Positions 1-64,000 of a stretch of 64,000 nt of DNA are shown here, in pieces; position 1 is the first letter of the stretch, and each line of letters opens with the position of its first letter. The stretch is from Vitrella brassicaformis CCMP3155 (taxonomy: Eukaryota; Protista; Chromerida): assembly GCA_001179505.1 (NCBI GenBank), contig CDMY01000413.1:1-64000 (forward strand), given 5' to 3'. Made by a program: the position numbers and the translations under genes. The notes under the pieces were generated by a model. The model had not been told where the DNA came from. It saw only the letters and a program-made list of their open reading frames with translations, and did no database searches.

Positions 1-1927
1 GGCAAGTCCCTCTACCTCCAGGCCGACCTCACGCACCGCATAGTCCACAACGAGACGCTGCTCGCCGTCATCCAAAACGAGAAGGCACGCCGCGTTGATC
101 AACACACCACACCACACTCATCCTTTCATCCATCCATCCATCCATGTGCTTATGGCCTCTCTCTCTCTCTCTCTGTGTGTGTGATGCAGCGTAGGTTTAA
201 TGGGAGTGAGGATGCGTTCCACACACACATCAACAACAAGTTCAGGGGCAGACGCGTCATGACCTCATACGTACGCACGCACAAAGTGCACACACACACA
301 CACACACACACATACACACAGATAGACACACAGACAGAGGGATGCGCCTCTCGTTCCAGGAGTCAGGGCCTGCCAACAATCGCAGCAGATCGCTCTACTG
401 CATCGACCGCGTACACACACCACACACCACACCCAGCGAGACAGCATACACACGGCCATTCACTTGTCCCTCTCTCCGTCTCTCTGTCTCTCTCTGTGTG
501 TCTGTGTGTGTGCAGGTAGAGTTTAACGAGTCGCCTGCGACCAGGTTCGAAGACGAGACCGGCAACGAGTCGACTTCCATAGCCGAGTACCTCTTCAAGA
601 TGTACGGCGTCCAGTGCCAGCCCAACCAGCCACTCGGTCAGTCTGTCAGTCAGTCTGTGTGGGAGGGAGGGAGGGAGGGAGGGAGGGAGCACCCCACACA
701 CACACGTCTGTCTGTCTGTCTGTCTGTGTGTATGTGCAGTGGTATCTGAGCGTCGCAAGAAGGTCACCAACAGCGAGGGTGTGCGTGAGGTCGTCATCCG
801 CACCATCAAACTCCCCGTCCAGTGCGTCACGCTGACCGGACTCGATGAGTAAGTGTATATGTGACCCCCTCCCACAGACCCACACAAACACACACACACA
901 CACACATCGCGGGCTGGCTGGCATCGCGTCCTTCTCTGTGTCTCTGTGTGTGGTCAGAACGATTCGCAACGACCACTTGATCAACGATTTGGTCGGCAAG
1001 AGCTGCCGCATGACCCCTGGTACCACACACACAGAGAGAGAGAGAGGCCACATCTATCTCATGGATTGATGAGTATGTGTGTGAGTGTGTGTAGACGATC
1101 GGCTGAAGCGTGCTCATCGGTTCGTCGAGGTGCTGCGTGACAATCCCAACTCCAAGGCCGTGCTGGACCGATTCAAACTGGAGATCTGCGACGCCAAGGA
1201 GAGCGTCACGGGCAGAAACCTCAACGCCTCAGCCAACGCCAACTCGTTCCGCGTACACACACACACACACCGCACACACACACACACAGCCACAGAGAGA
1301 CACATGTGTGTGTGTGCGCGTGTGTGTGTGTGTGGTCAGTACTACGACCGCCCCAACACGCTCGAGATGCTGCAGGCGCCGAGGGTTGGCAACAACGAGG
1401 ACATACTCAAGACCAGTCAGCCACACAGTGGCCACACACATGGATCGATGGATGGATGGATGGATCGGTGTCTCTCGCTCTGTGAATGTGTCAACAAACA
1501 CACAGGGTGGCGCTGCTTTGCGCGGCGACTCGCTCAACTTCACCCCCAAGGGCTGCCTCAAGCCCGTCAAGCTCGAAAAGTGGGTTGTGCTGGCCGACAA
1601 GGCCGATGCCATTCAAGCCCAGAGAATGGCACGCGACATCTCCAATAGTGCACACGGTAAGTGTGTGTGTGTCCACACACACGCCCACCAAGCTCATCTC
1701 ACGTGTGTGTGTGTGTGTGTGTGTGTTTAGCGCTGGGGATGGAGTGGGAGGCGCCCAAGTGGCTGATCAACATGTCGCTGACCGCCGCCCTCACACCCAA
1801 CACACCCGACCACCAGACCCTCGTCGAGGCCATCAGCGGAGCTCAGTGCGTGGTCTGCCTCCTCCCCAACTCCAAAGGGAAGACAACAAGCGTCACACTA
1901 CTCTACAACGTAATAACCAAACCACAG

Positions 1928-1958
<31 letters not shown>

Positions 1959-3919
1959 GGAGAAATGACGGGTCTTTGTGTGTGCGCGTCTGTGTGTGTC
2001 TTCAGGGGTTGAAGCAGCTGCTGACGTGCGAGGGCAGCCAGTGTGCGTGTGTGGCGCAGTGCGTGCAGAGCAAGACGCTGGCCAGCAACAAGTGGCAAAC
2101 AGCCGCCCCCAAAGTCGTCCAGCAGGTCAAAAAACAGGCTGCTGGCACACACACATCCATCCATCCATCCATGTGTGTGTGTGTGTAGATCGTGTGCAAG
2201 GTGGGCGGCGCTGCGTGGGGGCTCAACGTCAAGGGGCGGAAGCCATTGATGGCCATTGGCGTCGACTCGCGCAAGAGCAAAGGTCAGTCAGTGAGTTAGT
2301 GAGTTGAGGCCACACGAACAAAGGACAGAGACAGCCAAGTGCGTATGTGTGTGTGGGGTCTATGCGTGTGTGTGTGTGTGTGTGTGCAGATTCGACGATC
2401 GTGTCGCTGTGTGCAACGGTCGACGACCTGCTCATCGAGCACTTCACAAGTAAACCACTCAGCTACACTCACATCCAGCCACACACACACAAATGAAGCT
2501 GACACACACACACACACACCTCCCTCTCTGTGTGTGTGTGTGTGTGTGTGTGGTTCAGTGTCGCAAGTGTACTCGTCTGAGATGGACCTGGCCGGAGCAC
2601 TCAACAACTTCATCATCCGTATACACACACAGGCCCCCCCCCCCCCNNNNNNNNNNNNNNNNNNNNNNNNNNNNNNNNNNNNNNNNNNNNNNNNNNNNNN
2701 NNNNNNNNNNNNNNNNNNNNNNNNNNNNNNNNNNNNNNNNNNNNNNNNNNNNNNNNNNNNNNNNNNNNNNNNNNNNNNNNNNNNNNNNNNNNNNNNNNNN
2801 NNNNNNNNNNNNNNNNNNNNNNNNNNNNNNNNNNNNNNNNNNNNNNNNNNNNNNNNNNNNNNNNNNNNNNNNNNNNNNNNNNNNNNNNNNNNNNNNNNNN
2901 NNNNNNNNNNNNNNNNNNNNNNNNNNNNNNNNNNNNNNNNNNNNNNCCCCCCCCCCCCACACACACACACGCATCCAGGATGCATCTCTGTGTGCACATA
3001 ATCAAATCAGGTGCGTGTGAGACGTTCGAGCAGCGCAACAACATCGGCGTCCGGCGCGTCGTGATCTACAGGACCGGCCTGGGGGAGGGGCAGAAGGTCG
3101 CTGCAACCGAGTACGAGATTCCCGCCATCAAGACCGGCCTCGAGCACGCCTGCGGGGACAAGCAACCAGAACTCGCCGTCATACTCACCACACAACAGAC
3201 CAACACCAGGCACACACGTACACACACACACACACACGGAGAGAGCGAGAGAGAGAGACCAACGTGACGCACACCCATGTCTCTCTCTCTGTGTGTGTGT
3301 AGGTTCGCCACGGCAAAAGGCAACCAGCTGTCCAACCCCCCGCCCCTCTCCGTCTTCGACAAAGGTAAATCAGCGAGTGGATGGGGGCCGAGGTGACTGC
3401 TGTGTATGTGTGTGTGTGTGTGGATTGCAATCAGGTGTTGCCGACGATCAGGTGTACGTCTGGTACGGCTGCCATCAGCAGGTCACGAGCGGCACCATCA
3501 CACCCACCAAGTGAATGACCACCACACACACAGAGACACACAGACAGACAGACAGGCAGAGAGACACGCTATGTGAGTGTGTGTGTTGCTCTGCTTGCCT
3601 GTGTGGAACCAAACAAACAGGTATGAGGTGCTGCACATGGATCGCTGGGGCCTCGACGTCGACCAAACAATCAACCTGACCATGCAGCTCAGCACCATGT
3701 ACCAAAACTGGAGCGGTCAGCAACCAACAAGTGCCACACACAGACATACACACATTCTCCCCTCTCTCTCTCTGTGTGTGTGGGAATGTCTATCGATCAG
3801 GTCCGATTCGTGTGCCAGCGGTGGTCAAGATGGCCGAGGTGTGTGCTCGCAAGGTGGCTGAGAACCTGTCTTGCAAGACGCCCACTGACCACCTCGCCAC
3901 CCTCCCCTGGTACCTCTGA
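1..3919 (+). CDS. PIWI: Piwi-clade Argonaute protein (5' end lies outside the window; multi-exon)
   Basis: Spliced exons give QADLTHRIVHNETLL (Piwi N/L1), PAZ-like VEFNESPATRFEDETGNESTSIAEYLFKMYGVQCQPNQPL, MID pocket LYNGLK...AQCV...CKVGG, and PIWI motifs MAIGVD, VIYRTGLGEGQ, TNTRFA..NPPP, TPTKYEVL, MYQNWSGPIRVPA, ending LPWYL* at 3917-3919. Confidence 0.93.
2647..2946. other. Assembly gap (300 N) flanked by poly-C runs, apparently inside a Piwi intron
   Basis: Run of n in the sequence; the X-filled ORFs here are artefacts. Confidence 0.98.
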
Positions 3920-4222
3920 GTGGGCCTGATCGAGACAGCTGCCCACACACACACAGACAGACCGGCCGACACAGACACACAGACAGACAGACTGTAGAGT
4001 AGATTGAAGAGTAGACGACTACAGACGACACACTGACTGGATGGATGGATGGATGGACAAATTCATGTTGACTGAATGAATGAATGGCTGATGGCGATGT
4101 GGTGCAAATCAGAACTGAATCCATCCATGCACCACTCAGACGAGTCCGCACATGTCCATCCATTCATCGCACGAACTCGCAGAGGAAACACACGCAATCC
4201 AGTCCACAAACACGCCACACAA

Positions 4223-4253
<31 letters not shown>

Positions 4254-4429
4254 TACATAAGGCCGACGAGCCAATTGGCGCTCTGCGCCGCCCAGCGCAA
4301 AAGAACCGCGCGAGCCACCACAACCACCACCACCACCAACCACTACCTAAACCACAGCGACGACCTACGAAAAAAGGTCTCTCTCCCCGCCAGCGCCAAA
4401 CAACAAATACACGCCTCCCTTCAATTACA

Positions 4430-6160
4430 TCACACTACTCGGTCTACGGGCTCGGTCACTTGCCAAGCCATCATCTCCCCTTCCCCTTCCTCCCTTATGA
4501 AGATGTGATAGTTCCTCTCCCTATATCTGCCGGGCAGCCTCTTCCTCGACAGCGTCGTGTCCATGTGCAGATGCTTCCGCAGAAGAATGTGCGGGGGCAG
4601 CTGCAGGGCATCGGGGTCGGCCGTGATGATTTCGCTACTGCCGTTGTGGCTGTGGGTGTGGGGGAAGGACTCGTGACTGCCCTGGGCGATCATCTCGAGC
4701 AGCGCGCAGTAGCAGGCGGGCGTGTAGTGGTGCGGGAACCTCGGCAGAGCCGCCAGCTCCTGAAATGGACACCACAGACAGACAGAAAGCAGGCACATGC
4801 GTACACACGCGTGTGTGTGTGTGTGAGTATCTGTGCAATCAATCAACTATATATATATACCGCAGGCGAGACCTGCCCCTTGAGGACGGCGGCTATCGCC
4901 TTGGCCTGCACCTCCATGCAGAAGAAGAACCCGCCGGTCCCAAAGGCCAGCCCCACGAAGAACAGGCTGGCCGGGTGACTCTTGTGGAACACGTGCAGGT
5001 GGAGGGCGTCAAACAGGCACTGTGGGTCATCCGCTATGCCCGACGGGATCAGCCCGCTCCCAGGAGCGATGAACGGGAAATCTGAATGTCGTGTCGTACA
5101 ACACAACACCACAATACATAGTGTGCCGTGCCGCAGTGGCCTGCTCGTTTTCACCCACCGTACCGTACCGTATGTGTATCCCGTCGCCCATATGACGGCA
5201 TCGATTGTGTCGGTGCTGGTGAGCAGCCGCCCGTCGCTCCCCACGCTGATGTACCGGCCGTCCTCCTCGACACCTTCAATGCGGCCCACCAAACGCACGT
5301 TGGCTGGCAGCTTGGCCGCTAGGTCAGCCGCTGTGTCGGCGTCTGTGAATTGCGTGCCCGACCACACAACGGTAGTCGCGACGCTGCTGAGCTCCCACAC
5401 CAAATCTGCCACACACAAGAGGAGGGACAGCGAAAGAAAGACCTGGATGGACAGGCGCCTCTGATATGACTGGGGGAGGTTGGTTCACGCGTGGGCGTAC
5501 CCGATCCCGACCAGCTGCCGCCGACCACAAGCACCCGCTGATTGGCGTATGCTGACGGCTCGCGGTAGTACTTCGAGTGCGTAGACGGCCCACGAAACCC
5601 CATCTTTATCAGTCTCGGATACCGCGGCTTGTTGTAACGCCCATTCGCCACCACCAGAGCGCCGTACAGCCGCTCCTCGCCGTTGATCCGCCAGACGCCC
5701 TCCACCTTTGCGCCCTCCCTGCCAGCTGCCACGTACTCTGTTGAGTGGACAGTCGTGTTGAAGGCAATCGAGTCACGGAGGGCGAACCGGTCGGCGTATG
5801 CCTGCAGGTAGCTGAGCACGTCTGTGTGCTTGATGAAGGAGGGCAGGGATGGGTCGAACGGGACGTCGCTGAAGGCCATGATCTCCTTTGGTACTGTATG
5901 TTGGTGCGAAGCGAATCATACATGGCCGAGCGGTCGCCGTGCACCCATATGCCGCCGACCTGACCCGATGACTCGAAGACGCGCACAGCGAAGCCGGCGT
6001 CGCGGAGATGCCGGGCTGCCACAAGCCCACCTGCAAGAGGCAAAGAAAGATACTGTACAGAGAACACGGGCAGACCAACAATTCCAGAGCCATGCTGCTT
6101 GTCTTCTCTGTAACGCGTACCTGCTCCGGCGCCAATCACGGCGACACTTCCCATGGTCAT
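4430..6160 (-). CDS. FMO: Class B flavin-containing monooxygenase (FMO-like), carrying an apparent 5-nt frameshift at 5892-5896 (possible pseudogene or assembly error)
   Basis: FAD motif VAVIGAGAGGLVAA; ESSGQVGGIW; MYDSLRTN; FMO signature FRGPSTHSKYY; NADPH motif VLVVGGSWSG; ATGYTY/DFPF. Stop TGA at 4430-4432. Confidence 0.9.
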
Positions 6161-6485
6161 CGCGAGTCGGTTTTGCCGTTGACCGTTGAGGGAGGAAGGT
6201 ACGCCATGTAGAGAAAGGGGCGTCGCGCGAGCTACACGGCTGCACATTCCCTTTCGTATGGACGATAAACGTGACAATGCAGCACGCACACGCCAAAACG
6301 ACACAAGTGACGCCAAACGCAAGTCGTGCAATGGATTTCCATTCACGTATTAAATACACGCACTAACAGACAGCTATTCTACTCAGGGACATCAAATCGG
6401 TCGCGAACACCCCTCCCTCTCTCCTCTCTCTATTTCCTTCCTGTCACCTCGACGTATCCATCCATCCATCCGTCTTTCTGTCTGT

Positions 6486-8405
6486 CTAGATGAGTCCCTG
6501 TGTGCTGAGCATCACCTCCAGCTCCGACACCTTCTTGCCGTCGGCCAGCGTCAGCCGCCTGCCGTCAGACGGGGCGTAGTACTCGGGCGGCGGCTGGGAC
6601 AGAAGCTCGCGGACGACCTGAACGACACGTTTGTTTACAGAGGAAGATCTTTTGCATGGAGGCCGATACACACGTGTGTGTGTGTGAAGGGGGAAGGAGG
6701 GGGACGGGGGCTTCACCTGGTGGTATGGCCAGTAGTGCAGGTTGAGTGCCTGCAGCTCGTCTCTCGCCTCACGGATCTGCTGCTCGCTCACATTGAGGGC
6801 GGTCGCCAGACTCACGCCGCCCAGCGTGTTGCTGCCAATGCTGTGCAGGTTCTCGAGCAGATGCTGTCTGAAGATGTCGGTGTACTCGAGGGCCATCTCC
6901 ATCACACGCTTCGAGACCGTCGAGAGTGAGAGACGAGACTGCCATGCAGACGATGGAACAAGACAGAATGCGATACAGAATGTAATGATGGTCACTGTGC
7001 GTGGTAACTCACTTTCCCGGCCTCCTGTCGGCAGAGATCATCAACACGAGTGCGCAACAAGGGGTACTGCTCCATGCACTGCGCGATGTTGGCCAACCTA
7101 CAAAGGACACACAAATGGTGCTTGATGCATTGGCCCCTCCCTCCCTCCCCTCTCTCCCTCCCCACCCACGGACCACGCATTGCGGCAGATGTACTGGCTT
7201 CGGTTGTAGGTGGGCTCAGCAGTGGCTCTGCCCACATCCGGCCGGACACCGAAGAGCTCCCAGCAGGCCTCGACCACGGCGTCCGCGGAAAGCTCGGGAG
7301 CCGACGGTCTTTGGAAGAAACAGACATGACGGTCAACGTGTTAATTTGTCGGCGGCCAGGCACGAAACAAGACGATCGTCTCCATGTACAGACGGCTGTG
7401 TATCTGACACTTATGTAGAAATGTCAGATCATGTATCAATGTCCTCTGCGTGAAGAGGTATGTGTTGCCGGCGAAGGAGATGGGGACCGCCTTGTTCGAC
7501 CAGAAAAAGAAGTTCTGCGAGCCACGGGCGAGAATGAAAGGGTCGAACGCCACCGCGCCTGCCCTCCTGCGCGCCAGGCTGGGGTTCATCGCCACGCTCT
7601 TGGAGACGAAGTCATCAATCGCTCGTGACAGCACACTGACCACACAGGCGTATCGTGAGCGGAGTGATTCGTCCACGGCTGGAGGGTCATGCATCGCGAT
7701 GCGGGCGAGTCGGAAGAAGAAGTGGACCACGCGGACGCCATGCGGGCCCGTGAAGACCCTCGCACCCTCCACGGCAGGCGGCTTGCTGATCGGGGCACCA
7801 GGCGGCATGGTCACGGCCAAGCGAATGGCCATAAAGGACGAACGCACCATCTCCACCTGGAAGCTCACCCTCGGGTACGGGAGGCGCGCCACCTCGCTGA
7901 TAATCTGGGCCTCTCGGCGCCGCTGCAGCTCGTAGAACTCGTCCTCGGACATCATTCCGTAGGCGTACTTGACGGGGTTCGTGTTGCCGTACAGGTCGGC
8001 CATACGCTTAGCCTCCTTGCAGACCTCCTTGTGTGCCGTACGCCAGTGGCGCGACTGACACTCGCGGGAGCAGTAGCTGATGAGGTAGCATCCCTTGCAG
8101 TACCCCAGCGACACGGCAAGAGGCGCCTTGCCATACATCGCGCAGCGCCGCTCTGTCGGGTAGGCAGCCGAGGCATTGAGGCGCACCTTGTAGCCACGCA
8201 TCTCTGAAAGGCACAAACACGGCAGCACAACAAGCACTCATGAAAGATATGTGTGTTGGTCCTCCCTGCCCTCTCTCTCAAGCTCACTTTTGTAAGTGAA
8301 AGGCAGGCGGCCGCCATCGGCCGGCTCGCCGGTCCGCGGCGTTGCCGTCGAGCTGGCAGCCGTCGAGCCAGCCTGCTCACTCCGCTGGGCACCACTGGTG
8401 GACAT
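6486..8405 (-). CDS. zf-MYND domain protein of unknown function (6 exons by my phase tracing)
   Basis: CAMY...CKGC..ISYCSRECQSRHWRTAHKEVC. Phase-consistent GT-AG exon chain from ATG 8405 (MSTSGAQ) to TAG 6486, joining the ORF fragments at 7341-8237, 7012-7098 and 6486-6995. Confidence 0.75.
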
Positions 8406-8623
8406 GGCAGCCGCCCCCTGGCAGATGAGTTGTCGGGCTCAGAGAAATGAATGCTTGCAAGAATTGAATGCCTCGCAGGAGCGGCAGTTTGGCTCATGCG
8501 CTCCTTCCCAGTGGTTTGCATAGCATCTCGTATCTGAAGGAACGTTTCACGCGACCCTACAGCGGCCAGTGATTGGCTCTGAACGCCTCATAAGGTAGTT
8601 GTGGATCTCCGTCTTGCCGCATC

Positions 8624-10028
<1,405 letters not shown>

Positions 10029-11327
10029 GCGAGCGAGCGAGCATCCCTCCCAACACTGACTGACCCTCCCTCCCTCCCTCTGTTCGTGTGACTGAATGGG
10101 TGTGTGGGTGCATTGCATGCGTATTGCATCGCACTGATGACAGGGGACATACGTGTTGTCATGGATGGAGGATGGAGGAGGGTTTTTTGATGTGCGTGTC
10201 CCGCCATGCCCTGCCTTCCCCACCCTTTGCTGTCTCATCTCACCTTGCCTGTCCAGTCCATTCGTGCGCCCTGTCCGTGCGTGTCTGTGTGTGTGTGAGA
10301 GGGATTGGGACTCGAGTCAGTAGGGTGGCTGATGGATTTGTTTTCTCCCAGCTCAAGTGTCTCGGCCTCCGCCATGTCCAAGGGCCATGCTGAGATGGAA
10401 GTGTGGCCTTTTGACATGGCGCGTGCGGGCAATGGCACTCAAGTCTGGGAGAAGCACCAGATACCACACCACACCACACCACCTGTCAGTCTGTTATCTG
10501 TATGTGCATGTGTATGGTATGCACGTGGTGATGGGTCCTGATGCTTTGCCTGCAGTATGTGCACTCGTGTTGTGGCCCATGTGATGACTGACTCCAATGA
10601 GCCTCACCATCGCTGCACGGACGCAGGGAACGCATCAAGACACGCACCATCCCCGTCAGAGCATCGTATCGGCCAATCTCTCTCTCTCTCTCTGTTCGCT
10701 GCGTACATACGTAACGTCCTTGCTGCACCCACATCCGCACGCACACATGGGAGGGCTGCATGGATTGTGATTGACTGGCGGGCGGGCACATGAGAACGGT
10801 GACTGGGAGGGTGGGCGGGGCGGGGTGGTGTGGGGTGGTGTTTCGTGCATGTGTTGGTCATCCATCGGTCTGCGAATGAAGTGACTTGAGTTGAATTTTC
10901 ACTCGATTGCAAGCTTTCAACCGATTTACAAGATGCACTCACTCAGTTCTCCCAACCAGCCCAGCCGGCGGAACAAAAAGGGTCACTGGCCGGCCCGGCT
11001 GGTTGATGTCTTTATATTTGCACACCCGTTCCATCCGTCAGTTGCACCCACCCATCCCAGCAATCCACTGCATCCAATCCACTCAATGCATAATTGATTG
11101 CCTAGCTGCCTATGGCCTAGTGGCGCGATACATACCGATATCATCAGACAGACTGATGGCTGCCTACCGCCTGATGGTGCAATGCATCACACCAATTCTG
11201 CTGCTGCTGCTGCTGCTGAGCTAACACCGTACAGCCGCTCACTCACCCATGTCTCTCTCTACCGTCTGTCTGTCTAGCTAGCTAGCTAGCTATATGTGTG
11301 TATGTGTCTGTATCAGTCGGCGGTGAG

Positions 11328-11564
11328 TCACTCTCTGGTGACCCTGATGTCCCCCAGGTAGTCGGCATGCACGGCGTCCATCCCACAGGCGGGGCAGCGG
11401 AGCGACGAGTACCGACGGACGTCCTCGGGCACTGGTTTGTGCAGCCTCTCCAGCCGGGCCTTCTCCTCTCTCGCCCTGTCGTGGCGGTCCTTCCACTGAC
11501 GCCAGCACCCCTCACACAAACACTGCTGCTTGCATGGGAACTGCCACACACACACACACACACA

Positions 11565-11598
<34 letters not shown>

Positions 11599-13966
11599 CA
11601 TAGAGCGGATGCGTGTGTGTTTGTGTGTGTGTGTCTATGGCGTTTATACGAATGTGATGACGGGAGGGCGCGTGTCATCGCGGCAGGCCACACAGCTGCC
11701 GATGGCGGAGCCGGGATTCTCCCTCTCCTGCAGTTCGAGCCGTGCCTCGAGCCGGCTGGCCTCTCGTGAGAGGTCACGCAGGTCCTGCTGGGCCTGCTTG
11801 ATCTCTCGCTTGAAGGCACTGATGGCCGCAGGGGTGGTCAGGGAGGTAAGCCGGCCCTCGGTCAGCCTGAGACATGGAAGGTAAGACGAGACGGACGACA
11901 TGGATGGATATGTATACGTGGCCGGCCGGCCGGCTTGTGCGTTGATTGATTTTGTGATGTGAGCACCCTACCCTGTCTCGGCCTGTGTGCGCAGCGAGTG
12001 GTGCTCTCTCAGCAGGGGCTGCAGTGCGGCCTCCGCGGCGACGCACTCGACGCTGACACCGTTGATTTGGCTCCCCAACCTGCAGAACAGACCAGACAAC
12101 CGAACAACGAGGCGTCGGTCATGATGTCTCCTGCCTGCCTGCCCCACGCACGGGCGGCTCACCTGTCGACTTCGCTATTGAGCCCCCGCAGCATCTCCCT
12201 GAGCTGCCTCTCCGTCAGCGACTTAAGGGCCCTACCCACATCACCCCTACCGTCCCCTGCCCCATCTGCCGCAGCCACCACACCACCCCCACCGCCAGGC
12301 GTCCCCTCTCCCTGCGGCTGCTGCAGGCCGGCGCTGCTTCCTGCAGATGCCGTGCTGGCCAAGTCCGCCTGCCAAGTGTCCTCATTCCGCCGCTGTGGTG
12401 ATGATGGCAAGGGAGATGGGGAGGAAATTCGTTTTTCGGTGTCGATGGCCTGGTCGTAGAGTTTGTCGAGGCGGTCGTGTTCGGCGGCGGCGCGGGCGTC
12501 GAAGTCACGGACCTCTGCTGCGGTCGCTAGGGCGAGAAACGCTCCGCGACTCAAGCTGAGAGGAGGGTGAAGGGGAGCAGACACGTTTGTCGGCCCCGGG
12601 TGGCTGTGTGTTTGTAGCTCACTTGTGGGTGGTTTGCCTGAGTTTGTCGATGGCGACCGAGAGCTCCCTCGCCCGGTCGATGGCGCGGTCACGGGACTGA
12701 CACAAACCGCCGTAGCGGGCCGACAAACTGCATAAAGGCATGTTGGGCAATGACAGCACACAAACCTGGACGAATGCATGGATATCTTGGTGTGGTGTCT
12801 GATGGGATGAGCTTACCTCTGCTTCTTTGCGATGGCCTCCCCGACGGCCGCCCTGAGCTGGTCCAGCAGAATGGTCTTCCCACAACTCCTGCACACGATA
12901 AGCGACCGATAGACAGAAATACAGACCACTCCCTAACTACCTTGCCTCGGTCCTCTTTCTCTCACCTCTGCGCAGATGTCACCGATGGCAGGTCAGGTGT
13001 CGTCACGGTCGAAGCAGCACGATCCGATGCAGTCGTGGACGACACAGGCGGGCAATCGGCAATGCTGGATGACGACGTTGACGCGGGGGTGGGGGTGGGT
13101 GGGGCTGGCTGTGGTGCTTCTGGTGCTTGTGGTGGCTGGAATGTGACGGCAGGTGTCTGTGGCAGGGGCAGCTTCCTCACTTTGAGCCTGCCACGAGACA
13201 CCGGCGTCCACACACCCGCTGTCTCATCATCCTGCTCGGCGGCCGGCCGGGGGCTGTACACCGGAATGGCCACTCTCGCCCCCACTGACGGATTCTCGGC
13301 GTTGTCTTCGCTCTCCTCACCCTCCTCTCGCTGCTGGTCGTCATGGCCATGTCCACCTGACGGCTCCTGCTGGTGCACCGCCGTGGCCATCTGACACTTG
13401 CCGGCCCTCTCCGCCCTGCTGTTTGCCTTGGCCTTGGTCCGGTTCTTCTGCCTCTCAACCTCTGCCAGCAGCTGAGCCGCAGCTCTCTCGGACCGCCGCT
13501 TCTGCGCCTCGATGATGCGATCGGTGACCATCGTGCGGACCCGCCATATGGCAGGAAAGCAAAACACGTGGAGGGCCACCAGGCCCAGAAAGACCAGAAA
13601 TGCGACCCCCGTCATCTGAAAGTGGCATGCAAAGCACGGGGTAGGATGCACACGTGTACACGTGTGCCGGGCCTGTGTGTCCCCGCCCCAGCTACCCGTG
13701 GGAGCCTCATCTCGTCTCTCGGGTGACGCAGACTTGACGGGAGGCGGAAGCGACCCTCGTCGTCGAACATCGAGCCGCCGGTGGCTCCAGCGGGGCTGCA
13801 GATAGGTCACACACAGCACATTGGGACATCTGTGTGTCCAGTGTTGCCGGCGTACCATGTCTCGACAGGCTCTACGCGCTGTCTTGGCGGATCGGAGAGA
13901 GTCAGCGGACGTGGGCTGGGTCTTGGGTTGTCCCTGGCTGCCGACCTCAGAACAGCTCTGGCCTGC

Positions 13967-13998
<32 letters not shown>

Positions 13999-15834
13999 AA
14001 AACAAGTGACGATATGGGTGGATTCTCGCCCGTTGGTTACCTCGTCGGCCACCCATTTGTCGGCATCATATTGTATCCTCTCGATAGGCAACTTACAGAC
14101 ATCTAGCATGACGACCGTCTTGACCCTGAAGTTGCGCGTGTCCCACTTGGACGGCCACCAGTGGGGAGGAGGGGGAGGGCTGCACACACACATTACACAT
14201 CACACAGTAACAGTGTGTCTCTCTCTCCCCCTCCGTATGTGTATGTGTGTGTCTGTGTGTACTTAAGGAGGTCATTGAGAGTTCTGAGCATTTCATGCAG
14301 CCGCGGTCTGATGGCCAGCAGCTCGGGCAACGGAATGACTCTCCCGTTGGGAAAGGCGGACAGGTAGTGGAGCACCATACACATGTGCTCCACGCCACTA
14401 TGCTCAACCGTGTGGGTGGCCTGCACACAGACCCATACACACCCACACACACACAGTGCAGTGCCCCCATAAAAGCGTGTTTAGTGCACTCGTTGAGAGG
14501 GTACGTACAAGAATACCCTACCGGGATCTCATCTGCCCGGTGCATCATAATGTGCAGCACCCAGCCAGTGATGGCGTGGAAGCGCATCGTGTCGCGCCAA
14601 AAAATGGTGGGGCCGTTCTTGGGACTCTTCGTGCTCATCAGCTCCGTGGCCGTCTTGACCATCTCCCGATCAACAATCTGCATGGTGGCTGCCCTCGATG
14701 CTGGAAAGAAACACACAGCCTCCGAGATGAGATGCGCTTTGATGGATTTGCCGGCCCTTTCTGTGTATGTGGCTGTGTGTGTGCGAGGTAGGTACTGTAC
14801 CCATAGCACACCAGCCGATGAGCAACATGGCGCGGCTGTGGTATGTGACGTCTTCAGACAACAGGAGCCGATGCAGCACCGGGACCACTTCCGCGGCCAC
14901 CATCTGCCGAGCCACTTCCGCGGCCTGCTCCGTCACAGTCAACACAGGACCGTTGGTTGACCCTGATTGACACATGGACACAGACACACAGATTTCCATG
15001 AATGTCAATATACGCAACCTTCCCTCTCTCCCTCTCTTCCTCTCTCCCTCTCTCTCTCTCTGCGCTGTGCGCGTGTGCGCCCACCGGCAAAGAGCCCCAT
15101 GGCTGTCATGACGGCCGCCTCAGCCACCTCCCGGCTCTTATGTTCCATCAGCTCCACTACTTGCCCCACGGGGGAAGCGCGGCCAAGCTTGAGCAGGCTG
15201 TCCAGGTGCCCAGGCGCATTTTGCCAGGCCGTGAGCCGCTGGAGTGTGAAGAGGAGCATTGTGATGGTGCCGGACTGCCAGGCCGCCCCTGGCGGCGCGT
15301 CCAAGTGGCGTTCGACGTCACGCCAGGGGGACCCCGCATTTCGCCGGAACCAGCTCAGCAGAAACCCACAATGTGAAATGACCTCTCTGAAAAGATCAGT
15401 GAGCCAACGGAAACAGAGATACGTCCATCCATCCATCCATCCACGTACTTGATGAGATGTGGAACGGCCGCGAGATCCATCCCGGATATGAGGTCGTGCA
15501 GCGCCTCGGTCGCCTCATACTGCACCTCGGGATCGTCGAAGTCGGTGCACCGCCGCAGCAGGGCCATGGCGACAGCATGATGCGTCCCAGGGAAGGCGCC
15601 GTGGACCGTTGGCAGGTGGGCAGCTCGTCCATCAGGATGCGACATGTTTGCGTGGAGCCACTTGATGCCATCGAGCTGCCGCTGCCGGTCCTCGCTGTCC
15701 CGGAGGAACGTCAGGACGTGGGAAACGATGTGGCCGCCCGCTCTCTCCTCAACGTCCATCTGGGCAGATCGTTGCGACGAAAGGGCTATATGAAGCATTG
15801 ACAAGCTCATCATCAGACGAAGTATGAACCGCAT
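11328..15834 (-). CDS. ARM-repeat / single TM / coiled-coil / C-terminal RING-like protein (putative membrane E3 ligase)
   Basis: Phase-consistent exon chain. Importin-alpha-like ARM segments (DDPEVQYEATEALHDLISG; VVELMEHKSREVAEAAVMT), hydrophobic GVAFLVFLGLVALHVFCFPAIW, and C-terminal CVAC...FPCKQQCLCEGC...CPAC. Confidence 0.7.
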
Positions 15835-16553
15835 GGCGAGGAAAAAATCCCAGTTTGTCCCAAGTTTACAAAGGCGATCAGGGGTGCAAGGGTGCTCTCC
15901 TGTGCAACAATGAATGCTTATGTGAGAATACACAGCTGCTATCGGTTTGGTCAGTTTGTCCGAACGCATTCACTGAGCACCGCACGCCTCCATGCACCAC
16001 CACACGTCCAGAGCCCGACGTGGAGACGTGCAGAAGCCAAACAACATGAAGCAGACAAACCAACCAACCAACCAACATGCCAGCAGTGCCACTTCATCCC
16101 ATGCCACCACCTCCCTCCCGCCATCCCGCCTTCCCACCCTCGCACACACAGACGTACATACACACAACATGGGTTCCTACCTAAATCGGCATATATCAGA
16201 AAGCTGCCCTAGCTAGCTACGTGCGTCAGTCACACAGCGGGAAGACAACACATGTATGGAAAAAAGTGCCTCGTGTCCGGATGGATGATGGATGGATGGA
16301 GGAGTAAGTGGGGTAAGTACAACGCGTACAGGCACAGACAGGACTTACTTACAGGACTGCTGCAGGCAAGGGAGGCAAAAAAGGCGCCTGCCTTTGCTTC
16401 GATCGAATCGTGTTGGTGACCCAAAAACAACAACACAAGATAGACAGACACATGGATGGGATGGGATGGGATGCCAATCAAGTAACCTACCCACGTGGGC
16501 AGAGAAAGACACGAAATGAACTGCTGTGTGTGTGGTGTCTGTATGTCTGTCTG

Positions 16554-17585
16554 TCATGATCGGTTCTGTATGACGAAAGACCGACACACGACACGCGGCA
16601 CAGCACGGCCTGCCTCGATATACACCCGATTGTCGGCCACACTGCGAAGCTCCGCACCACTATGAGCGAAGTGACAGTCTCGCCCAAAGTTGCAGCGCAC
16701 GTGGTACCGGCACATGCGGGTATTGTAAAGCTCTCCGGGGCCTGCCATGCCATGCATACACACACACAGATGGATGCACACATAACTAACACCCGTGCAA
16801 GTGATGAGTACTGACTGCATAGCTTGTACCCTTTGCCGGTCGTCGGATGGGTGTACGCGTCGTCAGCGGCGGGATCATGTGAGGCGGAGGTAGCGTCGGG
16901 GGCCGCAACCATGCACTGGATGACGGCGTGCTTACCGAGCTCGACGGCGTGCTTACCGAGCTCCTCAGTGCAGGAAACTCGACCGCGTATCTGTAGCTGC
17001 AGCGACGCGGCACCTGTGCAGGCAGGCCGTCACAGAACACGCATATATATGCAGACAAATACTCCAACCGACAGCCAGGCACGCACTCCCTCCCTCAAAA
17101 GTCACCTGTCGATGGACGGTTCGTGGAGGAGGTGAGGGTGGAGGCGAGTCGAAGTCCATGTCCATCGACGACAGACGCATGTAGACGAAGGGGTTGGTGT
17201 CGTCGGTCTCGTCTCGCTCAACACGGGTGCGGGCGATGCGGCCGCTCGCCGCATGCTGCTTGCGGCAGTACGGGCATTTGCCTTGGCTGTCGATGCAAAT
17301 CTGACACACACAGCGGGCAGACAGACAGACAGACGGACATACAGTCAGTCAGATGGGACTGAGTACTCATCAGCTCACCTTATGGCAGCCCTTGCAGATG
17401 GCCTGTGAGCAGCATGACGTCACCGTCCTCACAGAGTCTCCGTCGCCTGCCCGGCCGTCCGCCTTCTGGTACGCCTCTCCACAGATGGGACAAGACTCCT
17501 CGCTGCTCGCCGCCGAGGTGTGGGTGATCACGGGGTTGGGCGATTGGACGCTGGCATGGCTGCTGCTCGACTGGGATACTCCCAT
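16554..17585 (-). CDS. RING finger + CCCH zinc finger protein (3' end uncertain)
   Basis: CPIC...CCSQAICKGCHK|ICIDSQGKCPYC (RING-like) and YNTRMCRYHVRCNFGRDCHFAH (TTP-like CCCH). Exon phases are consistent up to the CCCH exon. Confidence 0.75.
16922..16963. repeat. Perfect 2 x 21-bp tandem duplication encoding ELGKHAV twice
   Basis: gacggcgtgcttaccgagctc repeated head-to-tail. Confidence 0.95.
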
Positions 17586-17812
17586 GCTGCATGCGCTGCC
17601 AGATCTCACCCCCAACAATCAGTCAAAGCCGCGTGAAAAAAAGCTGTCCCGCGCATCGGTCAGGCGTAGGCGTCTAAAAGAGTAAGTAGGAATGAAGGAG
17701 GAATTCCTTTCACGGTCGATTGAGCCGCTCAAACGAATGGGCAAGAGAAGAGGACGTAAAACAAAACCACGTGGGAGGAGGCAGGGGAAGAAAGCAAAGG
17801 TTTGCTGCCACG

Positions 17813-20095
17813 ATGGGTCCGCCACTGGTACAGGTTGCGCCAATGATTGATGTCACGTAAGAACAGACACGACGAAACACAGACTCGTTTGCCTGCACAT
17901 GAGGGTGTGTGTGTGTGTCCTTCCTTGCCGTGCCTTCGCAGCGATGTTCACTTCCGGAAGTTCATGAGCCTCTTCTCCCGCCGCAGCCAACTGTGGACAG
18001 GTAGATAGAGCAACCTCCGCTGACAGACAGACACGACAGGGGACACACAGTGACATTTGGGTCCCTCTTTGCGCTTCATGCCGACAGAGATGGTCGTGGA
18101 GAATGCTGTCCGCTACAACCTGCATGGCCCGACCGTGCGGGACGCAATCGGTAAGCAAACGCCGCACACAGAAGGGAACAAACAAACAGCACACGGCAAA
18201 ACTAAGCTTGTACGGTGTGACTCCACAGCTCTGGCAGACATCGAGAACCCCTCCGTGTGCCAGCTAGGCGGCAGCGACCCCGCTGCCTTGGCCGACGCCG
18301 CGTCAATGGTCGTGCGTGAGTGGGGCTATCGTGAGATCAACCTCAATGTGGGCTGCCCCAGCGACCGTGTGGCTGGCCAGGGGTGCTTCGGCGCCGCCCT
18401 CATGAAGGAGCCAGAACTGGTGCGGGACATCGTAAGCACCATCAGCAGACAGGTGAGGGAGGGGGCGAGCGGGGAGGGGGTGTAGGTGGCTATACCGTGG
18501 CTATGTGTGCTGTCTGTGTTGCTCAGGTGGGCCCTGAGGTGACTGTGACGGTCAAGACCCGGCTGGGCGTGGATGAGTTCGAATCGTACGACTTCGCCAA
18601 GGGCTTTGTACAGGTAGGTCAGCAGACGCCACGCCCTCCCGGTGCCATGCCGTGTCAAAGCTTTGTGTGTCCACGTTTGTGTCAATGTGTGTGTGTTGCC
18701 GACAGACGGTGTCCGAGGGCGGTTGTCGTCACTTTATCATCCATGCCCGCAAGGCGTGGCTCAGCGGCCTCGACCCACACCAGAACCGGACCATTCCGCC
18801 ACTGCACTACGACAGGGTGTATCGCTTGGCCCGCGACTTTCCTCACATTGACTTCACTCTCAACGGAGGCATCACCTCACTCGACATGGTATGGTCGGTC
18901 CGTTGGCCGGCCACACATGCACTGCACGCCCCACCAACACGCACACAGCGTCTTGTTCTCCCTCTGGCTGGCCATTTCTAGGCTGAGGACGCCCTGCACG
19001 GCCGGTGGCGGAGCGCCACTCCCCCGCCGGATGAAGAGGAGATGCTGATGCAGGAGCTGCACAAGATGCGGGGGCCGCGGCCGCTGCGGGGCGTCATGAT
19101 GGGGCGGGCGCCGCTCAACAACCCCTGTGTCATGGCAGATGTCGATCGCCGCTTCTATGGCGAGCTCAACCCACCCACCACCAAGTCACGCAGAGTGCTG
19201 CTCGAGGCAAGCTGACAGCACACACCCACCACAGACAGACAGACAGACAGACAGACCGACAGACACAGAGACGCATATTGCCTTCGTGTGCAGGCGTATC
19301 TTGATTGGGTCGATCGCGAGTACCCCGAGTGTCTGGGTGTGTATGGCCTTCACTGGAGGGTCATCAAACCAATTATCGGTCGGTCAATCACACACCGCCC
19401 ACAAAACCATTATGTGTCTCATCACATCCGTCCGTCGTGCATCTTTCTCCCTGCCAGGCATCTTTGCTGGCCAGTCGGGCCACAGGACCTTCCGCTACCA
19501 CATCGACGTCATATCTCGCGGCGAGAGCGACCGCCTCAGCGCCTCAGAGATCATCCGCAAGGCCATGGACATTGTCGACGACCACTCGCCCCATGTCCTG
19601 GACCAGCCCATAGTCGACCCTGGGGCCCCCGCCCTCCCCCTCCCCCTACGCCCAACCAATGGCAAGAACCGCGCCGCCCAGGCGGACGAATGGGAGATCG
19701 ACGAGGTGGCGGCCATCCTTGCCAAGGGGCCGATGAAGATCCGGCGCAACGCCCCTGACTTCCTCTCCAAGGCTTCGCAGAAGAAGCGGGAACACGAGAG
19801 GCGGAAGATGTTCCGGGAAGGCAAGCTCAGCGGCCTCGCTGAGACGGAAACGATGCAGGAGAGCACGGTGTGTGAGTGTGTGTGGGAGATAGAGGGGGAG
19901 AGGGACTTTAATGGTGAGAGTGAGGTGAGGACGGTGGGGTGTCAGTTCGGTCGGCCGATGAGTGGTGTGGATGGGTGTGGGGTGCCGGGAGATGAGCTGG
20001 ACAGCCCTGCGTCGAGCAGCAGTGGGTGCGGCACCGACACAGGTAGTGGCTCGACCCGCACCAAGGCGGGGGGGACAGAAGGGGAGGAGTTTTGA
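17813..20095 (+). CDS. dusA: tRNA-dihydrouridine synthase, DusA-type, with a low-complexity C-terminal extension
   Basis: [79 protein letters not shown]. Start codon approximate. Confidence 0.92.
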
Positions 20096-20525
20096 CGCCA
20101 TATATTGACTACTACGTGTGAGGTGTGTGTTCGGGGTGAATCTGTACAGCGTGATGGCATGTGTGATAGACAGACATCTGTGCCGTGCGTGCAATACGTG
20201 TGTCGACCGTTCGACCAGGGACTCGGAGAAATCAATCTTGCATCGCATCGTGTGTGTCTATACAAAGACCTCATGCAAACCAAACCCTCATTGTATTACC
20301 TCCCGTCCTCTCCTCCCGCCCGCCCGCCCTGCCTTGCTGGGAAGGTGGGCAGGGGTTGGATAAAGAACAGTGTGGTCTTGTCGCGGTCATGAAGAAGCCC
20401 TCCTTGACTTGACGATGTGCAGCACAGACAACCGCTTCCAGTCAGTCGTGATACGCATCCATCGTCCACAAGCGATTCTCAAGATGGCGGTTGAGTTGAC
20501 TTACAAGACCTCGGACCATACCATT

Positions 20526-22255
20526 TCACTTGTCTTGCTTGAGAACACTGTGGTTGACCTGAAGAGCACCACAGACAAATCGGACGGGAGGATGAGATGA
20601 AGCACAGAAGGGGACGGACAGGCGTACACACATCACATTCACAGATGCAGATCGGTAGGCTAGGCAGGTGTCACTCTCTGCACCGCGTCTCACTCACTCA
20701 CCACAAACAGTTTGCCCATGCTTTCCTCCGAGTATGTGTTGATGTCGCGGCAGTAGTTCTGAATCTGACTCGAGATCAGCAGGCTGTCCATCGGATTGTA
20801 CTGCAGTGCACACACACATCCATCCATCCACCCGCTGTCGACCTCTCTGTGTGTCTGTCCTCCCCACCACACTGACTGACCCTTCTGTCCATGTAAGGTC
20901 TTGGTTGCCTCTTGTCGAGGAATTGTCGCTTCGACTCCTCGGAGGCCAAATCGTCCAGACAGTCTATCAACGCAGACCTACACACCACACACACACAACA
21001 CACACACAAGCATCCCATGGTACGGTGTGAGGTCTCTCCTTCTCTCCCCGTGTGTGTTGTGTGTGTGTTGTGTGTGTGTACTCACAGGTTTTTCTGCATG
21101 TAGGCTGAGTTGTCGAAGTCGAGTGTGTCTAGGTCGACGGATGACTGGAAGGGGTCGCCCAGGACGTTGTCGACCAGGAAGGCCTCCACCAGCAGCGGGT
21201 TGTTGATCGACAGCGGCACCTCCTCCAGCAAATTGTCGCACTGCAGCTGCTGCAAATTCATGCCACTATTGGACACACACACAAAGACAAACAAAGACAC
21301 CCATGGAGCGAATGACACACTGGAGATCCTGCCGTGTGTGTGTTGTCCTCTTTATGTCTTCCTTACAGAGGCTGCCCGCGTTGGTTGGCTTCCTTCCGCC
21401 GCTTGACCAGCTCATCGGTCACGCGGAAAGCCTTCACACACACACACACACACACGTGCCGACAGTCATAGCAAGCCAAGCGGCTGTGTGTCGGCTGTGT
21501 GGTCGGGTGGGACATTCATTAATGAATACCCACCCTGAATGCGAGTCTGCCTATGGCGTTCTGCAGCGGGTCGAAGACGAGCACCACACACTTGTCGTTG
21601 ATTTTCTCCTGGTAGCCGATCTGCTCCTCCAGCAGCCGCTCCGTCAGGAAGTGGGACAGGTAGGTGCTCGTGTACCAACCCACCGTGTTGGCATCAACAT
21701 TCACCTTAATTTCACAACACACAACACACATCCAATCCAAACAATGGCTGGGCTGCCCGCCTGTCTGTCTGTTTCCTCGGTGGCTGTGTGACGTGACCCC
21801 ACCCCTCATTACTTAAGAGTGCCGACTGACTGACCTCTCTGAGTGCCTTCATCATCTCGAGAGAGTACTGGCTGTCCTGTGTGGTGTCGCCGCTCTCGAT
21901 GTTCCTCTCTGGGGTGGCGAAGCTGTGGGTGACCTGCAGCACGGCTCCCACGTCCAGACCCATCAGCTTGCCGCTCGCACCCGTCTGGTCACGCGCATGC
22001 TTCATTATCTTCAATATCACCTGAGGGAGGGAACGAACGGACAGCCGCACAACACACCACACATACAGACCAACACACACACACACAGACATTAGCAGGG
22101 AGGGATCTGTCACGGTGCAGCTGCCTTCCCCCATCCGTCTACGTGTTGATCATCGTGCATCCCTTGTGCCACGTGCCCAGTCGGCTCACCAGTGCGTCGA
22201 CCTCCACCCGCTGCAGACCTTGGCTGCGGTCTTGACGGGACAGCTCACGCGACAT
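20526..22255 (-). CDS. eIF3H: Eukaryotic translation initiation factor 3 subunit H
   Basis: VEVDAL|VILKIMKH, GKLMGLD..LQVTHSF, MMKALRE|VNVDANTVGWYTST, VVLVFDP, EEVPLSINNPLL, MDSLLISSQIQNYC. Confidence 0.92.
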
Positions 22256-22444
22256 TCTGCCTGACCAGATTACGCGCGAGGGGGTCAGGGGAAGAGATTC
22301 GCCTCTAAGCTCGCAGCTAAGCTCGCAGGCGTTTGTGAGAGCTGTACGCTGCCCCGTGGCCTGTGGTGCAGTCCGCTTCTCCAGCCCCGGCCACATCGCC
22401 CTGTGTGTTGAAGGCTCTGCAAAGGCAGATCACTTGAAGTGGCA

Positions 22445-25397
22445 ATGGCGGAGGTGAGCCACTCGGTGAGCCACTCGGCCATTCCTGCAGAGGTGCTGGG
22501 CGCCCCGTCGCTGCCCGACTCGCTGCCGTCGACCGAAACGCTCGGCAAGGCCACGGCGCGGCAACGGAGGTCCCGCGCGTCGCTGCTGCGGTCGGGGTGG
22601 GAGGCCGGCGGCCAGGCGGTGCTGCAGTGCGGGGGCAAGTTCTACACACGGCTGAGGAAAGAATATGGCACTGAGTTCCTCATGCTGCTCTCTAACGTTT
22701 GCCTGGGCGTCAAGGGCATCATCTACCAGGTGGGGCCGACTGGACAGTCGGCCGAGGCGCGGCGCACAGAGACCGTGTCGGACATGTGCCGTATGTATTG
22801 TGGGTTGTGTGTTTCAGTACTTGATGACGGTTGGGCTGCCCTACTTCAAGTGGCTTGGTCTGGATGGCGTCAAGTACCAGACCAACTTCACCATTGCCTG
22901 GACGCCCTGGGCCATGAAGGGTGGGTCGGTGCGAAAAAGCCGACAGAGCATCCAACCAACTAGACTGACTCTTCGTGTGTGTGGTTGTGCAGGCATTTTC
23001 GCCTCGCTGACAGACGCGTGGCCCATCGGTGGCTATCACGCAAAGTGGTACATGTTCATCGCCAATGTGCTGGGCGTCGCCGGCCTCCTCGGACTTGCCG
23101 TGTTGCCGAGAGAAAGTATGTATGTCGCAGCTTTAAAGCGTGGCTAGCTATCGATAGCAGACAGACAAGGCAAGACGTCTGTCTGTGTGTGTGGTTTGTG
23201 TCTGTTGTGTCCTTCCTTTGTGTGTGTGTGTGCAGCTGCGAGGACGCACGTGTGGATAGTGGGCGCGTTCTTCTTCATGGCGCAGGTGCAGGTGGCCGTC
23301 CAAGACATGCTTCTCGATGGTGAGTGAGCCTGGGAGGGAGGCAGTGACGCAATGCAATGGGGACCAAAGGCAGTCAATCTGTGCACGCCACGCCGTGTGT
23401 GTTTGCAGGCAAGTACACGGAACTGATGGCCATCTCGGGCCGAGGGTAGGAAGGAACCGCACCCCCCACCCAGCCCCCCACCACGACAACCAAGCGCAAA
23501 CCCCCTTCCCTCCCTCCCTCCCTCCCTCCCTCGCATCGTTGTGTCCATTTGTCAGGAATGAGATCGTGACGTACGTGTGGTTCATGAGCACGGTGGGCAA
23601 CATGATGGCGAGCGCCACTGTGGGGCCCATCAGCGACTCGGTTGGGCCGGGGCTGGTCTTCTGGATCGCACTACCCATCGCACTCCAGACGGCATACCCC
23701 ATACTAAGGGGATGGATGCCAGAGGAGAGAGTCCCCCCACCCAACGGATCGAAACTGCAAGTAGGGAGGGGCGGGCACACAAACAGATAAACAGACGAAT
23801 GGCTGATTCTGTTACACACGTGTGTCTGTGTGTGTGTGTGTGTGTGTCTCACAGGTAGCGAAGGTGAAGTCTGAGTGGCGGACATTCGCCATGGGCTGCA
23901 GCACAGGCGTGGCTGCGCTGGGGCTGGCCATCGTCGGTGAGACTGACACGCACACACACACAGACATATTTGCAGATGGAGACGAGTGCAATGGTCTGGT
24001 GGGGTGGCCATGTGTGCAGGTGCGGCGTTCTCCCCCTTTGTGCAGCTGGTGTACACGCTAAGTGTGTCAGTGGTCGTATCGATTCTCTCGTGCTTCCTCT
24101 GCAAGAGGGAACAGGCCACAACCAACCTCTACTTCCTGCTATCAGGTAAACAATCACATCCACACCCGCTGCAGCTGCACCTGGCTGGTGCTTCCTTGAT
24201 AAACGTGTCTCAGTGTCGCTGTATGTCCAAATCCCCGGGGCGATCGACTTCTGGTACACGGCCGACCCGTCCTGTGTGGCGGACGGGCCTCACTTCGACT
24301 TCACCTACTACCAGACAGTCTCGCAGCTGGTGGGCAACGTGGCGCAGGTGGCCGGCATCGTCCTCTTCCAGCTGTGCGTGAGGAACTGGCGATTCCGGAC
24401 GGCCTTCTGGGTCACCACCGTTGTGCGGATCGTGGCCTCGTGCGTGGACCTGCTCATCATCCAGAGGGTCAATGTCCGCTTCGGCCTCCCTGACAAGGCC
24501 GCGTTTATCCTGTAAGTGACCAGACCACCTGGTGGGGTGGCTGCGAGGGTTGTCATGCGTCCGTCCCATCTGTCTGTCCTTCTGGCTGTGTGTAAATGAA
24601 TGTATTTCAGTGGCGATGCGATGATCCTCAACCTTGCGCAGATGCTTGATCTGATGCCCGCCATCCTGCTGACGTCCAGGCTGACGTCGCCCGCCATGGC
24701 CACCACCTCATTTGCCGTCCTCGCAGGGTTCTTCAACTTTGGCATGAACGCGTCACGCGCCCTCGGCACCTTCATGATCGACTGGTTCGGCGTCAAGACG
24801 GCCGAAAGCGTACGCTAGCATGTTGATGCACTCATATACCCTCCCTCATCTGACTGCCGGACGGACCCAACGCCTGCAATGGTTGGCCTCGTGTTGTGTT
24901 GTGTGTAGCACACTGGCGTGGGTGCGTCAGCCGAGGAGTGCGACTTCAGCAACCTCTCCTGGCTCGTGCTGGTGGCGCACATCATCCTCCCGGCCCTGTC
25001 CATCCCCCTAGCTTTCTTCCTGATCCCCGACCTGCCCATCAACGGCCCCTTAGAGACACAACACGCGTCCGCCTCACGGCAACTCTCGGCGAGCAGCCTG
25101 GCCGACGAGGACACCATGGCGGGGGGCGGGCTGGACGAAACCGACGACCAGTATACAGACGAGGAGAGCACCACCGCTGCTGCTGCTGCTGCTGTTGCCG
25201 GAAAGCGGACCAGTGATGAGCCGACAGCGCGTCAGAATGAGCAGCACCACGAGACGGCGCCGACCGTGTTGGCGATAGAGATGGAGGAGATGGCGCTGCG
25301 TGTGCCGATGGGGCTGTGTGTGGGGTCGTCGTCAGTGATGCCGCGGACGCCACGGATGGCCACTGAGGAGGGGGGCGATCGGGGTGCGGGGGACTGA
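22445..25397 (+). CDS. BT1-family folate/biopterin transporter (MFS)
   Basis: PWAMK|GIFASLTDAWPIGGY, multiple TM helices, PGAIDFWYT, TSFAVLAGFFNFG. Multi-exon; stop at 25395-25397. Confidence 0.88.
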
Positions 25398-25961
25398 ACA
25401 CGTGAGGGCAAGTGTTTTTCTCTTGCAAAGCCTCACGTTTCGTTTTTGTGTGTAGAGAGAAGTGTGTATTGTGATGTGGATATACATACGTGTAAGTGTA
25501 CAGTCGTGTGACTTTGTGCGGTGAGTGAGATGTCTGGTGGTGACGTGCGACGGTGTGTGGGGACACGATGGATGCCAACGTGTTCATCGCCAACGCGGCC
25601 CATGCGCTGTTGGAGAAGGAGGGGTGGAAGGGTCGGGGATTCAGTCATGTGTCTGGATGGATTTGCTCGCTTTTTGTCTGTGCGCGGTAGCTGTGTGGCT
25701 TGGCAGGCAGGCATGTTTTGTCAGCGCCGTTGAGCGTTTCACGTGCCTGTCGATATGTTTCTATCTGTAGACGCGTGGCTGGCTGAGATATGGCAGAGTC
25801 CCATAGGATGGAGAAGGGACATACCGGGCGAGGCTTCCAGACGCCATTATTTCGGCTGCATGCCCACAATTCTGGGCGATCTGTCTGTAACAACACGCAT
25901 GGGAGCTGCATCGTCCTTCAGCTCTGCTCGGTGACTGCAGAGTCAAAGCATCGGAAGATCC

Positions 25962-27864
25962 ATGGACACCGGCGCCTGTTCAGCGACTTTGCTTCAAGAG
26001 GCCTCCGACGAGTACGCGAGTGGCATGCTTGTGGACTCCCAGAGCTCCGATGTAGCCAATAACAATTACATCAAGGCTGCCAAGATCGCTCCCGATGGGT
26101 CATCGGTTCTCTCTGCCTCGGAAGACACACTTCTGCGGCTGTATGCGCTGGACCAAGGCAAGCCGTCCATTACTGATATGTTGCCGCAGAGAGCAGGGAA
26201 AGTCATGACCACCTTTGTCTGTCATGCAGAGGCGCTCAATGCCGAGAGGGAGCGGCGAGCAACAGCTGGTGGCTCAGACGCCAAAGCTGCTGCGCTGCGG
26301 CCGTGGACTTGTGCCTATGAGGGCGAGTGCATCTTTGACTTCGCGTGGTACGCAGAGGAACGAACGAGCACGGTGCGCACCGAATGATTGTGGTTGTGTC
26401 TGGTCTGCAGGTATCCCCTGTTTGCGGCCGATGATCTCAGCTCAGCGTGCTTTGCGTCCACTTCACGAGGCCATCCTGTAGGATAGGAGGGAGGATTGAA
26501 GAACCGACACACAACTCTGACTGACGACCATGTGCTGTGCTGTGCATGCCTTGCCTTTTGTCAATCAATGGCCTGCGTCAGATTCATCTGTTCAACGCCT
26601 TGGATGGCTCTCTGCGGACATCCTATCTGCCCTACAATGCATTCAGCCACGAGCCAGAAACAGCCCTCTCCCTGGCATTCCATCCCCAAGGGCAGGTGCT
26701 CTTCGCCGGCTCACGGAGCTGCGTCAAGGTCTTCGACGTCATGAGGCCCGGAACACAGATTGAGGTGGGTCTCCGTGACACACCGAAGATCGTTGGTCGG
26801 AGAGCTTCAATGGGGTGTTTGGTGTATGTGTATCAATCACTCGTCAGGATCGGCTGCTGGCCACACGGCGGAAGGCTGAGGGACAGCGCGGCCTCGTCTC
26901 GTGCTTTGCTTTCCCCACTGCCCCCTCATCGGCTGACGAGAAGCTCTACGCCGTCGGCACATACAGTAAAACGGTGTGCATCTACAGCGAGGAGCATCAG
27001 GGAGCCCGGCAGCCCGTGTGCTGGCTTGAGGACGCCGACCAGCCGATGGGGGGCGTCACGCAACTGGCCTGGGTCGGGGACCATCATGTCGTCAGCGGCC
27101 ACCGGCAGGACCGATGCATGAGGCTTTGGGTAAGGATCGATCGGGACACATGTGGCCGATAGGGAAGCACGTATGTGTGTGTGTGTTGTCTTGTGCTGGT
27201 TGGTTTGTTGGTGTTGTTGGTTTCTCAGGATCTTCGCAAGCCGGAGGCCGTGCTGCGTCGGTTCCCTCGTGTGACCACCACGTGTCAGCGCTTCCGGTTC
27301 GACGTGTGTGTGCGCAAGGGGCAGACTGTGGTCGCTACGGGAGATCTAAGCGGTCGTGTGTCCCTGTTCGATCTCAACACCGGCGAAACCATCAGCCGCT
27401 TCCAGGCCCATGCGCGAGCCGTGAGTGTCAAGTGACGACGGAGCACTCCACAACGCATCGCATACATTATGTGTGTTGTGCATTTCTTCTTGGCGTTGTG
27501 TCAGTGCACAAGTGTGGGATTCCATCCCTCTGCGAACTATGTCGTCACGTCTTCCGGAGAACGGCTCTTCCCATCGTTGACGCACCTCGCCTCGAGGGAC
27601 GACCAATCGGCCGCGGCCGCTGCAGAAGATGAGAATATGGCGGAGTCAGAGAGCGGGGAAGACGGCAGCCCTCCAGCGAAGAGGCAGCGACGGTCGACAG
27701 ATGGGCCGCAGCCGGCAGAGGGCTCGAGTGCAGCATCACAGCCGCTCAACTGCATCCGGGTGTGGCAGATCCACTGGGGGGGAAGCGAACCACAGGAAGG
27801 CACGACGGTCACTGCAGAGAAAGACACTGCAGACGGAGAGACGGGCGGCGCGGCGTGTTCGTGA
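25962..27864 (+). CDS. WRAP53: Telomerase Cajal body protein 1 (TCAB1/WDR79), WD40 repeat; start uncertain
   Basis: NYIKAAKIAPDGSSVL..SED..LRLY, EGECIFDFAWYP, IHLFNALDGSLRTSY, QRGLVSCFAF, YAVGTYS, GGVTQL, WDLRK, TTCQRFRFD. Confidence 0.85.
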
Positions 27865-28291
27865 CGTTCGTGAACGCGACGCCGATATTGTAGTTGTGGT
27901 AGATGGCGTTGGTTGGTTGGTTATTGTGTTTAACGAGACTCGTATCGTGGTCTTCCGCCTTCATTCTTCATGCGAGCTCAACCCTTCAGTCTTCGAAACC
28001 CTAGTGTTGCCTCAACAAACCCATTCTCCACCCCTCCTTCTACTTCACCTTTCTGCATCAGCGCTTGTGCAGTCGCTGTTGGTGCGTTGCACTCTGTCCG
28101 ATCTCCGATCAGATCAACTGTCCGTTCGTCCACCGTTCCATCGTCTTCCTCACTTCAGCAGCTTCTTCCGTTCTTCACAGGCCATTCTCTCCCCTGCTGA
28201 GTGCGCGATGGAGACGGCCTGATCCATGCTTCTTCCCTACTGACCCGGCGTGTGTGCTGTGTGGTGACAAGTTCCGACCGACGGCGGCAGC

Positions 28292-31256
28292 ATGATGAGA
28301 GCCTCTTATCGTCAGGGCTGCGCTTTATCGGCGTTTATCGTGGTCATTGTGTGCGGGCTGTTGGGTTTGAGTGCGGCTGCGGGTTTTGCTGACGGCTCCT
28401 ACTCCTCCCCCGAGGCCACGCACCTCGTCCTGCATGAGGGAGAGGAGGCGCGACCAGACGGTGAGTGGAGTGGCAACACACATACACACGAGGGGATAGA
28501 TGTCCGTTGTTTCTTGTCGCCATGCATTCCATCCATCTTTCTATGCTTCCGTGTGTGCAGATGATGTTGGTGCCGGCCTTCAGGACCGCGTGTTGGAGTG
28601 TGACGTGGTGGTGGTCGGCGGTGGGTCGGCCGGCACATCGGCAGCTCTGGCTGCAGCGAGGAGTGGCGCCAAGACTGTCCTCATACAGTCCAGGTAAGAA
28701 TCAATCCAGTGACTCAGTCATGCGCTGGACAGTATCCCCATTCCCTCTCTCTCTGAACATCCCTGCTGCCTGGCTGGCTGCCTTTCTGCCTTTCTGCAGG
28801 GGTGTGTTGGGCGGCAACGCCTCATCCGAGTCCAAGCTGCACATGGTGGGTGCCGACAAGGAGGGCGGGCGAGGCCACCTGATGAAGACCGAGGCCCGCG
28901 AGGGCGGCATCGTCGAGGAGTACACCGTCCGCAACTCGGTCGAGAACCCGCAGCGCAGCGTGGAGCTCCACGACCTCACCCTCTACAAGCTCTTCCGCGA
29001 GGAGCCCAACGTGCAACTGATCCTCAACGCACCCATGGTGTCGGCCGTCAAGGAGTGGGAGGAAGGCAGCGGCGGCTGGGTGGTCAAGCAGGTCACTGCT
29101 GAGAACCAGGAGGCACAGGTGCGATACATCGTCAAGGGCAAGGTCTTCATTGACGCCACGGGGGACGGGAGGCTGGGAGCGGAGGCGCACGTGCCTTACA
29201 TTATTGGTGAGGGGAGGAGACCGATGCGATGAGTGTCTCTCTGTAGGATGGTCGAGTCGAGGTGTGAAAGCACTTCTTGTTCTTTCTGTGTGTGTGCCTT
29301 AAAGGTCGCGAGTCGCGTAGCCACTTTGGTGAGAGTCTGGCTGAGGCGCGGTCGGACAACGAGACGGAGGGCAGCTCCTTCGCCTTCACCTCACGTGACT
29401 ACGGCCGACCGATGACATTCACAGCACCAGAGTGGTCAGTGAGACAGAACCCCCCCGGCCCCCTCCCTCTAAGGACTCCAAGCGATGCCACTTCTCTCTC
29501 CTCTGTCTCTCAGGGCGATGAAGTTCACATCGTCTGATTTCAAGTATCGTCCGATCCACAGCGACATCCTGGACTACGGCTACTGGTGGATCGAGGTCGC
29601 CTGGCCATACAGCACCATACGCGACAACGAGGCCATCCGCGACAGGCTGCTCGAGGCCGTTCTCGGCATCTGGGACTACATCAAGAACAGCGGCAACTTC
29701 CCGGAGGCTGAGAACCTCGCACTCGACTGGATCGAGTGGTGGCCCTGCAAGAGGGAGGGCCGCCGGTTCCGTGGCCTGTACATCATGACGCAGAACGACA
29801 TCCTCCCCGACCCCAAGCAGAAGCCCCCGCCCGCCCCGATGCTTTTCGATGACCGTGTGAGCTACGGTGGGTGGAATCTGGACCTGCACAACCCCAAGGG
29901 CATCTTCGACACATCGAGGCCGGCGTTCGCGTCTCACCGGCTGCCTTATCTGTACAGGTGAGGCAGTCCCACCCACACACAAACCCTCCCGCTCTCTGTG
30001 ACTTTGTTGTGTGTCTGACGCGTGTGTGTGCAGCACTCCGTTGCGGTCGCTGATAGCCCAGAATGCGACCAACCTGATGCTGGCGGGCCGCCTGGCCTCC
30101 TTCAGCCACGTGGTTTTCGGCAGCCAGCGAGTCATGAAGACAGCCGCTGCAAGTGAGGAGTGACGCGCATGGCAGCAGACACACGTGCACGATGCTATGT
30201 CGTCTGTGTGCGTTGCAGTGGGTCAGGCGTCGGGCACAGGTGCAGCCTACTTCGCGCTCCACGGCATCCCCCCGGCGGACGTCGGCGGTCACCCCGACGG
30301 TGTGTGGAGCATCCAGCAGCAGCTGCTGCGGGACGACCAATACATCATCGGCATGTACAACCAAGACCCTCGCGACCATGCTCTGCGCGCAGCGGCAGTC
30401 AAGGCGTCTTCTTTCGTCGCTAACGAGACCTTCGACGGACGCCCACAGCTGGTATGTGTGCTGGACAGGCACACGCAAACCAGGCGCAGCGGAAAAGGGC
30501 ATCCGTGTGTGTGTGCAGGTGGTGTCTGGTCAGACGCGTGCTGTTCATGGCTATGGCGGTGCGGCCCCGTCTCAGCGGAAGGAGGGCGTGCAGCGTTGGG
30601 TGAGTGAAGCTCTGCCCGCGTGGATCGCACTCGAGTGGACCACACCCATCACAGACATCGCACAGGTAAGGTAGCTGTCTTGTGTAGTGTAGCGTATATC
30701 TGTCCATCCATCCATCCATCCATCGGCACATTGGACGCCTGTCTCGTGTCAGGTTGAGCTGGTCTTTGACACCGGGATGCATCGCACGCTGATGCTGTCG
30801 ATGATGCTTCGCGACCAGCACAAGATGGTGTGGGGCCGCCCGCAGCCAGAGACCGTCAGGGACTACTCCATCGAGGCGCGACTGGCGGCCGGTGCCGACG
30901 ACCAGTGGCGCCAAGTCATAACCGTCCAGGGCAACTTCCAAAGGAAGCGAAGGCACAACGTCGCACGGCAGATGGCGCAGATCGATCCACAAAAGGTCCG
31001 CCGTGGCGATACGAGCTGGTGTGGCACATGTGGCTTTGTGTGGAATGCCTGTGCGTCCGTCTGTTTGTGTGCGGATCGGATCTGTTAGGTTGGTGTGGAG
31101 TCCCTGCGGCTGGTGGTGAGTGCGACCAATGGCATCCCGCACGCACACGTCTTCGAGATACGCGTGTACGGGAAGGACGGCCTCACCCCTTTCCCGGCCA
31201 AGCCGCAACCACAGCAGCAGCGGCCGAGAAGGGAGACCAAGCTATGGATGCGATAG
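28292..31256 (+). CDS. Secreted FAD-dependent oxidoreductase (FAD_oxidored/PF12831-like) with a C-terminal beta-sandwich (F5/8-like) domain
   Basis: Hydrophobic N-terminus (FIVVIVCGLLGLSAAAG); CDVVVVGGGSAGTSAALAAARSG; VLGGNASSE; FIDATGDG; GYWWIE; KREGRRF; GGWNLDLHNP; PLRSLIAQNATNLMLAGRLASFSHVVFGSQRVM; ends ATNG..HVFEIRVY...LWMR*. Confidence 0.85.
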
Positions 31257-32605
31257 CTGACATGGCTTAGAAGATGTCCTGCTGAATGAAGAAACGTGTA
31301 CCCACCAATCGGGGGGGTCAAGACAGCAGTGGATGCTGCCGCCGTGTGACCGAATCGCCCCCTCACTGACTGCATTAGTTGTTCTTTTCTCGAAGTGTCG
31401 TTTAGTGGCATACGCCTGTGTGTACATGTGTGTGTGTGTCTGTCGGGCGTTGTCGGTACCCGCCCGCCCCAATTCGACAAGCGTTTTTCTGGAGTGTGCG
31501 TGAGGAGAGGGGTGCGTTGTGTGTGCGTATAAAGCATGTGGGGATCATCAGCACTGCATGGCATGAGCCATCGACGGCTCACGTCATGTATGTCATTTCT
31601 TCGAGTGCCCGTGGGTGAAGTGAGAAGTGCACGCAGCAGGTAGTGTTTGTGCGTCAAGGTCGGTACCTAAGGGAGTTTTCCTCATGACGCGGTGCGCGTC
31701 ATTTTGCATGGTCGCTTGTTTCGTCTCCTGGCTATGACTGATGAGAGTTTTCGGCGCCTTCCTTTGCCTGCCGCCCGCACAGACACACACATGCGCGGCT
31801 TCTTCCGGGCGCTCTCTCATCGACCATGTCTGATTGTATATACCACACACGTACGTCAGGGGAGTCGGTCTGGCGCACACAGGTGCTGTGCATGTCGGTC
31901 TCTCTCTCCCTCTCCCTCTCCCTCTCCATCTGCGGGTGTGTGCGGTCTTGTGCTTGAGTGTTCGTGCGTGTCCGTGTGTGTCCGTGTGTGTGCGTGTGTG
32001 TGCGGGTGTGTGTGTGTGATACTTAAAGGGCCGGCCCTCGTCTGTCATGCAGGCTGCAGCAGGCATGACGAGGGTATGCCCGGCCGTATATGTGCGAGCG
32101 TGTGGCGGCGGATTCTATACTAGTTCTACACGGTTGACAAAATAATAACACTGTGGGCTGCATCCCGCACTTGGACGCTTCCCTCCCTGTCTCTGTAGAG
32201 GTAGCGTTGGGTCTCATGCCGCAACGGCGAGGAACGCCTTCGGATCAGCTTGGAATGTGGAGATGCATAGAAGCGGGGAACAACTTGGATACCTTTACGA
32301 GGCATTGGGCGACTTGGATGATGCAAATCCCTGAGAATTTGTCCCGTGGTTGCTGAATCTGTCGGTTGTTTATGGAACTGTCCCGTTTTCTCGCCGCCTC
32401 TGATTTCTCGACGCGAGACAACAAGATCAATTTTGAAAATTTACAGAAAGGGATGGGGGAAGTTCAGACAGGCAGCCAATCCGCAGGCTGATGCAGCCCA
32501 CAACACGTGGGCTTCAGCACATGATGCAGGCAACGCGCCGCTGGACCGAGCGATGCTATGCCCCAACACTTTTGCAATGATATACATATGGATGTGTGGG
32601 GGAAC

Positions 32606-33277
32606 ATTTTATACGTCCACGACGCGAAGGTTTGACCATTTTATACGTCCGTTGCCCTCGGTCATATGAGGCGCAGCGGCTGAGGATCTGCACATCCGGG
32701 CGAGAAGGAGAGACGTCTGAGGGGCCCGCTGAGACACGAGGCGACGGAGGGTGTGCATGCGGCTCTTTTCTTATTGCGGGAGGGGGAGGGCACACACACA
32801 GACACTGGGCAGAGGGGGGGAGGGGAGGCAGACAGAGATGGACACTTACCTGTACATACACAACACGAACACGAAGCGCGAGACAGACGCGTACACGCAC
32901 TCCCACAACATATACTTGGCACACCACCTCCCCTGGCCCGGGTAAAGTATATGTACAAGCACGGGCAGCCCCGCGCCATCGGGGTGAAAACGGACTGGCA
33001 TTTTTCTCCGAAACCCAGGGGTAGCCAAGGGAAACCTTGATGAGCCGGACTCGCCGCCCTGGTCTCTGCCTCGTTTTTGCAGGGCTGCTAGACCGTTTCC
33101 ATGGATGCATTTTCATGCGTTCATGGAGACGCTCGATGAATGACTGAATGAATGAATGGATGAAATGAATGAATGAATGAATGAATGAATGAAGATTTTA
33201 TACGTCCACGACGCGAAGGTTTGACCATTTTATACGTCCGTTGCCCTCGGTCATATGAGGCGCAGCGGCTGAGGATC
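32606..33277. repeat. Two identical 83-bp direct repeats (32606-32688 and 33195-33277), each containing attttatacgtcc twice
   Basis: Base-by-base comparison of the two copies. Confidence 0.93.
33136..33193. repeat. Imperfect (TGAA)n microsatellite abutting the second 83-bp repeat
   Basis: Visible in the sequence. Confidence 0.9.
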
Positions 33278-34765
33278 CCCCGGGTTCTACAGCAACAGAC
33301 AGTGGGTACTGGGAGACATGAGGAGCACTGGGAGACATAAGGAATTCCCAGCTGCATCCACCACCCAGCGAGCGACTTCACGGCCGCTGAATGGGTCTGT
33401 GTGTAGTCTGCAATGGGGGGAGGGATCCACCTTACTACAGCAGGTGGAATGAGTTGCCTCCCTGCCCACAGCAAGGCTGAACAGCTCGGAAGCTGTCGCA
33501 AGTAGGGAAACTGTACTCCTTTGTCCGCGTGGGTTTCGTTGATTGAGTCCGCATGAATGAGTCTGTCACATGAATGAGCTCTATCAAGATGAGCATGTCC
33601 TGCTCCATGTTCAGCGTTCACTGCCCTAAGCTGATTCAGTGCTTCTATTGCGGCTGACTGATGAGCCATCAACAAGTCAAACACAGTCAAAAAGCCGGGA
33701 AGCTGTCGCAAGTACAGACACCAGCAGAACACATTGCACACACCAAACCGAAGAGATAGTCGAGATGAGAGGCTTGCAGATATGGTCATATCAAGACAGC
33801 ACAGACCAGGACATTCACCTCTCCTCTCTGGGTCTCTTGTCTCGCGAGTGGCCAGTACTCAACAGCATCCATCTAGATGAAGGTGCCATGCAGCAGCCTG
33901 GCCTGTGAGCTACCGTAGCCTTTCGCCGAGGCTGACAAGCCGTGATTGTGGTCACGTTGAATTGCCTTCCCGACAGCCATACGCTCCATCAGCTTCGACT
34001 CTCGCTCGGCTGCCCTCTTCTGTCCGGCTGGCCGTTGGGGCTGTCGATGGGGAGCTGATGAACGAGTGGGCGGGCCGTTCCGGCCTTCTTTCAGACGGTA
34101 TGCTGTGACGCTACTGCACGACCATCAAGCTGCCGCGCCTTCTCGAGCTCCTCCTCAAAAAAGCAACGTGCCCTTGAGGCCAGTGTTGACAAGATCCGCC
34201 AGTTGTGGCTCTTGGTCGGCGGACCTCTGCTGCGCTTGCCGCTGAAGGGGCGTCAATGAGGGAGCCGACGAATGAGTGAGCATCGCTTGACGATCTGGTC
34301 CTCTCTTCGACGGCACTCTCTATGATGGGAGGCGTTGTTGTGTCGGCTGAAGTCAATGGGCACCTTGCAAAGCGTTGGCAGACCATCACCATGGAGAGAA
34401 GCTGATACGACGCTGTCGAGACGATTCTTGAACTCTTCTCGCTTCCAACCGTACCTGCTGCTCGACTGCTGCTCTGGCCGGCTCCGGTGGGAAGAAGAAA
34501 GAGAGAAAAAGAGGGGGGAGAGCCTTCCCGTTTCAGGAAGTACGCTAGCCTTCTTCTCTTGCGAGCTGAGATCAGCGCGGGTCGGCTGTCTCCACATCGG
34601 AAGCGGATCTGGCAAGGGATCTGGGTTGCTAGATCGTGTATGGCGGCGCGCTGGAGCACCACAGCTATCTCAGCCCTCCGCTTTTCTGTCTTGGGTTGTG
34701 ATCTGCACGCATAGCTTGCGGACCCGTCTCTCTCGGCCACTGCCAGCGTCCGCCAACCGACCCCC

Positions 34766-37700
34766 ATGGAGGAGCCCTCACAGAAGAAACACTGCACCCG
34801 TTCCCAAACTGCCCTCTCGCTGCGCGTCAACGCCCTGGAGAGCGTCGTGTTTCACCCCTGTGAGTGTCTGGAAGATTATCGCAAGCCGCCGGTGACGTTC
34901 TCGCCCACGTTCGCTCACCACTTCTTCGGCCTCGACCAGGTCATCGTGGGGTTCGAGCAGGTCGCCGTGAGGATCTATTTCATCCCAGACACCTTGGACA
35001 TGTTCGTCAAGATTGATGGCGACAGTCCGTCCATCCACGCCTCCTGCGAGCGCGTCATGGCCTGCCTGACCAACGACAAGACCAAGGTGGCCTTCCCGGG
35101 CGGCTTCTGCCCTTCGGAGCACGACTTCCTCGCCAAGCTCGAGTGCCGGGCGACCCGTGGGCAAAAATTCCAGCCGCCCGGAAAGCCTGTGGGGGTGTTG
35201 CGGCACACGGCGGGTGCGGGAGATGAGCAGATCGAGATCGAGGTGAGACGGTGCACGTTTGCCGATAGCGAGTTCAAGTCGCTGCACCGGCGGATGGAGT
35301 GGTTTTTCCACTGGTTCATCGACGGCGCATCGAAGATCGACCATGACGGACGCTGGCACGTGTACGTCGCGTACAAGCGGCCCCCCGGCGGCGTTGACTA
35401 CCCGTCCCACAGCCGCAAGCCGAAACCCGGTGCGTCGAGCGGCCGGCCGGCGTGTCTGAGCCTGTGTGGGCTTGCCACCGCCTACACATTCCCCAGCCTG
35501 TCGAGCAGCCGCCGCCGGCTCTCGCAGTTCCTCATCTTCCCGCACTACCAGAGAAAAGGTCAGTGCGATGCACTGGACGGAGACGGGGATGGGAGAGCGG
35601 CACTCACTGTCTTGTCTGGTGTTGTGTTGTGTGTGCAGGAGTTGGGTTGGATTTGTTGCAGCTGATCTATCAGCAGACCCTGGACGATCCCCACGTCTGT
35701 GAGGTAACACCAACCCACAGAGCGCAGCACCGACACACCATGAGACACGTCTTTCCCCCTCCCCCTCCCTCCCCGCCCCCTCCCTGTGTGTGTGATCCAT
35801 CCATCCACCAGATGGATGTCGAAGACCCTGCCCCGGCGTTCGTCCAGCTGCGTGACGTCGTGACGGTCAAGCTAGCCATCGACAACAACCTGGTGTCCCC
35901 CCTCGCACTCTGGCCCCCTCCTCCGGAAGCAGAGGTGCCCAGCTCGGCATCAGCGGCCTTCCCGGCCAGCAGCGGCCTGGGCCTTACCAACGGCCATTTC
36001 CAGCCCGAAGTCCCCCTATACAAGACGCGCAACCGCACCCGCGCCCTCCACAAGGCCCTCACCGACACGGGGGCATCGAGTGGCTCAAGTGCGGCGTGTG
36101 GTGACATGTCGCGCCGGGGCCAGAAGCGGAAGCGCCGGCTGAGTGCGGGGGATGAGATAGACATCGACAGCGGTGTGCCGGCGGTGGCCGCCAGGGACGT
36201 GGCCATGTGCACCAGGAGCAGGACGAGGGGCATGGATGGCGGCCGGGCCAGCAGCAGTAGTGCAGCAGCTGCCGCTGGGGGTGGGGGTGGTGGTGGTGGG
36301 AGCCACCACGGCACCGGTCGGTCGGGCATGACGTTGCGCGGGGGGCGAGGGAAGCGGTCTGTGGGCAAAAGCGAGGGGCGGAAAATGGTCAGTCAGTGAG
36401 CGGCACACAACAACACGACGAAAGTGCGTCTATGCTTTGAATCCTGCTTGGTCTGATCTGTATTGGTGTCCGTCCGTCCCATCTATGGTGCAGGAGAAGG
36501 TGAATCATGCGACGAGTTCCATCCCCACCATCGACAGCCTCGCCCTCGACCTCAAAGAAACCAAACAGCAGGCCACACGGTCGGTCGACACCGACACGGA
36601 CATCTACCTTACACACACACACACTCTCCTCCCCTCCCTCCCTGCGCATATCGTTGGCATCTGTCAATCAGGGTGAGGAGGTGCTGCAGTTTGCCCGTCT
36701 GCTGCAGCATCCCCTGCCGGCGGAGATCCCGCCGTCTTACCTGGATCCCGGCACCAGTAAGAACGGCCACACCAAGCGGTACCACAATGGCCACCGCAGC
36801 GACACCATGGAGCTGGAGGCACTGCCCTCGTCCAGCAGCGCGTCGAATGGGCTGGGGCTGGGGCTGGGCGGGGCCGGTGGTGGCAGTGGCGGCGAGGAGG
36901 GCGACTGGGAGATCTACCGCCTTGGTGTCATGCACCGGCTGCGCAAGGACGTCAAGGACTCTCTCACCGCGAAGGTCTCACTCACCCCGAAGGTCTCAAA
37001 GGAAGAGGTGAGGGAGTGACAGGCAGACAGGCATCCCCTCCACCCTGGACGTGCTCTCCTCATTTCTTCTCGTATGTCTCTGCTCATCTCATCCATTGCT
37101 CTTGTGGTCTCGGCGTTCTTCCCTTCCTTGTTCGTCATTGATCAGGGTGATTTGGACTTCTTCGGCCAGTGTGACAAGCGGACCACCGGTGATCGCACCT
37201 TCACCAGAAACGGCGGGGTACGGCACACACACATACACACACTCATACAACACGACACGACACCACACACACCACAATCATACATCGAGAGTAGTGTGTA
37301 TATCGACGCACGAACCATCCATGTAGAGTTTTTTTGTCGCCCTCGCATTCCACCCATCCCATCGCATTACATACATACTTGATGGAAGGAAGGCTCACTC
37401 GTCGTTGTGTGGCGGTGTGGTTGGTTGGTGTGTCGCAGGTGGAGAAGGCTGTTCAGGACGAGTTCAAGGAGCTCGTGCAGTCATACATAAGTATGTCCAT
37501 CACACACACACATGCACACACACACACACACACACAGACGGGGATGCCGCGTCTCATCCGTGTGATCTTTGTCCGTTGTGTGATGGGTGCAGGTCGATTA
37601 AGAAAGTGCGCAGGCTCTTCCCGGCTCCCCCACATATCAAGAACGAGGGCGACGGTGAGGCCCCCAACCAGCCACGCCCGCCAGCCGGCAAGAAGGTCCG

Positions 37701-37779
37701 CAAGGGCACCAAGGCCACCAAGGGCACCAAGGCCAAGGGGAAGGCCAAGCCCAAGAGCAAGGCGAAGGCGAGGGGGTAG
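34766..37779 (+). CDS. HAT1: Histone acetyltransferase type B catalytic subunit (HAT1) with low-complexity inserts and a Lys-rich tail
   Basis: FSPTFAHHFFG..IVGF, LHRRMEWFFHWFIDGASKID, RLSQFLIFPHYQRK|GVG, VEDP.PAFVQLRD, and later YRLGVMHRL. The exon chain continues past the apparent stop at 36399 via the donor ATG|gtcagt, to ...KAKARG*. Confidence 0.88.
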
Positions 37780-40700
37780 TGGTTTGTGGGGGGAGAGGGG
37801 GAGGAGAGGGGGGGTGATTGACGGCCATTTGTGCCTGCCTGCCTGCCTGTCGTGTGTGTGTATGTGTATGTGTATGTGTGTGTGGGATTGGTTTTGAGTC
37901 ATTCATTTTTTTTCGTCCATACACACTACCCTCATCCATCCAGCCATCCATACATACCGTGTCATCTTTGTGTCGATTTTTCCTTGTGTGGGTGTGCTTC
38001 TGTTGACTGCCTGCATGGATGGACGGATGTGCGCCGTGTGAGCGGCAGCTGAGCTCAGCTCAGCTCGCTTTGCTTATATGTAGTATATAATACGGCTTGC
38101 GTCGGTCGTCATGTTTGTGACATTTTTAAGGGTGTGCGTACGTGTGTGTGCGTCGTGTGTGTGCGTGATTTGTGTGAGGATCGTGCGGGGACACGACACG
38201 ACAGCCACACTTATCAGATAAAGGAATGCACACCACACCATACAAGGGGGCTGGCTGTCATTGGCCCGTCATGGATGGCGGCCGCTACCTGACTGACTGA
38301 CTGACTTGATAATGAGTACTTAGGGGGTACCTGACAGACTCACTTGCTGACCGGCAGACAGGCAGACAGAGAGAGAGGGAGGGAGGGAGGGAGCCAGGCA
38401 GGTCATGGCTGTGTTGGTGTGCACACCACACGCAGAAGCACGACAGACAAGTCAGCCAGCTCAGCCCGACCTGACTGACACGTGGATGTGCGTGATTACT
38501 TGTGTGTGGGTGGGATGGCCGTCCCGTCGGCGGCACTCGACAGCCTTCGTGAGAGAGGTCAGCAGACAGACAGACAGACAGACAGACCGACAGGGCGGGA
38601 GGGAGGGAGGGAGGGAATGCACTGGCAAGGAATGAAGCAGGCGTGTTGTGTGTTCCGCTGTGTTGGTTCATATCAGATATCAGGCAGCCCGTCTGGCGGT
38701 TTCCGATATGTCGACGGCACTGCGAGTCGATGAGAGTCGGCGCCACAGATATGCCAGGCCGCCCACTGATCGGCAGCAAATGGTAAGTATGCACAGAGAC
38801 GACGGCCAGCGCATCAGAGATGCACTGAGGTGGATGCGTGTGGGTATGGTGTGGCCGTCAGGTGAGATTGACGTCGCGACGTGATGCCCTCCCTTCTGAG
38901 GGACATCAGGTGAAGTGCCGCCCGAGTATGCAGAAGGCTGCATGAATGGCAGGCACGTGGTGTGTGCTCGTCGGCCACCTGTCGAATCAAATGGCGGTGA
39001 GCCAATTACACACACACACATACACACACACACACACACGAAGAGAGAGGCGATGCGGCCGAGTACCTCACGGACCTGCCTCTCGGTTGCTGTGTGTGTC
39101 TGTGTGTGCAGCGGACGAGTCTGAGGGCCACCGAGGGCAACGGGATTATCGCCAGAGCCGGATCGCATGACCACAGACAGGACACAAGATAGAGGCCTGC
39201 AGCACACTCTCGTACACATGTGAGTGTGTGCGTGTGTGTCTTGTGTATGCAGGTGCGTCGGCGCTTTCACTCAAGGATTATCGCGTGCACAAGAGCGGCG
39301 CATGGTGACTTACTTGATTCGATATGCGGATGCCGCCGTCTTGCAGGCCTAAGTGAAGGCGTTCGCAAGCTGCCACACAGTCAGGCGGCCATGCAGAGCG
39401 GGCTGGTGCGTGCCTGTTTGGCAAACATGAGGTCCGTCTGCGTGGCTGATCTGGTTGTGACTTTTTTCGGGGGTAAAAGGTGTGGGGGTTTCAAGCGCTC
39501 CACTCGCTGCTGGCGTGAGGCCTCTTGTCTGTCAGGCTTCTGTCTGCGGGCGAGTGAGCGATTGGGTGTGGTGTGTGGCGGTTGGTGCGTGCATGGGGCA
39601 AGGGTGACACACACACAAGCACACAGGAGGGGAAGTTTGTTGCTGCTCGCCATCCACCATCCATCGTATATATATCTCTCTCTCTTGTTTCCTGCACGCT
39701 CCACTCGCACACTCGCACCCTCACTCTGTCGCACACCAGCTTCTCGCACCTTTTTGTGAGCATGTGCGTGCATCATTCCACCTCATGGCTGGCTGGCTGC
39801 CTGCCTGCCTGCCAATGATTTGACGTGATCGATCGTAGCAGTAGGGTGTGTGTGTGGCTGTGGGCTGCCTTCAGCATGACGCTCTCTTTGTGGTTGTGGT
39901 GCCGTTCGGACCTGTTCGGTCGTGTGGGATGGATGGATGGTCGGCTGTGTGCTCGATGGATGGGTGGGCGGGAGGGTGGACACAGCGCATTACGCACCAC
40001 TTTCAAGGCGGGTCTACGGGCTGTCTGTGTGGTGTGTGTACGATTTGGTTCCTTGGATCTCGCTCGCACTGTGAGAGAGGAAAGCACCTATTGCACTGAA
40101 CTGGTAGAGAGGTAGACAACTTGAGCTCAGTCGAGAGTCAGCGGGCACCTAGCAAGCTGTCCTGACTGACCTGGCAGATGGACTGGTGATAGCCTCACTG
40201 ACTGGTGTGCGTGGTGTCCAATGACATGGCGGTGTGCTGTGTGTGTGATGATTGCAATGACGTAGGCACACATGAGACAGCACAAGGACTTGTACACAGA
40301 AAGAGTTGAACCATTACAGAATCCACACGCCAGCAGTCCCCCTTAGGAAGCGCGGCAGACCATCCCCCACATCCATCTGCGGCCGCTTCACGCACATTCC
40401 ATCCGCACAGCCACACGCTCGCCGCCCGGCGCCCGCAGGGCATTACACGTCGAATCAAGGCGTCCATTCTCCTGACACACATTGCACACCGAAACAGTCT
40501 GCTTCCTTACCCTCGCTGTAGACATTAGCACGACAATATTTGCACAATCACGGCGGCGGCGGATTCTATACGCTTGACAAAATAATAACACTGTACAGCT
40601 GACAGGACAGCTTGGTGAAGGACAGATGAAGAGAAGAGGCTTCATGAGTAAGAGGCGGATTCTGGGACAGTGGCGGTGCAGCTTCGTTTCTCGACTTTGA

Positions 40701-40918
40701 GCGTTGGGGATCGCAGGCTGGCCGTTGGACAAACAAAACGCTCAGAAGAAACGCTCGTCGGAGAATCTCTTTCCCTGACGTCCATAGCTCCATACTTTGT
40801 ACAGCCCTAGTTGCTAGTGAGAGACCCGACTGCACCGCAGCGCACCGCAGCGCAGCGCTGCGTGACTGTTAATTAAGGAGGAGGGGCCACCCAGAGAGCC
40901 GCCTCTTCTCTTCCCGGA

Positions 40919-41574
40919 ATGGCCGCACAGTCGGCACTGTCAGGCCTGGTGGCCTTCCTGTGCGCCTTTGTTGGCTGGGCGCAGGTTAGCATCCGCGGCC
41001 CTATCGACGACCCCAATCCCGTGCGCAAGCTGCAGACCAACACCTACCCGGCAGAAGGGCTCAAGGAGCAGTACGCCACCCTCAAGTATGCGCACGAGGC
41101 GCACGCCGACTGGCCGCGGAACCTGAACGTCCTGCCGGCCAAGGACATGGCCCTGGAGGCCGAGGTGAAGCGCATCGTGGACTCGATGACCCTGGAGGCC
41201 AAGATTGCACAGATGGTGCAGGTGGGCATTCCTGAGACGGACGTCGCCAGCATCACTGCCGAGCGGGGCTGGAGTGTGGGCAACCTGCTCAGCGGGCCAG
41301 GTGTGCAGTGTGGGCGGGGCGGGGAATATTGTGAGTCCAGTCAGTCAAAACGTGTGTCGTTCCATTTACTTATCGTCGCTCAGGTGCGCAGATTGGTACT
41401 CACCAGCCGTACGAGTGGCTGAACCAGGCGGAGGTGTTGCTCAACACATCGGCCTACCAGGCCGGCGTCAAAATCCCATACATCTGGGGCATGGGTACGC
41501 GCCGACATTCAGCGACACACACAAGGCGGGGCTGGCCCCCTCTGGATGGACACGTGTTGACCTGCGCTGTGCCC

Positions 41575-41605
<31 letters not shown>

Positions 41606-43820
41606 GTGGTCCCTTCCAGACGCCATCCACGGCCACAACAACCAGGTAGGTCTCCGGGGGGGAGGGGGCGAGCACAGCACTGTGTGATTCACACGTCACC
41701 ATGCCGTGTGTCATATTTGCTGATTGTTCCTCGTTCGTTTGCCAACAGCCCACGGGTGTCATTTTCCCCCACAACATCGGTCTGGGAGCCGCCAACGACA
41801 CCGAGCTCATGAAGAAGTAACCCCACTCACCCACCCACACAAGCCACACACAGAGCACCTTCACCTGTTCCCTCCCCCCTGTGCGTGCGTGTGTCCGTGT
41901 CGTGTGTGTCAGGATTGGTGAGATCACAGCGATTCAGTTGAACCTGGTGGGTGTGGACTGGGCGTTCGCCCCCTGTGTGGCCAACCCCCAGCTCCTGCGG
42001 TGGGGCCGCGTCTACGAGGGCTACGCCGCACACCCAGAGACCATCCGCAGGCTCAGCAAAGCCATGATCCTCGGCCTCCAGGGCGACCCCAGGGACAACT
42101 CCTACCTCAACGCCAGCCACGTGCTCGCATCCATCAAGCACTGGATCGGCGATGGTGCCACTGAGGAGGGCATCGACGCCGGCGACACCTTCCTGCCTGA
42201 GGACAAGCTCATCAAGGAACACGCCCTGCCCTACTTCGACGCCATCGAGAACGGCGTGGCCACTGTCATGGTGAGTGGAGTTGAGGAGACCCCTCTCCCG
42301 CCAAGACAGGCGCGACACCCCACCCCACCCCACTGAGTGTGTGTGACGACTGGCTGGCAGGTGAGTTTCTCGCGATACAACGGTACCAAGATGCATGGGC
42401 ATGAGTACCTGCTCAAGACGGTCCTCAAGGAGACGCTGGGCTTCGACGGCATCGTCATCAGCGACTTCGAGGGGCACCAGCACGTCGACGGATGTGACAG
42501 GTGGCACTGCGCACAGGCCGTCAATGCAGGTAGGTAGATATGCATCCAAGCGACGAGACAGACATTCCTGCTTGCAGCACCACCCACTGTCTGTCCATCT
42601 GTCCGTCTGTGTGTGTGTTTGTCTTGTCTGTCAGGGCTGGATGTGTTCATGGTCGCGTGGGGTGACGACTGGGATCACTTCTCGCGTAACACCGCCGAGC
42701 AGGTCCGCAACGGCACCATCCCCGAGGAGCGCATCAACGACGCCGCCACCCGCATCATCCGCACCAAGGCGCGGCTCGGACTTATCGACACCGTACACAG
42801 ACCCGCCGGCCCGCGACCCAGCCCATGGCAACGGGCAGACCACCTCGCACAGGAGGGTATGTATGTCTGTGTGGTCGGGCGGGCGGACGGGTGTGCAAGC
42901 ACACACCACGACCTTGGGGCTGTGTGTGTGTGTGTGTGTGTGCAGGCCACTACTTCGGTGCCCCCGAGCACCGGGCGATTGGCCGCGAGGCGGTGTCCAA
43001 GTCGCTGGTGATGCTCAAGAACAACGGCCTGGTGCTGCCCCTCGACTCGTCCATGCGGGTGGCCGTCGTGGGCCGCGGCGGAAACAGCATCGCTCTGCAG
43101 TGCGGTGGGTGGACCGTTGACTGGCTGGGCTCCAAGGAAAACCCCAATGAGATGTTCGGCGACGCCACGACCATCTATGGCGGCATCGCCGAGAAGGGCG
43201 TCCAGGTGGACTACTCGTTCAACGGCACCGAGGGGCTCAGTGGCGACTACGACGCAATCATCGTGGTCTGCGCCGAGAATCCCTATTCTGAGGTGGAGGG
43301 CGACATCCGCATCAACACGACCATCTCCTTTGCGCACATGGGCGAGGGCGACGGCTGGTACGACCTGAGCGTGCTTGAGGCCATGAGGCAGCAGCACCCC
43401 AACAGCAAGATCATCACGGTCTTCATCTCCGGCCGGCCGCTCTACACCAACCGACTGATCAACCTCAGCGACGCATTTGTCGTCGCATGGCTGCCCGGCA
43501 CCGAGGGCGGCGGCATCGCAGACGTCCTCTTCGGCGAGAAGAACATGACCGGCAAGCTGCCCTTCGACTGGCCGACCGACCCCTGCGACGCCAGCACCAA
43601 CAGCGGCAACTACGGCGGCATCTGGCACATCGGCGGAGGGCTGACGTACGGCTACGACCGGACCATGGAGACCTTGACGGAGCACCGGATCGACAGCTAC
43701 TTCCTCTGCGAGAAGTACAAGTCCAGCCTGATCCAGTACACCACCTCCCCGCCAGTAGAGGAGGAGCAGGAGGAGCAGGGCGGCTGGGATGGGCAGTGGA
43801 ACGACGGGCAGTGGAACTAA
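40919..43820 (+). CDS. Secreted glycoside hydrolase family 3 beta-glucosidase / exo-beta-glucanase
   Basis: Signal peptide; MTLEAKIAQMVQ; DAIHGHNN; IFPHNIGLGAA; WAFAPCVA..RWGRVYEGY; KHWIGDG; nucleophile in ISDF; SLVMLKN; acid/base motif AENPYSE; AWLPGTEGGGIADVLFG. Confidence 0.95.
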
Positions 43821-45578
43821 CTGAGCCAAGCCGGGTGTCGCCTGTCGTTTGTCGTGTGTCTCGTCTTTCGTGTGTCGTTTCGTTTGGTATCGTGTCGCTG
43901 TGGATGATGAGATGGCTGGGGTGGTTGTCTGGTGATGGATGTCTCAGTCGCTTCGGGTGTGTGGAGGGGGAGGGGGAGGGGGAGGGGAGAGAGAGGAGTG
44001 AGATGCGACGGACGGCAGCGAGAGAGGGGGAGAGTGGGGCGATCGAAGGCAGGCTCTGTCTCCTTTCGCGTCGGATTTTCGCTCTAGTATGTCCATCCAT
44101 CCATCCTTCCCAACACATACTCACCACACATTCACCACACACCACCATCCATCCATCCACTCATTCCAATCCACCGTCTGTCTGGCTGCCTACCTGACTT
44201 ATTTTGGATGTCTGTCTGCATGGAATTTCGCGCCGCCACGGAGGCCAGGGACGGAGGGGGGGCGGGGAAAGAGTGACGGCCACGCCCCCCTGCCTCTTCT
44301 CTGTGTCTCTGTCTCTGTCTCTGCCCCATCAATCTGCATCATCTGACGCCTACCTGCCCTGCATGGGTTTTGTTTATCGCTCTGGATGTGTGCTATGCCT
44401 GCTACGCTTTGGATAAATGTATTTAGGGGGGTCAGGGGGGAGGGAGGAGGGTGCGTAAGTGTATCCAGACGTAGACGTCTAGACGTGTGTGCGTGTGTGT
44501 GTGTTTCTCATGGGGAGGGGGGGTCTTGTTGCTCGCGTGTGTGGTGTGGTGTGGTGTGGTGCAGCAGGGCATAGTGTGTGAAGATATCGCATCGCACGCG
44601 TCCATCCTCCATCATTCATTCAATGAATGCATCGAATTGTGTGGTCGTTGAGAGAGCTCGAGGAGCGCAATGAGTGAAATGAATGGCGGTGTGGTGTCTA
44701 TCCTGGTGTGGATGGTGTGGATGGCAGGCATGTGAGGCGCATGAGGTGAGATGATTGATATGGGGCCTATACCTCCTACATTTATAAGTCTTGTGCGTGG
44801 AAGACTAAGACCAAGATCAATGACTGCAGTGCGGTGCACTCACTGCATTCACTCATTCACATGTATGTGTGTCTGTCAAATGTATTGATTGATGGGTTCA
44901 CGTCACGTCACGTCCAAGAGGCCTTGTCAACTTAACTTCGTCGCGTCCAACAAACGAAATGAAGAAACGAAATGAAAAGGCGTCACGCGAGCCACACTCG
45001 TCTAGTCATGTTTACTACGCAATAAACCGCGCGCAGTTTGATTGATAGGTGAAGACACCTGAGACATAGACGCCCCCTCGCGGCAAGGAATCGTGTGAAA
45101 GGTGAAGGTGGAAGAAGAGCGTGTTTGTTGACGACCGACCCACCTCCTACAGGTGACCGAGCGACGATCGGCTGGCTGGCCGGGCAGAAGATAGATAGAT
45201 AGCTACAAGTTGTGTGTATACGTCACTCTAACGGAAATGGACCCTCACAACGGGGGTCACTCTCTTCAACACACAGCCAATGGGTGCGGTGGATGGCTGT
45301 GTGTTGCCCGTCAGCAACCACACACGGAAAACCAGCGCACTAAAACGGCACTCACTCTCCCAGAGCACCCTCCTTCTCTCTCTCTGTGTGTGTGTGTGTG
45401 CTGGTTAGACGCATCCATCCATTCGTTGAGAGCGTATAACGCAGCCAGAGACAGCACCGCCCCCCTATCAACTCAACTCACTCACTGCACGAACAGACAA
45501 ACAAATAACTGATCCAGCAAAAATGAGGATAAACTCAGACTTGATCACATGGTATGCATGACAACAGGCAGGTGAGCA

Positions 45579-45610
<32 letters not shown>

Positions 45611-46207
45611 AGTGCCGCCTGTCTGCCTGCTTTCTTTCTTGCAGTGGCAGTGGGCAGCCAGGCGGCACACACAACGCAACACACACCACACACACAGCAA
45701 CACAAGGACGGTGGGGGCGCTGGGCTCAAATGGGGCAAAACCACACACACACACACACACTCACACACACACGAGAAGCTAAGGGACACAGGCAGACACG
45801 CAAGGCAAGCCAATGGCTCGCCCACCCTCACACCGATCCACTCAACCAGCCAACCTTCCAGTCAATCCAACGAAATGAGCGCACATACAGGCTGACTTGA
45901 AAAGCGGCCACAGGCAGGCAGGCAGGCAGGCTGGCTGCCCGCAGGCAGTGAGTGAGAGCGTGAGGTGAGGTGACGCTGGCTCGCTCCATCATGTTGCCAT
46001 CGTCACCTGCCCGCCCAGACGCGCACACACGTACGTACTTACCTTCACTTCAACATAGGCACCCACACCCACACCCAGAGAGGGAGGGAGGGATGGAGGG
46101 AGACATGCCTATATCCACATTATGTACTCACAACATCACGCACAGCAAAGCACAAACCCGTCGTGTCGTAACCAAGAGGCACTCACGTGCGCTGCGCGAA
46201 GAAGAGA

Positions 46208-48663
46208 CTAGAACACAAAGATAGCCCACCCCAACATGGCCGTCACCATCACCATCCCACCCCCCACCCCCACTCTCAGCCCGCCACACCGCCCAACGGC
46301 CCCCGATGGTGTGAGGTCTTCCTCCACCGACGGCCCCTCTGCCCTTGCACTCAACGCCTGCAGCCTCTCACGGTGCCTCAGCGTCTCCCTCCTCTCGCCC
46401 AGCTGCACCCCCGCATACCGCCCCAGCATCATGACGGTCGCCATGGGGTTGACGCGCGTCACGGCGGGGATGACCGATGCGTCCACCACGTGCAGGTTGC
46501 TCGTTCCAGTAAGGAGAAAGTCGTCTCCCTCGATGAGCGTGCCCATCGCGACTGTCCCGCAGTAGTGCCATATAGAGAGGTAGAGATGCTCGCCAACCGC
46601 CGTGAAAACCTCCTCGAGGGCCTCGGGCGACTCGCCTGCCTCCATGAGTGTGGCGTTGATGCCTGGCGGAAAGAGCTGCAGCTCCGCGCCGGGCTTGGCG
46701 TACTTGGATGGCGGGAAGATGAGTCCGAGGGATGTCTTGACCATGCCCTTCCTGAAGAGGTCGGCGTCGAAGCACGAGTCCTCGCCGTTCTGCGTGATGG
46801 CCTTCATCGGGTCAGACGACAGCAGACGGAGACTCTCTGAACAGAAACACACAGAGACAACGGGATGGCCCACAATGAGTGCACTCGTGGGACAGCAACC
46901 CACCCCACCTTTGATGGCGAGGCCGGCCGCCTGCCGGTCCCTCGGGGCGTCGAAGTACTTGGGGTCGATGAGTGTGGTCCCGTTTTCACGGAGGGTCACC
47001 CGCCCTCGTGAGAGCGGCTCCGTCACCCACGTCAGCAGCGACACCCCCTGGATGGCACACGTGCTCACGTTGGCCTCCTGCTCGTTGCACTGCTCCGGCA
47101 CCGTCACGTTGGTGTCCACTTGCGACGAGTTGAGGGCGATCTCGATGCCGAGCGCACAGTCCCAGAAGCCCTGCAATAACCGGGCCAGCAGGGGGCTGAT
47201 GCGGCCCTTCTCCGCGGCCTTGTGCGCGTTGAGTATCATGCCTGTCGTCATGCCGTAGCCCTGAGAGAGCTCATCCTGCAATCAAGGAGGGAAGAATGGA
47301 AGCTGCTTGGTGTGGTTCTGCGTGTGTGTGTGTGCGCGCGTGTCTGTGGTGGGTTACGATGAGTGTGAAGTGACACTGGTCATTCGCCGAGGGGTTCTCG
47401 GCGTCGCAGCCTGGTCCGGCGTATCGTGTGGCCATCAGCGACTGGATCGTCACGGGGCCGGGCTCCTTGAGCGCCACGCCAATGGGAATCTGCAAAGCAT
47501 AACCCACAAACAAAGACAGCTTCACCAAACAGCCATATCTCCCCATCTCCCGCCTCCATGTGTCGCCATGATACCTGAGGATGGTCGTGCAGATTAGACC
47601 CAACGCTCTCCAAATCCAGCAGAACCTCGATGCCCGCCGCTTCAAGCACGTCGCGCGGACCCAGACCACTTCGCATGAGGATCGCCGGCGTATGGATCGC
47701 ACCAGACGCCAAAACGACTCGCCCGCCGTCCCTAACGCAAACCCGCCTCCTCACACGCTCGGCGCCCTCAGTGGCATTCAGCTTGTCGTAGACGACGCAA
47801 GTCGCCCTCAGCTGGCCCCCTGTCTCGACAGCCTCAAGATCGAACTCAATGTGCTGCACCTCAGAGAGCACCTGCAGCGTCACCGCCGATCCGTTCAGCA
47901 GCTCATCGGCGGCGTGGCGTCGGTCTGTCTCGGTGTCGAAGATGGAGTAGGTGCGCCACGACATGGGAGTGTCGGCCACACGGGCAGTGCCCTCGTCGCC
48001 CACCCAGGGGTACCCGGCCTGCTCGAGCGACGACCGGAGAGCCCTGCCCCATTGGCCCCCCTGCGGCGAAGGGCGGACGATGCCCGAGTCCCTCAGCCAG
48101 TGGTAGCTGTCGTTGATGAGGGTACGGTTGAGGGTGACCTTGTGTGCCTCCTCAAGATGGTCGAAGTAAGACATGTCCTCCTCAATGTACACCCCCGCGT
48201 TGATGGCCGTGCCGCCGCCGGTCACTCGACCGATGTGGCCGATGACGCCCTGGGGGGTCTCGAACTGCTCGGATATGGTGGGGCTGAGCATGGCTGTCTG
48301 GCCGCCCGTCTTGGTGACGGCATCCTCGAACTGCTGCCGGTCGTCGCCCCGCTCCAGCAGCAGCACAGCCTGGCTATATTCAGATAGGGTGCGGGCCAGG
48401 GGGCAGCCGCCCGCACCGGCACCGATGACGATCGTGTCGTAAAGAGCCTCGTCCGTCTCAACGGCAGCGTCTGAAGGAAACACACACACAAGGGTGCAAC
48501 AGTCACGCATTCCTGTCCGTTTGAGAGTTGAATGCTGACCACCGATGGCGGCGTCAAGGGCAGTGCGGTTGGCCTCGACTGGTTCCACCTGCCCATGACA
48601 GGGCGTGGGAGAGAGGATTAAACTCCCAAGAGTCAGGAGAGGGACCAGAGCAGCCACGCGCAT
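46208..48663 (-). CDS. Secreted GMC oxidoreductase, HOTHEAD/mandelonitrile-lyase-like
   Basis: Signal peptide MRVAALVPLLTLGSLIL; YDTIVIGAGAGGCPLARTLS..VLLLERG; GRVTGGGTAINAG; LASGAIHTPAILMRSG; DHP; SIWHYCG; VVDAS; VNPMATVMMLGRYAG. Confidence 0.92.
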
Positions 48664-49006
48664 CGACCACACGCATGCACTGAGCCGGCCGGCGAAGGAT
48701 CTGCCCCCCAAAAGAGCAGCGGAATGACCCAGATGGAGTGAAGGCCCGACGGATGGGATGGCTGCACGAGGGATGGTCAGCCGCCAAATTGCACGAGAAT
48801 GGGTGTAGTCGTTGAGGTCAACGCTGAGAGATGTAAGGAGAGATAACCGTTCAGGGCTGCTCCTGGTACGTCAGGCAGCACCAGGGGGCACAGGTAGCAA
48901 AGGCGCAGAGATCAGATTTCTTAAGCTCGCGAGATGGACATTCCGTGGAACCGTTCTCTTTGTGCGTCCGAAAAAACACACAGAACAGAAAGAGGCGAAT
49001 AGCACC

Positions 49007-49282
49007 ATGCTGTACAATCCCCAATCGGCTCTCTATCGGCAATTCCTCTCCTCCGCCCGGTGAGAGGCCGACAGACTGCGTGCACTGGAATGAGATGAGC
49101 CGAGATGAGCCGATGTGATTTGGCTTGTGGTGGTGTGTTGTGTCATGCAGCAAAGCGGACAAGAAGGCCGGGGAGCAGCAGAAGTCCAAGGCCGCTTCAG
49201 ATCGTTCCTCAGCTCATCCAGGTATGCGGCTTGGTTGTGACACAGACACAGATCAGCACAGCAAGGCCTGCGTCTGTGCCAG

Positions 49283-49319
<37 letters not shown>

Positions 49320-49339
49320 CAGGCTCCACTGGAGTATGA
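49007..49339 (+). CDS. Candidate three-exon 46-aa microprotein
   Basis: accATG at 49007; exons 49007-49059, 49151-49221 and 49323-49339 with canonical GT-AG junctions in consistent phase. No recognisable motif. Confidence 0.3.
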
Positions 49340-51051
49340 CGACTAACAGGGATTGGGTGGGAGAGGTGGACATGGGAATGGCGGCGAGACGAGTCTAACT
49401 TCTTCGAGAACTGAGACACGGCTGGGCCTGTGATGCCTGTAGATACCTTTCTGTTGGATGACGTTGGCTCGGCTGGAGCCTGCGATCACCTACTGCGACG
49501 CCCTGAGTGCCCGACTGTACCGTCAGCCACTGAAGACGTTGCAGATGCGTGCAGCAGGCAACAGCGGAGTCAGTCCAGGGACGGGAGGGAGGGGGAGAGT
49601 GCGCTTGACTGGCGGCACTGTTGAGTGGTCGAGTGAGTGAGTGTCTTATGGCATGTCTGTCGGTCTGTCTGTCTGTCTGTCATGTGCCCACGCTTCACGT
49701 GAACACACAGCCATGCCACGCCATGCAGTCAGTCAGTCTGAGACAGACACCCGGACGGTCAGACAACGGATGAGGGGTGGGTGGAGGGATACCTAGGCGT
49801 ACTCACTTCGTCGTGTCGGACGGTGCGCATCGATCCAATCAACCAGCTGTCACTTATGGCCTCTCTCTTGCAACACACAAATGCCGACATACACACACTC
49901 GCCCAGCCACCCTCAGGCTCACTCACTTCACTGCACAGAGTCTGCCGATCGCCTGCCTCCTGGCGGGGATCACCACACACCTCACTCGTGCCGCCTGCCT
50001 GCCTGTCTGCCTTAAACACCTCCACACACACACAGCCCGCGTTGAAAAATCGTAAAACCCTCGCATCTCATCATCTCTCTCGCCAATCCATCCATCCTGC
50101 ATACGTGCCTGGCTGCATGCCTGTAGCGTAGCGTGCCCCGCCCTGCCCTGCCCACCCACACAAACTCCATCCACTTAAAACGGCGTGCACACTGCAGCCA
50201 CTGCACCCACACGGCAATCTATCTATCTCAGCGCTCTCACAGTGTGTCATCCAGTCGCCCTGGCTGGCTCCGCGTCAGTGCCCGTCCGTCTATCTACGGG
50301 CAACGAACAGACCACACCGACACGGCGGATCGAGCTGCCCAGAGCAGAGCGTGTGTGCGGCCGAACTAACGACTAGGGGGTGAGACATCCATCGATGGAA
50401 CAACCCAACCCATCGGTGCACATCACATCTGATGGCATGGCGACGTGGCCGTGGGCGGCTGGGTGGGTGTGGGTGGGTGTGGCCGTCGCCGTATCTATCG
50501 TGCGTATGCCCTAAAACTGCTCTTCTTTGTTCGAGTGAGAGGCCAAAAACCGCCCCCCGCTCACATCACCGAGTCGAAAAAGACGAAGGAAGGAGCCACA
50601 CCACACCACCACCGAACAATCATCCAAAAAATGAAAATGATATCAGCATGCGGGAGGGAGGGAGGCCACCAACCCACAAACCCACCAGCCAGCCAGCTGG
50701 TGCGTGTGTGTCATGAGAGAGAGTGGATGCAAGCCGCCCGCCCACCCCTCGCACCAGAAAAAACTGTGGGGGCGGGAGTGGCGTGCGAGCTAACTGTCGT
50801 GTGTGTGTGTGTGTGTGTGTGCAAGTGAAGGCCTACCTCTGGCGCAATGACATAGACAGACAGACAGACAGACACCAGAGCCACACAAGGATGAGCAGCA
50901 AGCAGGAAGCCCCAGAAGAGAGAGCTTCCCGTGTGTCCCCCCTGGCCAGCTGGTCGTCTACACGAGCTACGTGCACAAACTAACCCCGCCTCTGATATCC
51001 GGCGGGGCGGGCACACCATCCGTCCATCGGTCCATCGGTCCATCCATCTAT

Positions 51052-52285
51052 CTAAGGTCCGTTTGGCGGCATCATATAGAGGGGGTGGTGCTGCATGAGG
51101 AATGGGGGCACCTGCGGCATGTTGCGGTGCTGCCGCTTGGTCGATATGTGCGTCCGCAGCTTGGTGAGCAGCGCCGAACGGGTGCCGTCCTGGCGCTTCT
51201 CACGGTCCTGAATCGCCTGCGCCACCGCACGACGAGTCAGCTGGGTCAGCAAGGCGTCCAACTCCTGGCAGATTGCAAGGACAAACACACACAGACAGAC
51301 AGACAGACATGGATTGAACAATGGTCATGCGGGCGCACAACACCCAAAGAGAGAGACATCTGCGCTCGAACCTTGACTTTGGGATGCTGGTCGCCCTCGA
51401 GTGCCGCCAGGATAGACCGCTGCTGCCGTGTGTGGTGCAGCGACTCACGGAACTCGCACAGCATCATGTTCAGACCTGCCAGGTGGTCATGCACCTACAC
51501 CAGAGACAGCGCCAACGAATGCAATGCAACCATGACGACTGACGTCTGGTCTCCCCTGCGCTTGGTGTGTGTGTGTGTGCGGCTGACCTGAACGAGGTAC
51601 ATGGGTCCCGGGTTGGCCTTGGCGATGCGCTTGAAGGAGTGGCCGGCGCGTTGCGTCAGGATCAGGGCCGCACGCTGCCACCCCGCCGACGGCTGCGCCT
51701 GGTGCAGCTGAAGGGCACAACGGCTGCAATGCATTGCAATGCAGCACAGCCACACACACACGCAGGCAGACACAGACAGACAGGAAGAGAGTGGGCGGGC
51801 CGAGTGTGGAGCGCTGTGGGGTCTGTGTGAGTGGGTGCGTACGCGGCGTGTACGAGCGCCATGGGGAGGTCGGGATGGTCCAGCCCGCACCATAATCTGT
51901 ACAGCTCAGCAGCCCTGCAGTGCAACCCAACCACAACAAACATCCCACCCATCCACTCACTGCCTATCGACTCGCCAGCCAGACGTCCCTGCCCTGCCCT
52001 GCCTGTGGAGGTATCTGATGGCGTCGAAAGGGTGGCCCATGAAGAGGAGTGCGATGCCCATCTGGCAGTGCAGCTCGGCGTTCTCGAAGGCGTCCACCCC
52101 CCCAAGCTGCTCCTGGTGAGCCAGAGCACGGCTGAAGTTCTGGTACGCACTCGGCATCTCGCCCAGTGACATCTGCAGACCCCCCAACCGATGGTAGCAG
52201 TCTGCCATCTCCCTGAAGCAAGCAAACCGACACACACACACACGACACATGACACACACATGAACAGAAGCTGACCTGGAGGCGC

Positions 52286-52320
<35 letters not shown>

Positions 52321-54769
52321 TACCATGCGGGCGCGCCGTTGAGGAGGTTGTTGTAGGTGGCGGCGGCCTGTTCGAGGGCCTGCATAGCGATGTCGATCAT
52401 CTCGTTGTTGAGACACCGCTGCGCCGTGGCCATCCACACCTGCACCCCGACGCTCTGCGGCCCCTCACTCTTGACCACAGGGAACAAACCCGCCACGTCG
52501 TCACTCGTCAGCCGACCGCACACACGCACTTCTCGCGACCTGCCGCTGCTGGGGGGGCCCTTCTCCGATGGGCTGGCCGGGGGCTGACGGCCGATGCCAT
52601 TCGCCAGCGGGGAGTCGCCGGCAGACTGAGACTGCACGTCGGCATCAGCAGCTGCTTGTGCCGCCTCGGTGGGGGCGTTGGATGGCGAGTCGGGGTGAGG
52701 GTGAGGGGTGGCGCCGGCCTCCTCCTCTTGCTGCTGGTCTCCACTGCCGCTGCCCTCCCCCTCAGGCACCTCCGACACGTTCGGGTGCTCGGGGATCTCC
52801 GGCGCGCTGTCGCTCTGTGCGTCGCAGGACGGTTCCCAGGGCTCGATCAGGGGGCTCAGCACCTTGCCCAGCGAAGAGGGCGCCACCAGCTGGATGCCCA
52901 CCTTCTCACACACACCCCGCAGCACCCCGAATCGCCCCGCAGCCGACCGCAGCACACCGCACTGGGCCCTGGCTTGAGGGAGGGGGTGGCGGAAGTGCTC
53001 CTCGCTCCTCTCCCGGATGAGCCCCCACATGCTGTCCACCGTCACTTGCTGCAGGGCGTCGGGGAGGCCCGGCTCCAGCTCAGGCGACTCGTTGAGTGAG
53101 GTGGATGTCGGTGAGGACGTCAGGTCGGCGGCGTCGCCCGTCTCGTCGTTTGGCCAGGCCATGAGGCAGTTGAGCAGGTGGGCCACCGACACGGCCAGCC
53201 GTCCGGGGGGCACCTCCTTGAGCAGCCCGTTAATGACGTACGCTGCCGTCCGCATCACGATCTCCCGCTCCAGCGCGGCCAGCAGAACGGGCGAGACGAA
53301 CTCGGCCTGCGAGCACTTGGCCAGGACGGTGCCGAGGTACCGCAGGTTGACGCCGTGACGGTGGAAGCAACGCTTGACGGCTCGGGTGGAGACGGGGGTC
53401 TGGGCGGGCATGAGGAGGGTCTTGACGAGCTGCGGGATGGCGACCTCCGTCAGACGCCGGGCGAGGGAGTGGATGCGGCGGTGCTGCCTGGACAGCTGGT
53501 CCTTGGCCTCGCTCTCGTCGGCCTCCACCCAGTGAGTGAAGGCGTTGATATTCAGCTGCATGGTGGCATGCAGTCAGTCACCCCACACACACGCCCATTC
53601 ATTCACTGTGGCTGCATCCATCCATCGGTGTGTGGATGTGCTCACCAGTGGAGGTGGGAAGAGGGGATTGTCGTCCGCCTGTGGCAGCTGCGACAGGTTG
53701 TGCTTGGCCAGCTCCTCAGACAACTTCGCCATCCACGCCGGCTGCTGCTGCTGCTGCGCCTGCACCCCGTCGCCACCTCCACCACCAGCACCAGCACCAG
53801 CACCAGTACCACCAGCACCAGGACCGCCCGCCCCGTCGTTGATTGCCTCAGTCTGGTCTGTCGTCTGCTCCCTGGCCTTGAGCTGCATGGCCTGCGCCTC
53901 ACGGATGATGGCCTGCAGCCGTTCCGCAGCCAGCCGCTGCATCGACGCCGCGTACTCGTGGTGCGCGTCCCACCGGAACACATTCACACCCTCGCGAGCC
54001 GTCTGCAGCAAAGATTTGGGCTGGGTGGGGTTTTTGGCTGTGCCGTCGGGGTGGTTGCCGGGGGCTGCAGCAGACGCCTCCGCCCCGTCTGCTGTGGCGT
54101 CGGGTTTGTCGGCGGTGTGCTTCTCCTTGGCGATCCAATCGCGGATCTGCTTCTGGATGAGCAGCTCTGGCCTCAAGATGGACATGCCGCCCGCACCGGC
54201 GGGGTGGTCGGACGAAGGCGCACCGTCAGAACGGGAACCTGCCTTCCTGGAGGCGGCCGGCGTGGGGGTGGTCTCCTTGGGTGGCTGCTGGTGTAATTGG
54301 CAGCAGGAGGGCTCATCGGGGTCGGCGTCAGACATGTCAGAGGGGATGTCCTCCTCCTCCTCCCCATCTGCTGATGCTGATGCTGCTGCTGCTGCTGCTG
54401 TGGTGCCGTCCGTCTTGTCTCCCTGCGCCGCCCGCCTCTCGCGTGATGCCTTGAGCCGGTCGGCCTTCTCGCGCAGGTACTGCACCACAAACTCAGGACG
54501 CAATACACAGCTGCGGTCCTCGGGCCTGGCAAAGAGACAAACAGAAGATCGGTCTTTGGTACATCCATTGGGGGCTGGGCTATCTGTGGCCAGAATGTAA
54601 CAACCAGTTGAGATCCCTTGGCGTGAGTCTTGAGAGGTCGCAGATGTACAGCCGTCCGTCAGCTCCCTTGATGCACTTGCTCTCTGCGGGCAGGTGCAGT
54701 CTGACGGTCTTGCTGGCGTCCTCCTTCAGATGGTGCGGCGCCAAACCAAAGTACCGACCCACCTATAGA

Positions 54770-54800
<31 letters not shown>

Positions 54801-54943
54801 TTGACAGGGGTCATCGTTCAGAGTTCCCCTCCTGGTCGATCGTCTCACCTTGTCGTAGAGGAGCTGCGCGACCTCCTGGTGGTATGAGTACCCCTCCCAC
54901 GGCTCGTTGGCACCCATCAAGGGCCTGCAGGAATATATATGCC

Positions 54944-54974
<31 letters not shown>

Positions 54975-57781
54975 AAACGACACAACACACAGCACACGAC
55001 ATAGACACGGGACGGGTGTCATTTTCCCTCCCTCTCCCTGCCTCCCTGCCCGCCTGACTGCCCGCCTCCACACCTACATGGTGTGCAGGTCCCCATGCAG
55101 GATGCCCGGCAGCAGCGACTGTGCGAAGACCCTGGCCCCGCCGTAGTCGACCACCGTCTGCAGGAGCGAGCACACGTTGCGCGAGGCGGGACCCCGCCTG
55201 CCGCCCAGGATGCCCTGGTCGCCGATGGCCGGGGGCGGGAGGGGCGGCATGCGGCCCTGCACCACTGCATGGGGGTTCTCGGCCTGGTGCTGCAGGTTGT
55301 TGTACATCTCCACGGCCCTCAGGTCCAGCCGCACCGTCTCCCGCGTGGCGCTCGGACCCACCAGGGCCTCGGGCGTGTTGAGCCGGCCGACGTAGATCTG
55401 ACCGTCCTCGCCGTCATTCCTCTGGCCACTGGCGGGATCGCTTCTCTTGGCGGCGATGGCGCGCCTCTCGTTCTCTGATGAGAGGGGGATGCTGAGAAGG
55501 ATGTTGTTGTACAGGAAGATGGGCGCCTCGTTGGGGTGGGGGTCGTCGCGACTGCCGTCACCAGTGGTGGTGGTGGTGGGTGTGGATAAAGCTGCGACGT
55601 GCTCGGTGGGGTGGAAGGGCAGGGGAGGGGCGTCGCTGTTGATGGGCGGCACCTTGTTCTCGCGCACGCGCACCGCGCCGCTCGCCACTGCCGCGTGGAA
55701 GTCGCTGTACAGCTGCCGGTAAGGTACACACATGACATGTGGGAGGGAGAACGACAGAAATGAGAGCGATTCTGGCCCTGCCGTGGTGTTGTGTTGTGTG
55801 CTGGCTGGCTGACCGACCTTGAACATCATGCGGTCTCTGAACAGTTCGTCGACCTCTTTGAGGACGCTCTTGTCGGTGTTGCAGTTGGGGGGACACTCGG
55901 TGGGGGTGGGCGGGGGCGGGGGTCCCCCTCCAGCCTCCGCGACAGCGGGATCCTCCCTGGGCCTGTCCTTCTTGAGTGGCAGCTCCCTGAGCGTCTGGAA
56001 CTCCTCGTTCCACTCTCGCGGCACCCCCCATGGCTCCATTCCCACACCGTTTTCCGTCTCGAGCGACTCCTCCGCCCTGTCAAGGTCGTACTCATGCGCC
56101 TGCATAGCAAGCAACCAACATAGCCAATAATGTCAGTGTGTCTGTCTGTGTGTGTGTGAGCGAGCCTTCAGGTGCGCAAGTAGGTAAGGTACCTCGTGAG
56201 TGCGTGTGACCCAGTGAGTGACGGGAACGAGCAGCTGCACGAGTGGCGGCACCAGGATGGTGGCGAAGCAGTGGAGGTCCGACGGACGGATGGCTATCTG
56301 ATGCAGCGCCTGACCGAATCGGGGACTGACGGATGGACGGACAAACGACACAAACGTTTGACACATCCACCAGACGGACAGATGACTCACACAGTTCCTT
56401 CCGCATTGCATGGCTCCTGCAGCTGCGGCTACCCTACCTGTATGTGCGCAGCAGGTCCGCAAGCAGGTGGTAAGTGGCGTGTTTGGCGTCTTCCTGCCCC
56501 TCATGGCCGCCAGCGGGCTTGCCATTGGGCTGTCCGCCCCCACTACCCTCCGTCGTGTCCACCTCTGCGGTTCTGAAGTAGTCAGCAATGTCCCTGCTGC
56601 TTGAGTATCTGTCGGCGGCGCACTTGATGACCCTGAAGCCCTGCTCTGTGGCCGCGATGATGAGCATCTGGTCCTCCATGGTGCGAGCCTCGTAATACCA
56701 TATGTCGCCCCGCAGCCTCCTGCGCTTGGGTGGTGGGTTCCAGCCGCTGGAGACGATGTACTCGAGGGCCTTGATGTGCGCCTTGGTGAGCATCGGGGGT
56801 GGGGCCGTCACCAGGAGCACATCGTCCTCGAGCGTGCCGGCGGCATAGAGCTGCTCCGGCCCCTTGATGGTGGGAGGCATCACATCGGTCGGATCCCGCC
56901 GCAGCAGCCCTGTGCCATCTTCCCCTCCCCCCTGCCCTGTGGTGCCCTTGCCGTGCTTCCTCTCCTTGTCCTTCTTCTTGTGGTGGTGGGACTTGGACGA
57001 TGACGGCTTCTGATGGTTGTGGTTGTTGCTGGCGTCGCTCTCGGGTGCTGAGGGGTGGCCGTTGGCGGTGGGCTGTGCTGGGGGCGTGTTCTGGATGTCC
57101 TGGAGGTCGATCTGGTTGGAGATGGCGCCGGTGCTGTCGGCATTGACGATGATGTGCTGGTCCTTGGTCAGGACGTCGCGGAGCCGACGCACGTGCAGCT
57201 TCACCGTCCGCTCGTTGTAGGGATCTGAAGAATGAGGGTGGGAGGAATCAGACAGAGACCATCAGGTGGGCTGGGTGCGTGTGATTGTGTTTCAGGTGCG
57301 GACGGACAGACATACCCCCGACTAGTTTGAGAACGGATCCATCCTTGAGCCCCTCGGTGCTCCGCAGCTCTGCAGAGCTCTGCAGACGGCGACCCTCATA
57401 CTCAAGCTGTGACACACACGCAGGCACACACATCCCACGGCACGGCACGGCACGGCACGGCACAGAAAACGACACACACCAAGCCAAGTGAGACTGAATG
57501 GTGTGGGCGAGGAGCCTCCCTCCCTCACGTGATAGGCCGTGAAGAAGCATGTCGGCAGCAGCTCCACCAGGAGGTTCTCGATCTCACTCGCACTGTCGTG
57601 AGGCGATATGTCTGAACACACAGCACCACCACACCACACCACACACATACTTGCTCCATGCATCAGCTTCAGCCGTTTGCACCTGCCCATTTATCCGTCT
57701 AGTTTGCGTACCGACGTAGACCGACGCCCCAGCCGGGGTCGGGAGTTCGACTTTGAGCTTCCATTGCGCCCTGCACTCCAT
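51052..57781 (-). CDS. CLU1: Clueless/CLU (clustered mitochondria) family protein with TPR region
   Basis: LPTCFFTAYH, PYNERTVKLHVRRLR, SGWNPPP...GDIWY, EWNEEFQTLRELP, FLYNNI, VVDYGG.RVFAQSLLPGIL, GADGRLYICDLSRLTPRDLN, RPEFV, HRHGVNLRYLG and TPR-like helices. Confidence 0.93.
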
Positions 57782-58106
57782 CCGCTCAAGCCAGGCAGAC
57801 GAATGGGATGGTGACCTCCAAAGCAGTGAGGCGGTCTGAAAACACACACGCACAAGAGGCCGGAGATTGGACTGTCCTCTCTGCCATCCATTGGGCAAGT
57901 CGTCCGTTTGTGTGCAGCTCACCTCTGCCAATGCGACTCGCGAGCCTAGGGGCACTCACGGCGGCGAACACACCTGCCCTCCACTTGCCCTCCTTCCTCT
58001 GGGGCGAAGCTCGCAATTGGCAATCCGGGTCGACATCGGCAGAAACGCTGACTGAGGAGGCATTATACTCCCCTCAGGGCCCGGAGATTGCCAGTTCTTT
58101 CTAGAA

Positions 58107-61100
58107 ATGAACGGAAAGTGCCAGGTGAGCCCGGGGAAAGCGCTGGATGGTTTCTTGACGTTTTCACTCATTGCATGCAGGCGTGACGACAGTACCAGCT
58201 GCTATCAGACGATGCTTGTTGTTGCGGCCTCTCACAGCCTGACCATTCGACGCAAGAAGCCGTGGAAGCGGGCCGTTTGGGATCCCTGCAGTCAGGTAGT
58301 ACCAGGAGGGAAAAATGCGCCCCTGTGTCTGCCTGCAGATGTGGTGTGTCTGACATGGTTCGCGTGTGTGCAGGGCGCCTCATCTGATGGAGTTAGTTTC
58401 GTGTTGGTTGACGAGCATCGCGTGGCGGAGCTGTCAGAGGACGGCACGGCCCCCCGGAAGAATGCTGTCACCCGGCGCATGGGCCACCGCCTCAGGCTCA
58501 TCTCCCACCAATCATCAGGTACTCTCACTCAGAATTCACGGCCCCTCTATTCACCACACTGTGCTGCCTCCGTCCATGTGCGTGTGGGTGTCAGGTGGGT
58601 ATGTGGCTGGTGTGCAGTCTAGTGGCGGCATGTTTGTGTGGAATCGGCATTCGGGCACTGTGCACATCGTCGCCGCCACCCCCCTCCTCCCGTCCCTTAT
58701 AGAGGAGGCCATCCGATGGCTGTAAGTCCACACATTCGCGCATAATGCCGATTGGCTCTCACATGCGTCTGTCTGTGCTGTGGGTGTGTGGCGAGCCTCT
58801 CTCTCGTCGTTCAGCGATTCGGGGTCCGGGGGCGACGGCGGTGTGGGTTTGTCTCAGTACCTGCCCTCCTCCCTGCTCAGGCTGCGCAAGAGCCGCCAGG
58901 CGCAGCTCGCGGCCACTGCTATGATACGCTCCATCGACGTCAGCGCCGATGGTGTGGACATGATAGATATGTCACAACAAGGCGTTGATCAATCCATCGA
59001 GATAGCATAGCTGCCTGCATTCATGTGCCCTTTGTGCATCTGTCTGTCAGGCTGCCTGGTAGCGGTGACGACGCAAGAGGGCAACTTGTGGATCTGGACT
59101 GCACTCCAATCGGCCGCTGAGCACGGTAGGTCGCATCGCAGCCAAGGCTTCGCTTCACGCCAGCTCAGCACGCATAATGTCTGTCTGTCTGCATGTTTGT
59201 GTGTGTGCGGCGGTTGATGCGATGTGTGCAGGGCAGTGGCATTGCGTTGAGCCCCTCCAGCGGCCCTTGCCGTCACAACCCGCCGCCGCTGCTCCCATAG
59301 CCAAAGTCCAGAGGGTCGTCTTCATGCGCGACGAGGTATCCTGACAGAAAGACCCACGCCCACAACGCCACTACACGCCGATGCTTCTGCCCTGCTCCCT
59401 GCTGCAGAGGGTGGGGCAAGCCGTCCTAATGGTTAGTGTGGGCCTCTATCGCTTCCAGGAGGCGGCCTGCAACGCAATCGCAGCCTATGGAGACCACGGT
59501 GCGGCGCCATGCGCCTCATGTGGGGGTGTCTACACAGTGCCGCACGGCAGTGGGAGCCGCAGCAGCGTTGTCTCGCCTGCGAGGGGGGATGACTGTCCGG
59601 CGGGCATGAACGATGACAGTGGAGGTGTCGATGGGGCCGAGGAGGAGGAGGAGATCGCGGCGCTCTGCACATTCACCCTCGCCCTGCCCAAGGACGAGCA
59701 GAGGAAAGGCGAAGGCCCTTCGTGTCGCTACGCCCAAGCGTCCTTCCTGATCCCTGTCGGCCTGTCGGAGGAGCACCTTTACACACCCCCACCATCAGCC
59801 AAGACCACATGTCCGACCATGCTACTCGACCTCAGCAGCAGCGACCCTCCCCCTGACTGTCCGTCCCCTCCCTGCCTCCCCGTGGTAGCGCTGGCCATCA
59901 ATGCGAGCGTCCCCACCAAGGCCCAGCTGCTGCTCGTGCACATCCCGGGGCTCATCATGGGGCTGGCTTCACTCGCCAGGGGCCGCCGGCTCGGCAGCAC
60001 AGGGCAGCCCTGTGGTGGTCACTGCCCGCTGTGTGAGGGATTGGGTGATGGTGTGAGGGGGGCCGTGACGCCTCCATGGGTGCCTGTGGCGACGAGGGTG
60101 CAGCTGGCCAAGGTCTTCCTGCAGGAGGTGCCATCCACTGCAGCTGTGGCAGCTGGTGGCCAGCCGGCTGTGGGGCTGGCGGCTGTCGACATGGTCGCCG
60201 GTGTGGCATGGGAAAGTGGTGGCCGATTCCTCGCCGTTGCATTCCGGTGCGGTGACACGACGATAGACAGACAGCAAATGCGTCCGTCCGTCATTCTGAT
60301 GTGAGTGGTGTGGTGTATTTTCGTACGCGTGCAGGTCTGGTCTGGTCGGCTTCATCTCGGCTGTGGGCGGAGGTCTCTTGGCAACATTCCATCCCTTGGC
60401 CGGGTCGTCCCTCCAGTCCGAGCCCATCCTCTCGCCCTTCTGGGCCTTCTTCGCCCCTCCCTTCGCCCCTCCCACGCCCCCAGCCTCACAGCCCCATCGC
60501 GACAAATACCCGCCGCTTCACTCTATCGGCTTCCACCCGTCAGCGCCCCTGATGCTCCGGAGCGACGGCTTCAGTGTGTGCAGCTTCTCCCTCACACTGC
60601 TGCCGTCGACCAGCCCGACCATCCCCCGACCACCGCACGAGGGGCTCACACATGTCCTCCAGCGTGTGTGGGAGGAGGTGGTCCACCCCTGCACGGCCAA
60701 ATACGACGGTGCTGTGCGGCCCAAGGGCGTCTTGGCGGCCGGGGAGGACGGCGAGGGGCGACAGGGGCTGGCTTTGGAGGGCGTGTCGGCTTATTTGGGC
60801 CGTGTGGGTGAGGTCGACTCGTTGCTTGCGCTTGAGATGGTGTGGTGGATATGTCGGTGGATGACCCTGGCTGTGAGCCTCGACCCGGGCCATGTGCTCG
60901 CCGGCGTGAGGCAGCTGCTGCGCTGGGCGCTCAAGCGCCAGAAAGCATCAGACCAACACACAGGGTGTGCAAACCAACACCGGCGTGAAGGCAGTACTTT
61001 TCCTGACCTGTCTCTCTTTCCTGATCTCCATCTTCATGCAGAGCGTGTGTCGGCGCTTGTTTGCTGGAGGTACTGGTGGCGCATCGTCTTGCGCTCGAGT

Positions 61101-64000
61101 CGCCCTGCAGTGACTCTGCCGCACTGAGCACTGGGCTCCCCTCCCTGGACTTGCCTCTGGCCACTGGGTCCTCTTGTCCAGCCGGCAAGATCGCCAGGCT
61201 CCGCTCGCAGGCCAGCCTCGCGGGGCTCCGTCTGGAGATTCCCATCCTACCCCTGGCACCCCACAGCATGCCCCGCCCGCAGCCCCGCCCCGCCACACCC
61301 ACACACGCCAGGTGCGCGACGGCTTCGCTGATGCGTCTGCTTGAGCCGGTGGAGGCGCCGGAGCGGGACCACGAAGCAGACAAGCAGGAGGCAACGGCGA
61401 GGGCGGGAGAGAATGCGGCTGTGTTGGTTCGGGAGGCGCTGGCAGATGTCAAGGTGGTGTGTGAGGTGTTGCAACTCGGTCTCGGGCCTGCCGACAGAGC
61501 CAGAAGGGCCAAGAGAGAGGGAGCCACCGTGACGCACATGGGCCCCCATGTGGTGGTCGAGCCACACTACCCAAACGCCCACGCTGAGAGAGCGGGCGAC
61601 GACCACAAGGGGCAAGACCGGCGGAGCGAGACGCGGCACAACGACTGGAGGAAGAGCAAGGCGCGCGTGGGGCTGACATGGCTTCTCGAGGCTGGGACCG
61701 TTCTGTCGCACTTCATCGAAGGCGCACCGACGACGCCTCGCGAGGGAGCTATCGAGGCCCGCACGATCGCCCGACGGGTGGTGGAGACGCATGCGCGGCA
61801 CAAAGACGACACCCTTCCCGCGTCGTTGTCGCAGCCCGCTGAGAAGGCGTGGCTGACTGTGATGGCGGCACTCGTGGCGTCCAATGCGGCCGAGGTCGCC
61901 TCAGCCATCCTGAGCATGCTGTGCGACCGGTCCCTGTCCTCACCCCTCAGCCGATGGGAGGTCGTCACTCTGGTGGCGGCGACCGTCCTGCACATGGCAC
62001 TGCACCACCAGCAAGGCGACCAGACCAACCAGGACAAGGACCCCTGTGCGTCAAAGACCCCCTCCTCGGCCCCTCTGCCCAGCTCAGCTGCTTCCATCGC
62101 CATTGTGTGGACGCTCGATCTCACACGGGCGGTGCAGCAGTGGCTGCAGGACCCCCCTCCTACCCCCCCGGCATTCGAATCGATGGGGCGGCTGGCAGAC
62201 ACCGAGTCGGTCAAGCTGGGCCGCGACCTGACCACCCCTGCGGTGGGGCTGCTGGCGGTGGCGGGCAGGCGCAAGAGGCGGCGGGAGGAGGGCCCGAGGA
62301 GCACCGACTGGGAGGAGGGACACATCCCTGACATGGCCCGCCCGCTGCACGATGACGTGGTGGAGTCGACGGCAGAGTCCCCGTCACAGCCGCGGATGGC
62401 GTCGTCATCCACTGTGGCCGCCATGTTGCTGGACCGATCGGCACATGAGGCCATGTCGCCGGCCATTCCCCAGCAGCAGCAGCAGCAGCCGCCACCCACG
62501 GCATTCGTGTCTGAGCGAGATGCGATGCATCTGGAGGAGCTGCTCCTGTTCGTGTCGCTGTGCGGGTGTCTGGTGTCGGGCCAGCCTGTGCTGGCGCTGC
62601 TGCTCACCTGCATGGGGAGGGGCGAGGCGGCCGACTCCAAGCAGACACACAAGGAGGGAGTGCTGACGGTGCCTGCTGCTGTTGTCGAAACCTTGGTTGC
62701 GGCTTTGGAGGGCCGAGCGGGTGCAGACATCAAGTGCCAGGTTGGAGAGGCTCTCGTGGATGCCGTCACGGGCTGCGCGTGCACCCTCATCCAGAGAGTG
62801 AGCAGAATGAGGGACGAGGGATCATGTGCTGAATCGTAGAGTGTGACTTTGTTGCTCCGTTTCTGTGTTGCTTCCGCAGATTGACTGCAGGGACGCCGGA
62901 AAGACATCTATGTCGCCATTGCGTGTGTTGACGTCGGTCGCCACAGCCGCCCTGCGTGACAAGGAGGGGGGCCCGAACGTGCGGATCAGCTGCAGGTTCA
63001 TTCGGGAAGCCCTCTTCAGGTGAGTTCTAATGGGTCAATGACGCTGTGAGTGACACAATGCTCTTTCTCTGCTAATCCAACCACCTTTTGGTGGTCTGGT
63101 CTCTCTGTCTGCTCCGTGTGTGGTGCACTGCAGGTACTGCTACGCCATTGATCGGTACGGCAGTGTGCTGTGGCTGGGCCACACGGCATCCCTACTACAC
63201 GACATGCGGCGCACACACATGTGGCACCGTGGCATGGAGCCACAAGAGGACCCTTACAAATCCGCTGTGGTGGAGCGCATCCCCAAGCCGCTGGTGGGAG
63301 TCGGCACCGTGGAGCTCGCGAGGCTGGTCCTCGCCTCCCTGCGGCTGCACGTGGAGGCCGCCTTATCCTCGACACTCTTCAACGAGGACAGCATGCCCCT
63401 CCCAGTCCCCTTCGTCAATCGGCTGCGCCACCTGCTGACGGACGAGGCAGACATCGATGCCGTGGCCCCCCGCCTGCTGGGCTATGTGCCCCGCTGTGGG
63501 CTCTGGCGTGTGGCGACGACGTGGGACACGGTGCTGCCCACCATGATGATGCAGCGTGACGACGGAGGCGCCATCGAGACGTCTGCTCTGCTCGGCAAGA
63601 TCGCTGTGCCGCTGCAGCCGTCGGGTGAGCCCTTCTCGTCACCCCCATCATGGACACCGGTGGACATCGCCCCCCTCGGCCATGGCACCTCATCGGCGCC
63701 GTCCGACCCTCCCCCGCTGCCCGCGGAGCTGCTGACATTCGAGACCAGCCAGCTGCAGACCATGGCGCAGCTGGAGGACCACCTGTGCGCGGCCCTGGGC
63801 CTTCTGGACATCTACCGCAACGTCCGGGCCGGCCTGCAGGAGAAAACAGCCACAGGTGCGGCGGATGCGAAGGAGGCGGCCGCGCTGGAGAGTGTGGCTG
63901 AGGGGCTGCAGCACCGGATAGGGAGGGGAGTCTGGCTGCTGGTGGTGCGGGACAAGCTGCTGAAGGCCTTGCTGCGGAAGGAGCTGGCGCAGTCGGTTGC
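58107..64000 (+). CDS. CPLANE1: Large multi-exon protein with an N-terminal beta-propeller-like region resembling CPLANE1/JBTS17 (C5orf42); runs off the window end
   Basis: Colinear blocks match the human CPLANE1 N-terminus as I recall it: RKKPWKRAVW, FVLVDEHRVAEL, YVAGVQSSGGMFVWN, ALCTFT, VALAINASVPTKAQLLLV, VAGVAWESGGRFLAVAFRCG, SIGFHPSAPLMLRSDGFSV. Not database-verified. Confidence 0.7.

What the first reader, a model, noticed from the sequence alone, without database searches (positions are those of the whole stretch)
58107..64000. Probable CPLANE1/JBTS17 (Joubert-syndrome ciliogenesis scaffold) homolog in an alveolate alga
Seen: a large spliced gene whose first ~2.5 kb encodes, in order, IRRKKPWKRAVW, VSFVLVDEHRVAELS, YVAGVQSSGGMFVWNRH, IDVSADG..VAVTTQEGNLWIW, ALCTFT, VALAINASVPTKAQLLLVHI, MVAGVAWESGGRFLAVAFRCG and HSIGFHPSAPLMLRSDGFSVCSFSL. 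From memory, human CPLANE1 has in the same order KQKKPWPRVSW, AVFLLDDKFINEINL, WLAGVLTTGELFLWNKD, YVSGNGKRIVLITPSGCIFLWE, CLCSFT, LAVTLNQKDPKATQVLFINT, WVGDISWTHDSLFLACMLKRG and FSIKAHSRLPYLVISDGYMV. Established: CPLANE1 acts with Inturned, Fuzzy and WDPCP to recruit IFT-A to basal bodies and has been studied mainly in animals. Inference: a colinear eight-block match implies orthology of the N-terminal region and an ancient CPLANE module in a flagellate-forming relative of apicomplexans.
Basis: partly seen in the sequence, partly recalled or inferred. Interest (0 to 1): 0.78.

Follow-up and report, generated by a model that had tools for sequence, protein, structure and literature searches.

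The report
Large propeller-helix gene, CPLANE1 link unproven
The stretch is the first half of a real, expressed, 15-exon gene of the alga Vitrella brassicaformis. Its 3,032-residue protein has the overall layout of the human ciliopathy protein CPLANE1, but no tool available here could confirm that the two are related.

Summary
Observation confirmed. All eight quoted peptides are in the + strand. One spliced RNA contig (8,977 nt, ten GT..AG introns of 72-114 nt) joins them in a single open frame. The public prediction P0001 (3,032 aa) is identical to every exon.

There are two corrections. Translation starts at 58212, not 58107.

The CPLANE1 reading could not be tested against a real CPLANE1 sequence, because no tool returned one. 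The human blocks remain a recollection.
- Every test that could be run gave no support. There was no Pfam hit (no PF15392 Joubert, Frtz, RAB3GAP2 or WD40). No relative appeared among 1.84 billion representatives for exon 7, in three word searches, or in PDB sequences.
- The nearest named clusters by language-model features are RAB3GAP2 and Med16, not CPLANE1.
- The genome's only tri-longin genes are MON1 and CCZ1. No FUZ, INTU or WDPCP was found, though the search sensitivity is low.
- In favour: size and layout (propeller-like N-terminus, helical to about 1760, disordered C-terminal 1,270 aa) mirror the published JBTS17 model.

My estimate is about 0.5 for a diverged CPLANE1 homologue. The "ancient CPLANE module" claim is not supported. 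The scan noted the same gene once more (s1-218647), on this same DNA.

The parts
58188..58211 (+). 5' untranslated part held in the spliced RNA contig (the contig end is not necessarily the transcript start)
   Evidence: record 9 begins at 58188; in-frame stop upstream at 58053
58212..58295 (+). exon 1, residues 1-28, start codon at 58212; holds block 1 (IRRKKPWKRAVW, residues 12-23)
58374..58518 (+). exon 2; holds block 2 (VSFVLVDEHRVAELS, residues 35-49)
58595..58721 (+). exon 3; holds block 3 (YVAGVQSSGGMFVWNRH, residues 79-95)
58815..58951 (+). exon 4; ends with IDVSADG, the first half of block 4
59051..59125 (+). exon 5; CLVAVTTQEGNLWIW, the second half of block 4, joined to exon 4 across a split glycine codon
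59232..59335 (+). exon 6, residues about 190-224
59408..60246 (+). exon 7, residues 225-504; holds blocks 5, 6 and 7 between low-complexity insertions; language-model features point to beta-propeller families
60335..60964 (+). exon 8, residues 504-714; continues the blade begun in exon 7 (SGLVGFISAVGGG...), holds block 8, then the helical part begins
   Evidence: (weak ANAPC4_WD40 match at 486-523 across the junction)
61042..62797 (+). exon 9, residues 714-1299; helical segments broken by long low-complexity insertions, including a polyQ run near 62462-62502
62880..63019 (+). exon 10, residues 1300-1346
63134..64000 (+). exon 11, cut by the window end (it runs to about 64214 of the contig); helical region. 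Four more exons follow outside the window and the stop codon follows 68567.

Best explanation
Window 58212-64000 holds the first 11 of 15 exons of a single-copy, transcribed gene of Vitrella brassicaformis CCMP3155. It encodes a 3,032-residue protein. The N-terminal ~590 residues look like a non-canonical beta-propeller with lineage-specific insertions. A mostly alpha-helical region follows to about residue 1760, and then a ~1,270-residue disordered tail. I think it is most likely a strongly diverged homologue of CPLANE1/JBTS17, a propeller-plus-helical-bundle scaffold with a long disordered tail. In animals that protein sits at the basal body and helps bring IFT-A to the base of the growing cilium. 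In Vitrella it would act when flagellated zoospores are built. It would apparently do so without a recognisable Inturned-Fuzzy-WDPCP partner set. Shown: the gene structure, the splicing, the transcription and the single copy. Crudely indicated: the layout. Inferred: the homology to CPLANE1 and the function.
For: Splicing, open frame and expression. Single copy. Propeller-like N-terminus: for exon 7 all the nearest named clusters are beta-propeller families, at scores of 0.83-0.87, which count as leads only. There is also a weak WD40-type match across the exon 7/8 junction. Helical middle: DSSP of both low-confidence models is all-helical from about 600 and across 1190-1760. Disordered tail: composition. 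This layout and length (3,032 aa) parallel human JBTS17, which is a WDR propeller 1-425, helical bundles 426-1569 and a disordered region 1570-3197 (PMC13692098). The organism's lineage keeps flagellar and IFT components (PMC4501334), and IFT140-like exons are in the genome. That condition is untested.
Against: No tool-derived sequence link to CPLANE1 exists. PF15392 (Joubert) is absent from the genome scan and from P0001. phmmer of exon 7, which holds three of the eight blocks, against 1.84 billion representatives found only the protein itself. Word searches with exon 7, exon 9 and residues 1-1750 found only self. The language-model search of residues 1-1750 among named clusters put RAB3GAP2 (0.90, 181 shared features) and Med16 first, and no Joubert-bearing cluster was listed. 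No FUZ, INTU or WDPCP was found; the tri-longin genes present are MON1 and CCZ1. Generic WD-type blade motifs can mimic short block matches between unrelated propellers.
Confidence: 0.5

Rival explanations
1. A lineage-specific (chromerid or myzozoan) giant propeller-solenoid protein of the protocoatomer type, with no specific relationship to CPLANE1. On this reading the eight-block resemblance comes from generic blade motifs plus an unreliable recollection of the human sequence. Its function would be some membrane or trafficking scaffold.
For: No relative of any kind was found in searches that cover billions of proteins. There was no Pfam family and no PDB relative. Exon 7 features resemble many unrelated propeller families about equally. 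CPLANE partners are absent.
Against: The overall size and three-part layout match JBTS17 unusually well. The exon 7 search needed about 45 bits to pass in a library of 1.84 billion, so a true relative at 25-30% identity would be missed. The word searches need shared exact 5-mers.
Confidence: 0.35
2. A diverged member of another known propeller-plus-helical family: a second RAB3GAP2-like regulatory subunit, a WDPCP/Fritz-like protein, or Med16.
For: Residues 1-1750 score 0.90 with 181 of 256 shared features against RAB3GAP2 clusters (14 of the top 100 hits) and 0.89 against Med16. The first ~800 residues of JBTS17 are themselves reported to resemble WDPCP.
Against: Recognition was low (1543), so a high score is weak evidence. 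P0001 has no RAB3GAP2_N, RAB3GAP2_C, Frtz or Med16 Pfam hit even at E 10. The genome has its own RAB3GAP2_N gene at C781 (60.5 bits), and P0001:1-720 shows no similarity to it or to any other locus. P0001 is more than twice as long as these proteins. If that limit also applies to cluster representatives (my inference), full-length CPLANE1 could not have been a hit.
Confidence: 0.1

Closest known systems
CPLANE1 / JBTS17 / C5orf42 (human, 3,197 aa)
   Same: Length is about 3,000 residues. The order is an N-terminal non-canonical WD-like propeller, a long helical region, then a disordered C-terminal ~40%. The organism builds flagella and keeps IFT genes.
   Different: There is no PF15392 Joubert domain and no sequence hit from any search. 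The propeller region is about 165 residues longer because of insertions. No INTU, FUZ or WDPCP partners were detected in the genome.
WDPCP / Fritz (CPLANE subunit; PF11768)
   Same: It has a propeller followed by an alpha-solenoid. JBTS17 1-800 is reported to resemble it structurally.
   Different: No Frtz match on P0001. The genome's best Frtz hit (12.7 bits) lies in an ordinary WD40 protein on another contig. WDPCP has no ~2,000-residue extension. No PDB WDPCP hit.
RAB3GAP2 (Rab3 GAP non-catalytic subunit; PF14655/PF14656)
   Same: It is the nearest named cluster set by language-model features for residues 1-1750 (0.90). It has a propeller plus a helical region.
   Different: No Pfam match on P0001. 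A separate bona fide RAB3GAP2_N gene lies at C781. No similarity between the two loci. RAB3GAP2 is about 1,400 aa and lacks the long disordered tail.

Membership tests
CPLANE1/JBTS17 | Significant, reciprocal sequence or profile similarity to bona fide CPLANE1 orthologues | tested here: inconclusive
   No tool supplied a CPLANE1 sequence or an N-terminal profile. phmmer of exon 7 against 1.84 billion representatives found self only at E<=0.001. Three word searches found self only. These thresholds and the word index would miss relatives at 25-30% identity.
CPLANE1/JBTS17 | Pfam PF15392 (Joubert syndrome-associated domain) | tested here: not met
   No match in the six-frame genome scan at E<=10, on any exon ORF, or on full-length P0001.
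CPLANE1/JBTS17 | Architecture: N-terminal WDR propeller, two helical bundles, long C-terminal disordered region, about 3,000 aa (PMC13692098) | tested here: inconclusive
   Length is 3,032 aa. Propeller-type features for exon 7 are below the 0.9 lead threshold. Secondary structure is helical from about 600 to 1760, but both AlphaFold models have pLDDT of 37-42. Composition is disordered from about 1800. The result is consistent but crude.
CPLANE1/JBTS17 | Partners INTU, FUZ, WDPCP (and RSG1) encoded in the same genome | tested here: not met
   Fuz_longin_1 and Intu_longin_1 each hit one gene. These match MON1 and CCZ1 in the PDB, not Fuzzy or Inturned. The Frtz hit is only 12.7 bits and lies in a generic WD40 protein. 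Sensitivity is low: MON1's own third longin domain was not detected either. RSG1 was not tested.
CPLANE1/JBTS17 | Basal-body localisation and recruitment of peripheral IFT-A | not testable with these tools
   This needs tagging and localisation in zoospores. Only transcription in one RNA data set is shown.
WDPCP/Fritz | Pfam PF11768 (Frtz) match | tested here: not met
   No hit on P0001 at E<=10.
RAB3GAP2 | Pfam PF14655/PF14656 match | tested here: not met
   No hit on P0001. The genome's RAB3GAP2_N match is at C781. Only language-model features suggest a likeness.
Canonical WD40-repeat proteins | PF00400 repeats above threshold | tested here: not met
   No WD40 hit. The only trace is ANAPC4_WD40 at E 0.12, 13.1 bits, residues 486-523.

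The most novel reading that the evidence does not exclude
CPLANE1 is much older than animals. A chromerid alga keeps a full-size orthologue although it has no detectable Inturned-Fuzzy-WDPCP module. On this reading the ancestral job of CPLANE1 at the basal body, such as IFT-A or TTBK2-type recruitment, does not depend on the Rab23-GEF part of CPLANE.
Probability: 0.3. Interest if true: 0.6.

Novelty: new member of a known kind. Interest (0 to 1): 0.4.

Why it matters
CPLANE1 is a major Joubert and OFD6 syndrome gene. Its structure and evolutionary origin are poorly described; the 2026 preprint read here (PMC13692098) is a prediction for the human protein. A genuine orthologue in an alveolate would date the protein to near the eukaryotic root. 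It would also show which blocks of the propeller are under the longest constraint, which helps in reading patient missense variants. And it would suggest that CPLANE1 can work without the Inturned-Fuzzy-WDPCP module. If the resemblance is not real, this is one more orphan giant protein of a chromerid and of little general interest. At present the evidence does not decide between the two.

Tried and rejected
- Pfam scans of every exon ORF and of P0001 gave nothing.
- PF15392 in the genome gave nothing.
- Word searches with exon 7, exon 9 and P0001 region 1-1750 found self only.
- The full HMMER search with exon 7 found self only.
- PDB sequence searches with the whole protein, 1-620 and 600-1760 gave nothing relevant.
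- A metagenome contig scan matched 598 patterns, none confirmed.
- Cluster look-up shows a singleton without a visible name.
- AlphaFold2 without an alignment on 1-720 and 1190-1760 gave pLDDT 37 and 42. These models are unusable, so no fold search was run.
- My own guess of a 38-nt exon after 60251 was wrong; RNA shows the donor at 60247.
- I first read the Fuz_longin_1 and Intu_longin_1 hits as possible FUZ and INTU. I rejected this because the Pfam models also cover MON1/HPS1 and CCZ1/HPS4, and the PDB matches are MON1 and CCZ1.
- The weak third Fuz_longin_1 candidate at C420 is a short hydrophobic ORF, not a longin gene.
- The Frtz candidate at C342 is a generic WD40 protein.
- Literature searches for CPLANE1/C5orf42/JBTS17 in protists, for its Pfam/PANTHER/InterPro identifiers and for three of the recalled human peptides found nothing useful. 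PMC4978421 is not held.
- The alveolate Nd-GTPase paper is unrelated to CPLANE.
The spliced model was searched exon by exon by reference. The full-length protein used later is the public prediction returned by the search tool.
Full report
**What is there**

The genome is 72,700,666 bp in 1,064 contigs. That is exactly the figure given for Vitrella brassicaformis CCMP3155 in Woo et al. 2015 (PMC4501334). The window is contig C413:1-64000 of 83,557 bp.

I laid the contigs of four public runs on 58100-64000 (5,901 letters, within the operators' limit). Run X4 holds one spliced contig of 8,977 nt. It starts at 58188, runs past the window end, and skips ten introns, all GT..AG, of 72-114 nt. Runs X3 and X5, from the same sample, hold the unspliced DNA.

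I took the exon limits from that contig and translated exon by exon while carrying the codon phase. The frame is open through all 11 exons in the window, 1,634 codons.

The one full HMMER search returned a public protein, P0001 (3,032 aa). Its residues 225-503 are identical to exon 7. It maps exactly to 15 exons, 58212-68567 of the contig.

- The start codon is at 58212, not 58107.
- The intron after block 7 begins at 60247.

Searches of the spliced model were made exon by exon by reference. Full-length work used P0001 as the tool returned it.

**What the protein looks like**

Pfam finds no family on any exon ORF or on P0001. The only trace is ANAPC4_WD40 at E 0.12 over residues 486-523, which spans the exon 7/8 junction.

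For exon 7, the nearest named clusters by language-model features are all beta-propeller families (RSE1/DDB1/CPSF_A, Nup133_N, Vps41, VPS11_N, LLGL/IFT140). Their scores are 0.83-0.87, which count as leads only.

AlphaFold2 without an alignment failed, with mean pLDDT of 37 for residues 1-720 and 42 for 1190-1760. I ran no fold search on these models. Their secondary structure is strands in the first ~240 residues and helices from about 600 and throughout 1190-1760.

A crude composition scan calls the protein ordered to about 1750 and disordered from about 1800 to the end.

The gene has no paralogue in the genome.

**Test of the CPLANE1 reading**

A 2026 preprint describes human JBTS17 as follows (PMC13692098):
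- a WDR propeller at 1-425
- helical bundles at 426-818 and 819-1569
- a basal-body-localising and disordered region at 1570-3197
- InterPro recognises only two WD40-like stretches
- the first ~800 residues resemble WDPCP

The Vitrella protein has the same order of parts and nearly the same length. That is the only positive evidence that tools and papers gave me.

Everything else was negative or blank:
- PF15392 (Joubert) is absent from the genome scan and from P0001.
- phmmer of exon 7, which holds three of the eight blocks, against 1.84 billion representatives found only P0001.
- Word searches with exon 7, exon 9 and residues 1-1750 found only P0001.
- PDB sequences gave nothing.
- A metagenome scan gave nothing.
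- The language-model search with residues 1-1750 among named clusters put RAB3GAP2 (0.90, 181 of 256 features) and Med16 first, and listed no Joubert-bearing cluster. Recognition was low.

These blanks are weak evidence:
- A hit needs about 45 bits to pass in a library of that size.
- The word index needs shared 5-mers.
- The Atlas takes queries of at most 2,046 residues. If its cluster representatives are limited likewise (my inference), full-length CPLANE1 could not have been listed.

No tool returned a CPLANE1 sequence. A text search for three of them in the paper library found nothing.

Conditional on those strings being right, my hand count is about 45 identities in about 130 ungapped, colinear positions. 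That would be decisive. A recollection can also drift towards the sequence being read, and WD-type blades share motifs of the "G-x-hydrophobic-x-hydrophobic-W-N/D" kind.

**Test of the "CPLANE module" inference**

- Fuz_longin_1 hits one gene (C367, 58.7 bits) and Intu_longin_1 hits one gene (C526, 39.6 bits).
- Both Pfam models also cover MON1/HPS1 and CCZ1/HPS4.
- In the PDB, which holds the Fuzzy-Inturned-WDPCP structure according to PMC9012472, the two genes match MON1 (E 8e-18) and CCZ1 (E 6e-4) and nothing else of that family.
- A third weak candidate is a hydrophobic short ORF.
- The best Frtz match (12.7 bits) lies in a generic WD40 protein.
- The third longin models found nothing significant, not even in MON1, which shows how insensitive six-frame scans are here.
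- IFT140-like exons are present. Woo et al. report flagellar components in the chromerid lineage.

The flagellar context is therefore real, but a CPLANE module is not shown.

**Rivals**

RAB3GAP2 is unlikely as an identity. The genome has its own RAB3GAP2_N gene at C781 (60.5 bits). P0001 has no such Pfam match and no similarity to that locus. WDPCP and Med16 likewise lack any sequence support.

The serious rival is a lineage-specific propeller-solenoid protein with no specific tie to CPLANE1.

**Verdict**

The gene, its splicing and its expression are established. The layout fits JBTS17. Homology to CPLANE1 is a plausible lead that I put at about 0.5. The claim of an ancient CPLANE module is not supported.

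The literature held here contains no report of CPLANE1 outside animals. If the homology is confirmed, it would be a modestly interesting new member of a known family. Orthology databases that I could not consult may already list it.

The scan recorded the same gene a second time from an overlapping window (s1-218647). That is the same DNA and the same kind of reader, so it is not independent evidence.

Noticed in passing
L005 (G000:C367:41302-44562), match at C367:42526-43062, - strand: A 658-aa open frame carries a Fuz/MON1/HPS1-type first longin domain (58.7 bits). It matches MON1 chains in the PDB (E 8e-18). This is the Vitrella MON1 gene.
   Followed up: partly
L008 (G000:C526:2422-5607), match at C526:3922-4107, - strand: A short exon carries an Intu/CCZ1/HPS4-type first longin domain (39.6 bits). 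Its best PDB match is CCZ1 (E 6e-4), so it is probably the CCZ1 partner of MON1.
   Followed up: partly
L010 (G000:C781:109071-112277), match at C781:110571-110777: An exon matches RAB3GAP2_N at 60.5 bits. The genome therefore has a bona fide RAB3GAP2 elsewhere.
   Followed up: no
window 59178-59207 (intron 5): A 30-nt stretch rich in TGTC/TGTG lies on several other contigs of the DNA runs. Depth is higher there (up to 205) and there are loose ends on both sides. It is a short dispersed repeat inside the intron.
   Followed up: no
window 62462-62502 (exon 9): read laying skipped this stretch as a repeat. It lies near the polyQ run (QQQQQQ) of the protein.
   Followed up: no
window 56434-57204, - strand: A 256-aa ORF lies just upstream on the opposite strand. 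It has a His/Lys-rich low-complexity stretch and is probably part of the divergently oriented neighbouring gene. It was not examined.
   Followed up: no
G000:C408:21467-22554, - strand: Three colinear exon-sized matches to the first IFT140 propeller (19-22 bits each) suggest an IFT140-like gene. This is consistent with retained intraflagellar transport.
   Followed up: no
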